From assembly GCA_963748815.1 (NCBI GenBank), contig CAVVKJ010000005.1, forward strand, positions 32,001 to 96,000: a stretch of DNA of 64,000 nucleotides, written 5' to 3'. Each line of letters starts with the position of its first letter. Position 1 is the first letter of the stretch. Of the stretch, positions 1 through 64,000 are shown one piece after another. The notes below the pieces were generated by a model that worked only from the letters and a program-made list of their open reading frames with translations, had not been told where the DNA came from and searched no databases. Position numbers and translations under genes: made by a program. Source of the DNA: an uncultured Gemmatimonadales bacterium. GTDB taxonomy: Bacteria > Gemmatimonadota > Gemmatimonadetes > Gemmatimonadales > GWC2-71-9.

Positions 1-148
1 CGTCGAGGACCATCTCATCTTCGGCGCCTTCGGGGTCGATGACAACGGAAATGTTGTCACTGTCCTGGGCGAAGACCTCCGGCGCGAGGCCCACGCAGTC
101 CCCGTACCCGCTGCACAGGTTCCGGTCGATCTTGATCGTGTAGGGCAT
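1..148 (-). CDS. Single-cluster ferredoxin (probably [3Fe-4S]); 3' end runs off the window
   Basis: Manual translation from ATG at 148: MPYTIKIDRNLCSGYGDCVGLAPEVFAQDSDNISVVIDPEGAEDEMVLD..., with a C-x2-Y-x2-C-x3-AP ferredoxin motif. Not in the ORF track. Confidence 0.85.
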   Translation of the reverse strand, partial: MPYTIKIDRNLCSGYGDCVGLAPEVFAQDSDNISVVIDPEGAEDEMVLD

Positions 149-294
149 AGGGCGAACATACAAAACCGACTTTTATCCTGCCAGAGGGGTCCGCCGCCCC
201 CGCTCCCCGCCCTCGCGCTCTTGCCAACCCGCCCCCGCCCTCCTCTCTTTCGTCGTCCGTTCGCCCAGCCTGCCCCCCTCGTCCGGGCCCCGCG

Positions 295-1251
295 ATGCCA
301 GAGATCGTCGTCTCGGTAGACCGCATCACGAAGCGATTCGCCGGTCATACCGCCGTGGACTCCCTGTCCCTGTCCGTGCCTGGGGGTGGCGTGTTCGGCC
401 TCCTCGGCCCGAACGGCGCCGGGAAGTCGACCACCATTCGCATGATCATGCACATTCTCGAGCCGGACGAGGGGCGGGTGACGCTCTTCGGCGGGCCCGG
501 AACCGGGCGCGAGCTCTCGGCCCGTATCGGATTCCTCCCTGAGGAGCGCGGGCTCTATCCGCGGATGGAGGTACTCGAGCACCTGGTCTTCCTCGGCGAG
601 ACGAAGGGCCTCCGGCGACGGGATGCGCGCGAGCGCGCCACCCGATGGCTCGAGCGACTGGGGCTCGGCGACTGGACCAGGCGCAAGGTGCAGGAGCTTT
701 CCAAGGGAATGCAGCAGAAGGTGCAGTTCATCGGGACGCTGCTGCACGACCCGGAGCTGGTCATTCTCGACGAGCCCTTCAGCGGACTGGATCCGGTCAA
801 CCTGCAGGTGATGAAGGACGTGGTGGTGGAGATCGCCCGGTCGGGGCGGACCGTGCTCTTCTCCACGCACATCATGGAGCAGGCCGAGAAGATGTGCGAT
901 CGAATCGCGATCATCGCCCGGGGCGAGAAGGTGGTGGACGGGCGGATCGCCGACATCAAGGCCGAAGGGGGGAAACGCCACGTGTACCTCTCCTTTGCGC
1001 ATGACGGTGCCAAGGCCGGCCCCATCCTGGCCGACCGGACGCTGGTGGCGCGAGCCGACGACTCCGGGGCCACGGCGGAAGCGGAACTCGCGGTTGGCGC
1101 CAACCCTGACCGGCTGCTGCGCGCCCTGATGGAGGCGGGGGTCGGGTTGAGCCGTTTCGAGGTGGCGGAGCCGTCGCTGCAGTCGATCTTCATCGCCAAG
1201 GTCGGACAACAGGCCGCCACCGCCCCGGCGCAGGAGAAGGCCCATGCGTAA
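295..1251 (+). CDS. ABC-2 exporter ATP-binding protein (NatA/YhaQ-like)
   Basis: Walker A GPNGAGKST, signature LSKGMQQ, Walker B ILDEP, H-loop STH, C-terminal EPSLQSIF. Confidence 0.92.
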   Translation: MPEIVVSVDRITKRFAGHTAVDSLSLSVPGGGVFGLLGPNGAGKSTTIRMIMHILEPDEGRVTLFGGPGTGRELSARIGFLPEERGLYPRMEVLEHLVFLGETKGLRRRDARERATRWLERLGLGDWTRRKVQELSKGMQQKVQFIGTLLHDPELVILDEPFSGLDPVNLQVMKDVVVEIARSGRTVLFSTHIMEQAEKMCDRIAIIARGEKVVDGRIADIKAEGGKRHVYLSFAHDGAKAGPILADRTLVARADDSGATAEAELAVGANPDRLLRALMEAGVGLSRFEVAEPSLQSIFIAKVGQQAATAPAQEKAHA

Positions 1252-2558
1252 GCTCATCGCGGTCATTCGCCGGGAATTCATGGTCCGGGTGCACACCAGG
1301 GCGTTCGTGATCGGGACGGTCCTCGGCCCGGTCCTCATGGGCTTTCTGTTCGTTTTTCCGATGCTGCTTGAGTCGCGAGACCGGGCGCCGAAGCGGCTGG
1401 TCGTGCTCGATGCGGCGGACGGCGGGTTCGGGGGTCGCGTGACGGAGGCGCTCGCGAGCGCCCGCCGGGGCGTCGGCCCCGATGCGGCTCCGCGCTACCA
1501 GGTGATGCGCCTCGAGGCAGGCCCGGGAAACATCGCTCCCCTCGATTCCCTTATCCCGCTGACTGGCGCCAAGAATGCCGGCGGCGAGTCGCTGGTCGGG
1601 GTGGTGCTGGTCACTGACTCCGTGCTCGACGACCGGCCGGATGCACTACTACGGGAGCAATGTCGGCAGCCTCTCCGAGATGGGCGACCTCCAGCGCATT
1701 CTTCGGCAGGCGGTGGTCGGGGAACGACTCGGCCGGGCCGGAGTCGACCCGACGATCCTCATGGTGGCCACCGCACCGATTTCTCTGGAAACCTCCCGGG
1801 TGAGCAACGGGCAGATCAGCGGGGAGAGCGGAGAATCCTCGTTCATCCTTGCCTACGTGATGTCCTTCCTCCTCTACATGGCGCTGCTGCTCTACGGAAA
1901 CCAGGTGATGGGATCGGTGCTCGAGGAGAAGAGCAACCGGATCATGGAGGTGCTCGTCTCCAGCCTGAGTCCCTTCGAGTTGATGCTCGGCAAGGTGCTG
2001 GGCGTCGGGTCGGTGGCCCTGCTCCAGCTCGGCATCTGGACCGGCACCGCCAAGGTGCTGACCTCGCAGCGGGTCGCCATCGCCGGGCTCCTCGGCGCCG
2101 CGCCGTCCGACGCCATGAGCATGCCGATCCCGACGATCAGCGGCGGGCTGCTTGCGGTGTATCTCTCGTTCTTCGTGCTGGGATTCTTTCTCTATTCGGC
2201 GGCGTACGCTGCGGTAGCGGCCACGGTCAGCACCCAGCAGGAGGCGCAGCAGGCGGCCCTCCCGGTGACCATGTGTATCGTGGTCGGGCTCATCATGATG
2301 TTCGGGCTCCTCGATGAGCCGAACGGCACGCTCGCGAGGACGATGAGCCTGATCCCCCTCTTCGCCCCGTTCGTGACGCCGGTGCGGTATTCGCTCAGCC
2401 CACTTCCCCTCATGGAGGTGCTGGCCTCAGCCGGGCTCACTGCGCTCGGCGTTCTGGCCGTGGCCTGGGTGGCGGGCCGGATCTATCGGGTGGGGATTCT
2501 GATGTACGGCAAGCGGGCGTCGGTCATGGAGATCCTCCGCTGGGTGCGGACCGGGTAG
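1244..2558 (+). CDS. ABC-2 permease (NatB/YhaP-like); +1 frameshift near 1630
   Basis: N-terminus MRKLIAVIRREF.. in the 1244 frame. C-terminus (EEKSNRIMEVLVSS, LGKVLG, RIYRVGILMYGK) in the 1575 frame. Confidence 0.85.
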
Positions 2559-2845
2559 AACGGCGGGGCCGCGGGGCTGCGGGGCAGGAGGGGTCGGGCT
2601 CGGGCACCGGATCGCTTCATCGCGACCTCGGTTGGGCGGACCCCAGGGGTGGGCGCCCGCATGATTCCATAGGATTCCGATGTCATTTGGGCGGATCCCC
2701 GGGGTGGGCTCACGCCCACCCCGGGAACGGCGAAAGCGCGACGCCGTTTCATTGGCGACGCGACGGATTTTATCCTCGGCTTCCAGCGTAACTGTCTGAC
2801 ACTTTCGATCCCTCTTCGGGCACATATTTGCGGTTTTCGCATTAT

Positions 2846-2871
2846 CAGGGGCGGGCATATGCCCGCCCCTG
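2846..2871. repeat. REP-like perfect palindrome CAGGGGCGGGCATATGCCCGCCCCTG
   Basis: Perfect inverted repeat in the intergenic region upstream of mnmG. Confidence 0.6.
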
Positions 2872-2955
2872 TATGGGCCCGCCCCCGAGGCCGCCTGTCT
2901 GCCGCCCTGCCCCGCTGCCTCCCTGCCCACCAGCCTCCCTGTCTATCTTCACTTC

Positions 2956-4806
2956 ATGCACTATGACGTAATCGTCATCGGCGGCGGCCACGCCGGGGCC
3001 GAAGCGGCCGCGCTCGCTTCGCGCGCCGGTGCGCGCACCCTCTTGCTCACCCAAAACCTCGAGACCATCGGGCAGATGTCGTGCAACCCCGCCATCGGCG
3101 GGATTGCCAAGGGGACGGTGGTGCGGGAGGTCGATGCGCTCGGCGGGGTGATGGGGCGTGCGACCGATCTCGCGCGCATCCAGTTCCGCATGCTCAACCG
3201 CTCGAAGGGCCCCGCCGTCTGGTCGCCTCGCGCCCAGTGCGACCGGGCCTTGTACCGCCGCGCTGTGCGACAACTGCTCGAAGCCCAGCCCAACCTCCGA
3301 TTCGCGCAGGGGACCGCCGCTTCGTTCGTGATCCGAAGCGGTCGCGTGAGTGGCGTGGTGACCAGGGAGGGACTCACCTTCGAGGCGCGCGCCGTTGTGC
3401 TGACCACCGGTACCTTCCTTCGGGGCGCCATCCACCTGGGCCTCGATCCGCTGGTGCCCGCCGGACGCGCCGGCGAATCTCCGGCAATAGAAATCTCACA
3501 AGCTATTGCAGAGCAAGGGATTACAAGAGAACGATTCAAGACTGGGACCCCGCCAAGAATCGATGGACGGACCGTCGATTTCTCCCGTCTCACCCGCCAG
3601 GACGGCGACCGCGGGTCCTACTGGTTCAGCCAGTACGAGCGGGGCGCCCACCCGGAGCAATTGCCCTGCTGGCTGACGTGGGCAGGCGCCGAGGTGAAGG
3701 AGATCATCCAGCGCCACATTCGGGAATCGGCGCTCTACGGCGGCGCGATCAGCGGTCGGGGTCCGCGCTATTGCCCATCGGTGGAAGACAAAGTTGTCCG
3801 GTTCCCGGAGGCCGCCCGGCACCAGGTGTTTCTCGAGCCCGAGGGGCTGGGGACCGCCGAAATCTACGTGAACGGCCTCTCGACCTCGCTCCCGGCCACT
3901 GTTCAGCTCGCTTTTCTACGGGCGGTGCCCGGCCTCGAAACGGTCGAGATGACCCGGCCGGGGTACGCCATCGAGTATGACTACTTCCCCCCGACGCAAC
4001 TTCATCCGACACTCGAGTCCCGCGCCCTTCCCGGGCTGTTCTTTGCCGGGCAGGTGAATGGCACCACCGGCTACGAGGAGGCGGCTGGGCAGGGCGCGCT
4101 CGCGGGACTGAACGCGGCACTCCAGGTGCAGGACCGGGAGCCGGTCGTGCTGGGCCGGGACGAGGCGATGGCGGGAGTCCTGGTGGACGATCTGGTCCAC
4201 CGCGGAGTCGACGAGCCGTACCGCCTCTTCACCAGCCGCGCGGAGTTCCGGATCCTGCTCCGGCAGGACAATGCGCTCCGACGGCTTTATCCGCTCGCCC
4301 GGAGGTTGGGGCTCCTGAACGAAGGGGAGATTCGGATTGCCGAGGCGCGGCTGGAGGGGGAGGCAGATGCGTCGCGACAGGCCGTCGAAACGGCCATCTC
4401 CCCCGAGGCGGCGAACCCGATTCTGGCGGCGGCCGGGGAATCTCCAATCGGGGAGCCGGCTCGACTCAAGGAGCTCTGCCGCCGACCCGGTGTGGCGCTT
4501 TCCTCCCTCCTGGGCGCGATGGGAAGCGATACCGCCCCAGAACACGCCGAGTGGGCTGATATCGAGATCAAGTACGAGGGCTACCTGGTCAGGGAGCGGG
4601 ACGCCGCCGCGCGACTCGCGGAGCTGGACGATGTTCCCCTTCCGGCGGCCCTCGAGTACCACGCGATCAAGACGATTTCCTGGGAGGCACGCGAAAAACT
4701 CACTGCCGTCCAGCCAACCTCGATCGGCCAGGCGGGGAGGGTGCCCGGCGTTTCTCCCGCCGATCTCCAGAACCTCGCCTTCGCGGTGCTCCGGCAGCGG
4801 GTCTAG
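2956..4806 (+). CDS. mnmG: tRNA uridine-5-carboxymethylaminomethyl(34) synthesis enzyme MnmG (GidA)
   Basis: GGGHAG FAD motif, MSCNPAIGG, RFKTGTPPR, GPRYCPSVEDK, FAGQVNGTTGYEEAA, EPYRLFTSRAE. Confidence 0.98.
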   Translation: MHYDVIVIGGGHAGAEAAALASRAGARTLLLTQNLETIGQMSCNPAIGGIAKGTVVREVDALGGVMGRATDLARIQFRMLNRSKGPAVWSPRAQCDRALYRRAVRQLLEAQPNLRFAQGTAASFVIRSGRVSGVVTREGLTFEARAVVLTTGTFLRGAIHLGLDPLVPAGRAGESPAIEISQAIAEQGITRERFKTGTPPRIDGRTVDFSRLTRQDGDRGSYWFSQYERGAHPEQLPCWLTWAGAEVKEIIQRHIRESALYGGAISGRGPRYCPSVEDKVVRFPEAARHQVFLEPEGLGTAEIYVNGLSTSLPATVQLAFLRAVPGLETVEMTRPGYAIEYDYFPPTQLHPTLESRALPGLFFAGQVNGTTGYEEAAGQGALAGLNAALQVQDREPVVLGRDEAMAGVLVDDLVHRGVDEPYRLFTSRAEFRILLRQDNALRRLYPLARRLGLLNEGEIRIAEARLEGEADASRQAVETAISPEAANPILAAAGESPIGEPARLKELCRRPGVALSSLLGAMGSDTAPEHAEWADIEIKYEGYLVRERDAAARLAELDDVPLPAALEYHAIKTISWEAREKLTAVQPTSIGQAGRVPGVSPADLQNLAFAVLRQRV

Positions 4807-4867
4807 CTACGATGGCTTGAGTTCACGCGAAGACGCGAAGCCGCGAAAGTCCCTCCACGATAGATAC

Positions 4868-4883
4868 CGTTTCACGTGGAACA
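4868..4883. promoter_or_regulatory. parS centromere site 1 (CGTTTCACGTGGAACA)
   Basis: Matches the 16-bp parS consensus TGTTNCACGTGAAACA; lies upstream of parAB. Confidence 0.9.
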
Positions 4884-4901
4884 GCCCCGACTCGGGCCAT
4901 C

Positions 4902-4917
4902 CGTTTCACGTGAAACA
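4902..4917. promoter_or_regulatory. parS centromere site 2 (CGTTTCACGTGAAACA)
   Basis: One mismatch to the parS consensus; upstream of parAB. Confidence 0.93.
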
Positions 4918-5182
4918 CCCCAATTTCTTGGCCTGATTCCACCCTTCGACGCCTCCCGTCCTTGCCATCGTCTCCGTTGAAAATTGTAGTATTCTGTATT
5001 GTAACTTATTGTCTGTTAACATGTTGCATAACTATAAGCGCTTTGTCTCTTCGCGTCTTCGCGCCTTCGCGTGCCCCCTTGAGCCCGAACGCCAACCTTC
5101 CCAAGTCGCCTCCGCCCGCATAATCGTCTATATTCCTGTCCTCCCTGACCTTACCTCTTCGACCCAGGCGCGCACCCCGTCC

Positions 5183-5973
<791 letters not shown>

Positions 5974-5977
<4 letters not shown>

Positions 5978-6856
5978 GTGAAGCCCGTCGTCTCGGCCGC
6001 GGCCTCGAAGCGCTGCTCGGCCCGGTCTCCAAAGAGCAGGCGGAAAAGGAGGGGAACCTCCGCGAGCTCCCCGTCGCCGCCATCCGCCCGAACCCGTTCC
6101 AGCCACGCACGCGTGTGGACGAGGAGCCGCTGAAGGAGCTGGTGGCCAGCATCCAGGCATCGGGGCTGCTGCAGCCAGTGGTCGTGCGCCCGCAGGGATC
6201 GAGCTACGAGTTGATTGCCGGCGAACGACGCTGGCGCGCGGTGCAGCGCCTGGGGTGGACGCGCATCCCCGCCGTCATCAAGGAAGCGGACGACAAGACG
6301 CTGCTGACGCTGGCGCTCGATCGAGAACCTGCAGCGCGACGACCTCTCACCGATCGACGAGGCGCTCGGGTATCAGCGCCTGCAGGAACAGTTCGGCGTC
6401 GCCCAGGCGGAAGTGGCGCGGCTCGTCGGACGCGACCGGTCCACCGTGGCGAACCTGCTCCGCCTCCTGGCGCTGCCCGAGGCGGTGCGCGACCTCGTCG
6501 ACCACGGAGCGCTGTCCGCCGGACACGCCCGCGCCCTCCTGGGCCTGACCGATGCCAAGCTGATCGTGAAGCTCGGCCGACAGGCGGTGGCGGACGGCTG
6601 GTCGGTGCGTGAAATGGAGGCCCGGGTCCGGCAGGGGCCGGAGTCGGCGAAGCGCCCGCGAACCAGGCGCACCGCACCGGGGCCGGTCAGCGCCGAAGCG
6701 CAACGCGTCGAGGATGCGCTCCGCAAGCACCTCGGGACCGACGTGCGGGTGACGCAGCGTCGCAAGGGCCGGGGCATCGTGCAGTTGAACTACTACTCCA
6801 ACGACGATCTTGCCCGCCTGCTGGAACTCATCCTCGGCGCCCCCTTCGAGGGATGA
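5974..6856 (+). CDS. parB: ParB/Spo0J partition protein; +1 frameshift near 6318
   Basis: RRLGRGLEALL, NPFQPR and LIAGERRWRA in the first frame. IENLQRDDL, the HTH (VGRDRSTVANLLRLL) and LSAGHARALL in the next frame. Confidence 0.93.
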
Positions 6857-7651
6857 AGACTCCGCGCCCGCAGATCACGGTGATGGTGCACCGCGACGGG
6901 GAGGTGAACTCACGCACCTTCCGGATGCCGATCTGGCTCTTCCGCGTCGCTGATGGCGACCGGGGCGGTGCTGCTGGTGGCGGCGCTCGTCCTCGGCGCC
7001 TGGTACGCGCCGCTGCTCAGGGCCGCGGCGAGCGTGCCCCGGCTGCGCGAGGACGTGGCGCGGCTGGAGGCTGAAACCGCCAAGGTGCGGGAACTCGCCG
7101 CGGCGCTCGACAGCGCGGAGCGGCGGTATGGCCGGCTCCGCGAGATGGTCGGCGCGGACATCGTTCCCGATCCGATCGCCCTCGCCTACTCGCTGCCGCT
7201 GGCCCCCCCCGTCAACGCGGCGGCGCCGGGGCCGCGCGCCGCCCCGCCGACCGGGCCGTCGGTCCCCAACCGCTGGCCGCTCGATGCCGCCGGGTACATG
7301 ACCCGCGGACTCGTGCCCGCCGGCGGTACGGAGGAGGCCCACACCGGCGTCGATCTGGCCGTGACCATCGGCACGCCGGTCCGCGCCGCGGGCGGCGGGA
7401 CCGTGCTGGACAGCGGCAACGATCCGGAGTACGGCATCTTCGTGCTCCTCGGCCATCCGAATGGCTACGAGTCGAAGTACGGCCACCTCTCCCGGTCGCT
7501 GGTCCTCACCGGCCAGGTGGTCGGCGCGGGTGAGGTCATCGGCCTCTCCGGCAACACGGGGCGCTCGACCGCGCCCCACCTGCATCTCGAAATTCGTCGG
7601 GGCGACGAGACAATCGATCCCCTCACCATGGTGAACGAGGACTCACGATAA
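6853..7651 (+). CDS. M23 family peptidase with N-terminal TM and coiled coil; +1 frameshift near 6948
   Basis: HTGVD, YGHL and STAPHLHLEIR motifs. The N-terminal ORF from 6853 continues in the 6953 frame. Confidence 0.88.
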
Positions 7652-8091
7652 TGGCCATCTTCTCCAACACACCACGCGAACCCGAAGTCAACCAGATGCG
7701 TCGGCGTACCGACCATACCTCGCTCTCGATCATCGCCAAGGACCTGACCGTCACCGGCGATCTCCAGACCGAGGGCGTCGTGAAGATCGAAGGCAAGGTC
7801 AAGGGCGTCATTCGCGCCAACACCCAGGCACTCGTCGCACCGGGGGCGCTGGTGCAGGGCGACATCCACACCGCCGAGGCGGTGATCGGTGGCCGCGTGG
7901 AGGGGAACGTCCACGCGACGGACCGGGTCGAGGTGCAGGCGACCGCCGAAGTGCAGGGCGACGTGTTCACCCGGCGCATCGTCGTGCTGGAAGGCGGCAG
8001 CGTGAACGGGTCGATCAAGATGGGATCCGTGCAGGATCCGAAGGCGGCACCGAAGCCGGCCCCCAAGCCGGAGCTCGGTCCCAACGGGTGA
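7651..8091 (+). CDS. Bactofilin (polymer-forming cytoskeletal protein)
   Basis: Beta-helix pattern IAKDLTVTGDL..VKIEGKVKG..VQGDI..GRVEGNV..VQGDV..GGSVNGSI; adjacent to an M23 peptidase. Confidence 0.92.
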   Translation: MAIFSNTPREPEVNQMRRRTDHTSLSIIAKDLTVTGDLQTEGVVKIEGKVKGVIRANTQALVAPGALVQGDIHTAEAVIGGRVEGNVHATDRVEVQATAEVQGDVFTRRIVVLEGGSVNGSIKMGSVQDPKAAPKPAPKPELGPNG

Positions 8092-9047
8092 TGGCGCACC
8101 GCACGCTGGGCTGGATGCTCGCCAGCGCGCTGTTGGCGAGTTGTGCCACACGGGAGGCGCCGGCGCCATTCCGCGTGGCACTTGTCACACCGGGCTCCAT
8201 TGCCGATGCCGCGTGGAACTCCGGGGCGTACACCGGCCTCGGCCAGATTCACGACTCCCTCCACGTTCCCGTCAGTCACGTCGAGGCGCGCACGCCCGCG
8301 GAGCAGGAGGAGGCGCTGCGGACCTATGCGGCCCAGGGCTACAACCTGGTGTTCGGCCACGGGTTTGAGTTCCAGGGACCGGCGGAGCGGGTCGGCGCCG
8401 ACTACCCGACCGTGATCTTCATCATCACCTCGGGAGAGCGGGTGCGCGGCAATGTCGCGCCGTTGATCTTCCGGTTGCACGAGGCGAGTTTCCTCGCGGG
8501 AATGGTGGCGGGCGGGATGTCGAAGAGCGGGGTGATTGGCTTTGTGGGTGGCGTAGAGTTGCCGCCGGTACGCGAAGCCTCGGAGGCGTGGGTGGCCGGT
8601 GCGCGTGCGGTCAACCCGCAGATACAGAGCCGGATGACCTACCTCAACAACTGGGACGACGCCGCACTGGGCCGCGAGGCGGCGCGGGCGCTGATCCGCG
8701 TGGGCGCGGACATGCTGCACCACAACGCCGATGCCGCCGCCATCGGCGTGTTCCAGGCGGCGAAGGAAACGCCGGGGGTGTACCTCTTCGGCGCCAATGC
8801 CGACCAGACCGACCTGGCCCCGCAGCGCGTGCTTGGCTCCGCGGTGATCGACCTGCCGCGCGCCCTCCTGCTGGTGGCGCGCGAGGTCCAGGGGGGTACT
8901 TTCGTTCCGAAGGTCGAGTCGTTCGGGCTGGCCAGTGGCGTCGTGCGCTATGCGCCGAATCCCGCGCTCGATTCGATGGTTCCAGCCGCCTTGGCGGCGC
9001 GCGTCCGCGCCGCCGAGGACAGCATTCGCCAGCAGGATGGCCCATGA
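8088..9047 (+). CDS. BMP family ABC substrate-binding lipoprotein (nucleoside/purine)
   Basis: Lipobox LLASC, GSIADAAWN, FGHGFEF, IGFVGG. Confidence 0.88.
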   Translation: MMAHRTLGWMLASALLASCATREAPAPFRVALVTPGSIADAAWNSGAYTGLGQIHDSLHVPVSHVEARTPAEQEEALRTYAAQGYNLVFGHGFEFQGPAERVGADYPTVIFIITSGERVRGNVAPLIFRLHEASFLAGMVAGGMSKSGVIGFVGGVELPPVREASEAWVAGARAVNPQIQSRMTYLNNWDDAALGREAARALIRVGADMLHHNADAAAIGVFQAAKETPGVYLFGANADQTDLAPQRVLGSAVIDLPRALLLVAREVQGGTFVPKVESFGLASGVVRYAPNPALDSMVPAALAARVRAAEDSIRQQDGP

Positions 9048-9820
9048 GCGAGCACGCGGTGTCCCTCTCCGAAATCAGCGAGTATCTCGACACCTTCCTC
9101 CGGGTGCGGGACATCCCCGACGCCGACGACGCCGTCAACGGACTCCAGGTGGAGAACGGCGGAACGGTGGACCGGATCGTCGCGGCGGTGGATGCCTCGC
9201 TCGAGGCGATCGAGCACGCCGCGCCGCCAGGCAGCCCGGGCGGCACCTTCCTCCTCGTGCACCACGGGCTGTTCTGGGACGGCAACATCCCGCTGACCGG
9301 GCGCCGGCACCGGCGAGTCCGGGCGCTCTTTGACCGGAACATCGCCCTTTATTCCGCGCACATCCCGCTGGACCTCCATCCGGACGTCGGCAACAACATC
9401 GTGCTGGCGCGCCGCCTCGAGCTCGAGCTGGAGGGCTGGTTTGGGGAATACCGCGGCCAGCGGCTCGGCGTCTACGGGGAGCTGGCCCTGCCGCGGGAAG
9501 AGCTGGTCAAGCGCATCGAGGGACAGCTGACCGCCACGGCCCGGCTGATCCCCGGTGGGCCGGAGACCACGCACCGCGTCGGCATCGTAACCGGGAGCGG
9601 CGGGGGGTTCATTGCCGAGGCGATCGCCGCCGGCATCGACACGCTCATCAGCGGCGAAGGCGCGCACCACACCTATTTCGACGCCATGGAACTCGGCATC
9701 AACCTGATTTACGCCGGGCACTATGCCACGGAACAGGTCGGGGTCCAGGCGCTGGCGCAGCACCTCGGGCTGCGATTCGAGCTGCCGTGGGAATTTCACA
9801 GGCACCCGACCGGCATGTAG
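9044..9820 (+). CDS. Nif3/YbgI-like dinuclear metal centre protein
   Basis: NGLQVE, VHHGLFW, YSAHIPLDLHP, AGHYATE. ATG 9044 overlaps the upstream stop. Confidence 0.93.
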   Translation: MSEHAVSLSEISEYLDTFLRVRDIPDADDAVNGLQVENGGTVDRIVAAVDASLEAIEHAAPPGSPGGTFLLVHHGLFWDGNIPLTGRRHRRVRALFDRNIALYSAHIPLDLHPDVGNNIVLARRLELELEGWFGEYRGQRLGVYGELALPREELVKRIEGQLTATARLIPGGPETTHRVGIVTGSGGGFIAEAIAAGIDTLISGEGAHHTYFDAMELGINLIYAGHYATEQVGVQALAQHLGLRFELPWEFHRHPTGM

Positions 9821-9849
9821 GCGGGACCCCTAGCGGCACCTCTATTTCA

Positions 9850-9888
9850 CCTCACCCCCTGTCCCCCTCTCCATGACATGGAGAGGGG
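9850..9888. repeat. REP-like element CCTCACCCCCTGTCCCCCTCTCCATGACATGGAGAGGGGGA
   Basis: TCCCCCTCTCCATG/CATGGAGAGGGGGA hairpin preceded by CCTCACCCC; intergenic. Confidence 0.6.
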
Positions 9889-9915
9889 GAACGTCCATTG
9901 GGGTTCGATGTCCTG

Positions 9916-11377
9916 ATGCTCCTGTCGCTCTCCGGCATCTCCAAGTCATTCGGCTCCGTTCGAGCACTCGCGGGAGTGGATCTCGCGATTCGTCCCGGCG
10001 AAGTGCACGCCATTCTCGGCGAGAACGGCGCCGGCAAGTCCACGCTGCTCCACATCGCGGACGGGTTGCTGCGCCCCGAGGCGGGCACGATTTCGGTGGA
10101 CGGCGTCCCACTCCGATTCCGTTCCCCGCGCGATGCCCGACGCCGTGGCATCGGGATGGTGCACCAGCATGCCACCGCGGTGCCGGCGTTTTCGGTGATG
10201 GAGAACATCGCGCTCGCCGCCGGCTGGCCGGTGACGCCGGCGGGACTTCACCGCCGCACTGCCGAGTTGACCGCCCGCCTCGCCCTCCATCTCGACCCCC
10301 TGCAGCCCGCCGACGAGCTCTCCGTCGCGCTCAAACAGCGCCTCGAAATCGTGAAGGCGCTGGCGTCGGATGCCCGTCTCCTCCTGCTCGACGAGCCGAC
10401 CGCCGTGCTGGCGCCGGCGGAGGTCACGGAGCTGTTCCGCTTCGTGCGGGCATTCGCGCAATCGGGCGGTGCGGTGGCCGTGATTACCCACAAGCTCGAC
10501 GAAGCGCTGGCCGTTGCAGACCGGATCACGGTGCTGCGGCAGGGGAGGGTGACCCTCGAAGCGCGTGCGCGGCGAGGTGACCGCGGAATCACTGACGGAC
10601 GCGATGATCGGTGCCGCGATCAGCAGGACGCCGCGGACCCGCCCGGCGAGTGCTGGTCCGGTGCTGGTCCAGTGCGACGGGCTCGAGGTGACGGGAGCAT
10701 CCGGTTCGGGACTGCGCGGCGCCTCCTTCACCATTCGCGGCGGGGAACTCGTGGCGGTGGCGGGCGTGGAAGGGAATGGCCAGCGCGAGCTGCTCCGAGC
10801 GGTGGCCCAACTGCAGCCCCCGTTCCGCGGGCTGCTCGAGGTGGCCAGGCCGATCGCGTTTGTGCCGGAGGACCGCACGACCGAGGGGTTGATCCCGCTC
10901 CTGTCGCTCACTGAAAACGTCGTCCTTGGCGTCGGGCGCATCGCGCCCTGGATCCGGGGGCACCGGGTACGCCGGGTGGACTGGAAGGCTGCCGGCCGCC
11001 GGACGGCCGAGCTCATGGCGCAGTTTGATGTCCGCGCGAAGGGGCCCGACACGCCCGCGGGCACCCTCAGCGGGGGCAACCAGCAGAAGCTGCTGATCGC
11101 GCGGGCGCTCGAGCGGCGGCCACGGGTGCTGGTGGCGGAGAACCCGACGCGCGGCCTCGACCTGCAGGCGGCGGCGGACGTCCATGCGCATCTGCGTGCG
11201 GCGGCCTCGGCCGGCGCGGCGGTGCTGGTCTACTCGAACGATATCGATGAAGTCCTGGAGCTGGGGAGCCGGGTCCTGGTGGCGGCGAGCGGCCTGGTGA
11301 CTGAGGCGCCGCCTGGAGTGGACCGCGAGCGGTTGGGCGAGATGATGCTCCGGTCGGAGAGGTCCGATGCGCGGTAA
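9916..11377 (+). CDS. Nucleoside/sugar ABC transporter ATP-binding protein (two ABC domains); +1 frameshift near 10565
   Basis: GENGAGKST and LLDEPTAVL in the first frame. VEGNGQ, VPEDR, LSGGNQQK and PTRGLD in the next frame. Confidence 0.9.
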
Positions 11378-12426
11378 CCTCCGTGCGCTGGGCACCTCGT
11401 TCCTGGCGCTCGCCGTCGGGCTGCTGTTCCTCGCCATCGGCTTGCAACTCGCGGGGTACGATGCAGGTGCCGCACTCGCGGCGCTGTGGAATGGCGCCTT
11501 CGGTTCGTGGCGCGCCTTCACGGGGGCCACCCTGCTCCGCGCGGTGCCGCTGATCCTGATCGGGCTGGGGTTTGCGCTGGCGCTGCGCGGTGGCGCACTC
11601 AACATCGGGGCGGAGGGGCAGTTCTACGCCGGCGCCATCGCGGCAACGTGGGTCGGAGTGCAGGCCGCGGCGTGGCCGGCATGGCTCGCGCTGCCGACGG
11701 TAGCGCTCGCGGGCATTGCCGGTGGGGCGCTGTGGATGCTCCTGCCGGTGGTTCTCAAACTCCGGTTCGGGGTGCTCGAGGTGATCAGCACCCTGCTGCT
11801 GAATTTTGTGGCCGAGGCGCTGGTCAGCTGGATGGTGCAGGGACCCATGCAGGAGCCGTCGGGAACCTATCCGCAGAGCGCGCCGATCGCGGAGGCGGCT
11901 CGGCTGCCGATGTTGCCCGGCACTCGGCTCCATGCCGGGTTCGCCGTGGCACTGGCGATGGCGGCGCTGCTTGGCTGGGTCTTTGCGCGCACCTGGTGGG
12001 GCTTCCGTTTGCGCGCGCTGGGGGAGGGGCCGCAGGGCCGCGGCGGTGAGTGGACGGGTTCGCGCTGGGGGAATGATCGCCGTTGCGCTCTTCGCCTCGG
12101 GTGGGCTGGCCGGGCTGTCGGGGGCCTTCGAGGTGAGCGGCGTGTCGTACGCGCTCTACCAGAACCTTTCGCCCGGCTATGGATTCACGGCCATCGGCGT
12201 GGCGCTGCTGGCGCGACTGCGACCGTCCGCCATTGTGTTGACCGGTATCGTCTTCGCGGCGCTCGAGGCGGGGGCGGGAGCGATGCAGCGGGATGCAGGA
12301 ATCCCGGCGGTGGCGGTGTATGTCGTGGAGGGGGTGATCATCCTGGTGTTGCTGCTGGGAGAGGCAGTGGCGCGGCGCGGTGCCAGCCCCCAGGTCGCCA
12401 CGCGGTTGACGGACGGTGCAGCATGA
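11367..12426 (+). CDS. Nucleoside ABC permease 1; +1 frameshift near 12035
   Basis: LNIGAEGQ and EVISTLLLN, then in the next frame SGGLAGLSG..GYGFTAIGVALLA. Confidence 0.85.
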
Positions 12427-13343
12427 TGGCCCCGATGGCGGTGGCGACGGACGTACTGGCGGCGGCGGTGGGCATTGCCACGCCGCTGGCGCTGGCGGCT
12501 ACCGGAGAGACGATCGCTGAGCGATCGGGCGTGGTCAACCTCGGCGTCGAGGGGGCCATGCTGTTCGGGGCGCTTGGCGGCGCCATCGGCGCCACGGTCG
12601 CCGGCCCGGTGGCGGGACTCGGGGTCGGCATCCTGGCCGGGCTGCTGGTGGCCGCGCTCTTCGCCGCAGTGGCGATCGGCGCCGGCGCCGACCAGATCAT
12701 CACCGGGACGGCGGTGACGCTGGCGAGCGTGGGGCTGACGGGGACGATCTACCGGCAATTCTACGGGCCGGCCGGGGTCGGACTGTCACTTCCGACCTTG
12801 TCACCCATTCCATTGCCGGTCCTGGCGGACACCCCGATCGTCGGGTCCGCGCTCTTTACCCATCCCGTCACCACCTACCTGGCCGTGGGTCTCATTCCGC
12901 TCAGCTGGGCGCTGCTCTTTCGCACGCGATTTGGCCTTCGACTTCGCGCGGTGGGAGAGGATCCGGCGGCGGCCCGGGCCGCTGGGGTGCCGGTCCGCGC
13001 GACGCGCGCGATCGCGGTGCTGATCGGCGGCGCGTGTGCGGGGCTGGCCGGTGCCACGCTGGTGCTGGCGCAGGTCGGCACCTTTGCGGAGCGGATGACG
13101 GCGGGGCGCGGGTTCATCGCGATTGCGATCGTGGTGCTGGGGCGGTGGAACCCGGTGGGGGCGGGGCTGGCGGCGCTGCTCTTCGGACTGGCGACGGCGC
13201 TGCAGTTTGCGCTGCAGGCCGCCGGGCTCGATGTGCCGTACCAATTCTTCCTGATGTTCCCCTACCTGCTGACGCTGCTTGCGCTGGCCGGCGCCGTCGG
13301 GCGGGTGAAAGCGCCGGGCGGGCTGGGGAGGAATGAAAGCTAA
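12423..13343 (+). CDS. Nucleoside ABC permease 2
   Basis: GETIAERSGVVNLGVEG, LRAVGEDP, GRGFIAIA, PYLLTL. Confidence 0.9.
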   Translation: MMAPMAVATDVLAAAVGIATPLALAATGETIAERSGVVNLGVEGAMLFGALGGAIGATVAGPVAGLGVGILAGLLVAALFAAVAIGAGADQIITGTAVTLASVGLTGTIYRQFYGPAGVGLSLPTLSPIPLPVLADTPIVGSALFTHPVTTYLAVGLIPLSWALLFRTRFGLRLRAVGEDPAAARAAGVPVRATRAIAVLIGGACAGLAGATLVLAQVGTFAERMTAGRGFIAIAIVVLGRWNPVGAGLAALLFGLATALQFALQAAGLDVPYQFFLMFPYLLTLLALAGAVGRVKAPGGLGRNES

Positions 13344-13344
13344 G

Positions 13345-13482
13345 GAAAGAGAGAAAGCGGACTTGAGGACTGAGAGGGGCCAAAAAGCGCAAGGAGAAAT
13401 GAGGAGCGGCGGTGGCTAAGCCCGCGCTCCCTCCTTCGTCCTTCCGCCCCTCCAAGTCCCAAGTCCCCTTTCTCCTTCCCCC
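13345..13482. terminator. Long imperfect hairpin between convergent genes
   Basis: GGACTTGAGGACT..GAGGGGC pairs with GCCCCTC..AGTCCCAAGTCC; inner GGAGCG/CGCTCC. Confidence 0.5.
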
Positions 13483-13489
13483 TTCGTAG

Positions 13490-14125
13490 TCAGTCTCCCG
13501 GATTCTGAATCTTGTAGACCGCCGCCGCTGCCCAGCCACCCAGGAGGGGGGCAACGAGGTAGATCCACGCCTGCCCGAAGGAGCCGCCGGCAAAGATCAT
13601 GTCGGTGATCGTCGGGCCGAGGCCGACGGCCGGGTTAAAGGCGCCGCCGGAAATCGGGCCCGCCGCAAAGGCGCCGACGACCACCGTGAAGCCGATGGCC
13701 AGGCCGTAGAAGGAGTTGCCCTTCGTGGCCGTGGCCGTCGCGGTGTTGAGGACGACGAGCGCCAGCGCGAAGGTGAAGAGGAACTCAAGCACCAGCGAGT
13801 GGATCAGGGCATGTTCGGCCGACGGGGTCACGACCAGCGGAGTGCCCATGACGAGCAGGACGCCATGCGAGGCGGCGATGGCCCCGAGCAGCTGCGCACC
13901 CCAGTAGGGGAGGAGATCCTTCCGGTCCAACTTCCCGCGGAGAAAGGCCGCCAGCGACACGGCCGGATTGTAATGCCCACCCGAAACGTGGCCACCCATG
14001 TACACCATGATCATCAGCGAACAACCGATGGCCAGTGGCGCGAAGGGGTTGCCGCTGAGGACGGTGAGGCCGACGGTCAGCACCAGGAAGAAGGTGCCGA
14101 TGAACTCGGTGAGCAGTTTGGACAT
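13490..14125 (-). CDS. MIP family aquaporin
   Basis: Two NPA motifs (SGGHYNPAV, GGAFNPAV) and EFIGTF. Start ATG 14125. Confidence 0.95.
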   Translation of the reverse strand: MSKLLTEFIGTFFLVLTVGLTVLSGNPFAPLAIGCSLMIMVYMGGHVSGGHYNPAVSLAAFLRGKLDRKDLLPYWGAQLLGAIAASHGVLLVMGTPLVVTPSAEHALIHSLVLEFLFTFALALVVLNTATATATKGNSFYGLAIGFTVVVGAFAAGPISGGAFNPAVGLGPTITDMIFAGGSFGQAWIYLVAPLLGGWAAAAVYKIQNPGD

Positions 14126-14238
14126 GTGACTCTCCGTAGGGGGAAATCTGCGGTGCGGTGAAGCGCCTATATTGCCCCTCACGAGGAGGTTTCGCCAGAG
14201 GCCTCCGTCCAATTTCGCCCCCGTCCGAGGAGACACCC

Positions 14239-14778
14239 GTGGCCAGTCCATCTCCCTCCCGCCCGCCCGACTCGGAGTACAACTCCTATTATCAGCCGTA
14301 CGTGAAGGAAGTGCCGGAGGGAGACCTGCTGGACACGCTCAAAGCCCAGCGAGATTCCACATCTGCCGTGTTGGCAGGACTATCAGACAAACAGGCCGAT
14401 TTCCGGTATGCAGCCGGGAAATGGAGTATTCGGGAGGTGATTGGGCATGTGTCCGATGCCGAGCGGGTCTTCTCGTACCGGGCGCTGAGGATTGCGCGGG
14501 GCGACACTGTTGATCTTCCCGGGTTCGACGAGAACGCCTGGATGCCGATGGCGGGCTTTGACCGGCGGACGCTGGCCGAGGTTGCGGCGGAGTTCCGGGC
14601 AGTCCGCGAGGCGTCGCTGGCTCTCTTTGGCTCATTCGGCCCCGAGGCATGGCTCCGGATCGGTTCCGCCAGCGGGCATCCGGTCTCGGCACGGGCGCTG
14701 GGATGGATCCTGGCGGGCCACGAGTGCCACCACCTCCGCGTCCTGGAAGAGCGGTATTTCCCCAGTCTCAATTCCTGA
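14239..14778 (+). CDS. DinB family protein
   Basis: YAAGKWSIREVIGH..ERVFSYR, LPGFDEN, AGHECHH. GTG start after GAGGAG. Confidence 0.88.
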   Translation: MASPSPSRPPDSEYNSYYQPYVKEVPEGDLLDTLKAQRDSTSAVLAGLSDKQADFRYAAGKWSIREVIGHVSDAERVFSYRALRIARGDTVDLPGFDENAWMPMAGFDRRTLAEVAAEFRAVREASLALFGSFGPEAWLRIGSASGHPVSARALGWILAGHECHHLRVLEERYFPSLNS

Positions 14779-14911
14779 CTGGGCAAGGGATTCTCCCACC
14801 GGCTTCATCGCTCCTTCACTGCCCAATCGCCATGCTTCACGTCCACCTCCGCCATGCGGCGGGGGTGGCACGCGGCGCGGCACGAGGCCGGCGTCCCGAG
14901 GAGGAGGAACC

Positions 14912-15181
14912 ATGGTCAGCCAGCGAACATTTACGGTGGAAGAGGCCCGGAAGGTCGGCGCCCAAATCGGTGTCAAGTGGAATGAAGTCGATGTGGAGCA
15001 GTTCCGGATGGGGCTGGAGGTGGAGCTCGAGCACGGCGTTCGAAACGTCGTCACCAACGTGACCAACGACGACCTGGTGCTCACCGGGAAGATCGCGCTT
15101 GCGCACCTGATGGAACTGCCGGACTACTACACCCGGCTGCTGCGCATGGAGGAAGAGGCGCGGGTGATGCTGGCCCGGTAG
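14912..15181 (+). CDS. DUF5661-like small protein
   Basis: QFRMGLEVELEHG..TGKIALAHLMELPDYYTRL; strong GGAGGAGG RBS. Confidence 0.8.
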   Translation: MVSQRTFTVEEARKVGAQIGVKWNEVDVEQFRMGLEVELEHGVRNVVTNVTNDDLVLTGKIALAHLMELPDYYTRLLRMEEEARVMLAR

Positions 15182-15230
15182 GGCCCGCGCCCACGTTGCG
15201 GCGTCCAGCCGTTGTGGGTAGCGTAGTCGC

Positions 15231-16136
15231 ATGAACATCGAACTGTTGGGCGTCCCGATGGACCTCGGTTCCGGGCGGCGTGGCGTGGACATGGGTCCCT
15301 CGGCGCTCCGGATCGCAGGTGTGGGCCCCGCCCTCTCGGCCCGCGGCCACCGCGTGTTCGACGGCGGCGACCTCGACATCAAGAACATGGAAGAGACCAC
15401 CTTCGGGAGCCGCCACGCGCGGTACCTCGGGGAAATTGCCCGTGCGTCAGGACTCCTGGCCAAGGCGGTGGAGCGGATACTCGACCGCAAGCGGTTCCCC
15501 CTGGTGCTGGGCGGAGACCACTCGATCGCGGTCGGCACGATTTCCGGCGTCGCGTCGTTCGCCCGCAAGAAGCGGAAGCAGCTCGGCCTCCTCTGGATCG
15601 ATGCCCACAGCGACATCCATGTGCCGAAGACCTCTCCCTCCGGCAACATTCACGGGATGCCGCTGGCCGCACTCTTCGGGCTCGGGCCCAAGGAACTCTC
15701 CGCCGTGGGCGGTGCGTGGCCGAAGATCGACGCGGAGCACACGGCGCTGGTCGGCATCCGGAGCCTCGAGGACGGAGAACGCCGCCACCTCGCCGAACTC
15801 GGGATCCGGGTCTACACCATGTCGGAAATCGACCGCGACGGCATCCACGCGGTCATGAGCGACGCGCTGGCCCGGGTCACTGACGGGACCGAGCTGCTGC
15901 ACGTGAGTTTCGACCTCGACGCCGTCGATCCGACCCTGGCGCCGGGCGTCGGCACGCCGGTCAAGGGCGGACTCGACTACCGGGAGGCGCATACCATCAT
16001 GGAACTGATCTCGGCGTCGAAACGGATGACCTCGCTCGAAGTCGTGGAGGTGAACCCGATCCTCGACGAGCGCAACCGCTCGGCGGTGCTCGCCGTGGAA
16101 CTGCTGGAATCAGCGTTCGGAAAGCGGATTCTCTAG
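15231..16136 (+). CDS. rocF: Arginase
   Basis: RRGVDMGP, GGDHS, DAHSD, SGNIHGMP, SFDLDAVDP, VEVNP. Confidence 0.95.
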   Translation: MNIELLGVPMDLGSGRRGVDMGPSALRIAGVGPALSARGHRVFDGGDLDIKNMEETTFGSRHARYLGEIARASGLLAKAVERILDRKRFPLVLGGDHSIAVGTISGVASFARKKRKQLGLLWIDAHSDIHVPKTSPSGNIHGMPLAALFGLGPKELSAVGGAWPKIDAEHTALVGIRSLEDGERRHLAELGIRVYTMSEIDRDGIHAVMSDALARVTDGTELLHVSFDLDAVDPTLAPGVGTPVKGGLDYREAHTIMELISASKRMTSLEVVEVNPILDERNRSAVLAVELLESAFGKRIL

Positions 16137-16139
16137 CTC

Positions 16140-18242
16140 ATGCGTGCCCGGCTGATGGGCCTCGTCGGGCTGGTGCTTCTCGGTCTCAGCGCCATCCTCA
16201 TCGACGTCAGCCACGGGCTGTTCAGCGCCGACGATTTTTCACGCCGGGTTGCGGCGAGCCTCGGGGACGAGGGCGTGTCGGGCTACGTGGCCGACAAGAT
16301 CACCGATGTGCTGATCGAGCGGCGACCCAACCTGACCGCCGTGCGTCCGCTCCTCGTCGGCGCCGCCGACGGGCTGGTCGGGAGCGTTCCGTTCCGGGCC
16401 GTCGCGCGGACCGCGCTCAAGTCCGCCCACGAGGCCTTCTTCTCCCAGACCGGCGAAGATGTCCTGCTGTCGGTGCCCGATGTCGGGGTCCTGGTGCAGA
16501 GCGCCCTCGGCGGGATGAATCCGGAGCTCGCGGCCAAGATCCCGAAAAACCTCGAGACGGTCCTTGCCAAGCTGCCGCAGAGCCGGCTCGGCACGACCCT
16601 GGTCACTGCCCGGCGCGTCCTCACGCAGGTGGCCTGGTTTCAGCGGGGCCTCTTTCTGCTCGGCATCGGACTGCTGATCGGCGGGATCCTCCTCGACGCC
16701 GACCGTCGCCGAGGGCTCGCACGGGCAGGCGTGGGGCTCGTGGTCGTGGCGCTCCTGCTGGCGCTCGTGATTCCGGCGGGTCGACTGGTGGCGCTCGCCG
16801 TCACACAGGACGATGCCGCGCGCGCGGCGCTCTTCGGAGTGTGGCGGGCGTACTTCCTGCCGCTCCTGGGATTTGTGTACTCCTTTGCGGGCACCGGCGT
16901 GATTCTGGCCTCCGCCGCCAATTCCCTCCACGAGAAGACCGATCCATTTGAGGGACTGCGGCGCCTGGCCCGCCTCGCGGCCGAACCGCCCGCCGGCCGC
17001 GGCAGCCGCCTGCTCTGGATTCTGGGTACCGCCGTCGCCGGCACGGTCGTACTGACCTGGCCGTCGAGCATCGTCGCCATCGCCGCCGTCATCGGCGGAC
17101 TGCTGCTGATCTTCGCCGCGCTGCGTGAGCTGTTCCGGCTGGTCCTGGAGAACGTGCCCGAACGTTCCGGCCCCTCAGCCGTGGCGACCGGGCGGCGGTG
17201 GCCGCTCCGGGCGCTGGTCGGAGCGGGGCTCGGCGCCGGGCTGATCGCGCTGCTCCTCTTCCTCCGCCGTCCGGACGCCGCCCCTGTTGTGAGCACCGAG
17301 GTCGTGGCCTGCAACGGCGCGCCGGAGCTCTGCGACCGCCGGATCGACCAGGTCTCGTTCCCGGCCACCCACAACGCGATGTCGAACGCCGAAATACCGG
17401 GGTGGCTGTTCCCGCACCATTCGGTCGACTTCACGGGACAGCTGCAATACGGCATCCGGGCCCTGTTGATCGACATCCATTACGGCTTCCCCGGTGCCGA
17501 GCGGATCAAGACGGACCTTGAGGGAGAAGGCGCCACTCGCGAGAAGCTGGTCGGCGCGGTGGGCGAGGAGGGGTTCGAGGCGGCCCAGCGGATCCGGGAC
17601 CGTATGGTCGGCGTCGACGAGGGACGTCGGGGCCTCTACTTCTGCCACGGCTTCTGCGAACTCGGGGCCTATCCCGTGGCGCCGGCGCTCAAGCAGATCC
17701 GGGACTGGCTGCTGGTGAACCCGGACGAGGTGCTCCTGATCGTCATCGAAGATTACGTGACGCCGGAGGAGATTGCCGCGGCCTTCGAGGAGAGCGGACT
17801 GCTCGAGTTCGTCTACACCGGACCGATCACGCCCTGGCCCACCCTGCGCTCGATGATCCTGTCAAACGGGCGGGTGCTGGTGTTCACCGAATCCGGCAAG
17901 CCGGGCGTGGACTGGCTGCACCCCGCGTTCGAGAGTTTTCAGGAAACACCGTACACCTTTCACAGTCCCGCAGAGTTCTCCTGCACGCCGAACCGCGGGG
18001 GCGCCTCCGGGACGCTGTTCCAGGTCAATCACTGGATCGAGACGACGCCGGCCCCGCGGCCGAGCAACGCGGCGATCGTGAACACGTATGACGTGCTCCT
18101 CAAGCGGGCGAAGCAGTGCCAACGAGAGCGCGGACTGCGGCCGACCTACGTTGCGGTCGATTTCGGCGACATCGGGGAGATCGTGAATGTGACGAGGACG
18201 CTCAACGGCCTCGATACACTGGATACAACGACCGGGAACTGA
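16140..18242 (+). CDS. Multi-TM membrane protein with C-terminal PI-PLC-like phosphodiesterase domain
   Basis: Several hydrophobic segments followed by CNG..LCDRR, ATHNAMS, QLQYGIRALLIDIH, CHGFC, IEDYV, VNHW, AVDF. Confidence 0.7.
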   Translation: MRARLMGLVGLVLLGLSAILIDVSHGLFSADDFSRRVAASLGDEGVSGYVADKITDVLIERRPNLTAVRPLLVGAADGLVGSVPFRAVARTALKSAHEAFFSQTGEDVLLSVPDVGVLVQSALGGMNPELAAKIPKNLETVLAKLPQSRLGTTLVTARRVLTQVAWFQRGLFLLGIGLLIGGILLDADRRRGLARAGVGLVVVALLLALVIPAGRLVALAVTQDDAARAALFGVWRAYFLPLLGFVYSFAGTGVILASAANSLHEKTDPFEGLRRLARLAAEPPAGRGSRLLWILGTAVAGTVVLTWPSSIVAIAAVIGGLLLIFAALRELFRLVLENVPERSGPSAVATGRRWPLRALVGAGLGAGLIALLLFLRRPDAAPVVSTEVVACNGAPELCDRRIDQVSFPATHNAMSNAEIPGWLFPHHSVDFTGQLQYGIRALLIDIHYGFPGAERIKTDLEGEGATREKLVGAVGEEGFEAAQRIRDRMVGVDEGRRGLYFCHGFCELGAYPVAPALKQIRDWLLVNPDEVLLIVIEDYVTPEEIAAAFEESGLLEFVYTGPITPWPTLRSMILSNGRVLVFTESGKPGVDWLHPAFESFQETPYTFHSPAEFSCTPNRGGASGTLFQVNHWIETTPAPRPSNAAIVNTYDVLLKRAKQCQRERGLRPTYVAVDFGDIGEIVNVTRTLNGLDTLDTTTGN

Positions 18243-18281
18243 GGACTGAGGACTGGGGACTGCTGGCCGAGAAAGGCACTC

Positions 18282-19958
18282 ATGTCGGACGCATTGGATT
18301 TCGTCATCATAGGCTCCGGTTTCGGCGGCAGCGTCTCCGCGCTGCGGTTGACCGAGAAGGGGTATCGGGTCCGGGTGCTCGAGCGCGGGAAGCGGTTCCG
18401 CGACGAGGACTTCGCGCGCACCAACTGGAACGTGCGCAAGGCGCTCTGGGCCCCTGCCCTCCGCTGCTTCGGCATCCTCCAGATCAGCCCCTTCCGTGAC
18501 ATCTTCGTCCTTCACGGGGCCGGGGTCGGCGGCGGCAGCCTCGGGTACGCCAACGTCCTGATGGCCCCCGGCGACGAGATGTTCTCCGCCGAGGCATGGA
18601 GCCACCTGGCCGACTGGAAGTCCCTCCTCGACCCGCACTATGACACCGCGCGCCGCATGCTTGGCGTCACCGTCAATCCCCGGGTCTGGCCCGCCGACCT
18701 GCTCCTGCAGGACATCGCGGAAGAGCTGGGGACCGCCGACACCTGGCAGTCGACCCCGGTCGGCACCTTCTTCGGGGTGCCGGACGACGAGGGCGAGGAA
18801 GTGCCCGACCCCTACTTCGGCGGGGAGGGTCCCCCACGCGCCGGCTGCATTCACTGCGGCGGATGCATGGTCGGGTGCCGCTACAACGCGAAGAACACCC
18901 TCGTCAAGAACTACCTGTACCTGGCGGAAAAGTGGGGCGCCGAGGTGGAGGCGGAAGTCGAGGTGCGGGACATCGTTCCGCTGCCGGCGGGGCAACCCGA
19001 CGGGGCGCGGTATGAAGTGGTGTACCGCTCGTCGTCGGCCCTGTTGTTCAGGGCCGAGCGGCGGATCCGCACCCGCAACGTCATCGCCGCCGCGGGCGCG
19101 CTCGGCACGATGCGCCTCCTGTTCCGCTGCCGGGACGTGACTGGCTCCCTGCCCCGTCTCTCCCCGCGGCTCGGCGACATGGTCCGCACCAACAACGAGT
19201 CGCTGCTTGGTGTCATCGCCCGCGACGACAGGGCGGACTATTCGCAGGGAATCGCCATCACCTCCATCGTCCACGCCGACGCCAGGACGACCATCGAGCC
19301 GGTGCGCTATTCCCCCGGCTCGTCGATGATGCGTCTCCTGACCGGACCGATCATCGAGTCGGGAGGATTCCTCAGCCGGCTGGCCCAGTCCGTGTGGCAG
19401 GTCGTCGCCCGGCCGGTTGATTTTGCCCGCACCCACTTTCTCCCCCGATGGGCGCAACGGACCACGATTATCCTGGCGATGCAAACAGAGGACACGCGGC
19501 TGCGCTTTCGGTTCGGGCGGAGTCTCTTCACCTTGTTCCGGCGGGGGCTGGTGTCCCATCCCGATCCGGAGAGCGGGCATCCTTCTGCCATCGCCATCAG
19601 CCGGAAGGTGACCCGACGGTTCGCGGAGAAAACCGGCGGGATCGCCGCCGGATCGATCAACGAGGGGTTGCTCGGCATCCCGATGACGGCGCACATCCTC
19701 GGCGGGTGCCCCTTCGGGAAGGATGCGGCCGAGGGTGTCGTGGGCCTCGACGCGCAGATCCACAACTATCCCGGCCTCTACGCCATCGACGGGTCCATCG
19801 TGCCCGCCAATCCCGGGGTGAACCCCAGCCTGACGATCACCGCCCTGGCGGAGTACGCCATGAGCCGGATGCCTGCGAAGCCGGGGGCATCGGTCCGCGC
19901 GCCGATCGGCGTGGGAGCGATCGATGCCATGGAGGCACGCAGCGCTGTTGGCGCCTGA
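18282..19958 (+). CDS. GMC oxidoreductase, cholesterol oxidase (ChoD)-like
   Basis: GSGFGG, GVGGGSLGYAN, CIHCGGCMVGC, AKNTL, TAHILGGC, GVNPSLTITALAE. Confidence 0.88.
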   Translation: MSDALDFVIIGSGFGGSVSALRLTEKGYRVRVLERGKRFRDEDFARTNWNVRKALWAPALRCFGILQISPFRDIFVLHGAGVGGGSLGYANVLMAPGDEMFSAEAWSHLADWKSLLDPHYDTARRMLGVTVNPRVWPADLLLQDIAEELGTADTWQSTPVGTFFGVPDDEGEEVPDPYFGGEGPPRAGCIHCGGCMVGCRYNAKNTLVKNYLYLAEKWGAEVEAEVEVRDIVPLPAGQPDGARYEVVYRSSSALLFRAERRIRTRNVIAAAGALGTMRLLFRCRDVTGSLPRLSPRLGDMVRTNNESLLGVIARDDRADYSQGIAITSIVHADARTTIEPVRYSPGSSMMRLLTGPIIESGGFLSRLAQSVWQVVARPVDFARTHFLPRWAQRTTIILAMQTEDTRLRFRFGRSLFTLFRRGLVSHPDPESGHPSAIAISRKVTRRFAEKTGGIAAGSINEGLLGIPMTAHILGGCPFGKDAAEGVVGLDAQIHNYPGLYAIDGSIVPANPGVNPSLTITALAEYAMSRMPAKPGASVRAPIGVGAIDAMEARSAVGA

Positions 19959-19974
19959 AGCAAAGGAGCACGCG

Positions 19975-20460
19975 ATGACTCTCACCCTGACGTCCACCAC
20001 CTTCGTGCAGGGCGGCGATATTCCGGTACGCTGCACCTGTGAAGGGAAGGACCTCGCGCCAGGGCTCACCTGGGCGGGACTGCCGGTGGGGACGAGGAGT
20101 CTTGCCCTCATCGTCGACGATCCCGACGCCCCTGATCCGGCCGCCCCCAAGATGACGTACGTGCACTGGGTGCTCTACAATCTCCCGGTCGAGGCGGCCG
20201 GATTGCCGGAGGGCGTCACGCCGGACAGACTGCCGAGCGGCACCCGCGAAGGCCTCAACGACTGGAAGCGCACCGGGTACGGTGGCCCCTGTCCGCCGAT
20301 CGGCCGGCATCGCTATTTCCACAAGCTCTACGCGCTCGACAAGGTCCTGCCCGATCTGGGCGCGGCCACCAAGCCGGTGCTCGAAACCGCCATGGCCGGG
20401 CACATTCTCGGACAGGCGGAGCTGATGGGCACCTACATCAAGAAGGGGACGCAGCCATGA
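19975..20460 (+). CDS. YbhB/YbcL (PEBP/RKIP) family protein
   Basis: DDPDAP, VHWVLYN, YGGPCPP..HRY. Confidence 0.93.
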   Translation: MTLTLTSTTFVQGGDIPVRCTCEGKDLAPGLTWAGLPVGTRSLALIVDDPDAPDPAAPKMTYVHWVLYNLPVEAAGLPEGVTPDRLPSGTREGLNDWKRTGYGGPCPPIGRHRYFHKLYALDKVLPDLGAATKPVLETAMAGHILGQAELMGTYIKKGTQP

Positions 20461-20879
20461 CTACGGCAGCGCTGGCATTCGAGGTGAAGCTTACCGAACC
20501 GTACGCGGAGGCGATCGAGACGGTTACCGCGGCACTGAAGTCCGAAGGGTTTGGCGTCCTGACGCGCATCGACGTGCATGCGACCCTCAAAGAGAAGCTC
20601 GGGGCGGACTTTCGTCCCTATTCCATCCTTGGCGCCTGCAATCCGACGCTCGCGCACCGGGCGCTGAGTCACTACGCCGAGGCGGGGCTGCTTCTGCCCT
20701 GCAACGTGACGGTCGAGGCGGACGGATCGGGGGCGATGGTGCGAATCGCCGATCCCGACGTGATGCTGTCAGTAGGCGGCATGGACCAGGATCCGGCGCT
20801 CCGGTCGGTGGCGACCGAGGCGCGCGTCCGGCTGTCCCGCGTGGCCGAGGCGCTTCGCGCCGATCAGGCGGCCACATGA
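20457..20879 (+). CDS. DUF302 domain protein
   Basis: GFGVLTRID, ILGACNP, LLLPCNV. Confidence 0.88.
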   Translation: MTTAALAFEVKLTEPYAEAIETVTAALKSEGFGVLTRIDVHATLKEKLGADFRPYSILGACNPTLAHRALSHYAEAGLLLPCNVTVEADGSGAMVRIADPDVMLSVGGMDQDPALRSVATEARVRLSRVAEALRADQAAT

Positions 20880-21310
20880 TGAAGGACGCGCCGGACCACC
20901 TCGACGCCGACCTCATCCTGAAGCTGTACGACCTGCGGCGCGAGGCCGTGCTGCGCGAAGCGCGGTCCCAGCTGACCAACGAGTTCTGGCCAAAGAACGC
21001 GAAGGAGGCGGTGGCAGTCCTCGATCACGCCCACCCGCTGAATCGGGCGTACCGCCAGGTGTCCACCTACTGGGAGATGGTCTACCGGATGGCCCGCCAC
21101 GGCATCATCCACGGTGACTTTCTGGTCGAAAACAATGCGGAAGGCTTGTTGCTCTACGCGAGAGTGGAGCCGTACCTGAAGGAGATCCGTGCGGCAGCCA
21201 ACCCGGCGTCCTTCCAGAACGCGGAGTGGGTGGCCTGCGAGGTGCCGGCGGGGCGGGCGGTCGCCGAGCGGATGCGCGCCCGGGTCAAGAAGGAGATGGG
21301 CGGGAAATAG
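20876..21310 (+). CDS. Hypothetical protein (DUF4760-like)
   Basis: DADLILKLYDLRREAVLREAR..YWEM; translationally coupled to the upstream gene. Confidence 0.65.
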   Translation: MMKDAPDHLDADLILKLYDLRREAVLREARSQLTNEFWPKNAKEAVAVLDHAHPLNRAYRQVSTYWEMVYRMARHGIIHGDFLVENNAEGLLLYARVEPYLKEIRAAANPASFQNAEWVACEVPAGRAVAERMRARVKKEMGGK

Positions 21311-21313
21311 CGC

Positions 21314-22063
21314 TCAGGCCAGCCGCGCCCGAAGGGCATCGCGCGCCGTCTCGATCGTGGCGCGGACGCGCGCCTTGAGCTCGGGCAGGTCATCGAGGGT
21401 CAGGCCGGCGGTGTCGATCGGGGGGAGCACCTCGACGACGGCGCGCGCTCGGCTGAACCGCCAGTCGTGCTTCGGGAGGGCGGTGCCGGTACCCGCCACG
21501 GCGAGCGGCAGGATCGGCACGCCGGCCTCGAGGGCCAGCCGGAAGGCGCCGTCCTTGAACGGCAGCATCCGGCCATCGGGCGAGCGGGTGCCCTCGGGGA
21601 AGAAGACCACCGACACCCGGTTGCGCAGTGATTCCCGGCAGCGTTCCATCGCCTCGACCGCGCTGGGGCCGAAGCCCCGCTTGATCGGGATGTCTCCCGC
21701 CATCCGCATCATCCATCCAATCAACGGAATCTTCAGGATCTCGACCTTCGAGAGCCACTTCATCTCGAAGGGGAGATGGCTGATGAGCAGGATGTCCGCA
21801 AACGACTCGTGGTTGGCGACGATGACGTACGGGTGGCGCGGATGTTCGACCCTCACGCCGGCCCGGCGAAAGCTCCAGTAGGGATTGACAGTGGCCATGG
21901 CCACGCCGAGGCGGCGGAACCACCAGCCGACGACGTACCGACCGCGGTCAAACGGAACGGTGACAAGGAAGACCAGCACCATCGTCGGAAACCAGGCGAC
22001 GATGACGACGGCGATCCAGAACCAGGCCCACGCGGAGCCAATGGTTTGAAGGAAGCGTTGCAT
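21314..22063 (-). CDS. 1-acyl-sn-glycerol-3-phosphate acyltransferase (PlsC family)
   Basis: NHESFAD (HX4D), FPEGTRS, FKDGAF. Confidence 0.92.
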   Translation of the reverse strand: MQRFLQTIGSAWAWFWIAVVIVAWFPTMVLVFLVTVPFDRGRYVVGWWFRRLGVAMATVNPYWSFRRAGVRVEHPRHPYVIVANHESFADILLISHLPFEMKWLSKVEILKIPLIGWMMRMAGDIPIKRGFGPSAVEAMERCRESLRNRVSVVFFPEGTRSPDGRMLPFKDGAFRLALEAGVPILPLAVAGTGTALPKHDWRFSRARAVVEVLPPIDTAGLTLDDLPELKARVRATIETARDALRARLA

Positions 22064-22083
22064 GCCGGAAAATAGACCCGGAC

Positions 22084-22112
22084 GTCACCCCGGCGAAAGC
22101 CGGGGTCCATGG
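22084..22112 (+). repeat. 29-bp REP-like palindrome, copy 1
   Basis: GTCACCCCGGCGAAAGCCGGGGTCCATGG; exact reverse complement of 35084-35112. Confidence 0.9.
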
Positions 22113-22188
22113 TGGTTGGGCACGAAGAACACGCACGTTGAGTCGAACGCCGTCGTGCCCTTCGCGTCTTCGTGTGAGTCCCTTCGCG

Positions 22189-24354
22189 TTACCGCAAGCG
22201 TTCGGTGCGCGATCGCGCCCGATCCGACAGCGTCACGTCCAGCGGGCCGCTCGTGTGGTCGAGCATGGCGCTGCCGCCATGAGCGAGCGAGAGAATCTGC
22301 CCGGTGGTGGCGTCGCGGATGACGGCAAGGGGATACTCCGCCGCGTTCCAGCGAACGGTGGAGGTCGAGCCAGAGCGTTCCAGTCGCAGGTTGGCGCTGC
22401 GGCCGGCGGCACCCGCGCCGGTCGTGGTCACTGCGGAACGCTGGCCGCGGCTCTCCAGCTGGAGCCGGGTCAGGGAGCCGCGCACCATCCTGAGCGGCAC
22501 CGCGAAGGCGAAGTGTTCTTCGCTCCCTGGCGCGTCGGCCACCGTCGAGCCACGGAACGCAAGGCGAAACGCCTCGCCGCCGTTGGCGTCGAAGCCCCGC
22601 AGGAGGTTCGGGCCGGCGGTCGCCGGGAGCAGCGCCTCGGTGACCGCCTCGAACGCTGGCTCGAGCACGATCGCTCCGTCACGAATCCGGCCCCACACGA
22701 TCAGGCTCGGCTCCCGCACGCCGCCGAGCTGGACCACCGAAGCGGGGCCGCGCTGGTTCATCACGCCGAGGTAGGTGTAGTCGCTGATCCACGTGCTGTT
22801 GCAGTACCCCATGAGGTCGGTCAGCGTCGGCGCCTTCAGCGCGCCGGTCACAAGGTCGTATCCCCACTGCCCGGTCACGCCGCCGCTGTAGGGGTAGTTC
22901 GGGTCGGACGAGCTGACCCCGCCACAGGGAGCGTGCGACCTCCCGAAATTGTGCCCGAGCTCGTGGGCGATGACGCCGGATGCGCTCGGCAGCTTGTCCC
23001 ACCCGACCGAGGTCTTGCCGGGCACGTAGCCGTATCCGGCAATCCCGCCACCGTAGGGCACCGCGATGACCCCATAATAGTTCTTGGTCCCGCCCTCCGC
23101 GGCGCGGAGCGTGTTGATCTCGCTCAGGATGCGGAGCCAGACGCCGTTGCCGTCGCCGGACTGGATCTGGGCAGTGTCGGTGTAGGTGTAGGCGGCGCGC
23201 ACGTCGACGTTGACGGCAGCGAGCGGGTGCATGCGCACGGTCTGGTCGACGAACTGTGCCGCGTTGGCGACGGTGACATTGCCGGTGGAGTTGTCGGCGG
23301 TGCGGTGCACCGGGACCAGGCGCAAGTCGAGCGTCGCCACGGTGCGCAGATTGAGGGTGACCGGCGTGCCGTTGGCGGGGTAGCTGTTGTCGGCGTCGCT
23401 CGATTCGGCGATGACGTTCGTGGGATCGACGTCGAGCACGACCTCGAGCCCCGGTTCCAGCAGCGAGGCGGGAAGCGTGGCGTTCCAGGTGCGGCTCAAC
23501 GCAGCCTGGCTCCCCACGGTATCGGTCGGGACGCTCGATCCTGGCGCCGGGATCGTCACGGTCTGGATCAGGGCCCCGGCGCGGTAGAAACGGGCCCGCA
23601 CCTCGGGTGCGGCGCTGTTGGCCTGGTTGGCGACCGCGAAGACGCGCAACAGACCGTTGCGCCCGGCGACGAGCGGAACGGATCGTCCGTAGGTCTGCAC
23701 GCTCTGCGTGACGTAGAAGCCGTCGATGCGAAGGTTCAGGGAGGTGGCCGACCGGACCGTGTACGCCACGGAGGCGGATGCGGCCGCGCTGCTCGAGACC
23801 GTCACTTGCTGGCTCGACGGCGTGGGGTCATAGAGGGTGGTCGAGCCGGCCACGCCCGCCGCCACGGTGTATGTGCCCGGCGCGAGGCCGGTGAGCGCGA
23901 CATTGCCGGTCTGGGTGGAGGAGTAGCCGCTCGGTCCCGCTATGGTGACGACGCCGTCGACCCCCGCCGGCAATCCGCTGACGGTCAGGCTGAGCGAGCC
24001 CGGTGTGGCACTGTACACGACGGGGGCAGTGGCGGCGGAACCGGCGGTGACCTGGGCCACCTGGGTGGTCGGCAGCGGAACATAGGCCGCGCCGCCATCG
24101 GTCACGTTCGTCGCCGTGATGGTATAGCTGCCGGGGGCCAGGTCGACCAGGGTCGCGGCGGAGGGTCCCACCACTTGGCTGAAGGCACCGGGTCCGGTCA
24201 CCGTGACACTGGCCGCCGCGGCTGGCGGAAGTCCACTGACGCCAACCACGAGGGAGCCCTTGGTGGGCCCGGTCGACTCCCCGCCGCCGCACGCCGCGAC
24301 GAGGAGCACCAGCAGGATCGGTAGGGGAATGCGAGTAAGTCTGGGCGGAGTCAT
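22189..24354 (-). CDS. Lipoprotein zinc metalloprotease (M66/StcE-like) with N-terminal Ig-like repeats
   Basis: Lipobox LVAAC, repeated VSGLP..VTVTGP..LAPG(S/T)YT modules, metzincin motif HELGHNFGRSH, Met-turn DLMGYC. Confidence 0.8.
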   Translation of the reverse strand: MTPPRLTRIPLPILLVLLVAACGGGESTGPTKGSLVVGVSGLPPAAAASVTVTGPGAFSQVVGPSAATLVDLAPGSYTITATNVTDGGAAYVPLPTTQVAQVTAGSAATAPVVYSATPGSLSLTVSGLPAGVDGVVTIAGPSGYSSTQTGNVALTGLAPGTYTVAAGVAGSTTLYDPTPSSQQVTVSSSAAASASVAYTVRSATSLNLRIDGFYVTQSVQTYGRSVPLVAGRNGLLRVFAVANQANSAAPEVRARFYRAGALIQTVTIPAPGSSVPTDTVGSQAALSRTWNATLPASLLEPGLEVVLDVDPTNVIAESSDADNSYPANGTPVTLNLRTVATLDLRLVPVHRTADNSTGNVTVANAAQFVDQTVRMHPLAAVNVDVRAAYTYTDTAQIQSGDGNGVWLRILSEINTLRAAEGGTKNYYGVIAVPYGGGIAGYGYVPGKTSVGWDKLPSASGVIAHELGHNFGRSHAPCGGVSSSDPNYPYSGGVTGQWGYDLVTGALKAPTLTDLMGYCNSTWISDYTYLGVMNQRGPASVVQLGGVREPSLIVWGRIRDGAIVLEPAFEAVTEALLPATAGPNLLRGFDANGGEAFRLAFRGSTVADAPGSEEHFAFAVPLRMVRGSLTRLQLESRGQRSAVTTTGAGAAGRSANLRLERSGSTSTVRWNAAEYPLAVIRDATTGQILSLAHGGSAMLDHTSGPLDVTLSDRARSRTERLR

Positions 24355-24472
24355 GGATACGAGCGGGGCAACCCACGTGCCCACCCTATCGGGGAAGCGG
24401 AAGTAATTATGCCGCAACGTTTTGGATGGCTTCGGCGCGGCCGTTTGCACCCCCTGGCCGGTGCGAAATGCG

Positions 24473-24841
24473 CTACTCGGGGAGCTTCTCCTCCCAGAGG
24501 GCCAGGACGTTTCCGTCCGGGTCGGCCACCATGGCCATGATGCCGAACCCCTGCTGCGTCGGTTCGGTCACAAATCTCACCCCCCGCTGGTGGAGACGTT
24601 CGCAGAAGTCGAGCAGGTTTTCGACATGCAGGGTGATGCCGGTTTCCCGCCCCACCATGGCCAGGGCGTTGGGGTGCACGGCGGGATGCACGCCGAGCCG
24701 GGTCTTGCCCTTCTCGCCCTCCATGAACTCGGCGCCGAACGAACCCTGGTGCAGGAGCGGGAGGCCGAGATGATCGCGGTAGAAGAGCAGCGCGCGGTCG
24801 ATGTCGGTCACGAAGATGGCGATGCTGTGGATGTGGGGCAT
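24473..24841 (-). CDS. VOC/glyoxalase family protein
   Basis: IFVTDIDRALLFYRDHLG..DPDGNVL. Confidence 0.88.
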   Translation of the reverse strand: MPHIHSIAIFVTDIDRALLFYRDHLGLPLLHQGSFGAEFMEGEKGKTRLGVHPAVHPNALAMVGRETGITLHVENLLDFCERLHQRGVRFVTEPTQQGFGIMAMVADPDGNVLALWEEKLPE

Positions 24842-24939
24842 GGGTAATAATTTGGCGGGGAAGCGGGGAAGCGGGGAAGTGAACAGGTGGATCTTGACGG
24901 GTGAAGGATAACCGATATCCCCCTGCTAGGCCGTCGCTC

Positions 24940-25320
24940 CTACCCCGCCAGACTCCGGATATGTCCCGCCACCGCCAGCAGTTCCTTGCCGTTCATCCGC
25001 ATGATGAAGCGCCGGCTCACCGAGCTGATCATCTTGACCGCCCCCGCAATGCCAAGCCTGGCCGATTGCTGGGCCAACTGGCCGGCGTTGGAAAGCTTCA
25101 GCGCCCGCAGGTAGTAGTAGTCCATCCCGGTCTCGGTCAGGTCGGCGACCAGGTCGGCGAGCGCGTCCCGGTGGTCTTCGGGATCGTCCGCCTCCTCGAG
25201 GGCCGCGAGGACCGCGCGCATCCGCGCCGCGGACTCCTCGGAGTGATGAAACCGAAGGGTGGGTCCGCCGGCAGAACCGCCGGCGGAGCGCGTTGCTGAC
25301 TTCCTGTCGGTCGAGGCCAT
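24940..25320 (-). CDS. Hypothetical helical protein
   Basis: ORF with genome-typical codon use filling the gap; start taken at MASTDRK. Confidence 0.6.
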   Translation of the reverse strand: MASTDRKSATRSAGGSAGGPTLRFHHSEESAARMRAVLAALEEADDPEDHRDALADLVADLTETGMDYYYLRALKLSNAGQLAQQSARLGIAGAVKMISSVSRRFIMRMNGKELLAVAGHIRSLAG

Positions 25321-25474
25321 GGGGATCCGCTCACGGGTCGATGGGTTCCTGCGCACGAAGATGCCGCTGCCGTGCGGCGCAATCTACTCGCTGCGGATTG
25401 ATTCTGGGCTCGTTCCCGCTGGCGCCCTTCCCCGCCCCGCCGTACCTTCGACGGTCATCCTCTCTGGAGCGCCC

Positions 25475-26803
25475 GTGGCCGTTACGTATGCGCGTCGTCT
25501 CGGTCTCTTTTCCGGCACCATGTCCGTCATCGGGGGGATCATCGGTGCGGGCATCTTTCTCAATCCAGCCATCGTGGCGCAGCGGGTCGGTACCTCCACC
25601 GCGACCATCGGTGTCTGGGTGGGGGGCGGGTTCGTTGCCCTGATCGGGGCGTTCATTTACGGCGAACTCGGGCAACGGCGGCCCAAGGTGGGTGGCGGGT
25701 ACGCCTACCTCCGCGAGGCGTTCGGTCCCTTTCCGGCCTTTCTCTACGCCTGGGGGCTGCTGCTGATCATCGCCCCCGGCGCCATCGCCGCGGTCGCGGT
25801 TACCGCCGGCAACTACGGCGCGGCGTTCTTCGGGGTCTCGCCCGCGATCGCACGTCCAGCCGCCGTGACAGCGATCCTCCTGCTGACGCTCGTCAATTGC
25901 CTTGGCGTGACCTTCGGCGCTGTGACGCAGAATGTATTTACCGTCCTCAAACTGGCGGCCATTGGCATGGTGGTCGTCGCCGGGATCTTCGCCCTGGGGA
26001 ATCCCGCACCGCCCTGTCTCGATTGCGCCGCGCTGGCGGTGCCTGATGGAGGCGGGGCCATGATCGGCGCCGTGGGGGCAGCACTGGTGCCCGTCCTGTT
26101 TTCCTACGGGGGGTGGCAACAGACCAACTTCATCGCCGAGGAGCTCATCGAGCCCGAGAGGAACCTGCCGAGGGCGCTGGTGCTGGGTGTCGTGGTGGTG
26201 GTGCTGGTCTACGTGCTGGCGAACGCGGCATATCTTGGCGCGCTTGGCGTGACGGGCCTCGCCGCGAGTTCGGCACCGGCGGCGGATACGATGGAAGTGT
26301 TGCTCGGACCGGCGGGCCGCGTCGTGATCACCGCGGGGATCGTCTTTTCCACGTTCGGGTTCCTGAATCTCGTGATTCTCGTGACGCCGCGGGTCTTCCA
26401 GGCGATGGCCGCCGACGGGCTCTTCTTCGAGCGATTCGCCCGGTTGCACCCGAGATTCCGCACGCCGGTGGCGGCCATCGTCTTCCTCGGTGTGTGGTCG
26501 GCTGCGTTGGTGTACTCGGGTCAGTACGGCGCCCTCCTGGACTACGTGGTCTTCGCCGACTGGATCTTCTTCGGCCTCACCGCGCTGACGCTGGTGGTGT
26601 TCCGGCGGCGGGACGGGGTGGCAGGCGTTCGCTTTCGGGTACCGGCCCTTCCGGTGGCGATGACGATCTTTGTCGGAGTGGCTGGGTATGTGGTGGTGGG
26701 CTCGATCCTGTCCAATCCGGGCAATGCGGTTCGCGGGGCGGGCCTACTTGCCCTCGGCTTGCCGGTCTACCTCTACTGGCGTTCGGTAGGTATCCGCAGC
26801 TAG
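25475..26803 (+). CDS. APC family amino acid permease
   Basis: GGIIGAGIF, GGGYAYL, FSYGGW, AEELIEPERNLP, HPRFRTP; about 12 TM. Confidence 0.92.
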   Translation: MAVTYARRLGLFSGTMSVIGGIIGAGIFLNPAIVAQRVGTSTATIGVWVGGGFVALIGAFIYGELGQRRPKVGGGYAYLREAFGPFPAFLYAWGLLLIIAPGAIAAVAVTAGNYGAAFFGVSPAIARPAAVTAILLLTLVNCLGVTFGAVTQNVFTVLKLAAIGMVVVAGIFALGNPAPPCLDCAALAVPDGGGAMIGAVGAALVPVLFSYGGWQQTNFIAEELIEPERNLPRALVLGVVVVVLVYVLANAAYLGALGVTGLAASSAPAADTMEVLLGPAGRVVITAGIVFSTFGFLNLVILVTPRVFQAMAADGLFFERFARLHPRFRTPVAAIVFLGVWSAALVYSGQYGALLDYVVFADWIFFGLTALTLVVFRRRDGVAGVRFRVPALPVAMTIFVGVAGYVVVGSILSNPGNAVRGAGLLALGLPVYLYWRSVGIRS

Positions 26804-27732
26804 CCGTTTCGGAGGGTAGCCCAGGCGTTCCGCCAGTTCCGACGCATCAGCTCGAGCCCGGGGCGCGCCAGCGGAGTGTCTCCGAAGCGGGCCCGGAACT
26901 CTTCCTCCGTCATGATCTCGAAGAAGTCCTCCCCAGCCTCTCGCAATTCACCCCTGTCCCGGAACTCCGTGACGGGCGACTCTGTGGCAAAGCGCAAATT
27001 CCAGGGGCAGACATCGTTGCAGACATCGCAGCCGAACGCCCAACCGCCTAATTGGCCGGCCAGCTCGGCGGGAATCTCATTCTTGTACTCAATTGTGAGG
27101 TAGGAGATGCACTTGGTAGCGTCCAGGACGTAGGGCTCGACGAAGGCGTCCGTTGGGCAGGCGTCGAGGCACTTGGTGCAGCTGCCACAGTGGTCGGTGG
27201 CAAACGGCGGGTCGATGTCGAGAGGGATGTCGGTGAAGATGCTGCCGATGACAAACCAGGAGCCGATTCCGGGGCGGAGGAGCATGGTGTTCTTGCCGAT
27301 CCAGCCCAGGCCGGCCCGCTCGGCGAGCTCCCGCTCCGGCACCGGACCAGTGTCGACATATGGCCGCGCCGTCCTGGCTCCGTGCTTCAGGAGCAATTCT
27401 GCCAACTCATTGATTCTGTTGAAAGTAACTAAGTGGTAGTCTTTGCTACGACTATACATCGCTGTCTTTGGGACGCTGGCCTTGTCGGCTGAATCACGGT
27501 AGTAGTAGTTATCAAGAATAACAACAGCTCTGGTTGCTTCCGTGTCGATCAGGCGGAGGTCCTTTCGCTTCTTCGCCTGGCGGTGGATGTACCGCATGTT
27601 CCCGCCGTATCCCTTATCCAGCCAGCTGGTGAGCGCCCCGGCGCGGGCCGAGGGTCCCAGATCGGTTATGCCGCAGGCCACGAAGCCGAGTTCGGCGGCG
27701 CGCGACTTTACCTCCGCTGCGGTCAGGGTCAT
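26800..27732 (-). CDS. queG: tRNA epoxyqueuosine(34) reductase QueG
   Basis: DYH, VDTGPVPER, AGLGWIGKN, CGSCTKCLDACPT, CISYLTIE, FGCDVCNDVCPWN. Confidence 0.96.
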   Translation of the reverse strand: MTLTAAEVKSRAAELGFVACGITDLGPSARAGALTSWLDKGYGGNMRYIHRQAKKRKDLRLIDTEATRAVVILDNYYYRDSADKASVPKTAMYSRSKDYHLVTFNRINELAELLLKHGARTARPYVDTGPVPERELAERAGLGWIGKNTMLLRPGIGSWFVIGSIFTDIPLDIDPPFATDHCGSCTKCLDACPTDAFVEPYVLDATKCISYLTIEYKNEIPAELAGQLGGWAFGCDVCNDVCPWNLRFATESPVTEFRDRGELREAGEDFFEIMTEEEFRARFGDTPLARPGLELMRRNWRNAWATLRNG

Positions 27733-28988
27733 GTGGGAGACCGCTGATCCTGCCCGGTGATGATCCGGGCTCCTCTCGCGTAGGTGATGTACGAAATGGC
27801 CCACTCGATCATGACCAGGAGCCGGTTGCGGAATCCGATCAGGAAGAAAATGTGGACGAACACCCACGCAAACCACGCGACGAAGCCGCCGAAGTGAAGC
27901 CGACCCAGGTCCGCCACTCCCCGCCCCCGTCCGATCACGGCCAGTTGGCCACGATCCCGGTAGACGAACCGGTCCCGGGAGCGGCCCCCGAGATCCCGCA
28001 GGATGGTGAGGGCGGCGAACCGGCCCTGCTGGATGGCGACGGGGCAGAGCCCGGGGAGGAAGCTGCCCTCACCGGTCTCGAATGCAGCTGCATCGCCGAG
28101 GACAAACACCTCAGCATGGTCGGGGACAGTGCAGTCCGGCCGCACGAGCACCCGGCCGCTTCGATCGAGCGGGGCTCCGAGTGACTCCAGGAGTGGGCTT
28201 GCCCGGTTCCCGGCGGCCCAGACGACGGTATGGGTGGGAATCACCAGCTTGCCGGCCGAGACATGATCCGGCTGGACGTCGGTCACGAACGTTTCGGTGC
28301 GGACCTCGACGCCGAGGCGCCGGAGGGCCTCGCGCGCATCGGCGGCGAGCGTGGCGGGATAGCTGGGCAGCAGCTGGCGTCCCCCCTCGAGCAGCATCAC
28401 CGTCGCGGCACGGGGGTCGATTCGCCGGAAATCTCGGCGGAGGGCGAACTGTCGAATTTCCGCGAGGGCGCCGGCCACTTCCACCCCAGTCGGTCCCCCG
28501 CCGACGACCACGAACGTCAGGAGCGCCCGCCGCTTCTCCACGTCCGGTTCCCGTTCCGCCGCCTCGAACGCGAGGAGCACCCGCCTCCGAACTTCCTCGG
28601 CATCGTCCGCCGTCTTGAGGCCCGGCGCGAACCGCTCCCAGGCGTCGTGCCCGAAGTAGTCGTGGCGCACGCCGGGCGCCAGCAGGAGGTAATCGTACGA
28701 CAGCGCGCTCCCGTCTGCGAGCTTGAGGGAACGGGCGGACAGGTCAACGGCCGCCACCTCCGCCATGAGCACCTCGGTATTCCTCTGGCGCCGGAGGATC
28801 GACCGGATGGGGGAGGCGATATCGCTGGTGTCCAGAGCGGCGGTGGCCACCTGGTAGAGCATCGGCTGGAAGAGGTGGTAGTTGGTTCGATCGATGACGG
28901 TGACGTCGACTGGCGTGCGCCGCAACGCCTTGGCGGCGTACAGGCCGGCAAATCCTCCTCCGACGATTACTACGCGGGGACGCGACAC
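27729..28988 (-). CDS. Type II NADH dehydrogenase family FAD oxidoreductase
   Basis: GGGFAG, HLFQPMLYQVAT, GGGPTGVEVAG, GD..PVAIQQG, HIFFLIGFRNR. Confidence 0.92.
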   Translation of the reverse strand: MSRPRVVIVGGGFAGLYAAKALRRTPVDVTVIDRTNYHLFQPMLYQVATAALDTSDIASPIRSILRRQRNTEVLMAEVAAVDLSARSLKLADGSALSYDYLLLAPGVRHDYFGHDAWERFAPGLKTADDAEEVRRRVLLAFEAAEREPDVEKRRALLTFVVVGGGPTGVEVAGALAEIRQFALRRDFRRIDPRAATVMLLEGGRQLLPSYPATLAADAREALRRLGVEVRTETFVTDVQPDHVSAGKLVIPTHTVVWAAGNRASPLLESLGAPLDRSGRVLVRPDCTVPDHAEVFVLGDAAAFETGEGSFLPGLCPVAIQQGRFAALTILRDLGGRSRDRFVYRDRGQLAVIGRGRGVADLGRLHFGGFVAWFAWVFVHIFFLIGFRNRLLVMIEWAISYITYARGARIITGQDQRSPT

Positions 28989-28993
28989 GCCGA

Positions 28994-29299
28994 TCAGAGT
29001 CCCATCGTCTCCCGGCGCCAGCGGACAAACCGCAGCATGTCCTCGAGCGGCGGGACCGTGTCTTCGGCGCCGTAGGCGGTATACATCCGCCAGCGAAGGT
29101 AGGTCGTGTCCGGGAGCGGAAGGAAGGGGGGCATTGCCCACCACCGGCGGCGACGGAAGGCCCAGCCGGCGCGGAGCAGGTCCACTGCCAGCCGGGGATT
29201 GACTGCCGCACGCAGCGTGGCGGCGGCGAGGAGCGTCACCCAGGACCCACGGAACGCCGCGGCTCCCGGGTGCTCCGGATGGTGGGGGGCGGGGAGCAT
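28994..29299 (-). CDS. Small hypothetical protein
   Basis: Protein-like segment WW..PPFLPLPD..YLRWRMYTAYG; ends 5 nt before the NDH-2 start. Confidence 0.65.
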   Translation of the reverse strand: MLPAPHHPEHPGAAAFRGSWVTLLAAATLRAAVNPRLAVDLLRAGWAFRRRRWWAMPPFLPLPDTTYLRWRMYTAYGAEDTVPPLEDMLRFVRWRRETMGL

Positions 29300-29416
29300 G
29301 GGGGCAATATATACAAGGACGGAGGCGCGGGGATTGAAGGCGGGCGCCGAACGGCGGGGGTGGCAGGCATCCGCGACGGCGGTAGTATTCTCCTGCCGTG
29401 CTGTTGGCCGCGAATC

Positions 29417-30490
29417 ATGCCGTTTGGAGTGTACATGCTGCTGAGTGCCGTCCTGCTTGGTACCGCGCTTCTTCTGACCCCGCCCTCGGTGCTGGGTCCG
29501 AAGACGGACATCCTGTACATGAAGAATGGCGACAAGCTGACCTGCGAGATCAAGTCGATGGACGCGGGGGGCATCTACGTAAGCCTCGACTATGTCGATG
29601 GAAGCATCTCGGTAGAATGGTCGCGCCTGGCGCGCCTCGAGAGCCCGAACCTCTTCCTCGTGGAACTCGACGACGGCACGGTATACACCGGCAATCTCTC
29701 GATTCATCCGGTGGAAGGGAGCGACTCGGTCCTGGTGGAAATCACTGCGCTGGACGGCCGCCGGGTGGTGTTCGACAAGTCCCAGATTGCCGGGTTCAGC
29801 AGCACGTCGGCTTCGTTCTGGGGTCGTCTCAATGGCAACATCTCGTCGGGCATCAGCTACGCGAAGGGCAATGAGACAACCACCTACAACGTCAGCGCGA
29901 ACGTCAACTATCCGCAGCCGAGGTGGAGCGCCGCCGTCGGGGCCAACTCCAACTTCTCCAACAGTTCGGGCGCGGACGCATCGACCCGCAACCAGCTCCA
30001 GCTCACGTTCGGTCACCTCATGCGCTGGAACAACTGGTACTACACCGGATTCGGCAGCGGGCTTCAGAGCTCCGAGCAGCAAATCAGCGTGCAGACCAAC
30101 CTGGGCGGCGGCGTGGGCCGGTACCTGAAGAAGACCAGCAACGTGCGGATATCCGTGGCGGGTGGGCTGGTCTGGCAGGGGACGACCTACGAGTCCTCGG
30201 TGTCCACGGCGTCGCGAGAAGACATGGTCGGAGCGATGATCCTGGGGACGGTCAACTACGTGAAATTCAAGAAGACCACCCTCACCCTGACCGCCAACGC
30301 GATCCCGTCCCTCAGCGACGCAGGTCGGTTCTACTTCAACACCAACGCCAGCTATTTCCTGAAGCTCTTCGGCCAGGTCAACTGGAATCTCTCCTTTTAC
30401 GGCAACTGGGACACCCAGCCCCCGGCGGGCACCTCCGGCAATGACTACGGCATCAACTCCGGGCTCAGCTTCACCTTTGGCAACCAGTAG
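29417..30490 (+). CDS. DUF481-like outer-membrane beta-barrel protein
   Basis: Signal peptide, DILYMKNGDKLT N-domain, amphipathic strands ending SGLSFTF. Start uncertain. Confidence 0.75.
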   Translation: MPFGVYMLLSAVLLGTALLLTPPSVLGPKTDILYMKNGDKLTCEIKSMDAGGIYVSLDYVDGSISVEWSRLARLESPNLFLVELDDGTVYTGNLSIHPVEGSDSVLVEITALDGRRVVFDKSQIAGFSSTSASFWGRLNGNISSGISYAKGNETTTYNVSANVNYPQPRWSAAVGANSNFSNSSGADASTRNQLQLTFGHLMRWNNWYYTGFGSGLQSSEQQISVQTNLGGGVGRYLKKTSNVRISVAGGLVWQGTTYESSVSTASREDMVGAMILGTVNYVKFKKTTLTLTANAIPSLSDAGRFYFNTNASYFLKLFGQVNWNLSFYGNWDTQPPAGTSGNDYGINSGLSFTFGNQ

Positions 30491-30494
30491 CGGC

Positions 30495-31634
30495 GTGGCC
30501 CTCGACCTGGCCGCGCGCTACCGCGCCGAATTTCCCATCTTCGACCGCTGTACCTACCTCAACAGCTGTTCGCTGGGCGCCTTGTCCCGGCGCTCCCGGG
30601 CGCGGGTCAACGACTACCTCGACCTCTGGGACAGCCGGGGCGCCTCGGCATGGTATGAGACCTGGTGGGCGGCCCTCGAGGAACTCCGTCGCCGGTACGG
30701 GGCGCTGATCCACGCCCCCTCCGGCGCCGTCGCCCTGCATCCGAACGTATCCAGCGGGCTCGGCGTCGTCGCCTCCGCCATCGACTACACCCGCCGCCCC
30801 AGGGTGGTCGTCACCAGCCTCGACTTCCCCACCATCGGCTACCAGTGGATGGCCAAGGCGCGCGATGGGGTCGAGGTCGTGATCCTCGAGAGTCCGGACG
30901 GCGTCGGGGTGCCGCTGGAGATGTACGAGCGCGCGGTGGACGGGCGCACCGCGCTCGTGGCCACCAGCCATGTGTTCTTCACCAGCGGCGCCATCCAGGA
31001 TGTCCAGGCGCTGGCCGGGATCGCGCACCGCGCCGGCGCACTCTGCCTGGTGGACGGCTACCAGGCGGCCGGCCAGCTGCCGGTGGACGTCCAGTCGCTG
31101 GACGTGGACTTCTATCTCGGGGGCGGGCTCAAGTGGCTGCTGGGAGGGACGGGCGTGGCGTTCGTGTATGCGCGGCCGGGCCTGACCCCCGCCCTGGATC
31201 CCACGGTGACGGGGTGGTTTGCGCATCGGGAGCAGTTCCGCTTTGATTCCCGCGCGCTGGAGCTGCATGACGACGCCCGGCGACTGGAGGCGGGGACGCC
31301 ACCGCTGATGCCGGTGTACGCGCAGCTGGGAGGGCTCGACATCCTCGAGGCGATTGGCATCACGGCGGTGCGTGCCGCCACCGCCGCGCTGACGGAGGAC
31401 TTGATCTCCCTGGCGACGGCCGCCGGTCTCGCGCCGAAGGTGGCGGCGCGTCCAGACGAGCGGAGTGCCATCGTCATGCTCCCGTCGCCCGACCCCGCGG
31501 CGGACGTCCGCCGGCTCGCCGACGCGGGGTTCATCGTGGACGCGCGGCCGGGTCATGTCCGGGTGTCACCCTATTTCTATAACGTGCCCGACGATCACCG
31601 GGCCCTGCTGGAGTGCCTGACCGATGGCCGCTGA
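30495..31634 (+). CDS. Class V PLP aminotransferase (kynureninase/cysteine desulfurase-like)
   Basis: YLNSCSLG, DFPT, VDGYQAAG, PLP lysine in LKWLLGG, RVSPYFYN. Confidence 0.88.
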   Translation: MALDLAARYRAEFPIFDRCTYLNSCSLGALSRRSRARVNDYLDLWDSRGASAWYETWWAALEELRRRYGALIHAPSGAVALHPNVSSGLGVVASAIDYTRRPRVVVTSLDFPTIGYQWMAKARDGVEVVILESPDGVGVPLEMYERAVDGRTALVATSHVFFTSGAIQDVQALAGIAHRAGALCLVDGYQAAGQLPVDVQSLDVDFYLGGGLKWLLGGTGVAFVYARPGLTPALDPTVTGWFAHREQFRFDSRALELHDDARRLEAGTPPLMPVYAQLGGLDILEAIGITAVRAATAALTEDLISLATAAGLAPKVAARPDERSAIVMLPSPDPAADVRRLADAGFIVDARPGHVRVSPYFYNVPDDHRALLECLTDGR

Positions 31635-32367
31635 CGCACCAATCCCGCCCGACCGTCCCGTCGACCGCAGCCTGACCGAGGACGAGCTGCTGTTCGACCG
31701 GTTTGCCACCGATGCCGAGCGGCGGCGCGCCGACGCGCTCAAGATCAGTGATTCATGGCGGGTGCTGCGGATCATGGGGGAGTTCGTCTGGGGGTTCGAC
31801 AACCTGGCGTCCATCAAGGATGGGGTGTCGATCTTCGGTTCGGCCCGGACCAGGCCGGACAACCGGTACTACCGCGACGCGGTGGCCGTTGCCCAGCTGC
31901 TGGCGGCGCACAGGATTCCGGTCATCACCGGCGGCGGCCCTGGCATCATGGAAGCGGGCAATCGCGGCGCCAAAGAGGCGGGTGGCGAATCGGTGGGTTG
32001 CAACATCGAGCTGCCGTTCGAGCAGGGCAACAACCCGTACCTGACCAAGAACCTGCTCTTCAAGTTCTTCTTCGTCCGGAAGACGATGTTCGTGAAGTAC
32101 GCCACCGCCTTCATCGTCTTCCCCGGCGGGTACGGGACGATGGACGAGCTCTTCGAGGCGCTGACCCTGATCCAGACCGGCAAGGTGAAGTCGTTTCCCG
32201 TCATCCTCTTTGGCCGGGCCTACTGGGAGGGGATGGTCGAGTGGCTCTCGCGCACCGTGGCGGGCGCGGGGAACATCGACACCGGCGACCTGACCCTTTT
32301 TCACCTGACCGACGACCCGGAAGAGGCCGTCCGGATCGTTCTCGAAGCGCGCGCCAAGCGCGCCTGA
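31624..32367 (+). CDS. LOG family (TIGR00730) nucleotide phosphoribohydrolase
   Basis: [31 protein letters not shown]. Confidence 0.93.
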
Positions 32368-32392
32368 CCTTTCGTCCACACCGGAGCACGGC

Positions 32393-33538
32393 ATGACGCG
32401 TCCCTCGGGCCCCTACCTGCGCGGCCAGCGGATCGATCCCACCGCCATCACCGGCACGGAGCAGATCGCCGACCTCGTGGACAACGCCTTCCTGGCCTAC
32501 AACGCCGGGCGACTCCGCGAAGGATGCCAGCTCTTCACCACCCGGATGCTGCAGCCCGACACGACTGTGGGCATGAGCCTGACGGGTGCCATGACCCCGG
32601 CCGGCATCGGGATGAGCTGCCTCATCCCCCTGATGGAAGCGGGGTTCGTGGACTGGATCATCTCCACCGGGGCCAATCTCTATCACGACGCGCACTTCGC
32701 CCTCGGGCTGGCGCTCCACCGCGGCCGCCACGACGCCGACGATGTGGAGCTGCGCGACAAGGGCGTGGTGCGCATCTATGACATCTTCTTCGACTACAAC
32801 GTGCTGCTTTCCACCGACGCCTTCGTGCGCGAGGTGTCGGCGCGACCGGAATTTCAGCGCGCGATGAGCTCGGCGGAGTATCACTTCCTGCTCGGCGGCT
32901 ACCTCCGTGAGCGCGAGGCGGCGCTCGGCCTGTCGAAGCGGTCCGTGTTGTCCACCGCACACGAGCTGGCGGTGCCGATCTACACCAGCTCCCCCGGCGA
33001 CAGCTCGATCGGGATGAACGTGGCGGAGCAGGCGCTGGCCGGGAGCCAGCTGCGGTTCGACGTGAGCGCCGACGTGAACGAGACGGCGGCCATCGTCCTC
33101 GAGGCCAAGCGCACCGGCGGGAAGAGCGGCGTGCTGATTGCCGGCGGCGGCAGCCCGAAGAACTTCATCCTCCAGACCGAGCCGCAAATCCAGGAAGTGC
33201 TCGGCATCGACGAGCGGGGGCACGACTACTTTCTGCAGATGACCGACGCCCGGCCGGACGTGGGCGGCCTGTCCGGCGCCACGCCGAATGAAGCGGTCAG
33301 CTGGGGAAAGATCGACCCCGACCAACTGCCGGGCACCGTGGTGGTCTATGCCGACAACACCATCACCCTGCCCCTCCTGACCGCGTACGCGCTCCAGCGC
33401 ATGCCACCCCGGCCCCTCAAGCGCCTCTACGACCGGCGCGGGCCGATGATGGAACGATTGGTGACGGAATACCGCGCCGCGCTGGCCTTCCGCAATCAGC
33501 GGGCCGACGACGCCGTGGGAGAACGGAGTGGAGACTAG
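32393..33538 (+). CDS. Deoxyhypusine synthase-like protein (probable homospermidine synthase)
   Basis: [38 protein letters not shown] with the catalytic Lys retained. Confidence 0.9.
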
Positions 33539-35081
33539 CCCGACCCCGCTCCCCGAGCCCACCCGCCGTTACGCCTGGTACGCGCTCGCGCTCCTGGCGG
33601 TGCTGAAGCTGCTCAGCTACGTCAACCGCAATGTCATCTTTGCGCTTGTCCCCCCCATCGAACTCGATCTGCACCTGACCGACGCGCACATCGGGTGGAT
33701 CGCGTCGGCGTTCGTCCTGCTCTTTTCCGTCGCGGTCTTTCCCTTCGGCGTGCTGAGCGACCTCCGCTCGCGCCGGGCGGTGGCCGGCGTGGGCGTGGTG
33801 ATCTGGAGCGCGTTCGCCTTCCTCGCGGGATTTTCGCAGGGGTTTTGGGGCCTGTTCATGACGCGGGCCGCCGTGGGCATCGGGACCGCCGCCTTCACCG
33901 CCGCCGCCGCCTCCCTCGTCGCGGACTATTTTCCCGGTCGCCGCCGCGCCCTCGCCATGGGCATCTTCTCCGCCGGCATTCCCGTGGGGGGAATCCTCGG
34001 GATCACCCTCGGCGGGCAGCTCGAGGCGGTCTACGGATGGCGGATCTCGATGATGGCCGTGGCCGTGCCGGGGTTCCTGCTGGCGGCGCTGGTGGTGCGG
34101 CTGACCGACCCGAACCGGCCTCCGCCGGTCTTCACCGTGCGCCAGTACTGGCGCCGACTCGAACTGGGCATGACCGGTGCCTTCAAGGCGGCCTGGCCGC
34201 TCCTGCTCGGCTCGGGGGTCGGGGCGATCGTCGCCTGGCTGCTCGACACGCGGTACGGGGCCACGTCGAGCCTCGACATCGCGGCCCTCGCCACTGGCAT
34301 TGGGCTCGGCCTGGCGGGGAATATCGTCCTGCTTGTCCGGGCGAACCGCCGCCAGGAGGATGTGTTCGACTTCCTTCCGGCCGCGAGCATGACCGATGCA
34401 ATCGGCGAGACGCGAATCGCCGTCCACACCGTGTTTCGCACCCCCACGCTCAAGTATCTGTTCGTCGGTGGGGCGCTGGTGGCGTTCGGCGTGAATGGGC
34501 TGGTCGGATGGGCCCCCACGTTTATGTCCCGCACGCTGGGCCTGAGCGTGGCGCAGGGAACCCTGCTGCTCGGGCAATGGGGGCTGCTGTCGGGCACCGC
34601 GGGCACCTTGGCCGGCGGGTTTATCGCCGACTGGCTGGGGAAGTACACCGGCCGCGCACGGATGATCGTCTCCACGCTGGGACTGTGCGTCGGGGGGCCG
34701 CTGGCCGTCTGGTTGCTGGCGGTGCGGGATCTGGACCTGTTCGTTCCGGTCTTCGCGGCGGCGTTCTTCTTCCTGACCCTCTACAACGGACCGGTCATCG
34801 CAGCGGTGTTTGACGTCGTGCCGGCGCGGATCGGTGCCACGGTGATGGGGGCCTACCTCCTCTTCATCCACGTGGCCGGCGACGCCATCGCCCTGCCCCT
34901 CGTCGGCATCCTCTCCGGCCGGTTCGGCATCGATCGGGCGATCTTCATCCTGCCCGTGGCGGTCATTTTTGGCGGGATCGCGCTCTTCTTCGGGGTGGGG
35001 ACGGTGGTGCGGGACATGGCCTTCGTGGCGGCGCGGACCACGGCGTCGCATCCGGTCATCAGGGCGAGTCCGCAGAACTGA
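33528..35081 (+). CDS. MFS transporter (spinster-like)
   Basis: [37 protein letters not shown]. Confidence 0.88.
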
Positions 35082-35083
35082 AA

Positions 35084-35112
35084 CCATGGACCCCGGCTTT
35101 CGCCGGGGTGAC
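35084..35112 (-). repeat. 29-bp REP-like palindrome, copy 2
   Basis: CCATGGACCCCGGCTTTCGCCGGGGTGAC, between the convergent MFS and csoR genes. Confidence 0.9.
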
Positions 35113-35144
35113 GATCCATCGATGTTTTTCCCCGCTTCCCCGCC

Positions 35145-35516
35145 CTATCTGGCATTCCTGTACAACAACTCCACCAGTTCGTCGTACATCGCGCCGGTTT
35201 GCTCTGGATCGCCCGAGCGAATCGCGCTGGCGGCGCAGTGCTCCAAGTGGTTCCGGAACAGGATGCGTGCGACGCCGCGCAGCGCCTCGTGCACCGAGGA
35301 GACCTGCGTCAGCACATCCGCGCAGTAGCGCTCCTCCTCGAGCATGCGTTGCAACCCCCGCACCTGGCCCTCGATCCGTTTGAGCCGGTTCAGCGCCGCC
35401 TCCTTGAGCGCGGGGTCCACCGCCACGGCGTGCGTGCCGTCGCCCGGGCGAGCGCAGGCGCAGGGCGCCGTGGGCTCGCTGCCGGACATGCCGGGCTCGG
35501 ACGTGGGTGCAGGCAT
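35145..35516 (-). CDS. csoR: CsoR family copper-sensing repressor
   Basis: RLKRIEGQVRGL, RYCADVL, HLEHC; coupled to copA. Confidence 0.9.
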   Translation of the reverse strand: MPAPTSEPGMSGSEPTAPCACARPGDGTHAVAVDPALKEAALNRLKRIEGQVRGLQRMLEEERYCADVLTQVSSVHEALRGVARILFRNHLEHCAASAIRSGDPEQTGAMYDELVELLYRNAR

Positions 35517-37840
35517 CAGGCCCTCCGCAGGCGCAGACTGTTGGTCACCACCGACACGCTGCTCACCGCCATCGCGGCGGCGGCAATGGTCGGGGTGAGC
35601 AGGATGCCGAAGACGGGATACAGCGCGCCGGCCGCCACCGGGATGCCGACGACATTGTAGGCGAAGGCCCAGAAGAGGTTCTGCTTGATGACGCGGAGGG
35701 TGCGCCGCGCGAGGCGCACGGCTTCGGGGACGCCGGCGAGGTCGCCGCGCATCAGGGTCACGTCGCCCGCCTCGACGGCCACGTCGGTGCCGGTGCCGAG
35801 GGCGATGCCGACATCGGCCTGGGCGAGCGCCGGCGCGTCGTTCAGGCCGTCACCCACCATGCCGACCACCTTGCCGTCCGCCTGCAGCCGCTGCACCACC
35901 TCGCGCTTGTGCTCCGGCAGCACCTCCGCCACGACGACGCTGATCCCGACCTGGCGCGCGACGCTCTCCGCCGTGCCACGGGCGTCGCCGGTGAGCATCA
36001 CCACGTCGAGTCCGAGCGCACGCAGCGCCGAGACGGCGGCGGCGCTCGTGGGCCTGATCGGATCCGCCACGGCAATGACGCCGGCCGCCGCGCCGCCGAT
36101 GGAGACGAGGACCGGTGTGGCGCCGAGGCCGGCCAGCTCGTCCGCCAGTGCGTGCAGCGCGGCACTGTCGATGCCCCAGTCTACGAACAGCGCCCGATTG
36201 CCCGCGAGCACCCCGTCGCCGTTGACGACCCCGACGACCCCCTTGCCCGGAAAGACCTGGAACGACTCGACGGCGGGAATCACGAGGTGCCGGTCGGTGG
36301 CGGCGGCCACGATGGCCTCGCCCAGCGGGTGCTCGCTCATCCGTTCGAGCGCGGCGGCGGACGCCAAGACGGTGGCCTCGTCCCCTGCCCCGACCAGCCG
36401 CACCTGCGTCACTGCCGGGCGCCCTTCGGTGATGGTGCCGGTCTTGTCGAGCACCACGACGTCGAGTTCGGCGGCGCGCTGCAGGACGTTGCCGCCCTTG
36501 AAGAGGACGCCGCGCTCCGCGCCGCGGCCGGTGGACACCATCACCGCGGTGGGCACCGCCAGCCCCATGGCGCAGGGACAGGCGATGATGAGCACGGTGA
36601 CGGCGGCGGCGAGCGCGCGGACCACGCGGGGATCGGGGCCGAGGAAGTACCAGAGGGCGAACGTGCCGAGGGCGATGACGATGACCACCGGCACGAAGAC
36701 GGCGGCGATCCGGTCGGAGAGCTGCTGGATCGGCGCCTTGGCGCCCTGCGCCTCGCGCACCATCCGGATGATCTGCGCGAGGACGGTGTCCCCGCCGACG
36801 CGCGTGGCGCGGACGCGGATCGCGCCGGCCCGGTTGAGGGTGGCGCCGACGACGGCGCTCCCCGGCTGCTTGGCCACCGGCGTCGGCTCGCCGGTCAGCA
36901 TCGCCTCATCGACGGAGGTGGTGCCTTCGAGCACCACGCCATCCACCGGGATCGTCTCGCCGGGGCGGACGAGCAGTTCGTCGCCGCTCCGCACCTGGTC
37001 GAGCGGAACCTCGAGCACGTCCCCGCCCCGCACCACGTGGGCGCTGTCCGGACGAAGCGCCACGAGCTTCCGGATGGCCGCGGAGGTGCGGCCCTTGGCG
37101 CGCGCCTCGAGGTAGTTGCCCAGCAGGATGAGCGCGATGATCCAGACCACCGCCTCGTAGTACACGTGCGGCTCGACGCCGCGGGCCAGGAAGAACGGCG
37201 CGCCCACCGTCATGGCCAGGCTGAAGAGGAAGGCGGCCCCGGTGCCGACGGCGACCAGCGTGTTCATGTCGGCGCCGCCGTGTCGCGCCGCCGCCCAGGC
37301 GCGCACGTAGAAGTGTCGCCCGGCCCAGAAGACGATCGGGAGGGTGAGACCGAGGAGGGTCCAGCGCCAGGTGTCGGCGCCGACGTCAAAGAGGGCGGGG
37401 GCCACCGACCGCAGCGCTTCGCTGAGCGGCATCATGAGGTGCATCAGCGGGTCCGCCGCTCCCTGCGCGGCGGCCGCCTCGCCGAGGGGGAGGCCGATGA
37501 GCATGGCCAGCGCGGCGGCGACCAGGCTGACGGTCACCTTGCGCCGCAGGGTGCCCAGCTCGACGGCCAGGCGCAGCTCGTCCGCGGTTTCCTCGTCGCC
37601 CGGTGCGACCTCGGGGCGGGGAAGCTCGGCGCCGTAGCCGGTGTCGCGGATGGTGCTCACCAGCGCGTCGAGCGAGGCGACCGAGGCGTCAAATTCGACG
37701 GTGGCCGAGTTGGTCATCAGGTTGACGTTGGCGGAGGCCACCCCGGGGGTGCGCTCGAGCGTGCGCTGGATGCGCGCACTGCAGGCGGCGCAGGTCATTC
37801 CCGTGACGGGAATGGTCGCGCGTTCGGGGGTGGCTGGCAT
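35516..37840 (-). CDS. copA: Cu(I)-translocating P1B-1 ATPase
   Basis: [32 protein letters not shown] and MAVSS motifs. Confidence 0.96.
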
Positions 37841-37852
37841 CGCGCTATCCGG

Positions 37853-38071
37853 TCACGCCGCGCTCGGCGCGGGGGTGGCGCGGTATCCCTCTTCGGAGAC
37901 CGCGGCGGCGATGGCGGCTGCGCTAATCTGGGTGGGGTCGAAGCGGAGTTCAGCCCGGCCGATCTTGACCGAATCGACTTCCACCCCCGTGAGGGTGGAG
38001 AGAGCTTTGTTCACGGCGTTCAGGCAGTGTCCGCATGACATGCCTTCGATGTGGAGGATGAGGTTTTCCAT
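37853..38071 (-). CDS. copZ: CopZ-like copper chaperone (HMA domain)
   Basis: GMSCGHC, 72 aa, upstream of copA. Confidence 0.9.
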   Translation of the reverse strand: MENLILHIEGMSCGHCLNAVNKALSTLTGVEVDSVKIGRAELRFDPTQISAAAIAAAVSEEGYRATPAPSAA

Positions 38072-38186
38072 GGTTCCAAGGCGTAGTAGTGAGTACTACT
38101 AACTAGATCTGCTGGTCCAGGGCATCCAATTCCAGCCGCTCGAACTAGGTGCCGAATCCCGACCTGCAGCGACGAAAACAGCGTTC

Positions 38187-38215
38187 AATTTATATAGGGG
38201 TGGGGGGTATGTCAA
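38187..38215 (-). promoter_or_regulatory. Sigma70 promoter of copZ-copA-csoR with a CsoR-type operator in the spacer
   Basis: Minus strand reads TTGACA-17 nt (TACCCCCCACCCCTATA)-TAAATT. The TAC-C-tract..TA pattern resembles CsoR operators. Confidence 0.8.
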
Positions 38216-38385
38216 TGGGCTCGCCGAATACGGCTGAAGTTCTTTCCCCGCAGGCATTTGCAAGATGAGGTGATGCCGGGGGCACGAAAGACTGCCGACG
38301 CGTTTGGCAGTTAACCGCTTTTTTAGCATGACGTTACGTCATAGTACTGCAACTCGGGGCATGCAAAGTGCACTAGGCAGCAGCC

Positions 38386-40026
38386 ATGAACGACCACCGC
38401 GACTCATTCCGCTCATCCTCCGATGGGGGGGAGATCGAAGCCCTGGATGTCCGGGTTCCGCTCCTCCGCCTCAAGGGGAGTTCGTGGGATGCCGTCGCGC
38501 TGGAGACCTGGCTGGAGGCCGTCTCAGGGCTGCTCGCGCCGGAATTGCCGCATGACCTGATGGCACTCTGGGTGTATCCGCCGGAAGGTCCCGCCATCCT
38601 CGTGGGCCCCTCGGCGCTAGCACAGGACCATCTGGAGGTGCCGGCGCCCGCCCCCCATCTCGGGCAGGACGAGCTCTACACGATGGAGCAGCGCATTCGT
38701 TCGGCGGGATATGCCTCCGTCGTCTGCATGGCGGTCCCGCACGGCGACCGGGATGTCGGCCTCCTCCTCCTCGCCGACCTGCGCTCGGCCCGCTACGGGC
38801 TGCCGGAGGCGGTGCTGCTCCGAAACGTCGCCGATTCGCTCGGTCCGACGCTGGCGCGGGTGGCTCGGCAGGGCAGGGGACCGGAACTCGAGCCGCGAGA
38901 GGACGGGTCTCCACCGCCTCCCGAGCGCCGCCGCTCGGAGCCGGGCCGCAAGCTCGTGGAGCTGCACGAATTGCTCGCGAAGCTGGGACTCGCCGAGTCG
39001 GCGTCCCGCACGCCGCGGGAATTCTCGGAATTTGTTTCGCAGGCGCTCCAGCCGATGCTGCCGCACGACCGGCTCCAGGTCCTGGTACCCGACGCGTCGG
39101 CGCAGGAGCACTATCGCTTCGATCGACATGGTCCGGGCACCTTCTGGTCCGACCCGGCGCTCGTCGTCACCCGTGATCAGTTCAACCCGGCGGCGCAGTT
39201 CGGCGATGCCGACGACATCCTCGTCGGCGACACCCAGCAGCAGGCCGGGGCTCCGGCCTGGTGTCCCGACGCCCCCGGGCCCGGGCGTGAAGGCGACCCC
39301 GCGCCGGCCCGCTCTGTCGTGGGCGTACGCCTCCTCTCCCAGACCCGGGTCGCGGGCTACCTCCTCCTGGGCGGAAACGGCCCGGAATTCTTCCGGCAGG
39401 ACGACCTGGAGCTCCTGCGCCAGGTCGCACCCCTGGTCGCGGTGCGTGTCGACAGCTTCCTCCTCGCCTGGCAGGTGCAGGTGATGCGCTCGCACCTGAG
39501 CGTGCTTCGGAACGTCCCGGCGCACCTCGGGCGCATCGCGGAAGTGCTTGCCACCACGGCGCACCTCGGCGCGGCCACGCGGCTGTTCGCGCGTGAAGCG
39601 TCAACGGTACTGCCGTTCGACCGCATGGAATTTTCGCTGAAGCTGGGCGACGCCGATGAGGTGGTGGTGGTCGCGCCGGGTGATGCACACCCGTTGCCCG
39701 ACTTGCCGCTGATGTCGGTGGCGGGCACCGAGCTGGGACGTGTGCTCCGCGGGGAATTGCCCCACGCCTACGCCTCCGCGCGGCGGCATCTCGAGACGGA
39801 GCTCGGGGCGGGCCAACCGACCGCCGCCCTGGTGGTACCCCTCCGCGTGGCCGGAAGAATCTTCGGATGCCTGACGCTGCTCGCCGCCGGGGCGGACGCC
39901 TTCACTCGCGCGGACATTGCCCTGGCGCAGCAGCTGGCCGACCTCCTGGCTCCGCATCTCGAATTGCTCCGCCGTGCGTCCATGTCGACGCCGCCGGTGG
40001 CGCCGGGGTGGAGGCGGCGGCCGTAA
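38386..40026 (+). CDS. Multi-GAF domain protein with no recognisable output domain
   Basis: Three GAF-like ends: VCMAVP..VGLLLL..Y..EAVLLRNVAD; GVRL..GYLLLG..FRQDDLELL; VVPLRVAGRIFGCLTL..FTRADIALAQQLAD. Confidence 0.7.
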   Translation: MNDHRDSFRSSSDGGEIEALDVRVPLLRLKGSSWDAVALETWLEAVSGLLAPELPHDLMALWVYPPEGPAILVGPSALAQDHLEVPAPAPHLGQDELYTMEQRIRSAGYASVVCMAVPHGDRDVGLLLLADLRSARYGLPEAVLLRNVADSLGPTLARVARQGRGPELEPREDGSPPPPERRRSEPGRKLVELHELLAKLGLAESASRTPREFSEFVSQALQPMLPHDRLQVLVPDASAQEHYRFDRHGPGTFWSDPALVVTRDQFNPAAQFGDADDILVGDTQQQAGAPAWCPDAPGPGREGDPAPARSVVGVRLLSQTRVAGYLLLGGNGPEFFRQDDLELLRQVAPLVAVRVDSFLLAWQVQVMRSHLSVLRNVPAHLGRIAEVLATTAHLGAATRLFAREASTVLPFDRMEFSLKLGDADEVVVVAPGDAHPLPDLPLMSVAGTELGRVLRGELPHAYASARRHLETELGAGQPTAALVVPLRVAGRIFGCLTLLAAGADAFTRADIALAQQLADLLAPHLELLRRASMSTPPVAPGWRRRP

Positions 40027-40160
40027 GTCACTGTCCTTCCGCAGGTTATCAGGCAGCTCCGCGGTCCTGATGCATTTCTAACACCCGCATCACCCTTCCT
40101 TACCAATCCCTGATACACAGAGCCCTAGCTTGTTCCGTGTCTCCCACACGGACCCGGTTC

Positions 40161-40256
40161 ATGTCGGACATTGCCGTCATTGCACTCACCGCGCTGCTGC
40201 TGGCGCTGACCCGCGTCTTCCTCCGCGTGTGCGAGCGGCGTGGAGGCGCCCGATGA
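40161..40256 (+). CDS. 31-aa hydrophobic peptide upstream of kdpF
   Basis: MSDIAVIALTALLLALTRVFLRVCERRGGAR*. Its stop overlaps the kdpF ATG (ATGA), and it contains the kdpF RBS (GGAGG). Confidence 0.7.
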   Translation: MSDIAVIALTALLLALTRVFLRVCERRGGAR

Positions 40257-40345
40257 CCATCCTCTATTGGGCCGCGGGCATCATCGCCCTCGGGCTCTTC
40301 GTCTACCTCCTGGTGGCACTCCTGAACCCGGAGGCGTTCGAATGA
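40253..40345 (+). CDS. kdpF: K+-transporting ATPase subunit F
   Basis: MTILYWAAGIIALGLFVYLLVALLNPEAFE, with the YL..AL..PE.F motif. Confidence 0.9.
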   Translation: MTILYWAAGIIALGLFVYLLVALLNPEAFE

Positions 40346-42084
40346 CCTCCTTCGCCTGGCTGCAGCTCGGTACGTACTTGGCGCTGCTCGTCGGCCTCGG
40401 CCTGCCCCTCGGCCATTACATGGCCCGGGTGTACACCGGGGAGGCCCGGCTGAGCCAACGGATCCTCGGCCCGGTGGAGCGGGTCTTCTATCGCCTTCTC
40501 GGCATCGACCCGGGGCGGGAAATGGGATGGCGGGAATACACCCTCGCCGTGCTGGCGATCAGCATCGTGAGTCTCGTGGCGGTCTACGCCATCCAGCGGC
40601 TGCAGGGCGTGCTCCCCGTCAATCCCGCCGGCCTGCCCGGCGTTCCCGCGCTCCTCGCCTTCAACACCGCGGTCAGCTTCACGACCAACACGAACTGGCA
40701 GGCGTACGGCGGCGAGACGACGTTGAGCCACCTGACGCAGCTGCTGGCGCTCACGGTGCAGAACTTCGTGTCGGCAGCGGTCGGCATGGCCGTGCTTGCC
40801 GCGCTCATCCGCGGCCTCACCCGCCAAACGGCCTCCACGATCGGCAACGCCTGGGTGGATATCACCCGCAGCGTGCTCTATATCCTCCTGCCGCTCGCGG
40901 TAGTGCTGTCGCTTCTGCTGGTGTCGCAGGGCGTGGTGCAGACCATGGCCGCCTCCCGGGACGTGACGCTGGTCCAGCCGTTCCAGGCCGACTCGACGGT
41001 CGTCCGCACCCAGATGGTGGCGGTCGGGCCCGCCGCCAGCCAGGTGGCCATCAAGCAGCTGGGCACCAACGGCGGCGGCTTCTTCAACGTCAACTCGGCG
41101 CACCCACTCGAGAACCCGACTCCTTTCAGCAACCTCCTCGAGGTGCTGGCGATCCTCCTCATCCCCGCCGCGCTCTGCTTCACCTTCGGCCGGATGGTCA
41201 AGGACGACCGGCAGGGGTGGGCCATCTTCGCGGCGATGGCGATCATCTTCGCGGCGCTGACCATCCCGACGATGGCGGCGGAGCAGGCGGGGAACCCCGC
41301 GCTCACAGCGGCGGGCGCCGACCAGGTCGCGACCGCCCTGCAACCGGGCGGCAACATGGAGGGCAAGGAGGCGCGCTTCGGGCCGGTGGCCTCGAGCCTG
41401 TGGGCCACGGCGACCACCTCCGCCTCGAACGGCTCAGTCAACTCGATGCACGATTCCTTCACCCCGCTGGGCGGCCTCTGGCCGCTCTGGCTGATGCAGC
41501 TCGGCGAGGTGGTCTTTGGCGGGGTGGGCTCCGGGCTCTACGGCATGCTGATCTTCGCCATCCTGGCGGTGTTCATCGCCGGGCTGATGGTCGGCCGCAC
41601 GCCGGAGTACTTGGGCAAGAAGATCGAGGCCCGCGAGGTGACGTTGTCCGCGCTGATCGTGCTGCTGCCCTCCGCGCTGCTGCTGATCGGCACCGCGATC
41701 GCCGTGGTGCTCCCCTCGGCCGCGGGCTCGATCTCCAATCCGGGACCGCATGGCTTCACCGAGGTGCTCTACGGGTTTTCGTCCGCCTCGAACAACAATG
41801 GCAGTGCCTTCGCCGGGCTCAACGCCAACACCCCGTTTTTCAACGTGGCCCTCGGCATCGCGATGTTCCTCGCCCGGTTCTGGATCATCGTGCCGACGCT
41901 GGCCATCGCGGGGTCGCTCGCCGCCAAGAAGTCGGTGCCGCCGGGCCTCGGCACCCTGCCGACCCACACGCCGCTCTTCGTGGCGCTGCTGATCGGCACC
42001 GTGCTGCTCGTGGGTGCACTGGCGCACCTGCCGGGGCTGGCCCTGGGCCCGATCGTCGAACATCTCATGCTGATGGGACACTGA
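40342..42084 (+). CDS. kdpA: K+-transporting ATPase subunit A
   Basis: SFTTNTNWQAY, KQLGTNGGGFF, SNGSVNSMHDS, GRTPEYLGKKIE, NNGSAFAG. Confidence 0.98.
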   Translation: MTSFAWLQLGTYLALLVGLGLPLGHYMARVYTGEARLSQRILGPVERVFYRLLGIDPGREMGWREYTLAVLAISIVSLVAVYAIQRLQGVLPVNPAGLPGVPALLAFNTAVSFTTNTNWQAYGGETTLSHLTQLLALTVQNFVSAAVGMAVLAALIRGLTRQTASTIGNAWVDITRSVLYILLPLAVVLSLLLVSQGVVQTMAASRDVTLVQPFQADSTVVRTQMVAVGPAASQVAIKQLGTNGGGFFNVNSAHPLENPTPFSNLLEVLAILLIPAALCFTFGRMVKDDRQGWAIFAAMAIIFAALTIPTMAAEQAGNPALTAAGADQVATALQPGGNMEGKEARFGPVASSLWATATTSASNGSVNSMHDSFTPLGGLWPLWLMQLGEVVFGGVGSGLYGMLIFAILAVFIAGLMVGRTPEYLGKKIEAREVTLSALIVLLPSALLLIGTAIAVVLPSAAGSISNPGPHGFTEVLYGFSSASNNNGSAFAGLNANTPFFNVALGIAMFLARFWIIVPTLAIAGSLAAKKSVPPGLGTLPTHTPLFVALLIGTVLLVGALAHLPGLALGPIVEHLMLMGH

Positions 42085-42087
42085 GCC

Positions 42088-44154
42088 ATGACCCGCTCCG
42101 CGACTTCCCTCGTGCCGCCCGGCACCGCCCGCCGGGCGCTCCGCGAGTCCTTCACGAAGCTCCATCCTCGCCACCAGCTCCGGAACCCGGTGATGTTCGT
42201 CGTCCTGGTCGGCAGCGTGTTTACGCTGGTCCTCGCCGGGGCCTCCTTCCGCGGCATCGGGGAGGAGAGCCCGTGGTTCATCCTCGGTGTCAGCGCCTGG
42301 CTCTGGCTCACGGTCCTGTTCGCCAACTTCGCCGAGGCGCTCGCCGAGGGGCGGGGGAAGGCCCAGGCCGACGCCCTGCGGCGGACCCGGACTGCCCTGC
42401 AGGCCAGGCGCCTCGCCGATCCGTCCAATCACCTCGACTTCGAGATGACGCCCGCCGCCGACCTCCGAAAGGACGATGTCGTCTTCGTGCCGGCTGGTGA
42501 ATACATCCCGGCGGACGGCGAGATCGTCGAGGGGGTGGCCTCGGTGGACGAGAGCGCCGTGACCGGCGAGAGCGCCCCCGTGATCCGCGAGAGCGGCGGG
42601 GATCGGAGCGCCGTGACCGGCGGCACGCGCGTGCTGTCCGACTGGCTGGTGGTACGCGTGACCGTCAACCCCGGCGAGTCGTTCCTCGACCGGATGATCG
42701 GTCTCATCGAGGCCGCGCATCGGCGGAAGACCCCCAACGAGATCGCGCTCGAGATCCTGCTGGCCGGGCTCACGCTGATCTTCCTGCTCACCGTGGCCAC
42801 ACTGCTCCCGTTCTCCATCTACAGCGTCGGCGCGGCGGGCCGGGGCTCCCCGATCACCCTTACCGTCCTGGTAGCGCTCCTCGTGTGCCTGATTCCCACG
42901 ACGATCGGCGGGCTGCTCTCGGCCATTGGCATTGCCGGCATGGACCGGATGATCCGGAAGAACGTGATCGCCATGTCGGGCCGAGCGGTGGAGGCCGCGG
43001 GTGACGTCGACGTGCTGCTCCTCGACAAGACCGGGACCATTACGCTGGGCAACCGCCAGGCGGTGGCGTTCATGCCGGCGGAGGGGGTGAGCGAGCATGC
43101 GCTGGCGGATGCGGCGCAACTGGCCTCACTGGCCGACGAAACCCCCGAGGGACGGAGTATCGTGGTGCTCGCCAAGTCGAAATTCGGCATCCGGGAGCGC
43201 GACGTGCACGCCCTGGGCGCCCATTTCGTCCCGTTTTCCGCCGAGACCCGCATGAGCGGCGTGGACCTCGAGGGCCGCCGGATCCGGAAGGGAGCCGCGG
43301 AGACGATCGTGAGCTGGGTGCGCCAGATGGGCGGTCAGGTGCCGGCCAACGTGGACACGGCGGTCACCTCCATCGCCCGGACCGGCGGCACGCCGCTCGT
43401 CGTGGCGGAGGGAGACCGGGTGCTCGGCGTCATTCAGCTCAAGGACGTGGTGAAGGGCGGGATCAAGGAGCGCTTCGGCGAACTCCGCTCGATGGGGATC
43501 AAGACCGTTATGATCACCGGCGACAATCCGCTGACGGCCGCGGCCATCGCGGCGGAAGCCGGGGTGGACGACTACCTGGCACAGGCCACGCCGGAGCAGA
43601 AGCTGGCGCTGATCCGGCAGTACCAGGCCGAGGGCCGGCTGGTGGCGATGACCGGCGACGGGACCAACGACGCCCCGGCGCTGGCGCAGGCCGACGTGGC
43701 GGTGGCTATGAACTCGGGCACCCAGGCGGCCAAGGAAGCCGGCAACATGGTGGACCTCGACAGCAACCCGACGAAGCTGATCGAGGTGGTCGAGACCGGC
43801 AAGCAGATGCTGATGACCCGCGGCGCGCTGACCACCTTCAGCACGGCGAACGACGTGGCGAAGTACTTCGCCATCATCCCGGCCGCGTTCGTCAGCACCT
43901 ATCCCGCGCTCGGTGCGCTCAACATCATGCGCCTCGCCACGCCGCAGAGCGCGGTGCTGTCGGCGGTCATGTTCAACGCGCTCATCATCGTGTTCCTGAT
44001 TCCGCTGGCGCTCAAGGGCGTGGCCTACCGGCCACTGGGCGCCGCGTCGCTCCTTCGACGAAACCTGCTGGTTTACGGCCTGGGCGGCATCCTGGCGCCG
44101 TTCGTCGGGATCAAGCTGATCGATCTTCTGCTCGTCGCCCTGCACTTGGCGTGA
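42088..44154 (+). CDS. kdpB: K+-transporting ATPase subunit B
   Basis: [44 protein letters not shown]. Confidence 0.98.
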
Positions 44155-44163
44155 GGACCTGAC

Positions 44164-44739
44164 ATGCGTTCCCTGATGCGCCCCGCGCTCATGTTCGTCG
44201 CCCTGATGACTCTGCTCACGGGCGCGCTGTACCCGGCCGCGATCACCGGCCTGGCGCAACTGCTCTTTCCTTCCCAGGCCAACGGGAGCCTGATCGTGGT
44301 GGACGGCACGGCGCGCGGTTCGCGCCTCGTGGGCCAGCCCTTCAGCGCGCCAGGATATCTCTGGTCGCGTCCCTCGGCCACCGGCCCGACGCCCTACAAC
44401 GGGGCCGCCTCGAGCGGCTCCAACCAGGGTCCCAGCAACCTGGCACTGCACGACGCGGTGGCGGCCCGCATCACCGCGCTCCGCGCCGCCGACAGCACGC
44501 TGACCGGGCCGGTGCCGGTGGACCTGGTGACCGCGTCGGGGAGCGGGCTGGACCCGCACCTGTCGGTGGCCGCGGCGACGGTGCAGGTGCCGCGGATCGC
44601 CCGGGCCCGGGGGATGACCCCAGATGCGGTGCAGGCGGTCATCGCCGCCAATACCGAGCAGCGGTTCCTCGGGGTGTTCGGTGAACCGCGCGTCAACGTC
44701 CTCCTGGTCAATCTGGCCCTCGATCGAGGGACCCCATGA
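44164..44739 (+). CDS. kdpC: K+-transporting ATPase subunit C
   Basis: ANGSL, GSRLVGQ, SGSGLDPH, GEPRVNVL. Confidence 0.97.
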   Translation: MRSLMRPALMFVALMTLLTGALYPAAITGLAQLLFPSQANGSLIVVDGTARGSRLVGQPFSAPGYLWSRPSATGPTPYNGAASSGSNQGPSNLALHDAVAARITALRAADSTLTGPVPVDLVTASGSGLDPHLSVAAATVQVPRIARARGMTPDAVQAVIAANTEQRFLGVFGEPRVNVLLVNLALDRGTP

Positions 44740-45806
44740 TCTCGCTCGCGCTGGCGGCCCTCGTGCTGACCTCGCAGGATACGACACCGAAGTCGGCTGT
44801 GGCCTTCGGGGCGTTCATCGACACCTACTTCGCCTGGGACTTCGGCCAGCCGGACGCCTTCGACCGGCCCTTCACCACCCAGCCGGCGCGGCACGACGAG
44901 TTCAATGTGAACCTGGCCTTTCTCGAGGCGAAACTGGCCGGTGAAAAGGTCCGCGGGCGCGTGGCGCTGCAGGCCGGCACGTCGGTGCAGGCCAACTACG
45001 CCGGCGAACCCAACGTCGGGAGCGTCAGCGGGGACGACCTCGCGCGCATCATCCAGGAGGCCTGGGTGGGCGTGCGGGTGTCGCCGAAGCTCTGGGTGGA
45101 CGGCGGCATCTACTTCTCGCCCATCGGGTGGGAGAGTTTCATTTCCTGGGACAACCCGACCTACACCCGCTCCCTGCTGGCGGAGTACACGCCCTATTTC
45201 GTGACCGGCGCCAAGGTGACGTGGGCCGCCTCGTCCAAGGTGACGGCGCAGTTCCACGTGGTGAACGGCTGGCAAATCGTGTCGGAAAACAACCCCGACA
45301 AATCGTTCATCGCCCGGGTGGACTGGCAGGCCACGCCGGCGCTGGCCCTGGCGTACGCGTTCTACGCGGGCAACGAGCAGCTCGACACGCTGCCGGCCCG
45401 TACCCGGTACTACAACCAGCTGCTGGCCAAGGTGGCGGCCGGGCACGGCTGGGATTTCTGGGGGACGTTCGACGTCGGGGCGCAGACGGTTCCCGATGCG
45501 TCCACCCAGACCTGGTACGGCGCGGTGCTCATCGGCCGGAAGGCGCTCTCGAAGAAGGTGGCCGTGGTCGGCCGGGTGGAGGGGCACTCCGACCGGGATC
45601 AGGTGTTAATCTTCACCGGCACCCCGGACGGCTTCCGGACGATCGGCGGTTCGATCGGTGTCGACGTGCAACCCGAGGAGTACGTGAAGTGGCGGACGGA
45701 ATTGCGCGGGTTTTCCTCGTCGGACCCGGTCTGGCCGGATCAGGGCGCCCCTGCCGGATCGGAGACGGGTGGGTTCATCGTCACCTCGCTCTCGCTTCGG
45801 TTCTGA
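44736..45806 (+). CDS. Putative outer-membrane beta-barrel porin within the kdp operon
   Basis: Signal peptide, amphipathic strands, terminal Phe (LSLRF); coupled to kdpC by ATGA. Confidence 0.75.
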   Translation: MISLALAALVLTSQDTTPKSAVAFGAFIDTYFAWDFGQPDAFDRPFTTQPARHDEFNVNLAFLEAKLAGEKVRGRVALQAGTSVQANYAGEPNVGSVSGDDLARIIQEAWVGVRVSPKLWVDGGIYFSPIGWESFISWDNPTYTRSLLAEYTPYFVTGAKVTWAASSKVTAQFHVVNGWQIVSENNPDKSFIARVDWQATPALALAYAFYAGNEQLDTLPARTRYYNQLLAKVAAGHGWDFWGTFDVGAQTVPDASTQTWYGAVLIGRKALSKKVAVVGRVEGHSDRDQVLIFTGTPDGFRTIGGSIGVDVQPEEYVKWRTELRGFSSSDPVWPDQGAPAGSETGGFIVTSLSLRF

Positions 45807-45834
45807 TGTTCTTCAACTCCTGCGGCGGCGACGC

Positions 45835-48537
45835 ATGACGGGAACGCGCCCCGATCCCGACGCGCTGCTGGCCCGTGTTCAGCAGGAAGAGAGCCGCTCC
45901 CGACGGGGGCGGCTCAAGGTGTTTGTGGGCGCCTCGCCCGGGGTGGGGAAGACCTTCAGCATGCTGGAGGCGGCGCGCGCCGCACGGCTCGGCGGGCAGA
46001 ATGTCCTCGTCGGCGTGGTGGAGACCCACGGTCGGCGCGAGACCGCCGCGCTGGTGGAAGGGCTCGACGTGCTGCCGCGGAAAGTGTTCACCCACCGGGG
46101 TACCAACCTCGAAGAGTTCGATCTCGACACCGCGCTCGCCCGCCGGCCCGATCTGATCCTGATGGATGAGATGGCGCACTCCAACGCGCCGGGCGCGCGG
46201 CATGCGAAGCGCTACCAGGACATCGACGAGCTGCTGCGCGCCGGCATCCACGTCTTCACGACGCTCAACGTCCAGCACCTCGAGAGCCTCAACGACGTCG
46301 TGGCTCAGATCACCGGCGTGACCGTGCGCGAGACCGTGCCGGATGCCGTCTTGGACGAGGCTGACGAGATCGAACTGGTGGACGTGACGCCGGAGGTGCT
46401 GGAACAGCGGCTCCGCGAGGGCAAGGTGTACCTCCCGGAGCAGGCCCAACGGGCACTCGATCGCTTCTTCCGGCGCGGCAACCTGATCGCGCTCCGCGAG
46501 CTGGCGCTCCGCCGCACGGCGGAACGGGTGGACGAGCAGATGCGCGGCTATCGCGCCTCGGCCGGGATCGCGGAACCGTGGGCGGCGGCCGAGCGATTAC
46601 TGGTGTGCGTGTCCCCGTCCGAACGAAGCCTCCGCCTGGTACGGAGCGCTCGGCGCCTGGCCGGGCTGCTTCGGGCGCCCTGGACGGCGCTCTATGTCGA
46701 GCTGCCCCGCCACGCGACCATGCCGGCCCGAAGCCGCGAAGCGGCGCAGGAGGCGCTGCGCCTGGCGGAGGAATTGGGTGGCACCGCCGTGGCAGTACCG
46801 GGCCACGATGCCGCGGAGGAGGTCCTCGCCTACGCCCGCAGCCACAATGCGACGCGCATCATGGTCGGTCGCTCGAGGCGAGGTTGGTTGGGTCGGTGGT
46901 TCCCGATGTCCGTGGCGGGCCGTCTGGTGCGCGGTGCGGAGGGGATGCACGTCTGGGTCGGCGCCGACGACGACCAGGGCACCGAGGAGGAACGCCGGCC
47001 AACGGGCGCGCTCACCATCGCCCCGGTGCGAGACTACCTTGGCGCGACGGTGATCGTCGCGTTGATGACCGCCCTGGCCCTGCCGTTCCATGGCACGCTG
47101 GCCGAGATCGACGCCGCCATGCTCTACCTGCTCGCGGTCGTCATCACCGCCGCGCGTTATGGGCGAGGCCCCTCGGTGCTGGCCGGCCTCCTCTCGGTGG
47201 CCGTGTTCGACATCTCGTTCGTTCAGCCCTACGGGACCTTCGCCGTGACCGACGTGCGATACCTGCTCACTTTCGTGATGATGCTGGTCGTGGCGCTGGT
47301 CATGGGTGGCTTGACGAACCGCGTGCGCGAGCAGGCCAGCGTGGCACGGCTCCGCGAGCGTCGGGCATCCACGCTCTACGCGGTCAGCCGGGACCTAGCC
47401 GGCGCGCGGACCCGGCCCGAGCTCGCCCGGGTGACGCTGCGCCACCTGCAGGATCTCTTCGGTGGCTCGGTCATGCTCATCCTGCCGGACGTGGAAGGAG
47501 GTCTCGGTGTGGTGGCCGAGATGCCGCCGCAGGACGGGGACCGGCGGGACCTCGGTGTGGCGAAATGGGTGTTCGAGCATGGGGAGTGGGCGGGGCGGAG
47601 CACCCAGACGCTCCCGGCGGCCGATGCGGTCTATGTGCCACTGGCGACGCCCGACCGGGTGCTGGGCGTCGTGGGGATGCGCCCGGAGCCCCCCGATCGA
47701 CTCGCTGATCCCTCGCAGCGCCACCTGCTCGAATCCCTGCTGGGCCAGGCCGCCGTGGCGCTCGAACGCACGAAGCTGGCGGAGGAGAAGCGGGTGGTGC
47801 ATCTCGAGTTCGAGGCGGAGCAGCTGCGCACCTCGCTGCTCAGCTCGCTCTCGCACGACCTGCGCACCCCGCTGGCTGGCATCGAGGGCGCGGCGAGCAG
47901 CCTCGCCGCGGACGACGGTCGGCTCACGGGCCCGACGCGACGCGAACTCGCGCAGACTATTGTGGACGAGTCGCGACGGATGACCCGGCTGGTGGCGAAC
48001 CTGCTGGACATGGTACGGGTCGAGAGCGGGGCGCTGGCGGTGCACCGGGGCTGGCATGTGCTCGAGGAGGTGGTGGGCGTGGCGCTGCTCCGCGCCGGGG
48101 AACGGCTCGCCGGGCGCCCGGTCACCACCGATCTTCCTGCCACGCTCCCGCTGGTCCCCATCGACGACGTCCTGATTGAGCAGGTGCTGATCAATCTCCT
48201 GGAGAACGCCGCCAAGTACACGCCGGCCGGCAGTCCCATCGAGATCAGCGCCAGCGCGCGGCGCAGCGAAGTGCTCGTGACGGTGGCCGACCGCGGCCCG
48301 GGCGTCCCGACCGAGGAATCCGAGAAGATCTTCGAGAAATTCCACCGGGCGGCGCGGGGGGCGGGCGGTGTGGGCCTCGGCCTCGCCATCTGCCGAGGCA
48401 TCATCAAGGCGCACGGCGGCCGGCTCTGGGTGGACGCCCGGGAGGGCGGCGGCGCGGCATTCCGCTTTACGCTCCCGATCATCGGGACCCCACCCGACTT
48501 CGAGCGGGAGCACGGGGAACTCGAGGCGGCGGGATGA
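45835..48537 (+). CDS. kdpD: Sensor histidine kinase KdpD
   Basis: GASPGVGKT, ETHGR, NVQHLESLND, USP domain, 4 TM, GAF, SHDLRTPL, NLLENA, GLGLAIC. Confidence 0.97.
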   Translation: MTGTRPDPDALLARVQQEESRSRRGRLKVFVGASPGVGKTFSMLEAARAARLGGQNVLVGVVETHGRRETAALVEGLDVLPRKVFTHRGTNLEEFDLDTALARRPDLILMDEMAHSNAPGARHAKRYQDIDELLRAGIHVFTTLNVQHLESLNDVVAQITGVTVRETVPDAVLDEADEIELVDVTPEVLEQRLREGKVYLPEQAQRALDRFFRRGNLIALRELALRRTAERVDEQMRGYRASAGIAEPWAAAERLLVCVSPSERSLRLVRSARRLAGLLRAPWTALYVELPRHATMPARSREAAQEALRLAEELGGTAVAVPGHDAAEEVLAYARSHNATRIMVGRSRRGWLGRWFPMSVAGRLVRGAEGMHVWVGADDDQGTEEERRPTGALTIAPVRDYLGATVIVALMTALALPFHGTLAEIDAAMLYLLAVVITAARYGRGPSVLAGLLSVAVFDISFVQPYGTFAVTDVRYLLTFVMMLVVALVMGGLTNRVREQASVARLRERRASTLYAVSRDLAGARTRPELARVTLRHLQDLFGGSVMLILPDVEGGLGVVAEMPPQDGDRRDLGVAKWVFEHGEWAGRSTQTLPAADAVYVPLATPDRVLGVVGMRPEPPDRLADPSQRHLLESLLGQAAVALERTKLAEEKRVVHLEFEAEQLRTSLLSSLSHDLRTPLAGIEGAASSLAADDGRLTGPTRRELAQTIVDESRRMTRLVANLLDMVRVESGALAVHRGWHVLEEVVGVALLRAGERLAGRPVTTDLPATLPLVPIDDVLIEQVLINLLENAAKYTPAGSPIEISASARRSEVLVTVADRGPGVPTEESEKIFEKFHRAARGAGGVGLGLAICRGIIKAHGGRLWVDAREGGGAAFRFTLPIIGTPPDFEREHGELEAAG

Positions 48538-49235
48538 GCCAGAACGGCCCGGTGGTGCTGCTGATCGAGGACGAGGTGCCGATGCGGCGGTTCCTCCGCG
48601 TGGCGCTCGCCTCGGAGTCGTACCGGCTGGTCGAAGCCGGCACGGCTCGTGACGGGTTGGCGGAAGCCGCCAGCCGGAATCCCGATCTGATCCTGCTCGA
48701 CCTCGGCCTGCCCGACGCAGACGGCATCGACGTGACCCGCCGGCTCCGGGAGTGGTCAACCCGGCCGATCATCGTGCTCTCGGCCCGCGGGCAGGAGCGC
48801 GACAAGATCGATGCCCTCGACGCCGGAGCCGACGACTATCTCACCAAGCCGTTCAGCGTACCGGAATTGCTCGCGCGCATGCGTGTCGCCCTGCGGCATG
48901 CCGCCCGCGGCCCCTCCAGTGCGGAGGAGCCGGTGTTCACGGCAGGCCAGCTCTCGATCGATCGGGCCCGGCGCATCGTGACGGTCCGCGGCCAGGCGGT
49001 GCACCTCACGCCGACCGAGTACCGGCTCCTGCTCGCGCTGGCGAAGCATGCGGGTCGGGTGCTCACGCATCGACATCTCCTGCGCGAAGTCTGGGGCCCG
49101 GGCCGCATCGGGCAGGATCACTATCTGCGGGTGTACATGGCACAATTGCGCGCCAAGATCGAGCGCGACCCGGCGAGGCCCGAATACCTGCGGACGGAGC
49201 CGGGCGTGGGGTATCGGATGATGGAGGGCGACTAG
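48534..49235 (+). CDS. kdpE: Response regulator KdpE
   Basis: LLDLGLPD, GADDYLTKPF, LRVYMAQLRAKIE..TEPGVGYR. Confidence 0.96.
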   Translation: MSQNGPVVLLIEDEVPMRRFLRVALASESYRLVEAGTARDGLAEAASRNPDLILLDLGLPDADGIDVTRRLREWSTRPIIVLSARGQERDKIDALDAGADDYLTKPFSVPELLARMRVALRHAARGPSSAEEPVFTAGQLSIDRARRIVTVRGQAVHLTPTEYRLLLALAKHAGRVLTHRHLLREVWGPGRIGQDHYLRVYMAQLRAKIERDPARPEYLRTEPGVGYRMMEGD

Positions 49236-49338
49236 GGCGGGGCAGCGGGGCAGGGAGGCAGCAAATGAAACGGGCGCACCAAGGTGCGCCCGTCTGCATT
49301 CCTGCCCCACGGCCCCGCCGCCTCCCGGCCCCGCCTAG
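49233..49338. terminator. Bidirectional hairpin between kdpE and a convergent gene
   Basis: Core ACGGGCGCACC-AA-GGTGCGCCCGT flanked by inverted GCGGGGCA-type tracts. Confidence 0.65.
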
Positions 49339-50604
49339 TTGGGGGCGTGCACCCCCGGCCCGCCGTAGTCCCGATCCCCACCGAGCGTCGGCCCGCGGAA
49401 CTCGAAGGAGTTCGCATTGTCCATCCTGGCCACGACCTGGCGCACCGCGCCGGGGAATGCGGTGGTCCGCCCGTTCCGCCCGAACGGATCGGTATACCAT
49501 ACCTCGGGGCCGTCCGCGTTCCGGATGCGGTTGCCGTTGATGTCCACCTGCCGCCGTACGCCGTTGAAGGGGGAGCGGGGGTCGTCGTAGGCCAGGGACG
49601 TCAACGTGCCGTTGGCTGTCGCCTGGTCGCAGAGCCACCCCTTGGCGCGATCACCGTTGGTCTCGGTCGCGAAGCACATGTCCACCGTGCGCCCGGTGAT
49701 GCCCGGGCAGCGTCGGGTCGTAGAACCGGCTCGGATAGAACACCTGATAGTAGGGGTCGATGCTTGCCAGGGTCTGCCCCGAGACGGTGCGGAGGCTCGC
49801 GCTGATCTGCCAGCTCTCGTGGAGTGCGGAGCCGAAACTGGAGGACTGGCCCGGCGGCACCAGCATGTGACGCTCGATGCACGCCCGGTCAGGGACGGTC
49901 CGCTTTCCGCCGCCACTCGGGCTGTTGAGCGGCGTCGGCGCGCCGACCGGCACGTGCACCTCGTGGTCACACGACTCGACCATCTCTCCCGGCACGCCGA
50001 TGGCGGCCATGACGGTCATGCCGATCCGGGTGCCGCCGGTGCAATCCACCTGGTAGACCAGCTCGTGCAGGTTGTTGGTGAACGCATCCTTGGAGTGCGT
50101 CCCCTGGTGCAGCTTGGTGAGGACATCGCACTTGATCTCCAGGACGGAGCTGGCCACGCCGTCGCCGAGGTCGAAGGGGACGTCGTTCTCCCACTCGATC
50201 TTGTGGCCGACGTGATCCTCGTTGCGGACGCCGGTGGGGTCCCAGATGGCCAGCTGCTCGTTGGCGTAGCCAAAGGGGATCGGCCCGACGCGCCGGTAGA
50301 GGTCGGACCCGCGCGGGTCGCGCCCGTGCTCGTGCCCGAAGTGGCATCCGGTGGCAGGATCCACTGGGGGGTGCCAGGTCGGGTAGAGCTTCCCGTCGGG
50401 ACCCACCGTCGAGTACTGGTTGTGAATCTCGGCGGTACAGTCGTCGTTCGGGCCGGGTTGCCAGAGATTGTAGGCCACGCTCACGCCGGTGGCGACCGGG
50501 GTGGACGGCGCACCGGCGTCCTCGGCACAGCCCGCCAGGGCCGTCACCGAGAGGAGCGCGGCCGCGAGGGTTCCAACGGGGAAGGGCAGGGTGGGGTGTC
50601 GCAT
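49335..50604 (-). CDS. His/Cys-rich hypothetical lipoprotein; +1 frameshift near 49705
   Basis: Lipobox LAGC and motifs TWHPP..CHFGHEHG, DHVGHK, HQGTH. The C-terminus (..PRSPFNG..GVHAPN) is in the next frame. Confidence 0.7.
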
Positions 50605-50615
50605 GACTCCTCCGC

Positions 50616-51206
50616 TCAATGAATCACCAGCGCCAGGCCAAACTGGAATGAGGAGACGCTGGCGTCTCCCGCGATGATCGATGTGGTGACGGTGTTGTCT
50701 TCGGTGTGCTCGAACTGGAGGTCACCAGACAGGGTGTACTGGTAGTTGAAGTACGGGTTGAGGGAGTAGTTCTTCCCGACCCGCCACTCATATCCCAGGC
50801 CGATGATACCGCCCGGCTGGGTCGTGGAGATGACATCCACCGAGTCGCTCGCGCTGTACCCGGTGATGCCGAACCCGCCCTTCACATAGGCGCCGCGTGC
50901 AGGCCAGGGATACCAGAGCGCGATGGCGTTGGCGCTCCAGGAGCGGCGGGTTGCGACGTCCTGCGAGTTGGTCCATCCCGCGAGTTCGGCGCCGAGGAGC
51001 CAGGATTTTGACAGCACCCCGCCGGCGCGGATCGCCGCGGAGAGGTCGGTCCCGCTCTGGTCGTTGCAGATTTCGCAGTGGAGCTGGCTCGAGCCCGCGC
51101 CGAACCCGAACCCGTACCAGAAACCTTGGCGGGTGTTGGGATGCTGGGCGGTGACGGGCGTCACGAAGACCGCCAGCGCCACGGCGGTGAGCAGCAATCG
51201 GTTCAT
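50616..51206 (-). CDS. Small outer-membrane beta-barrel protein
   Basis: Signal peptide, about 8 amphipathic strands, CEIC loop. Confidence 0.7.
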   Translation of the reverse strand: MNRLLLTAVALAVFVTPVTAQHPNTRQGFWYGFGFGAGSSQLHCEICNDQSGTDLSAAIRAGGVLSKSWLLGAELAGWTNSQDVATRRSWSANAIALWYPWPARGAYVKGGFGITGYSASDSVDVISTTQPGGIIGLGYEWRVGKNYSLNPYFNYQYTLSGDLQFEHTEDNTVTTSIIAGDASVSSFQFGLALVIH

Positions 51207-51402
51207 GAATGGAATCCTCCTGGGAGCGTGCTACCGTGCAGGTTGGGGGCCAGTGGAGGGCGGGGCCGCGGGGCAGGGGGGCAGGGGGGCAGGGACGGCT
51301 AAGGTGATGTGCGGTGGGGTGTTCCGGGGCCCTATCGATTCGTCAGCCACCATTACCGATCGAGGCGACAGGAATTGCACAGGCGAAGCGCGAAATTGCA
51401 TG

Positions 51403-51435
51403 AAAAAACGCGGGAGGGCCGAGGCCCGCCCGCGT
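51403..51435 (-). terminator. Intrinsic terminator of the metal-uptake operon
   Basis: Minus strand ACGCGGGCGGGCC-TC-GGCCCTCCCGCG followed by TTTTTT. Confidence 0.8.
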
Positions 51436-51467
51436 GTGGGGTCGCACGCAAAGCACGCGCGGATGGC

Positions 51468-52286
51468 CTATGCCGATTTGGGCACGAACCGCCGGAGCAG
51501 GAACGCCAGCAGGAGCATGAGGCCGAAGGCGCAGACGATGACCGGTCCCGTGGGGAGGTCGTACCGGAACGACACCGCGATGCCGGCGGCCGATGCGAGG
51601 ATGCCGGTGAGCCAGGAGATGATGGCCAGGTACTTCTGGTTGGAGCTGAACTGGAACGCCGCCGCCGCCGGCACCACGAGGAACGAGAAGACCAGCAGCA
51701 CGCCGGCGATCGGCACCGACAGCGTGATCACGACGCCGAAGCTCAGGTAAAACCAGAAATCCCACCAGCGGATGCTCCACCCGTTGGCCAGGGCGGTGTC
51801 CGGTTCGAACGAAATGGTCAGGAACCGCTTCCGCAGCACGAAGTGGAAGACGCCAAGCGCAGCGTACACCGCCGCCATCTTGACGATGGCCGGCCAGGTG
51901 ACCCAGAGCAGGCTCCCCACCAGGATGTCCTTGATCGCCTCGCCGCCTCGCGGCACCCGGTCGGCCACGAGAATGGCTGCCGCCGAGGCGACGACGTACA
52001 CGATGCCGATGATCGCTTCCTGCGGGACCCGCCCCTTCTCGTGGGTGCGGGTCAGCGCAAAGAGGGCCGCGCCGAGGGTCGTGAACCCGAGCGCATAGAC
52101 GTAGGACATCGTCGAACCGGGCTCGGAGCCGGCAAAGATGGCCACCGTGGAACCGAGCGCCGCCATCTGGGCGAGCGAGAGGTCCACGAAGATGACCTCG
52201 CGCGCGATGATGTGGAGCCCGAGGTAGGAGTGGATGGCCACGATCACCATGCAGGCCGCCAGCGGCGGCAGGATCAGGTCGAGCAT
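51468..52286 (-). CDS. Metal ABC transporter permease (ZnuB/MntB family)
   Basis: HSYLGLH..IFVDLSLAQ, EAIIG, ILVGSLLWV, GVLLVFSFLVVPA, DLPTGP. Confidence 0.88.
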   Translation of the reverse strand: MLDLILPPLAACMVIVAIHSYLGLHIIAREVIFVDLSLAQMAALGSTVAIFAGSEPGSTMSYVYALGFTTLGAALFALTRTHEKGRVPQEAIIGIVYVVASAAAILVADRVPRGGEAIKDILVGSLLWVTWPAIVKMAAVYAALGVFHFVLRKRFLTISFEPDTALANGWSIRWWDFWFYLSFGVVITLSVPIAGVLLVFSFLVVPAAAAFQFSSNQKYLAIISWLTGILASAAGIAVSFRYDLPTGPVIVCAFGLMLLLAFLLRRFVPKSA

Positions 52287-52290
52287 CGGC

Positions 52291-53316
52291 TCATCCCTTC
52301 TTTCGGAAAGCGATGGCGAGGCCGTTCACCCAGCTGTCCACCAGCTCGAAGTAACTCGTGACGCCCGGGGCACCGAAAGTGTTCTCGGGGACGACGACCG
52401 CGGTGGCGCCGGTCTTCGCCGCCACCTGGTCGATCTGCGACTTGGGAAAGTAGTTGGAGGCAAACAGTGCCGGAATCTGCCGCTCCTTCATCAGGGCAAT
52501 GACCTCCTCGACGTGCCCCGGCGTCGGCGGAATCCCGGGCTTCGCCTCCACGTAGGCCACGCAGGTCACCTGGAAGCGAACGCTGAAGTACGCCCACTCC
52601 TTGTGGTAGCAGGCCATCTCCTTGCCGCGGAAATCGCTGCCCGCCCTCAGCCAGCCGCCGAGCTGGTCGGCGAGCGGCTTGCCGTGGAGCATCGTCCTGG
52701 CGATGAACCCGTCGAACTGGCCCGACTTGAGGAGGCTGAACGCCGTGGCCGGCGTCAGCACGTCCACCAGCTCCTTGCCGATGGTGGCCTCGAGGACCTT
52801 TCGCTCGAACTCGAGCTCCCGTGCCCGGTAGTAGTCGGCATTGGCCGGATCCACCTTCGTCAGCCCGGCGAGGATGTTCCGCCCGATGATGATCCCGTTC
52901 ACCGGGTCCGTGTGAATGTGCGGATTGCCCTCGGCGTGGATGTCGCCGCCGGCGCGGCTGAGCGAGGTGGGGACCTCCAGCAGCGTGATGCCGGTGTAGG
53001 CCGCGACGTATCCCGGTCCCCCCGACATGATCTTGCGGTTCCCCGCGCGGTCGAGGAGGGTGGGCACCCAGAGCTCGAGGTCGAGGCCGGTGGTCACGAA
53101 GAGATCGGCGTCGCGGAGCAGCGCCACGAAGCTTGGCTTCGGCTGGACGAAGTGCGGATCCTCGTCGCCCTGGGCGATCGAGGCGACCGTGCCGTGGTCG
53201 CCCACGATTTCCCGGGCGATGGATCCATAGGTGGTCAGGCTGGTGACGACCTTCACCTGGGCGGCGGGTGGTGCAGCCCAGAGGGTGGTGAGGAACAACA
53301 GCGCCGTGGAGAGCAT
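52291..53316 (-). CDS. Metal ABC substrate-binding protein (ZnuA/TroA family)
   Basis: VVTS, DPHF, GLDLE, GNPHIHTDP, YHKEWAYF, PGIPPTPGH. Confidence 0.9.
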   Translation of the reverse strand: MLSTALLFLTTLWAAPPAAQVKVVTSLTTYGSIAREIVGDHGTVASIAQGDEDPHFVQPKPSFVALLRDADLFVTTGLDLELWVPTLLDRAGNRKIMSGGPGYVAAYTGITLLEVPTSLSRAGGDIHAEGNPHIHTDPVNGIIIGRNILAGLTKVDPANADYYRARELEFERKVLEATIGKELVDVLTPATAFSLLKSGQFDGFIARTMLHGKPLADQLGGWLRAGSDFRGKEMACYHKEWAYFSVRFQVTCVAYVEAKPGIPPTPGHVEEVIALMKERQIPALFASNYFPKSQIDQVAAKTGATAVVVPENTFGAPGVTSYFELVDSWVNGLAIAFRKKG

Positions 53317-53317
53317 G

Positions 53318-54712
53318 TCAGTAAGTCTCGTGTTTGTGGGGACCCATCGCCCAGACGACCTGGAGTGTCAGGTTGTCGAGCGATCCGGTGGAGTCGAGAT
53401 AGTTGCGAAAGGCCTGGAGCCGAAGGTACACGAACTCGCTCTGCCACCAGGTGGCGACGGCGGTGGCGCGCCAGGTTGCGTCGTCGGGGCCCACGGGCGC
53501 CTCGACGTAGTCGTACCGGCCGCCCACCACCCAGCGCTTGCTGAGGCGCCAGCTGAGGTCGGAGTACATCCCGTACCGGGTGGTCGTCGGCTCGTCGCCG
53601 ACCCGCTGGAGCCGATACCCCTCGGTGCGCCAGGTGATGTCCTGGCGAGTGCCGGCGTTCGGAGGCCGGTAGGTGAAGCGCAGGTCGGCGCCGAGAAGGT
53701 TGCTGGTCAGGCCGGAATCGCTGTTCTGCGCGCCGACACCCGTGAAGCCGATTTCCATATACGTACTGCGCCCGAGTTGCCAGAAGTTCTGCAGCCGCCC
53801 GAGCAGGGCGGGCTGGAGGCTTCCGTCGTTCAGCGGCTCACTCTCGACGGCCGCGCCCTGCAGGAAGATCTCGGATGTTCCCTTGGCGACGGAGACCGGC
53901 AGCGTGGTGTACAGGCTGACGCCGGTGCCGGCCAGCCCGTCCTCGCCCAGGAACGCCTGGTAGACGAGGGGATAGTTGGTCTCCGGCAACGCGTGGGGGT
54001 GCCACCGGTTGAGTTCACCCACGGACATGCGGAACTTGCCGAGGTCCGCGCGGACCTTGCCTGGGAGCCCGGTCCAGTAGATGTACGCCTCCTCGACGCC
54101 GATTTCCTCCGCACCCCAGGTGAGGAAGATCTTCGTGGCGGAATACGGGTCGAGCGCCGCCTGCAGCGAGACCTCCACCTCCGCCAGCTGGAGGTCGAGC
54201 CCCTGCTGGCCGGTCTCGGCGGAGAACTGCACGTCACCAGTGGCGCTGATTTCGGGGTTCATCGACGACTGATTGCCTTGCCGACTCACGAACTGGGTCG
54301 GCGCGGCGGGCACGGAATCGGGGGTGACGGGGACGCCACCGGCCGCGGCGGCGCTGTCGGCTGCCGCGCGAATGGCGGCCAGCGGGTCCGCCGCCGCATC
54401 GGCCGCCGGCGGAGTCGCCGCGAGATCACACCGTGCGGCCACGGTGGCGTTGACGCGAGCGGTGAGCGACGCGACGGTGAGCGCCAGCGAGTCCACTGCG
54501 GCGTTGCCGGTCTTTTTCGGCGGGGCCGGTGGAGGCAGCGGGGCTGGGGGGCAGAATCCGGCGTCGAGTGAATCGAGCCGGGCCGTGAGCATTTGAACTG
54601 CCCGCTGCAGCGAGTCCACCGTGGCGGTGGGGACTCCCTGCGCTGCGGCGCGGGGCGCGATGCCCGCGGCAAAAGTGGCGATCACGACAGCCACGCGGAA
54701 TACCAACCGCAT
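53318..54712 (-). CDS. Outer-membrane porin-like protein associated with metal uptake
   Basis: Signal peptide, N-terminal coiled coil, NPEIS, E.E.SL..LDPY, EEAY, NRWHPH, C-terminal MGPHKHETY. Start ATG 54712 after GAGGAGG (54724 is an alternative). Confidence 0.75.
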   Translation of the reverse strand: MRLVFRVAVVIATFAAGIAPRAAAQGVPTATVDSLQRAVQMLTARLDSLDAGFCPPAPLPPPAPPKKTGNAAVDSLALTVASLTARVNATVAARCDLAATPPAADAAADPLAAIRAAADSAAAAGGVPVTPDSVPAAPTQFVSRQGNQSSMNPEISATGDVQFSAETGQQGLDLQLAEVEVSLQAALDPYSATKIFLTWGAEEIGVEEAYIYWTGLPGKVRADLGKFRMSVGELNRWHPHALPETNYPLVYQAFLGEDGLAGTGVSLYTTLPVSVAKGTSEIFLQGAAVESEPLNDGSLQPALLGRLQNFWQLGRSTYMEIGFTGVGAQNSDSGLTSNLLGADLRFTYRPPNAGTRQDITWRTEGYRLQRVGDEPTTTRYGMYSDLSWRLSKRWVVGGRYDYVEAPVGPDDATWRATAVATWWQSEFVYLRLQAFRNYLDSTGSLDNLTLQVVWAMGPHKHETY

Positions 54713-54715
54713 AGG

Positions 54716-54786
54716 CCTCCTCATTCCTGTTGGAAGGAGCCATTGTCCACGGCTCCTGATGTCAGTGGCAGGACGATCCGAGGAGG
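54716..54786 (-). promoter_or_regulatory. Anti-SD/SD hairpin able to sequester the porin ribosome-binding site
   Basis: mRNA CCUCCUC (54786-54780) is complementary to GAGGAGG (54722-54716). UCCUG/CAGGA and the inner stem AGGAGCC/GGCUCCU nest inside. Confidence 0.7.
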
Positions 54787-54787
54787 G

Positions 54788-55123
54788 TCAGGCGGGTGGG
54801 GCGCGGGAATGCTGGTGGGAACGTGGTGTTGCGTCGGCAGGCGCCATCGGGGCGGCGATCAGCGCCCGCAGCGATTCCGGTGGCGCCGTGCGGACGATCT
54901 CGATGCTGCCGAGCGCCTCGCGCTGCGCCACGACCGGCTGCGCCAGGGTGCAGCGGTCGGCGTGATGCTGGCCGCCGTGCGCCTCGACGTGCGTAACGCC
55001 GGCGCAGGGATCCTGCCCAGCCACGTGGAACATGGCGCCATCGGCCAGGGGCACACCCAAGGCGCCGAGCAGGAAGAGCCCGGAGAGGAGCGAGGCGCGG
55101 AGGCGGACGGTGAGGCGGATCAC
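54788..55123 (-). CDS. His-rich exported leader protein ending in the RAPP arrest motif (DUF2946/CruR/CutF-like architecture)
   Basis: Basic plus hydrophobic N-terminus, HVEAHGGQHHADRC, Pro/Ala-rich linker, C-terminal SRAPPA*. Start GTG 55123 is uncertain. Confidence 0.75.
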   Translation of the reverse strand: MIRLTVRLRASLLSGLFLLGALGVPLADGAMFHVAGQDPCAGVTHVEAHGGQHHADRCTLAQPVVAQREALGSIEIVRTAPPESLRALIAAPMAPADATPRSHQHSRAPPA

Positions 55124-55186
55124 AGGCTGGAATGTGCCGGGTCGGCGCGCGCGGGACAAGGCGCGCCGACCCGGCGTCGGTTCAGG

Positions 55187-55783
55187 TCAGTGCGCGTGGC
55201 CGCCGACCATCTTCGGCGCGTCTCCCGAGAAGCTGTACCCGTTCTTCGGGCACTTGAGGTCGGGATTGGTCGGGGAAAACACCCCCGCCGGGTTGTTCTT
55301 CCAGAGCCAGACGTGCAGGTCGTAGTGGTGCAGCCCCGACGGCATGATGGGGGGATGCCCTTCCATCGGTCCCTCGAGCTGCTTGCCGAAGACACTCGGC
55401 GGGTTGTCGCCCACGGCGGCGACGGGCGCGAACCACTCCGCGGCCACGAGTTTCAGGTGGTCCCCGTCAGGCTCGTAGATCAGCACCTGCGGCTTCAGCG
55501 GGTCCATCGTCGGGCCGATATTTCCCAGATTCAGGAAGTGCACCCCCATACCGCCCGCCACATAGCTCATCGTGCCCTCGCTGTGCCCCTTTGGAAAATC
55601 GATGCAGGCGACGGTGGAGAGGAAGCCGTCGGCCACCGCCACCATCGGGTCCTGGTACTTGTCGAGGGCGGCACGGGCGCTTGCGAGATCGGGTGCGAGC
55701 GTCGGTTGCCCCTTGGCGGGGGCCTGGGCGTTGGCGACAGACACCGAAGCAACGATCAGGGTGGCAATTGCAGCGAGTTTCAT
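55187..55783 (-). CDS. Secreted hypothetical protein with His/Met motifs
   Basis: Signal peptide; GMGVHFLN, PQVLIYEP, MEGH, HYDLHVWLWKNNPAGVF. Confidence 0.75.
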   Translation of the reverse strand: MKLAAIATLIVASVSVANAQAPAKGQPTLAPDLASARAALDKYQDPMVAVADGFLSTVACIDFPKGHSEGTMSYVAGGMGVHFLNLGNIGPTMDPLKPQVLIYEPDGDHLKLVAAEWFAPVAAVGDNPPSVFGKQLEGPMEGHPPIMPSGLHHYDLHVWLWKNNPAGVFSPTNPDLKCPKNGYSFSGDAPKMVGGHAH

Positions 55784-55895
55784 GGGAGCCTCAGATGGAG
55801 AGTGAGGAATTCTTCAGGCACATCACAGTACCCTCAGCTGTGCAGAAAGCAATACGCGGCGGCCGCGCCCGCCCCTTGCCCGATTCCTCCAGTTA

Positions 55896-55914
55896 TGTAT
55901 ATTCATTGTATACA
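55896..55914. promoter_or_regulatory. Probable MazE autoregulatory operator overlapping the -10 element
   Basis: Palindrome TGTATA-N7-TATACA; candidate promoter TTGCCC-16 nt-TATATT. Confidence 0.6.
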
Positions 55915-55933
55915 CCTCAACTGGACCACCGAA

Positions 55934-56173
55934 TTGCGAACGCATATATCAAAGTGGGGCAACAGTTTAGCCGTCAGACTGCCCAAGCCGTTCATGGATG
56001 AGCTGGGGCTCTGCTCAGGTGCCGAGGTTGACCTCACCCTGAGGGACGGCCGGCTCATCCTGGTGGCTGCGAGCCGGGAATACGCCCTGGAGGAACTGGT
56101 GGAAGGGATCACCCCGGAGAATCGACACCGGGAATCCGACTGGGGACGTCCCAGGGGCCGGGAGGTTTGGTAG
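55934..56173 (+). CDS. mazE: AbrB/MazE family antitoxin
   Basis: TTG start; RTHISKWGNSLAVRLPK..LEELVEGITPENRH..DWG.P.GREVW. Confidence 0.92.
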   Translation: MRTHISKWGNSLAVRLPKPFMDELGLCSGAEVDLTLRDGRLILVAASREYALEELVEGITPENRHRESDWGRPRGREVW

Positions 56174-56487
56174 CGCCGGATCGAGGCGACCTCGTGTGGG
56201 TGAACATCGAGCCGGCCGATGGGGGCGAAGCTTTCCGGCGTCCGGCGCTGGTGGTCTCACCCGCACTCTACAACGCGCGCTCCGGCCTCGCACTGATGTG
56301 CGCCATCGCGCGGCATCCGAAGGGATATCCCTTCGAGGTGGCGCTCCCGGCCGGCCTCGCCGTGGAGGGCGTCGTCCTGGCCGACCACCTGCGGAGCGCC
56401 GACTGGAAGGCCCGTGAGGCCGAGCTGGCCGGGCGGGTGCCCGCCGCCGTCGTCACCGACGTGCTTGCGAAGTTGAAGCCGCTGTAA
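56167..56487 (+). CDS. mazF: MazF/PemK family toxin with a degenerate active site
   Basis: PDRGDLVWV, RRPALVVSP..YN, KGYPFEV, GVVLAD..S.DW.AR; overlaps mazE. Confidence 0.88.
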   Translation: MVAPDRGDLVWVNIEPADGGEAFRRPALVVSPALYNARSGLALMCAIARHPKGYPFEVALPAGLAVEGVVLADHLRSADWKAREAELAGRVPAAVVTDVLAKLKPL

Positions 56488-56531
56488 CAGGTGCGAGGAC
56501 TGAGGACTGAGACGAGGCGGAGGCCCATTCT

Positions 56532-57080
56532 GTGGCAAGTGACAACTTGATCCAACTGACGAACGGCGCGTCGCGGGTCCGCGGGACGTTTCGCGTCAAC
56601 GGCGAGTCGCGTGAGGCGCTCTACAAGCCGCACACCACCCTGCTCGAGCTCCTGCGCGAGGAGCTGCAACTCACCGGCACCAAGCACGGGTGCGAGCTCG
56701 GCGAGTGCGGGGCCTGTACCGTCCTGGTCGACGGGGTGCCGGTGCTCTCCTGCCTGGTGCTGGCACAGGCGGTGGAAGGACAGGCGGTGTCCACGGTCGA
56801 GGGAATGGCCGACGGACCCACGCTGCATCCCCTGCAACAGGCGTTCATCGAACTGGGCGCGGCGCAGTGCGGTTATTGCACGCCGGGCGTCCTCCTCGCC
56901 GCGGAGGCGCTCCTCGTGGAAACCGCCGCCCCCACGCGGGACGACATCAAGCTGGCGCTGTCCGGCAACCTCTGCCGCTGTACCGGCTACATCAAGATCT
57001 ACGAAGCGATTGAGCTGGCCGCGGCGCGCATGCGGGGAGAAGCGGCCGAACCGCGGCGGGAGACGCTGCATGGCTACTAA
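56532..57080 (+). CDS. Xanthine-oxidase-family 2x[2Fe-2S] subunit (HcrC/CoxS-like)
   Basis: GTKHGCELGECGACTV, QCGYCTPG, GNLCRCTGY. Confidence 0.95.
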   Translation: MASDNLIQLTNGASRVRGTFRVNGESREALYKPHTTLLELLREELQLTGTKHGCELGECGACTVLVDGVPVLSCLVLAQAVEGQAVSTVEGMADGPTLHPLQQAFIELGAAQCGYCTPGVLLAAEALLVETAAPTRDDIKLALSGNLCRCTGYIKIYEAIELAAARMRGEAAEPRRETLHGY

Positions 57081-59514
57081 GGAGAAGACCGTGGACCCCG
57101 GCTTTCGCCGGGGTGACAGCCAGGATAGCGCAGCCTACGCGGTCATCGGAACCGCCAGGCCCAAGACCGACGCGCCGGGCAAGGTCGCGGGCCAGACCCT
57201 CTTCGCCGATGACATCGTGCTGCCGCGCATGCTCTGGTCCAAGCTGCTGCGGAGTCCGCACCCGCACGCGCGCATCGCGTCGATCGACACGTCGCGGGCG
57301 CTGGCGCTGCCGGGGGTAGAGGCGATCATCACCGGTGCCGACCTCCCCATCCCCTTCGGCATCCTCCCGGTCAGCCAGGACGAGCATGCGCTGTGCCCTG
57401 ACGTGGTGCGGTTCGTTGGCGATCCTGTGGCCGCGGTGGCGGCCATCGACGAGGAGACGGCGCTGGCCGCCTGCGGGCTGATCGAGGTGACCTACGAGCC
57501 GCTGCCGGTCGTCTCCTCCGTCGATGACGCGGCGGCCATGCCGTCGCCGCAGCTGCACGCATACGCCGACGAGGGCAACTGGCACAAGCTGGTGCACCTG
57601 CAGTTCGGTGAGCTGGAGGAAGGGTTCCGGCGCGCCGACCTGGTGCGGGAAGATCTCTTCTTGTACGAGGGCAACACCCATCTCCCGATGGAGCAGCACG
57701 CCAGTATCGCGCACGCCACCCCCGACGGGCGCGTGACGATCTGGTCCAGCACCCAGACGCCGCACTACCTCCATCGGGCGCTCTCCAAGGTGCTCGAGTT
57801 CGCGCCAGCCCGGATTCGCGTCATCGCCACACCCAATGGCGGCGGCTTCGGCGGCAAGAGCGATCCGTTCAACCACGAAATCGTGGTGGCCAAGCTGAGC
57901 CTCGTGACCGGCCGCCCCGTCAAGATCGGCTTGACCCGAGAGGAAGTGTTCTACTGCCACCGCGGCCGGCACCAGGCGCTGATGAAGATCCGGACCGGGG
58001 TGACACGGGACGGCGCCATCACCGCCATGGACTTCGAGTCGTACCTCGACGGTGGCGCCTACGGGTCGTACGGCGTGGCGTCGCTCTACTACACCGGCGC
58101 GCTGCAGACCGTCACCTACGACGTGCCCACCTACCGGTTCCGTGGCGCGCGGGCCTTTACCAACAAGCCGCCGGGCGGCCCGAAGCGCGGGCATGGCACC
58201 ACGCAGCCACGCTTCGCCGTCGAGGTGCATCTCGACAAGATTGCCGAAGAGCTGAAGGTGGACCCGGCGGAACTCCGGCTTCGGCACCTGGTCAAGCCGA
58301 ACGAGGTCACGGCGAACTGGCTGCAGCTCGGCACCGTCGGGCTGGCAGCCTGCATCGACCAGGTGGTGGATGGCTCGCGCTGGAAGGAGCGTTTCCGGAA
58401 GCTGCCCTACGGGCGCGGTCTTGGGCTCGCCTGCTCCTCCTACATCACCGGCGCGGGGTTACCTATCTACTGGAACGACATGCCGCACTCCGGCGCGCAG
58501 ATCAAGTGCGATCGCGGCGGCGGCGTCACGATCTTCTGCGGTTCCACCGACATCGGCCAGGGTTCCGAGTCGGTGCTCGCCTACGTGACCGCCGAAGTAC
58601 TGGGCATCGAGCCGGCCGACATCAAGGTGGTCACCGCCGACACCGACCTCACCCCGGTGGACCTCGGCAGCTACTCCTCGCGCGTCACGCTCATGACCGG
58701 TCAGGCGGCGATGCAGGCCGCCACCCGGGTGCGCGACCTGATCGCCTCGGCGGTGGCGACGAAGCTCGACGTGCCGACGGACCGCCTGGTCTTCGGCGGG
58801 GGGCGGGTGTTCGACGCGCAGGACCCCGACACCGGGATCACCTTTCGCGAGGCGATCGGCGTCGCGGAGGCAAGGCACGGCACCCTCGGCGCGGTGGGGA
58901 GCTACACGCCGCCACGCTCCCCCGGCCGGTACCGGGGCGCCGGCGTCGGGCCGTCCGCGGCGTACAGCTATTCCGCCGCCGTGGCGGAGGTGGAGGTGGA
59001 TCCTGACACCGGTGTCGTCCGGGTCCCGACCATCTGGATCGGCCACGACATCGGGCAGTGCATCAACCCGGCGCTGGTGATGGGCCAGGTCGAGGGGGGC
59101 GTCTATATGGGCCTCGGTGAGGCGCTGATGGAGGAGATGGCGTACCGCGAGAAACTGGGGCTGGTGCACAAGTGGCCCTCAATGCTCGAATACAAGAGCC
59201 CGACCACGATGGAAATGTGCGATGTCATCACCTACCTGATCGAGGACCCCGATCCCAACGGCCCCTTCGGCGCCAAGGAAGCGGGACAGGGGCCGCTCAA
59301 TCCGGTCATGCCGGCCATCGCGAACGCGATCTACGATGCGGTGGGAGTGCGGATCGACGAGGTGCCGATGAGCGCGCCGAAGGTGCTGAAGGCGATCCAG
59401 GCGAAGCTGAAAGGCAGGGATCCACGCTACGGACCGAGCGGCACGCCGACAGTGCAGTGGCCGGAGCGGACGTACGTCAGGACGCCGGCCCAGGGTGGGA
59501 ACGGGAGGGATTGA
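57070..59514 (+). CDS. Xanthine-oxidase-family molybdopterin subunit (HcrA-like)
   Basis: RSPHPHA, STQTPH, GGGFGGK, DIGQG, GSYSSRVT, GQVEGG, FGAKEAGQG. Start ATG 57070 or GTG 57091. Confidence 0.93.
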   Translation: MATKEKTVDPGFRRGDSQDSAAYAVIGTARPKTDAPGKVAGQTLFADDIVLPRMLWSKLLRSPHPHARIASIDTSRALALPGVEAIITGADLPIPFGILPVSQDEHALCPDVVRFVGDPVAAVAAIDEETALAACGLIEVTYEPLPVVSSVDDAAAMPSPQLHAYADEGNWHKLVHLQFGELEEGFRRADLVREDLFLYEGNTHLPMEQHASIAHATPDGRVTIWSSTQTPHYLHRALSKVLEFAPARIRVIATPNGGGFGGKSDPFNHEIVVAKLSLVTGRPVKIGLTREEVFYCHRGRHQALMKIRTGVTRDGAITAMDFESYLDGGAYGSYGVASLYYTGALQTVTYDVPTYRFRGARAFTNKPPGGPKRGHGTTQPRFAVEVHLDKIAEELKVDPAELRLRHLVKPNEVTANWLQLGTVGLAACIDQVVDGSRWKERFRKLPYGRGLGLACSSYITGAGLPIYWNDMPHSGAQIKCDRGGGVTIFCGSTDIGQGSESVLAYVTAEVLGIEPADIKVVTADTDLTPVDLGSYSSRVTLMTGQAAMQAATRVRDLIASAVATKLDVPTDRLVFGGGRVFDAQDPDTGITFREAIGVAEARHGTLGAVGSYTPPRSPGRYRGAGVGPSAAYSYSAAVAEVEVDPDTGVVRVPTIWIGHDIGQCINPALVMGQVEGGVYMGLGEALMEEMAYREKLGLVHKWPSMLEYKSPTTMEMCDVITYLIEDPDPNGPFGAKEAGQGPLNPVMPAIANAIYDAVGVRIDEVPMSAPKVLKAIQAKLKGRDPRYGPSGTPTVQWPERTYVRTPAQGGNGRD
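57089..57117 (-). repeat. 29-bp REP-like palindrome, copy 3, inside a coding sequence
   Basis: CCGTGGACCCCGGCTTTCGCCGGGGTGAC; one mismatch to copy 2. Confidence 0.9.
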
Positions 59515-59518
59515 GGTG

Positions 59519-59800
59519 TTGGGCCGTTCACCCCTCGACCGGACTGCTCCTTCGGCACTGGAGGTCCACCTGCAGGTGGGCTCCCGGAAAGGCGAGGGAC
59601 CTCACGTGCCTCCGGAACAGCCCGGTCTTCGAGGGTCAAGTAACGTGAGCAATAGAGGCTGCGGGGAGGCCGGCAAGGGGAATGGTCCGGAGGGCAGTCA
59701 GTTCGCGGCCCGCGGGGCGCGACGCACACGCCCCGTACGCGAACTGTCCTGCCCGGAGGACTATCCCGAGCCGGCCAACCAGTCCACTGATCTGGCCCGA
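59519..59800. other. Highly structured intergenic element with two long hairpins and a closing stem (candidate ncRNA or non-autonomous mobile element)
   Basis: Hand-paired stems at 59532-59635 and 59668-59776; closing stem TTGGGCCG/TGGCCCGA. Confidence 0.6.
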
Positions 59801-59819
59801 GGGCCGAGGACCTGACTTC

Positions 59820-60809
59820 ATGCTGAGACTGCCACCACACGAGACTTCGTTTCCGACCTCGATTCGAGAAGCCGTGGCGCAGCGAGTGCGCGCCGGTGCC
59901 GCGGGTGCCTACGTGGCCGGGGGGACCGATCTCTATCCCAACATGAAGCGTCGGCAGCAGGAGCCGACGCGCGTCATCGACGTACGGCGGATTCCAGAAT
60001 TGAACCGGCTCGATGTGGCGGCCGATGGCTCGCTGATGATCGGGGCCGGGGTGACGCTGACGCGATTCATGCGGGACGCACGGGTCCGCGCGGGGTGGCC
60101 GGCGCTGGCGCACGCCGCGAGCGAGATCTCCACACCCCTCCTCCAGAACATGGGCACGGTCGGTGGCAACCTCCTCCTCGACACCCGGTGCAACTACTAC
60201 GATCAAGGCTACGAGTGGCGGAAGGCGATCGACTTCTGCATGAAGAAGGACGGCGACACCTGCTGGGTGGCGCCGTCGAGTCCGCGCTGCTGGGCGGTGC
60301 AGTCGAGCGACCTGGCGCCGGTGATGGTGGCGCTGGACGCGCGGGTCGTGCTGGCCGGCCCCGACGGGGAGCGGACGATTCCCGCGGCCGCGCTCTATCA
60401 CGACGACGGGATCGCGTTCCTGACCAAGCGGGCGGACGAACTGCTGGTGCGGGTCGAGGTGGCCCCGCTCACGGGCGCGCGCGCCAGCTACCGCAAGCTG
60501 CGCCGGCGTGGCGCCTTCGACTTCCCGGTGCTGGGGGTGGCGGCGTGGGCGTCGTTCGATGGGACGGGGCAGGTGACGGGGGCGCGGATCGTCCTCGGTG
60601 CGGTCGGGTCGTACCCGAAGCCGGTACCGGAGGCGGCGACACTCCTCGTCGGGGGCCCCCTGACCGACGAGCAGCTCGACGAGGCAGTGCGGCTGGCTGG
60701 CAAACTCGCCAAGCCGCTCGACAACACCGACTTCACCATCGGATGGCGAAAAGAAATGGCCTCGGTGTTCGTGCGCCGGGCGCTCGAAGCGCTGCGCCCG
60801 GACCGCTGA
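59820..60809 (+). CDS. FAD subunit with extra [4Fe-4S] cluster (HcrB-like)
   Basis: AGGTDL, NMGTVGGNL, C-x15-C-x7-C-x8-C insertion, KLRRRGAFDFP. Confidence 0.92.
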   Translation: MLRLPPHETSFPTSIREAVAQRVRAGAAGAYVAGGTDLYPNMKRRQQEPTRVIDVRRIPELNRLDVAADGSLMIGAGVTLTRFMRDARVRAGWPALAHAASEISTPLLQNMGTVGGNLLLDTRCNYYDQGYEWRKAIDFCMKKDGDTCWVAPSSPRCWAVQSSDLAPVMVALDARVVLAGPDGERTIPAAALYHDDGIAFLTKRADELLVRVEVAPLTGARASYRKLRRRGAFDFPVLGVAAWASFDGTGQVTGARIVLGAVGSYPKPVPEAATLLVGGPLTDEQLDEAVRLAGKLAKPLDNTDFTIGWRKEMASVFVRRALEALRPDR

Positions 60810-60810
60810 C

Positions 60811-61275
60811 CTAGGTGCTGCTCTCGAGCGTCACGGTGATGGTATAGGTCCCGCCGTCGAAGGTGCCGGTCAGTTGCGTGCCCTTCGCGTGCAGGATCGT
60901 GTCGCGCAGGAAGGTGTCCGCCGCGTGGGAAAGCGTCGCGATGCCGGTCGTCGCATCGTAACTGTAGGTGCCGAGGAGGGAGAGGATCTCCTCCTCGCCG
61001 GACTCGGAGTAGGCTGCCGGAATGGTCATGCTTCCGGTCGTCGCGCCAGCCGGAGTCAGCACGAGCGTAATGACGGCGCCCTCCGCGAGCAGGTCGGTCG
61101 TGCCTGCGGGCTCGGTCAGGGTCAGCGCCGATGCGAAATACGAGCCGTCGATCGTGGCCGGATAGGAGGCGCCGCCGCTGATCCCGGTGGTGTTGGAACC
61201 GCCGTCCCCGCAGGCCACCTGCGCGAGGAGCAGCGCCAGGGCGCCGATTGACCGGGTCAGGATGGGTAGTCGCAT
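60811..61275 (-). CDS. Hypothetical lipoprotein
   Basis: Lipobox QVAC followed by a beta-rich domain; ADTFLRD. Confidence 0.7.
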   Translation of the reverse strand: MRLPILTRSIGALALLLAQVACGDGGSNTTGISGGASYPATIDGSYFASALTLTEPAGTTDLLAEGAVITLVLTPAGATTGSMTIPAAYSESGEEEILSLLGTYSYDATTGIATLSHAADTFLRDTILHAKGTQLTGTFDGGTYTITVTLESST

Positions 61276-61341
61276 CTGCGTGCTCCCAGGTAGGTATGGT
61301 GCACCGTGGAAAGGGTCCGCGATCTCGCCAGCTGCAGCAAT

Positions 61342-63816
61342 CTAGAACATGAACCCGGTACTTAACCAGAGCGACGAGCCCTGCGGGCTCCCGACGACGG
61401 TCATCACCCCGCCAAGCGAGCGGTCGGGCAGCGCAAACCAGATGCCGCCACCGGCGCTGCCGTGCCAGATGTTGTCATCGTCGTCCGTGTTGAAGACCCG
61501 CCCGAGATCCCCGATCCCCACCACGCCGAACTGCCACGGGACCACGAAGGGGAAGGTCGCGACGTGCACGCGCAGTTCGGCGTTGCCGAACGCCGACGCC
61601 TCGCCGGCGTAGCGCCCCGACTCGTATCCCCGCACCGTGTTGGAGCCGCCGATGAACGCCGCCTCGTGCACCGGCGGATCGCCCATGGTCAGGCGGCCGC
61701 TCACGCGCGTGGCGAGCGTGATCCGGGACAGTTCGGGAAGGGTCAGGTACGTGGCGACGGAGGCCTGCATGGCGCCGAACGGGGTGCCGGATCCGAAGAC
61801 GAACGGATAGAAGCTCCCGCCCGCGGAGAGGTACATCCCGGTGCGGGTGAACCCGGCGGCATCGCGCGTGTCGTAGATGGCGGTCGCCGCCACCCCCAGC
61901 TGGGCAAACTCCGGCACGCCGTAGGGCCGGGTCAGGTTGATGTAGTTGTAGGAGACCGTGTCCGTCCGCACGTGCTTGTACACCGGACCGACCGCGACGT
62001 GGCTGTTCGGGGTCATGCGGTAGTTCCACGCCGGGTACACGTAGAGCTGGCGCTGCCGCGCGAGGTAGAAATCGGCGGGTTGCGTGAACGGGGTCTCGTT
62101 GCCGTACCCGAAGAAGTGGAGCACGGCGATCTCGGACAGTCCCGCGTTGAGGGTGAGCGCCTCGCGCGACCGCCAGCGCCGGAATTCCCCCTTGACCTCG
62201 ATCGCGTAGTTGTTCGTCGCGGTCGCATAGCCGGACCGGAAGACCAGCTTGCGATAGTACGGATTGAACCCCGACCGATAGGTGGTGAGCGTGATGCCCC
62301 CGCCGATCAGGAGTCCGACGTCCGAATTGACGTCGAACCAGATGTTCGGGCCGACATCGGTCCCGTGCAGCGGCACCGGGGGAGGGCGCGTGAGGTCGAG
62401 ATCTTCCGCTTCCGGCACCCGGAGGGTGTCCAGTACCACCTCGGCGCGGGTCTTGTCGAATTTCGAGGTGGCGCCGTAGACCGTCGTGCGCTGGCCGGAG
62501 CCGCGCGCCCCCGTCACCGTGAGTCCCGGCCGCCAGGCGATGTCCAGCAGCGGCCCCGCCAGGCCCGGCCCCTCGAGCTCGATTCTGTCGGCGCCCCCGC
62601 CCAGGTAGAGCGCCACGGCGTCGGTCTCCCCCGGGCCGTACCACCGCCGGTAGCCAGCCCGAAACGCGAGCGTGAGCGATCCGTCGCTCCCGCGCGTCAC
62701 CGTGACCGTGTCGGCGTCCGGCGTGCCGAAGAAGGCCGCCTCCTGGTTCACCAGTCGATAGAGTCCCCATGCGGCCTTGGGCAGCAGGTCGCGCCGTGCG
62801 CGCAAGGCGGACGCGAGCGGTTTGGCGCCAGCCCGGGCGTAGGCCGTGGGGAGCCGCGCCACCGCGGCATCGATCGCAGAATCGGTCAGTGCCGCCTGGA
62901 ACGCGACCGTCACCGAATCCCATGCCGCCCAGTCGAGCAGCGCGAGCAACTGCCGGTCGAGGGTGCGCTGGTAGCTCATCACGCCGAGACGTTCCTGGTA
63001 GTCCACGCCGAAGTTGACGAAGGCCGGCACCTTGCCGCGGGCCAGCCCGGCCAGGAATCCGTCGTACCTGGCGAACGCCCGCTCGCGATCCCGCGGCGCC
63101 GGAGTCCACCGCCCGGAGGGTTCCTGCCGCGTCCAGCGCCATTCCGCGGGACGATCATCAACCGAGCCGACGTAGGTGTCGAAGAGGCGCTCGCGCAGAT
63201 ACGCCAGGGCGTCCACGCCACGCCCGCCGCCGGCGCGGAGGCTGTCGAGCACCTCGCCGGTGGATCGGCCCTCCGTGGCGGCCGCGACCAGGTACCCGAG
63301 TTCGCCGGCTGCAGCAGTGGGGGTCGTGTCGACCAGTCGCACCAGCTCCGTGCTCGCGACCTGAAGGCCGACCGCCTCGGCGAGCGAGGCGACGACTGGC
63401 CCCGCGCCGGGGTGCCGGGACGCGTTCAGGCCCTGGATGACCGACGGCAGGAGATTCTGGCGGATGACGGCGGGGGTCGCCGCGACGAGGTCGCGGTCCA
63501 GCGGGCGGTATTCCCAGAGCGTCCCGTCCGGGGACCAGAACCAGCGGGTGCCGGTCCGAGCCGCGGTGTCCGCGCTGCCCGCCGAGAAGTCCCGCGGCAG
63601 GGCGGGCGCCGCGACCGGGGTGGCCCAAAGTGATCGGTAGCGGCTGCCGTACAGCACTTGCTCCACGCCCGCGAACATGCCATGGAACCGGTACTCGGTG
63701 CCGGCCGGAACAAGGCTATCGGCGCGGTCCTGCGCCGCCGAGTCTGGGGGAGCGATGAGCAGGAGGAGCAGCACGCCCGGGAGCCACTTCCACATCGCGC
63801 ACGAGGGGGCCGGCAT
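61342..63816 (-). CDS. Omp85/TamA-family outer-membrane protein with a large N-terminal domain
   Basis: IGGSNTVRGY, RYAG..FGNAELR, DLGRV, GGGIW, terminal GFMF. Start at 63816 or 63795. Confidence 0.8.
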   Translation of the reverse strand: MPAPSCAMWKWLPGVLLLLLIAPPDSAAQDRADSLVPAGTEYRFHGMFAGVEQVLYGSRYRSLWATPVAAPALPRDFSAGSADTAARTGTRWFWSPDGTLWEYRPLDRDLVAATPAVIRQNLLPSVIQGLNASRHPGAGPVVASLAEAVGLQVASTELVRLVDTTPTAAAGELGYLVAAATEGRSTGEVLDSLRAGGGRGVDALAYLRERLFDTYVGSVDDRPAEWRWTRQEPSGRWTPAPRDRERAFARYDGFLAGLARGKVPAFVNFGVDYQERLGVMSYQRTLDRQLLALLDWAAWDSVTVAFQAALTDSAIDAAVARLPTAYARAGAKPLASALRARRDLLPKAAWGLYRLVNQEAAFFGTPDADTVTVTRGSDGSLTLAFRAGYRRWYGPGETDAVALYLGGGADRIELEGPGLAGPLLDIAWRPGLTVTGARGSGQRTTVYGATSKFDKTRAEVVLDTLRVPEAEDLDLTRPPPVPLHGTDVGPNIWFDVNSDVGLLIGGGITLTTYRSGFNPYYRKLVFRSGYATATNNYAIEVKGEFRRWRSREALTLNAGLSEIAVLHFFGYGNETPFTQPADFYLARQRQLYVYPAWNYRMTPNSHVAVGPVYKHVRTDTVSYNYINLTRPYGVPEFAQLGVAATAIYDTRDAAGFTRTGMYLSAGGSFYPFVFGSGTPFGAMQASVATYLTLPELSRITLATRVSGRLTMGDPPVHEAAFIGGSNTVRGYESGRYAGEASAFGNAELRVHVATFPFVVPWQFGVVGIGDLGRVFNTDDDDNIWHGSAGGGIWFALPDRSLGGVMTVVGSPQGSSLWLSTGFMF

Positions 63817-64000
63817 CAATCCCGCGCGGTACCCAGCTCCGACCACGGTCCACCGAGCGCCTTGTAGAGCCGCACCCCGCTGGCCAGCTGCAACGCCTGC
63901 ACCTGGGCGAGGCTCAGTTCAGCGTTGAAGAGCGTCCGCTGGGCGTCCAACACTTCGAGATAGGTGGACAGTCCGTTCTCGTAGCGGTGCTGGACCAGCA
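63816..64000 (-). CDS. C-terminus of a NodT/OprM-family efflux outer-membrane factor (partial)
   Basis: Manual translation ..RYENGLSTYLEVLDAQRTLF..LYKALGGPW..*. Confidence 0.88.
   Translation of the reverse strand, partial: LVQHRYENGLSTYLEVLDAQRTLFNAELSLAQVQALQLASGVRLYKALGGPWSELGTARD

Follow-up and report, generated by a model that had tools for sequence, protein, structure and literature searches.

In the literature that we found, as far as the accessible parts of those papers go, metal-sensing arrest peptides have been shown for copper alone. CruR (Bp2923) of Bordetella pertussis is described as carrying a CxxC motif at residues 90-93 and RAPP at residues 139-142, and as acting through a stalled ribosome that blocks the loading of Rho (PMC9426467); it is reported to arrest at RAPP in vitro (PMC12992588). 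CutF of Rhodobacter capsulatus is described as having a CxxxC motif and a PPP end, as stalling when copper is bound, and as driving a detoxifying oxidase; a stem-loop shields the Shine-Dalgarno (SD) sequence after CutF, and CutF opens this SD hairpin (PMC9973294; 10.1101/2025.02.05.636593). CruR and CutF respond oppositely, for reasons that the accessible text of their papers leaves unexplained. Among CutF-like leaders, the His-only clusters 14 and 17, which precede HupE/UreJ, have been proposed to bind Ni/Co (PMC9973294). A DUF2946 gene is reported to head the zinc-efflux operon czrCBA in Caulobacter (PMC4176598), and DUF2946 has been tied to copper via fitness data (10.1101/072470). SecM is described as sensing export and opening an SD hairpin, and the available sections of the same paper predict no SD hairpins for ApdA and ApdP (PMC7897499).

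The locus described here lies in a 64,000-nt stretch of DNA from an uncultured Gemmatimonadales bacterium (the window), and all features given below are on its minus strand. We consider it an evenly balanced proposition that a membrane-targeted RAPP leader at this locus stalls its own ribosome when a metal, probably zinc, is scarce and thereby keeps a porin-ZnuA-ZnuB operon on.

A short ORF ending in RAPP and the operon behind it

A first-pass annotation of this DNA had described an ORF of about 111 aa with a signal or transmembrane N-terminus and a C-terminal RAPPA. Our translation bears this out: the leader ORF (54788..55123) encodes a CruR/CutF-like RAPP peptide of 111 aa, starts with GTG at 55123, stops with TGA at 54788 and ends in HSRAPPA, with the RAPP codons at 54794..54805. 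By analogy with the CruR toeprint (PMC12992588), which sets the position, the predicted stall places Pro109 (54799-54797) in the P-site. Hydrophobicity and an AlphaFold model both indicate a basic/hydrophobic helix at the N-terminus (residues 4-34, 55022..55114; residues ~10-27 are hydrophobic), which may be a signal peptide or a membrane anchor, possibly uncleaved; the model shows this single helix and disorder beyond it. An alignment of 46 non-CxxC leaders points to D28, H33, H45, E47, H54 and C58 (54950..55042) as candidate metal ligands, the last two forming an H-x3-C motif. C58 is 48 residues ahead of RAPP and is followed by T-L-A, so that the second Cys of a CxxC motif is missing. Scans with Pfam and NCBIfam gave no family match for the leader protein. 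Genome G000 holds one copy of the leader, and of four RAPP candidates found in a genome scan, this leader alone combines a correctly spaced Cys with a following gene that has an SD.

The sequence of the window and its relatives predicts a promoter, TTGTCC-17 nt-CACATT (55131..55159), that ends 7 nt before the GTG, and no SD precedes the start. A hexamer of the form [TC]ANNNT lies 5-8 nt ahead of the start in 56 of 67 leaders (41 TANNNT and 15 CANNNT, one of these calls, L045, using an unlikely start), compared with 0.2% (TA) and 3.3% (CA) per internal start codon in the control. This spacing of the -10-like hexamer suggests leaderless mRNAs and fixes the GTG as the start; the leader transcript is thus probably leaderless, as judged from sequence. 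Around the predicted -35, after the upstream gene, is a perfect 15-bp GC-rich inverted repeat with no U-tract (55136..55175), which is probably the 3' hairpin of the upstream mRNA and whose arms are seen in only some close relatives. A scan for consensus promoters and terminators returned none, TTGTCC-17-CACATT falling below its threshold and the inverted repeat not being called a terminator.

The first gene behind the leader (53318..54712) encodes an outer-membrane porin of 464 aa that belongs to no Pfam family and that its structure model and Foldseek identify as an OprP/OprO-like beta-barrel. The model of the C-terminal 310 aa has a pLDDT of 88 and matches OprP (TM 0.73) and Omp32 (0.65), and an Atlas neighbour carries Porin_O_P on 22% of its members; the porin has no match among plasmids or PDB sequences. 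It is followed by a ZnuA-family (cluster A-I) binding protein (52291..53316; PF01297, E 4e-45, over cut-off) and a ZnuB-family (ABC-3) permease (51468..52286; PF00950, E 6e-33, over cut-off). Alignment of the binding protein to 8svc and YfeA places three His and one Glu at the ligand positions, a set that we take to be zinc-type; Mn/Fe proteins are among its top NCBIfam and PDB matches, none of which reaches the cut-off. ZnuA and ZnuB lie downstream in 66 of 66 loci with at least 3 kb of downstream sequence. No ATPase gene follows the permease: a linked ZnuC is absent from the operon, and ABC ATPase motifs occur in 2 of the 66 loci, both upstream and unlinked. In G000 (86% complete), which encodes a single Fur-family protein and a single ABC-3 permease, the best of three TIGR03771 matches adjoins a FecCD/BtuC-like permease.

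Conservation of the leader and the contexts in which it occurs

A search with the porin gave 80 loci, nearly all labelled Gemmatimonadota, or 81 with the window; 11 of the 81 were dropped because their upstream DNA was too short, leaving 70 evaluable loci that include the window. A leader with a hydrophobic start that ends in RAPP or RSPP precedes porin-ZnuA-ZnuB in 67 of these 70 Gemmatimonadales loci. The three misses are a locus with RAPPA behind a frameshift (L004), a leader with RPPP (L024) and a locus with another gene at that place (L020). The claim that a leader heads this operon is supported, as is the conservation of RAPP itself, by leaders that share a signal or anchor sequence and keep their His/Cys ligands at a constant spacing. 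Synonymous differences occur among the RAPP codons, and aligned leaders are 21-67% identical to that of the window.

The alignment comprises 46 of 57 non-CxxC leaders, from which near-duplicates, frameshifted and mis-started rows were omitted. D28 and H33 are each kept in 45 of the 46, H45 in 37, E47 in 38, H54 in 45 and C58 in all 46. Of the HH-x3-C motif named in the first-pass annotation, H54 and C58 are thus conserved and the double His is not, the first His (H53) being kept in 13 of 46. A profile of the leader matches 464 clusters at 50% identity. Among the best 150 of these, 145 end in RAPP, RSPP or RGPP, and in all 145 a Cys stands 46-49 residues before that end, at exactly 48 residues in 117. 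In the phylum, 80 of 301 genomes have a match to the profile (64 of 125 in the family), often with 2-4 copies.

These data bear on the view that the ORF encodes a small exported metal-binding protein in which RAPP has no regulatory role. The lack of a Pfam or NCBIfam match and the RPPP of L024 would suit such a protein, but a RAPP that hardly varies and keeps a constant spacing to the Cys would not, nor would a mature part that is predicted to be disordered, and RAPP is described as otherwise avoided in proteomes (PMC12992588). We find this view very improbable and hold that the ORF is very probably a regulatory arrest leader.

Among 66 orthologues whose motif could be classified, 9 have CxxC and 55 have H-x3-C, 20 of the latter with an extra Cys just upstream. 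The CxxC leaders have their Cys residues 48 and 45 residues before RAPP; given this 48-residue Cys register and the existence of CxxC orthologues, the motif of the window reads as a CxxC that lacks its second Cys. On a quick porin tree of 62 rows (L005, L057, L061 and unclassified loci were dropped), CxxC requires two changes, and no direction of evolution was drawn; the clade of the window sits on a long branch and has a one-residue tail after RAPP.

It had been proposed that H-x3-C in place of CxxC signals Zn/Ni/Co sensing. This is not supported, since operons with the same ligands use either motif: at orthologous loci the binding protein has identical ligand motifs whether the leader is of the CxxC or the H-x3-C type. 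Moreover, H-A-D-R-C also heads efflux loci, being found in four efflux leaders (L139, L147, L149 and L150). As far as these sequences go, the leader motif identifies neither the metal nor the direction of the response.

In other genomes, the extra copies of the leader stand ahead of genes for TonB-dependent receptors and outer-membrane efflux proteins. A search that began with this cargo found the leader at 26 of 27 evaluable loci for ZnuD-like receptors (ZnuD being their best PDB match) and at 28 of 29 CzcCBA-type efflux loci. The pump at L118 passes the CusA/CzcA cut-off, and homologues of its CzcB and CzcA are present in 35 of 35 and 31 of 35 efflux loci, respectively. The idea that the window carries tandem copies of the whole uptake module was discarded, given that the extra copies head TonB receptors or efflux genes and that G000 has one. 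Of 28 efflux leaders, 25 have at least two Cys, versus 10 of 26 receptor leaders; as a setter of polarity, the number of Cys was rejected because it shows only a trend, with identical motifs on both sides. An inverted RNA logic for efflux leaders was likewise unsupported, with 20 of 28 open at a +13 block.

Because one leader family, with the same modelled RNA logic, stands before both uptake and efflux genes, the single rule that metal releases the stall cannot fit both; either the family holds both polarities or an excess of metal does not induce those pumps. The same distribution has a bearing on the suggestion that the leader monitors export, outer-membrane biogenesis or the thiol state of the periplasm, as SecM and ApdP might lead one to expect. 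That suggestion would accommodate a leader that heads importers and exporters alike, a first downstream gene that encodes an outer-membrane protein in all three contexts, and the Cys pair of many members. The cargo in all three contexts is nevertheless metal-transport-like, the conserved site of the window leader has one Cys, and the D/H/H/E/H/C residues stay conserved where the rest of the chain varies and is disordered. We therefore hold a monitor of this kind to be quite unlikely, and a metal to be the probable signal for the leader. That the metal sensed is zinc comes from the cargo (ZnuA/ZnuB, the His3-Glu site and the ZnuD-like receptor paralogues) and not from the leader, and we favor it slightly.

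The predicted SD-sequestering RNA and its position relative to the ribosome

Beginning 1 nt past the leader stop, the mRNA reads CCUCCUC (anti-SD, 54780..54786), the exact complement of the porin SD, GAGGAGG (54716..54722), which precedes the porin ATG at 54712. The perfect complementarity claimed for these elements is confirmed. With the first base of the predicted P-site codon counted as +1, the anti-SD runs from +14 to +20, a placement that rests on pairing within the clade and on the fold. The minimum free energy (MFE) structure of the window (-44.7 kcal/mol) pairs the anti-SD with the SD around two inner stems; its z of -1.9, with 9 of 200 shuffles equally stable, is modest taken alone. 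Two nested stems had been noted previously, and both appear in this structure, although the consensus structure of 15 loci retains one of them, the inner hairpin GGAGCC/GGCUCC (54735..54757), in which 2 pairs show changes on both sides. The spacer between leader and porin is 75 nt in the window and 44-107 nt across leaders. Rfam covariance models gave no hits in window positions 49000-57000.

Within the clade of the window, the +14 to +20 helix is paired in 12-13 of 13 loci at each position. Most substitutions in it are C-to-U, and none is two-sided because the SD does not vary. A clade of 21 loci whose leaders end in RAPP-x-L-R-x-V uses the coding sequence of the tail itself as the anti-SD. 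There, pairing is seen in 20-21 of 21 loci at each of positions +10 to +15 and in 17 of 21 at +16 (11 U-A and 6 A-U), and a rare codon, CGA, which makes up 6% of the Arg codons of G000, is found in 17 of 21. Covariation between anti-SD and SD is accordingly seen at +16 in the LRxV clade, but not on both sides in the clade of the window. RNAalifold, run on a MAFFT alignment of the 21 LRxV loci, did not recover the anti-SD helix. In 55 of 67 loci, and in 12 of 13 clusters (among them two that are frameshifted members of the clade of the window), the native duplex between stall region and SD is more stable than swapped duplexes are on average. A block up to +15 lowers the cost of opening the SD by a median of 3.5 kcal/mol before porins (n=67), 3.6 before receptors (n=23) and 2.7 before efflux genes (n=28), versus 0.0 for 42 control gene pairs of G000, with opening by more than 3 kcal/mol in 39 of 67 porin loci versus 3 of 42 control pairs. 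Both the duplex and the opening statistics overstate the effect, since the loci share descent and C-rich RAPP codons can pair with whatever SD is present. SD sequestration, as predicted from these comparisons, is conserved in function and moves between clades.

Gene order, RAPP, the fixed Cys-RAPP distance and the complementarity of stall region and SD can be read from the sequences; from them we infer the remaining steps, as follows. The leaderless mRNA would be translated, and the N-terminal helix would engage the translocon. The ribosome would pause with Pro109 in the P-site, at which point C58 would be 51 residues from the catalytic center, near the periplasmic exit. The paused ribosome would weaken the anti-SD:SD helix and keep Rho off the C-rich tract, allowing synthesis of the porin and importer. 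Metal bound by D28, H33, H45, E47, H54 and C58 would fold the emerging chain and pull it free; the ribosome would then depart, the helix would close and expression would fall.

The earlier proposal that the anti-SD is covered when a ribosome stalls at RAPP is not supported for the clade of the window. The mRNA channel of the ribosome holds 11 nt past +1 and ends at +12 (PMC7282821), so that the helix starts beyond it at +14 and coverage by the stalled ribosome is marginal. The modelled cost of opening the SD of the window is 11.4 kcal/mol when the RNA is free, 10.6 with a +13 block, 8.3 with a +15 block and 4.0 with a +18 block, and the SD is still mostly paired up to a +16 block. Opening by more than 2 kcal/mol occurs in 4 of 14 loci of this clade at +13, in 11 of 14 at +15 and in 12 of 14 at +18, and the median opening cost at +13 is 10.0 kcal/mol versus 2.5 in the LRxV clade.

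This geometry would suit an inverted switch in the clade of the window, in which the stalled state is OFF, metal prolongs the stall, and an escaping, terminating ribosome melts the helix and turns the operon ON by translational coupling. The channel of a ribosome terminating two codons past the stall would extend over +14 to +18, and a block to +18 brings the modelled cost down to 4.0 kcal/mol. The one-residue tail and long branch of the clade are consistent with such a change, and metal-induced stalling, which would suit the efflux paralogues too, is described for CutF. A terminating ribosome stays only briefly on the mRNA, however, and in orthologues with the same transporter the stall footprint takes in the anti-SD, with 19 of 21 LRxV loci open at a +13 block. 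In addition, stalled ribosomes are reported to give toeprints at 15-17 nt (PMC7897499). On balance we consider the inverted switch unlikely, and the polarity in which scarcity stalls the ribosome and turns the operon ON somewhat the better bet for this clade.

The output might also be mainly transcriptional, as in CruR, with the stalled ribosome blocking Rho loading and the SD helix being secondary. Base composition reveals a C-rich, G-poor, rut-like tract before and over RAPP (54794..54853). In the 60 nt that end at RAPP, 61 of 67 leaders have an excess of C over G greater than 0.2 per nt, versus 20 of 1376 control genes, and the bias lies in part at synonymous sites, G at fourfold sites being 0.25 versus 0.36-0.38. 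Rho is encoded in the genome, and CruR is described as working in this way. Some of the tract nonetheless stems from Pro/Ser/Ala-rich coding, the spacers (44-107 nt) are short next to the 162 bp reported for CruR, and the SD helix shows both conservation and covariation. A chiefly Rho-dependent output thus strikes us as rather improbable. Rho and the anti-SD stall are not mutually exclusive explanations.

Comparison with described leader peptides

PF11162 (DUF2946/CruR; curated cut-off 23.7 bits) does not detect the leader of the window at E<=1 and has no hit over its cut-off in the genome, and relatives match it weakly (11 of 46 aligned leaders, best E 0.024; 4 of 9 CxxC orthologues, best 3.6e-5). 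When profiles of H-x3-C and CxxC leaders were compared, only the RAPP tail aligned (35 columns, probability 85%), so that common descent of the sensors rests on the Cys register, the shared operon and the spacer rather than on alignment. By these profiles the leader, though CruR/CutF-like by design, falls outside DUF2946 on both HMM score and CxxC.

The first-pass annotation knew of no described member with this combination of features, which goes too far: CruR already joins RAPP to a metal motif, CutF has an SD hairpin, and His-type CutF-like leaders have been published. Within the open-access literature we found no paper that tests a zinc-responsive arrest peptide or describes an H-x3-C leader family. 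The accessible text of the survey of RAPP/RGPP uORFs by Fujiwara et al. (PMC12992588) mentions neither zinc nor ZnuA nor Gemmatimonadota, and the available portions of PMC10783764 and PMC545781 contain nothing on a leader of this type. A zinc response, if true, would extend nascent-chain sensing beyond copper. The leader family amounts to a natural experiment on specificity and polarity, since one and the same operon is found behind H-x3-C, C-x-H-x3-C or CxxC leaders, its predicted anti-SD falls inside or just outside the stalled ribosome, and the leader precedes importers as well as exporters. In its boldest form, which we regard as improbable, the proposal would be that Gemmatimonadales run much of their metal traffic, by way of porin-ZnuAB, ZnuD-like receptors and CzcCBA efflux, through an expanded set of leaderless single-Cys RAPP sensors with a fixed 48-residue ruler that replace a Zur-type repressor; that the position of the anti-SD relative to the stalled or terminating ribosome, not the ligand motif, sets polarity; and that the clade of the window is naturally inverted and holds the first zinc-sensing arrest peptide.

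The leader most resembles CruR in layout, as CruR is described: each is the first gene of a metal-uptake operon and has a C-terminal RAPP and little structure, and the signal sequence of CruR has a putative counterpart in the N-terminal signal or anchor helix of the window leader. The distance is also the same, with 48 residues between C90 and R139 in CruR (PMC9426467) and 48 between C58 and R107 here. CruR has a C>G bubble and rut site, and the window leader likewise has a C-rich, G-poor tract; stalling is proposed to mean ON for CruR, as we propose for the window. The two differ in that CruR has CxxC where the window has H-x3-C plus D/H/H/E, in cargo (a copper TonB receptor versus a porin with ZnuA/ZnuB), and in the spacer, which is 162 bp in CruR versus 75 nt with a conserved SD helix behind a probably leaderless transcript.

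With CutF-like proteins, as described, the leader shares a product (here putatively exported) of less than 150 aa, a Pro-rich end, a Cys/His site and a shielded SD. Its 111 aa and 75-nt spacer fall within the published sequence rules for such leaders (PMC9973294), its basic/hydrophobic N-terminus and predicted helix being a putative signal peptide or an uncleaved anchor. CutF drives an oxidase, whereas the window leader has RAPP, one conserved Cys and an importer. SecM, ApdA and ApdP (PMC7897499) have an RAPP or RAGP arrest end together with a localization signal, to which the RAPP end and putative signal or anchor helix of the window leader would correspond, and an RAPP near the C-terminus of a small, putatively exported protein places the leader alongside the ApdA/ApdP class. 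Those peptides precede sec/yidC genes and have no metal site in the accessible description (PMC7897499), whereas the leader of the window precedes a porin gene and carries candidate metal ligands.

Genes of the importer operon and its surroundings

The operon headed by the RAPP-ended leader encodes a porin, a ZnuA-family binding protein and a ZnuB-family permease, and no linked ATPase gene accompanies it, either in the window (51468-54712) or among the porin-search loci L001-L080, where it is absent from all 66 of the loci with 3 kb of downstream sequence. Likewise, no ZnuC was identified in the window's own genome, which is 86% complete.

On the same reverse strand, a 198-residue protein (55187-55783) that contains His and Met and looks exported returned no matches when compared with Pfam and the PDB. 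Its gene sits 5' of the leader only within the clade of orthologous loci to which the window belongs, and there in most of them. Part of the clade carries a small outer-membrane beta-barrel gene 3' of ZnuB (50616-51206, reverse strand; PF13505, slightly below the cut-off). The next ORF, also on the reverse strand (49651-50619), is His/Cys-rich and lipoprotein-like and had no match in Pfam. The forward strand of the window carries KdpD/KdpE two-component genes (45769-49235), a MazE/MazF-like toxin-antitoxin pair (55916-56487) and a three-subunit xanthine dehydrogenase-family molybdoenzyme (56532-60809).

Porin histidine motifs and irregular porin loci

In the part of the porin at 53321-54250, the His motif R-W-H-x-H is invariant across 30 homologues, as is the C-terminal G-P-H-K-H-E-T-Y; the residues of these motifs are candidates for binding metal. 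Two porin loci, L068 and L078, come from bins labelled Saccharibacteria and Acidimicrobiia, labels that likely reflect misbinning or transfer. Leader or porin frames carry frameshifts in L004, L005, L012, L052, L057 and L072, representing either sequencing error or decay.

Leaders in series

In five metal-uptake clusters (L113, L115, L116, L122 and L124), RAPP leaders follow one another, two or three to a cluster, with a separate receptor or porin behind each. In L113 (G107:C108, genome and contig), the order is porin-ZnuA-ZnuB, then a TonB receptor, then a second TonB receptor.
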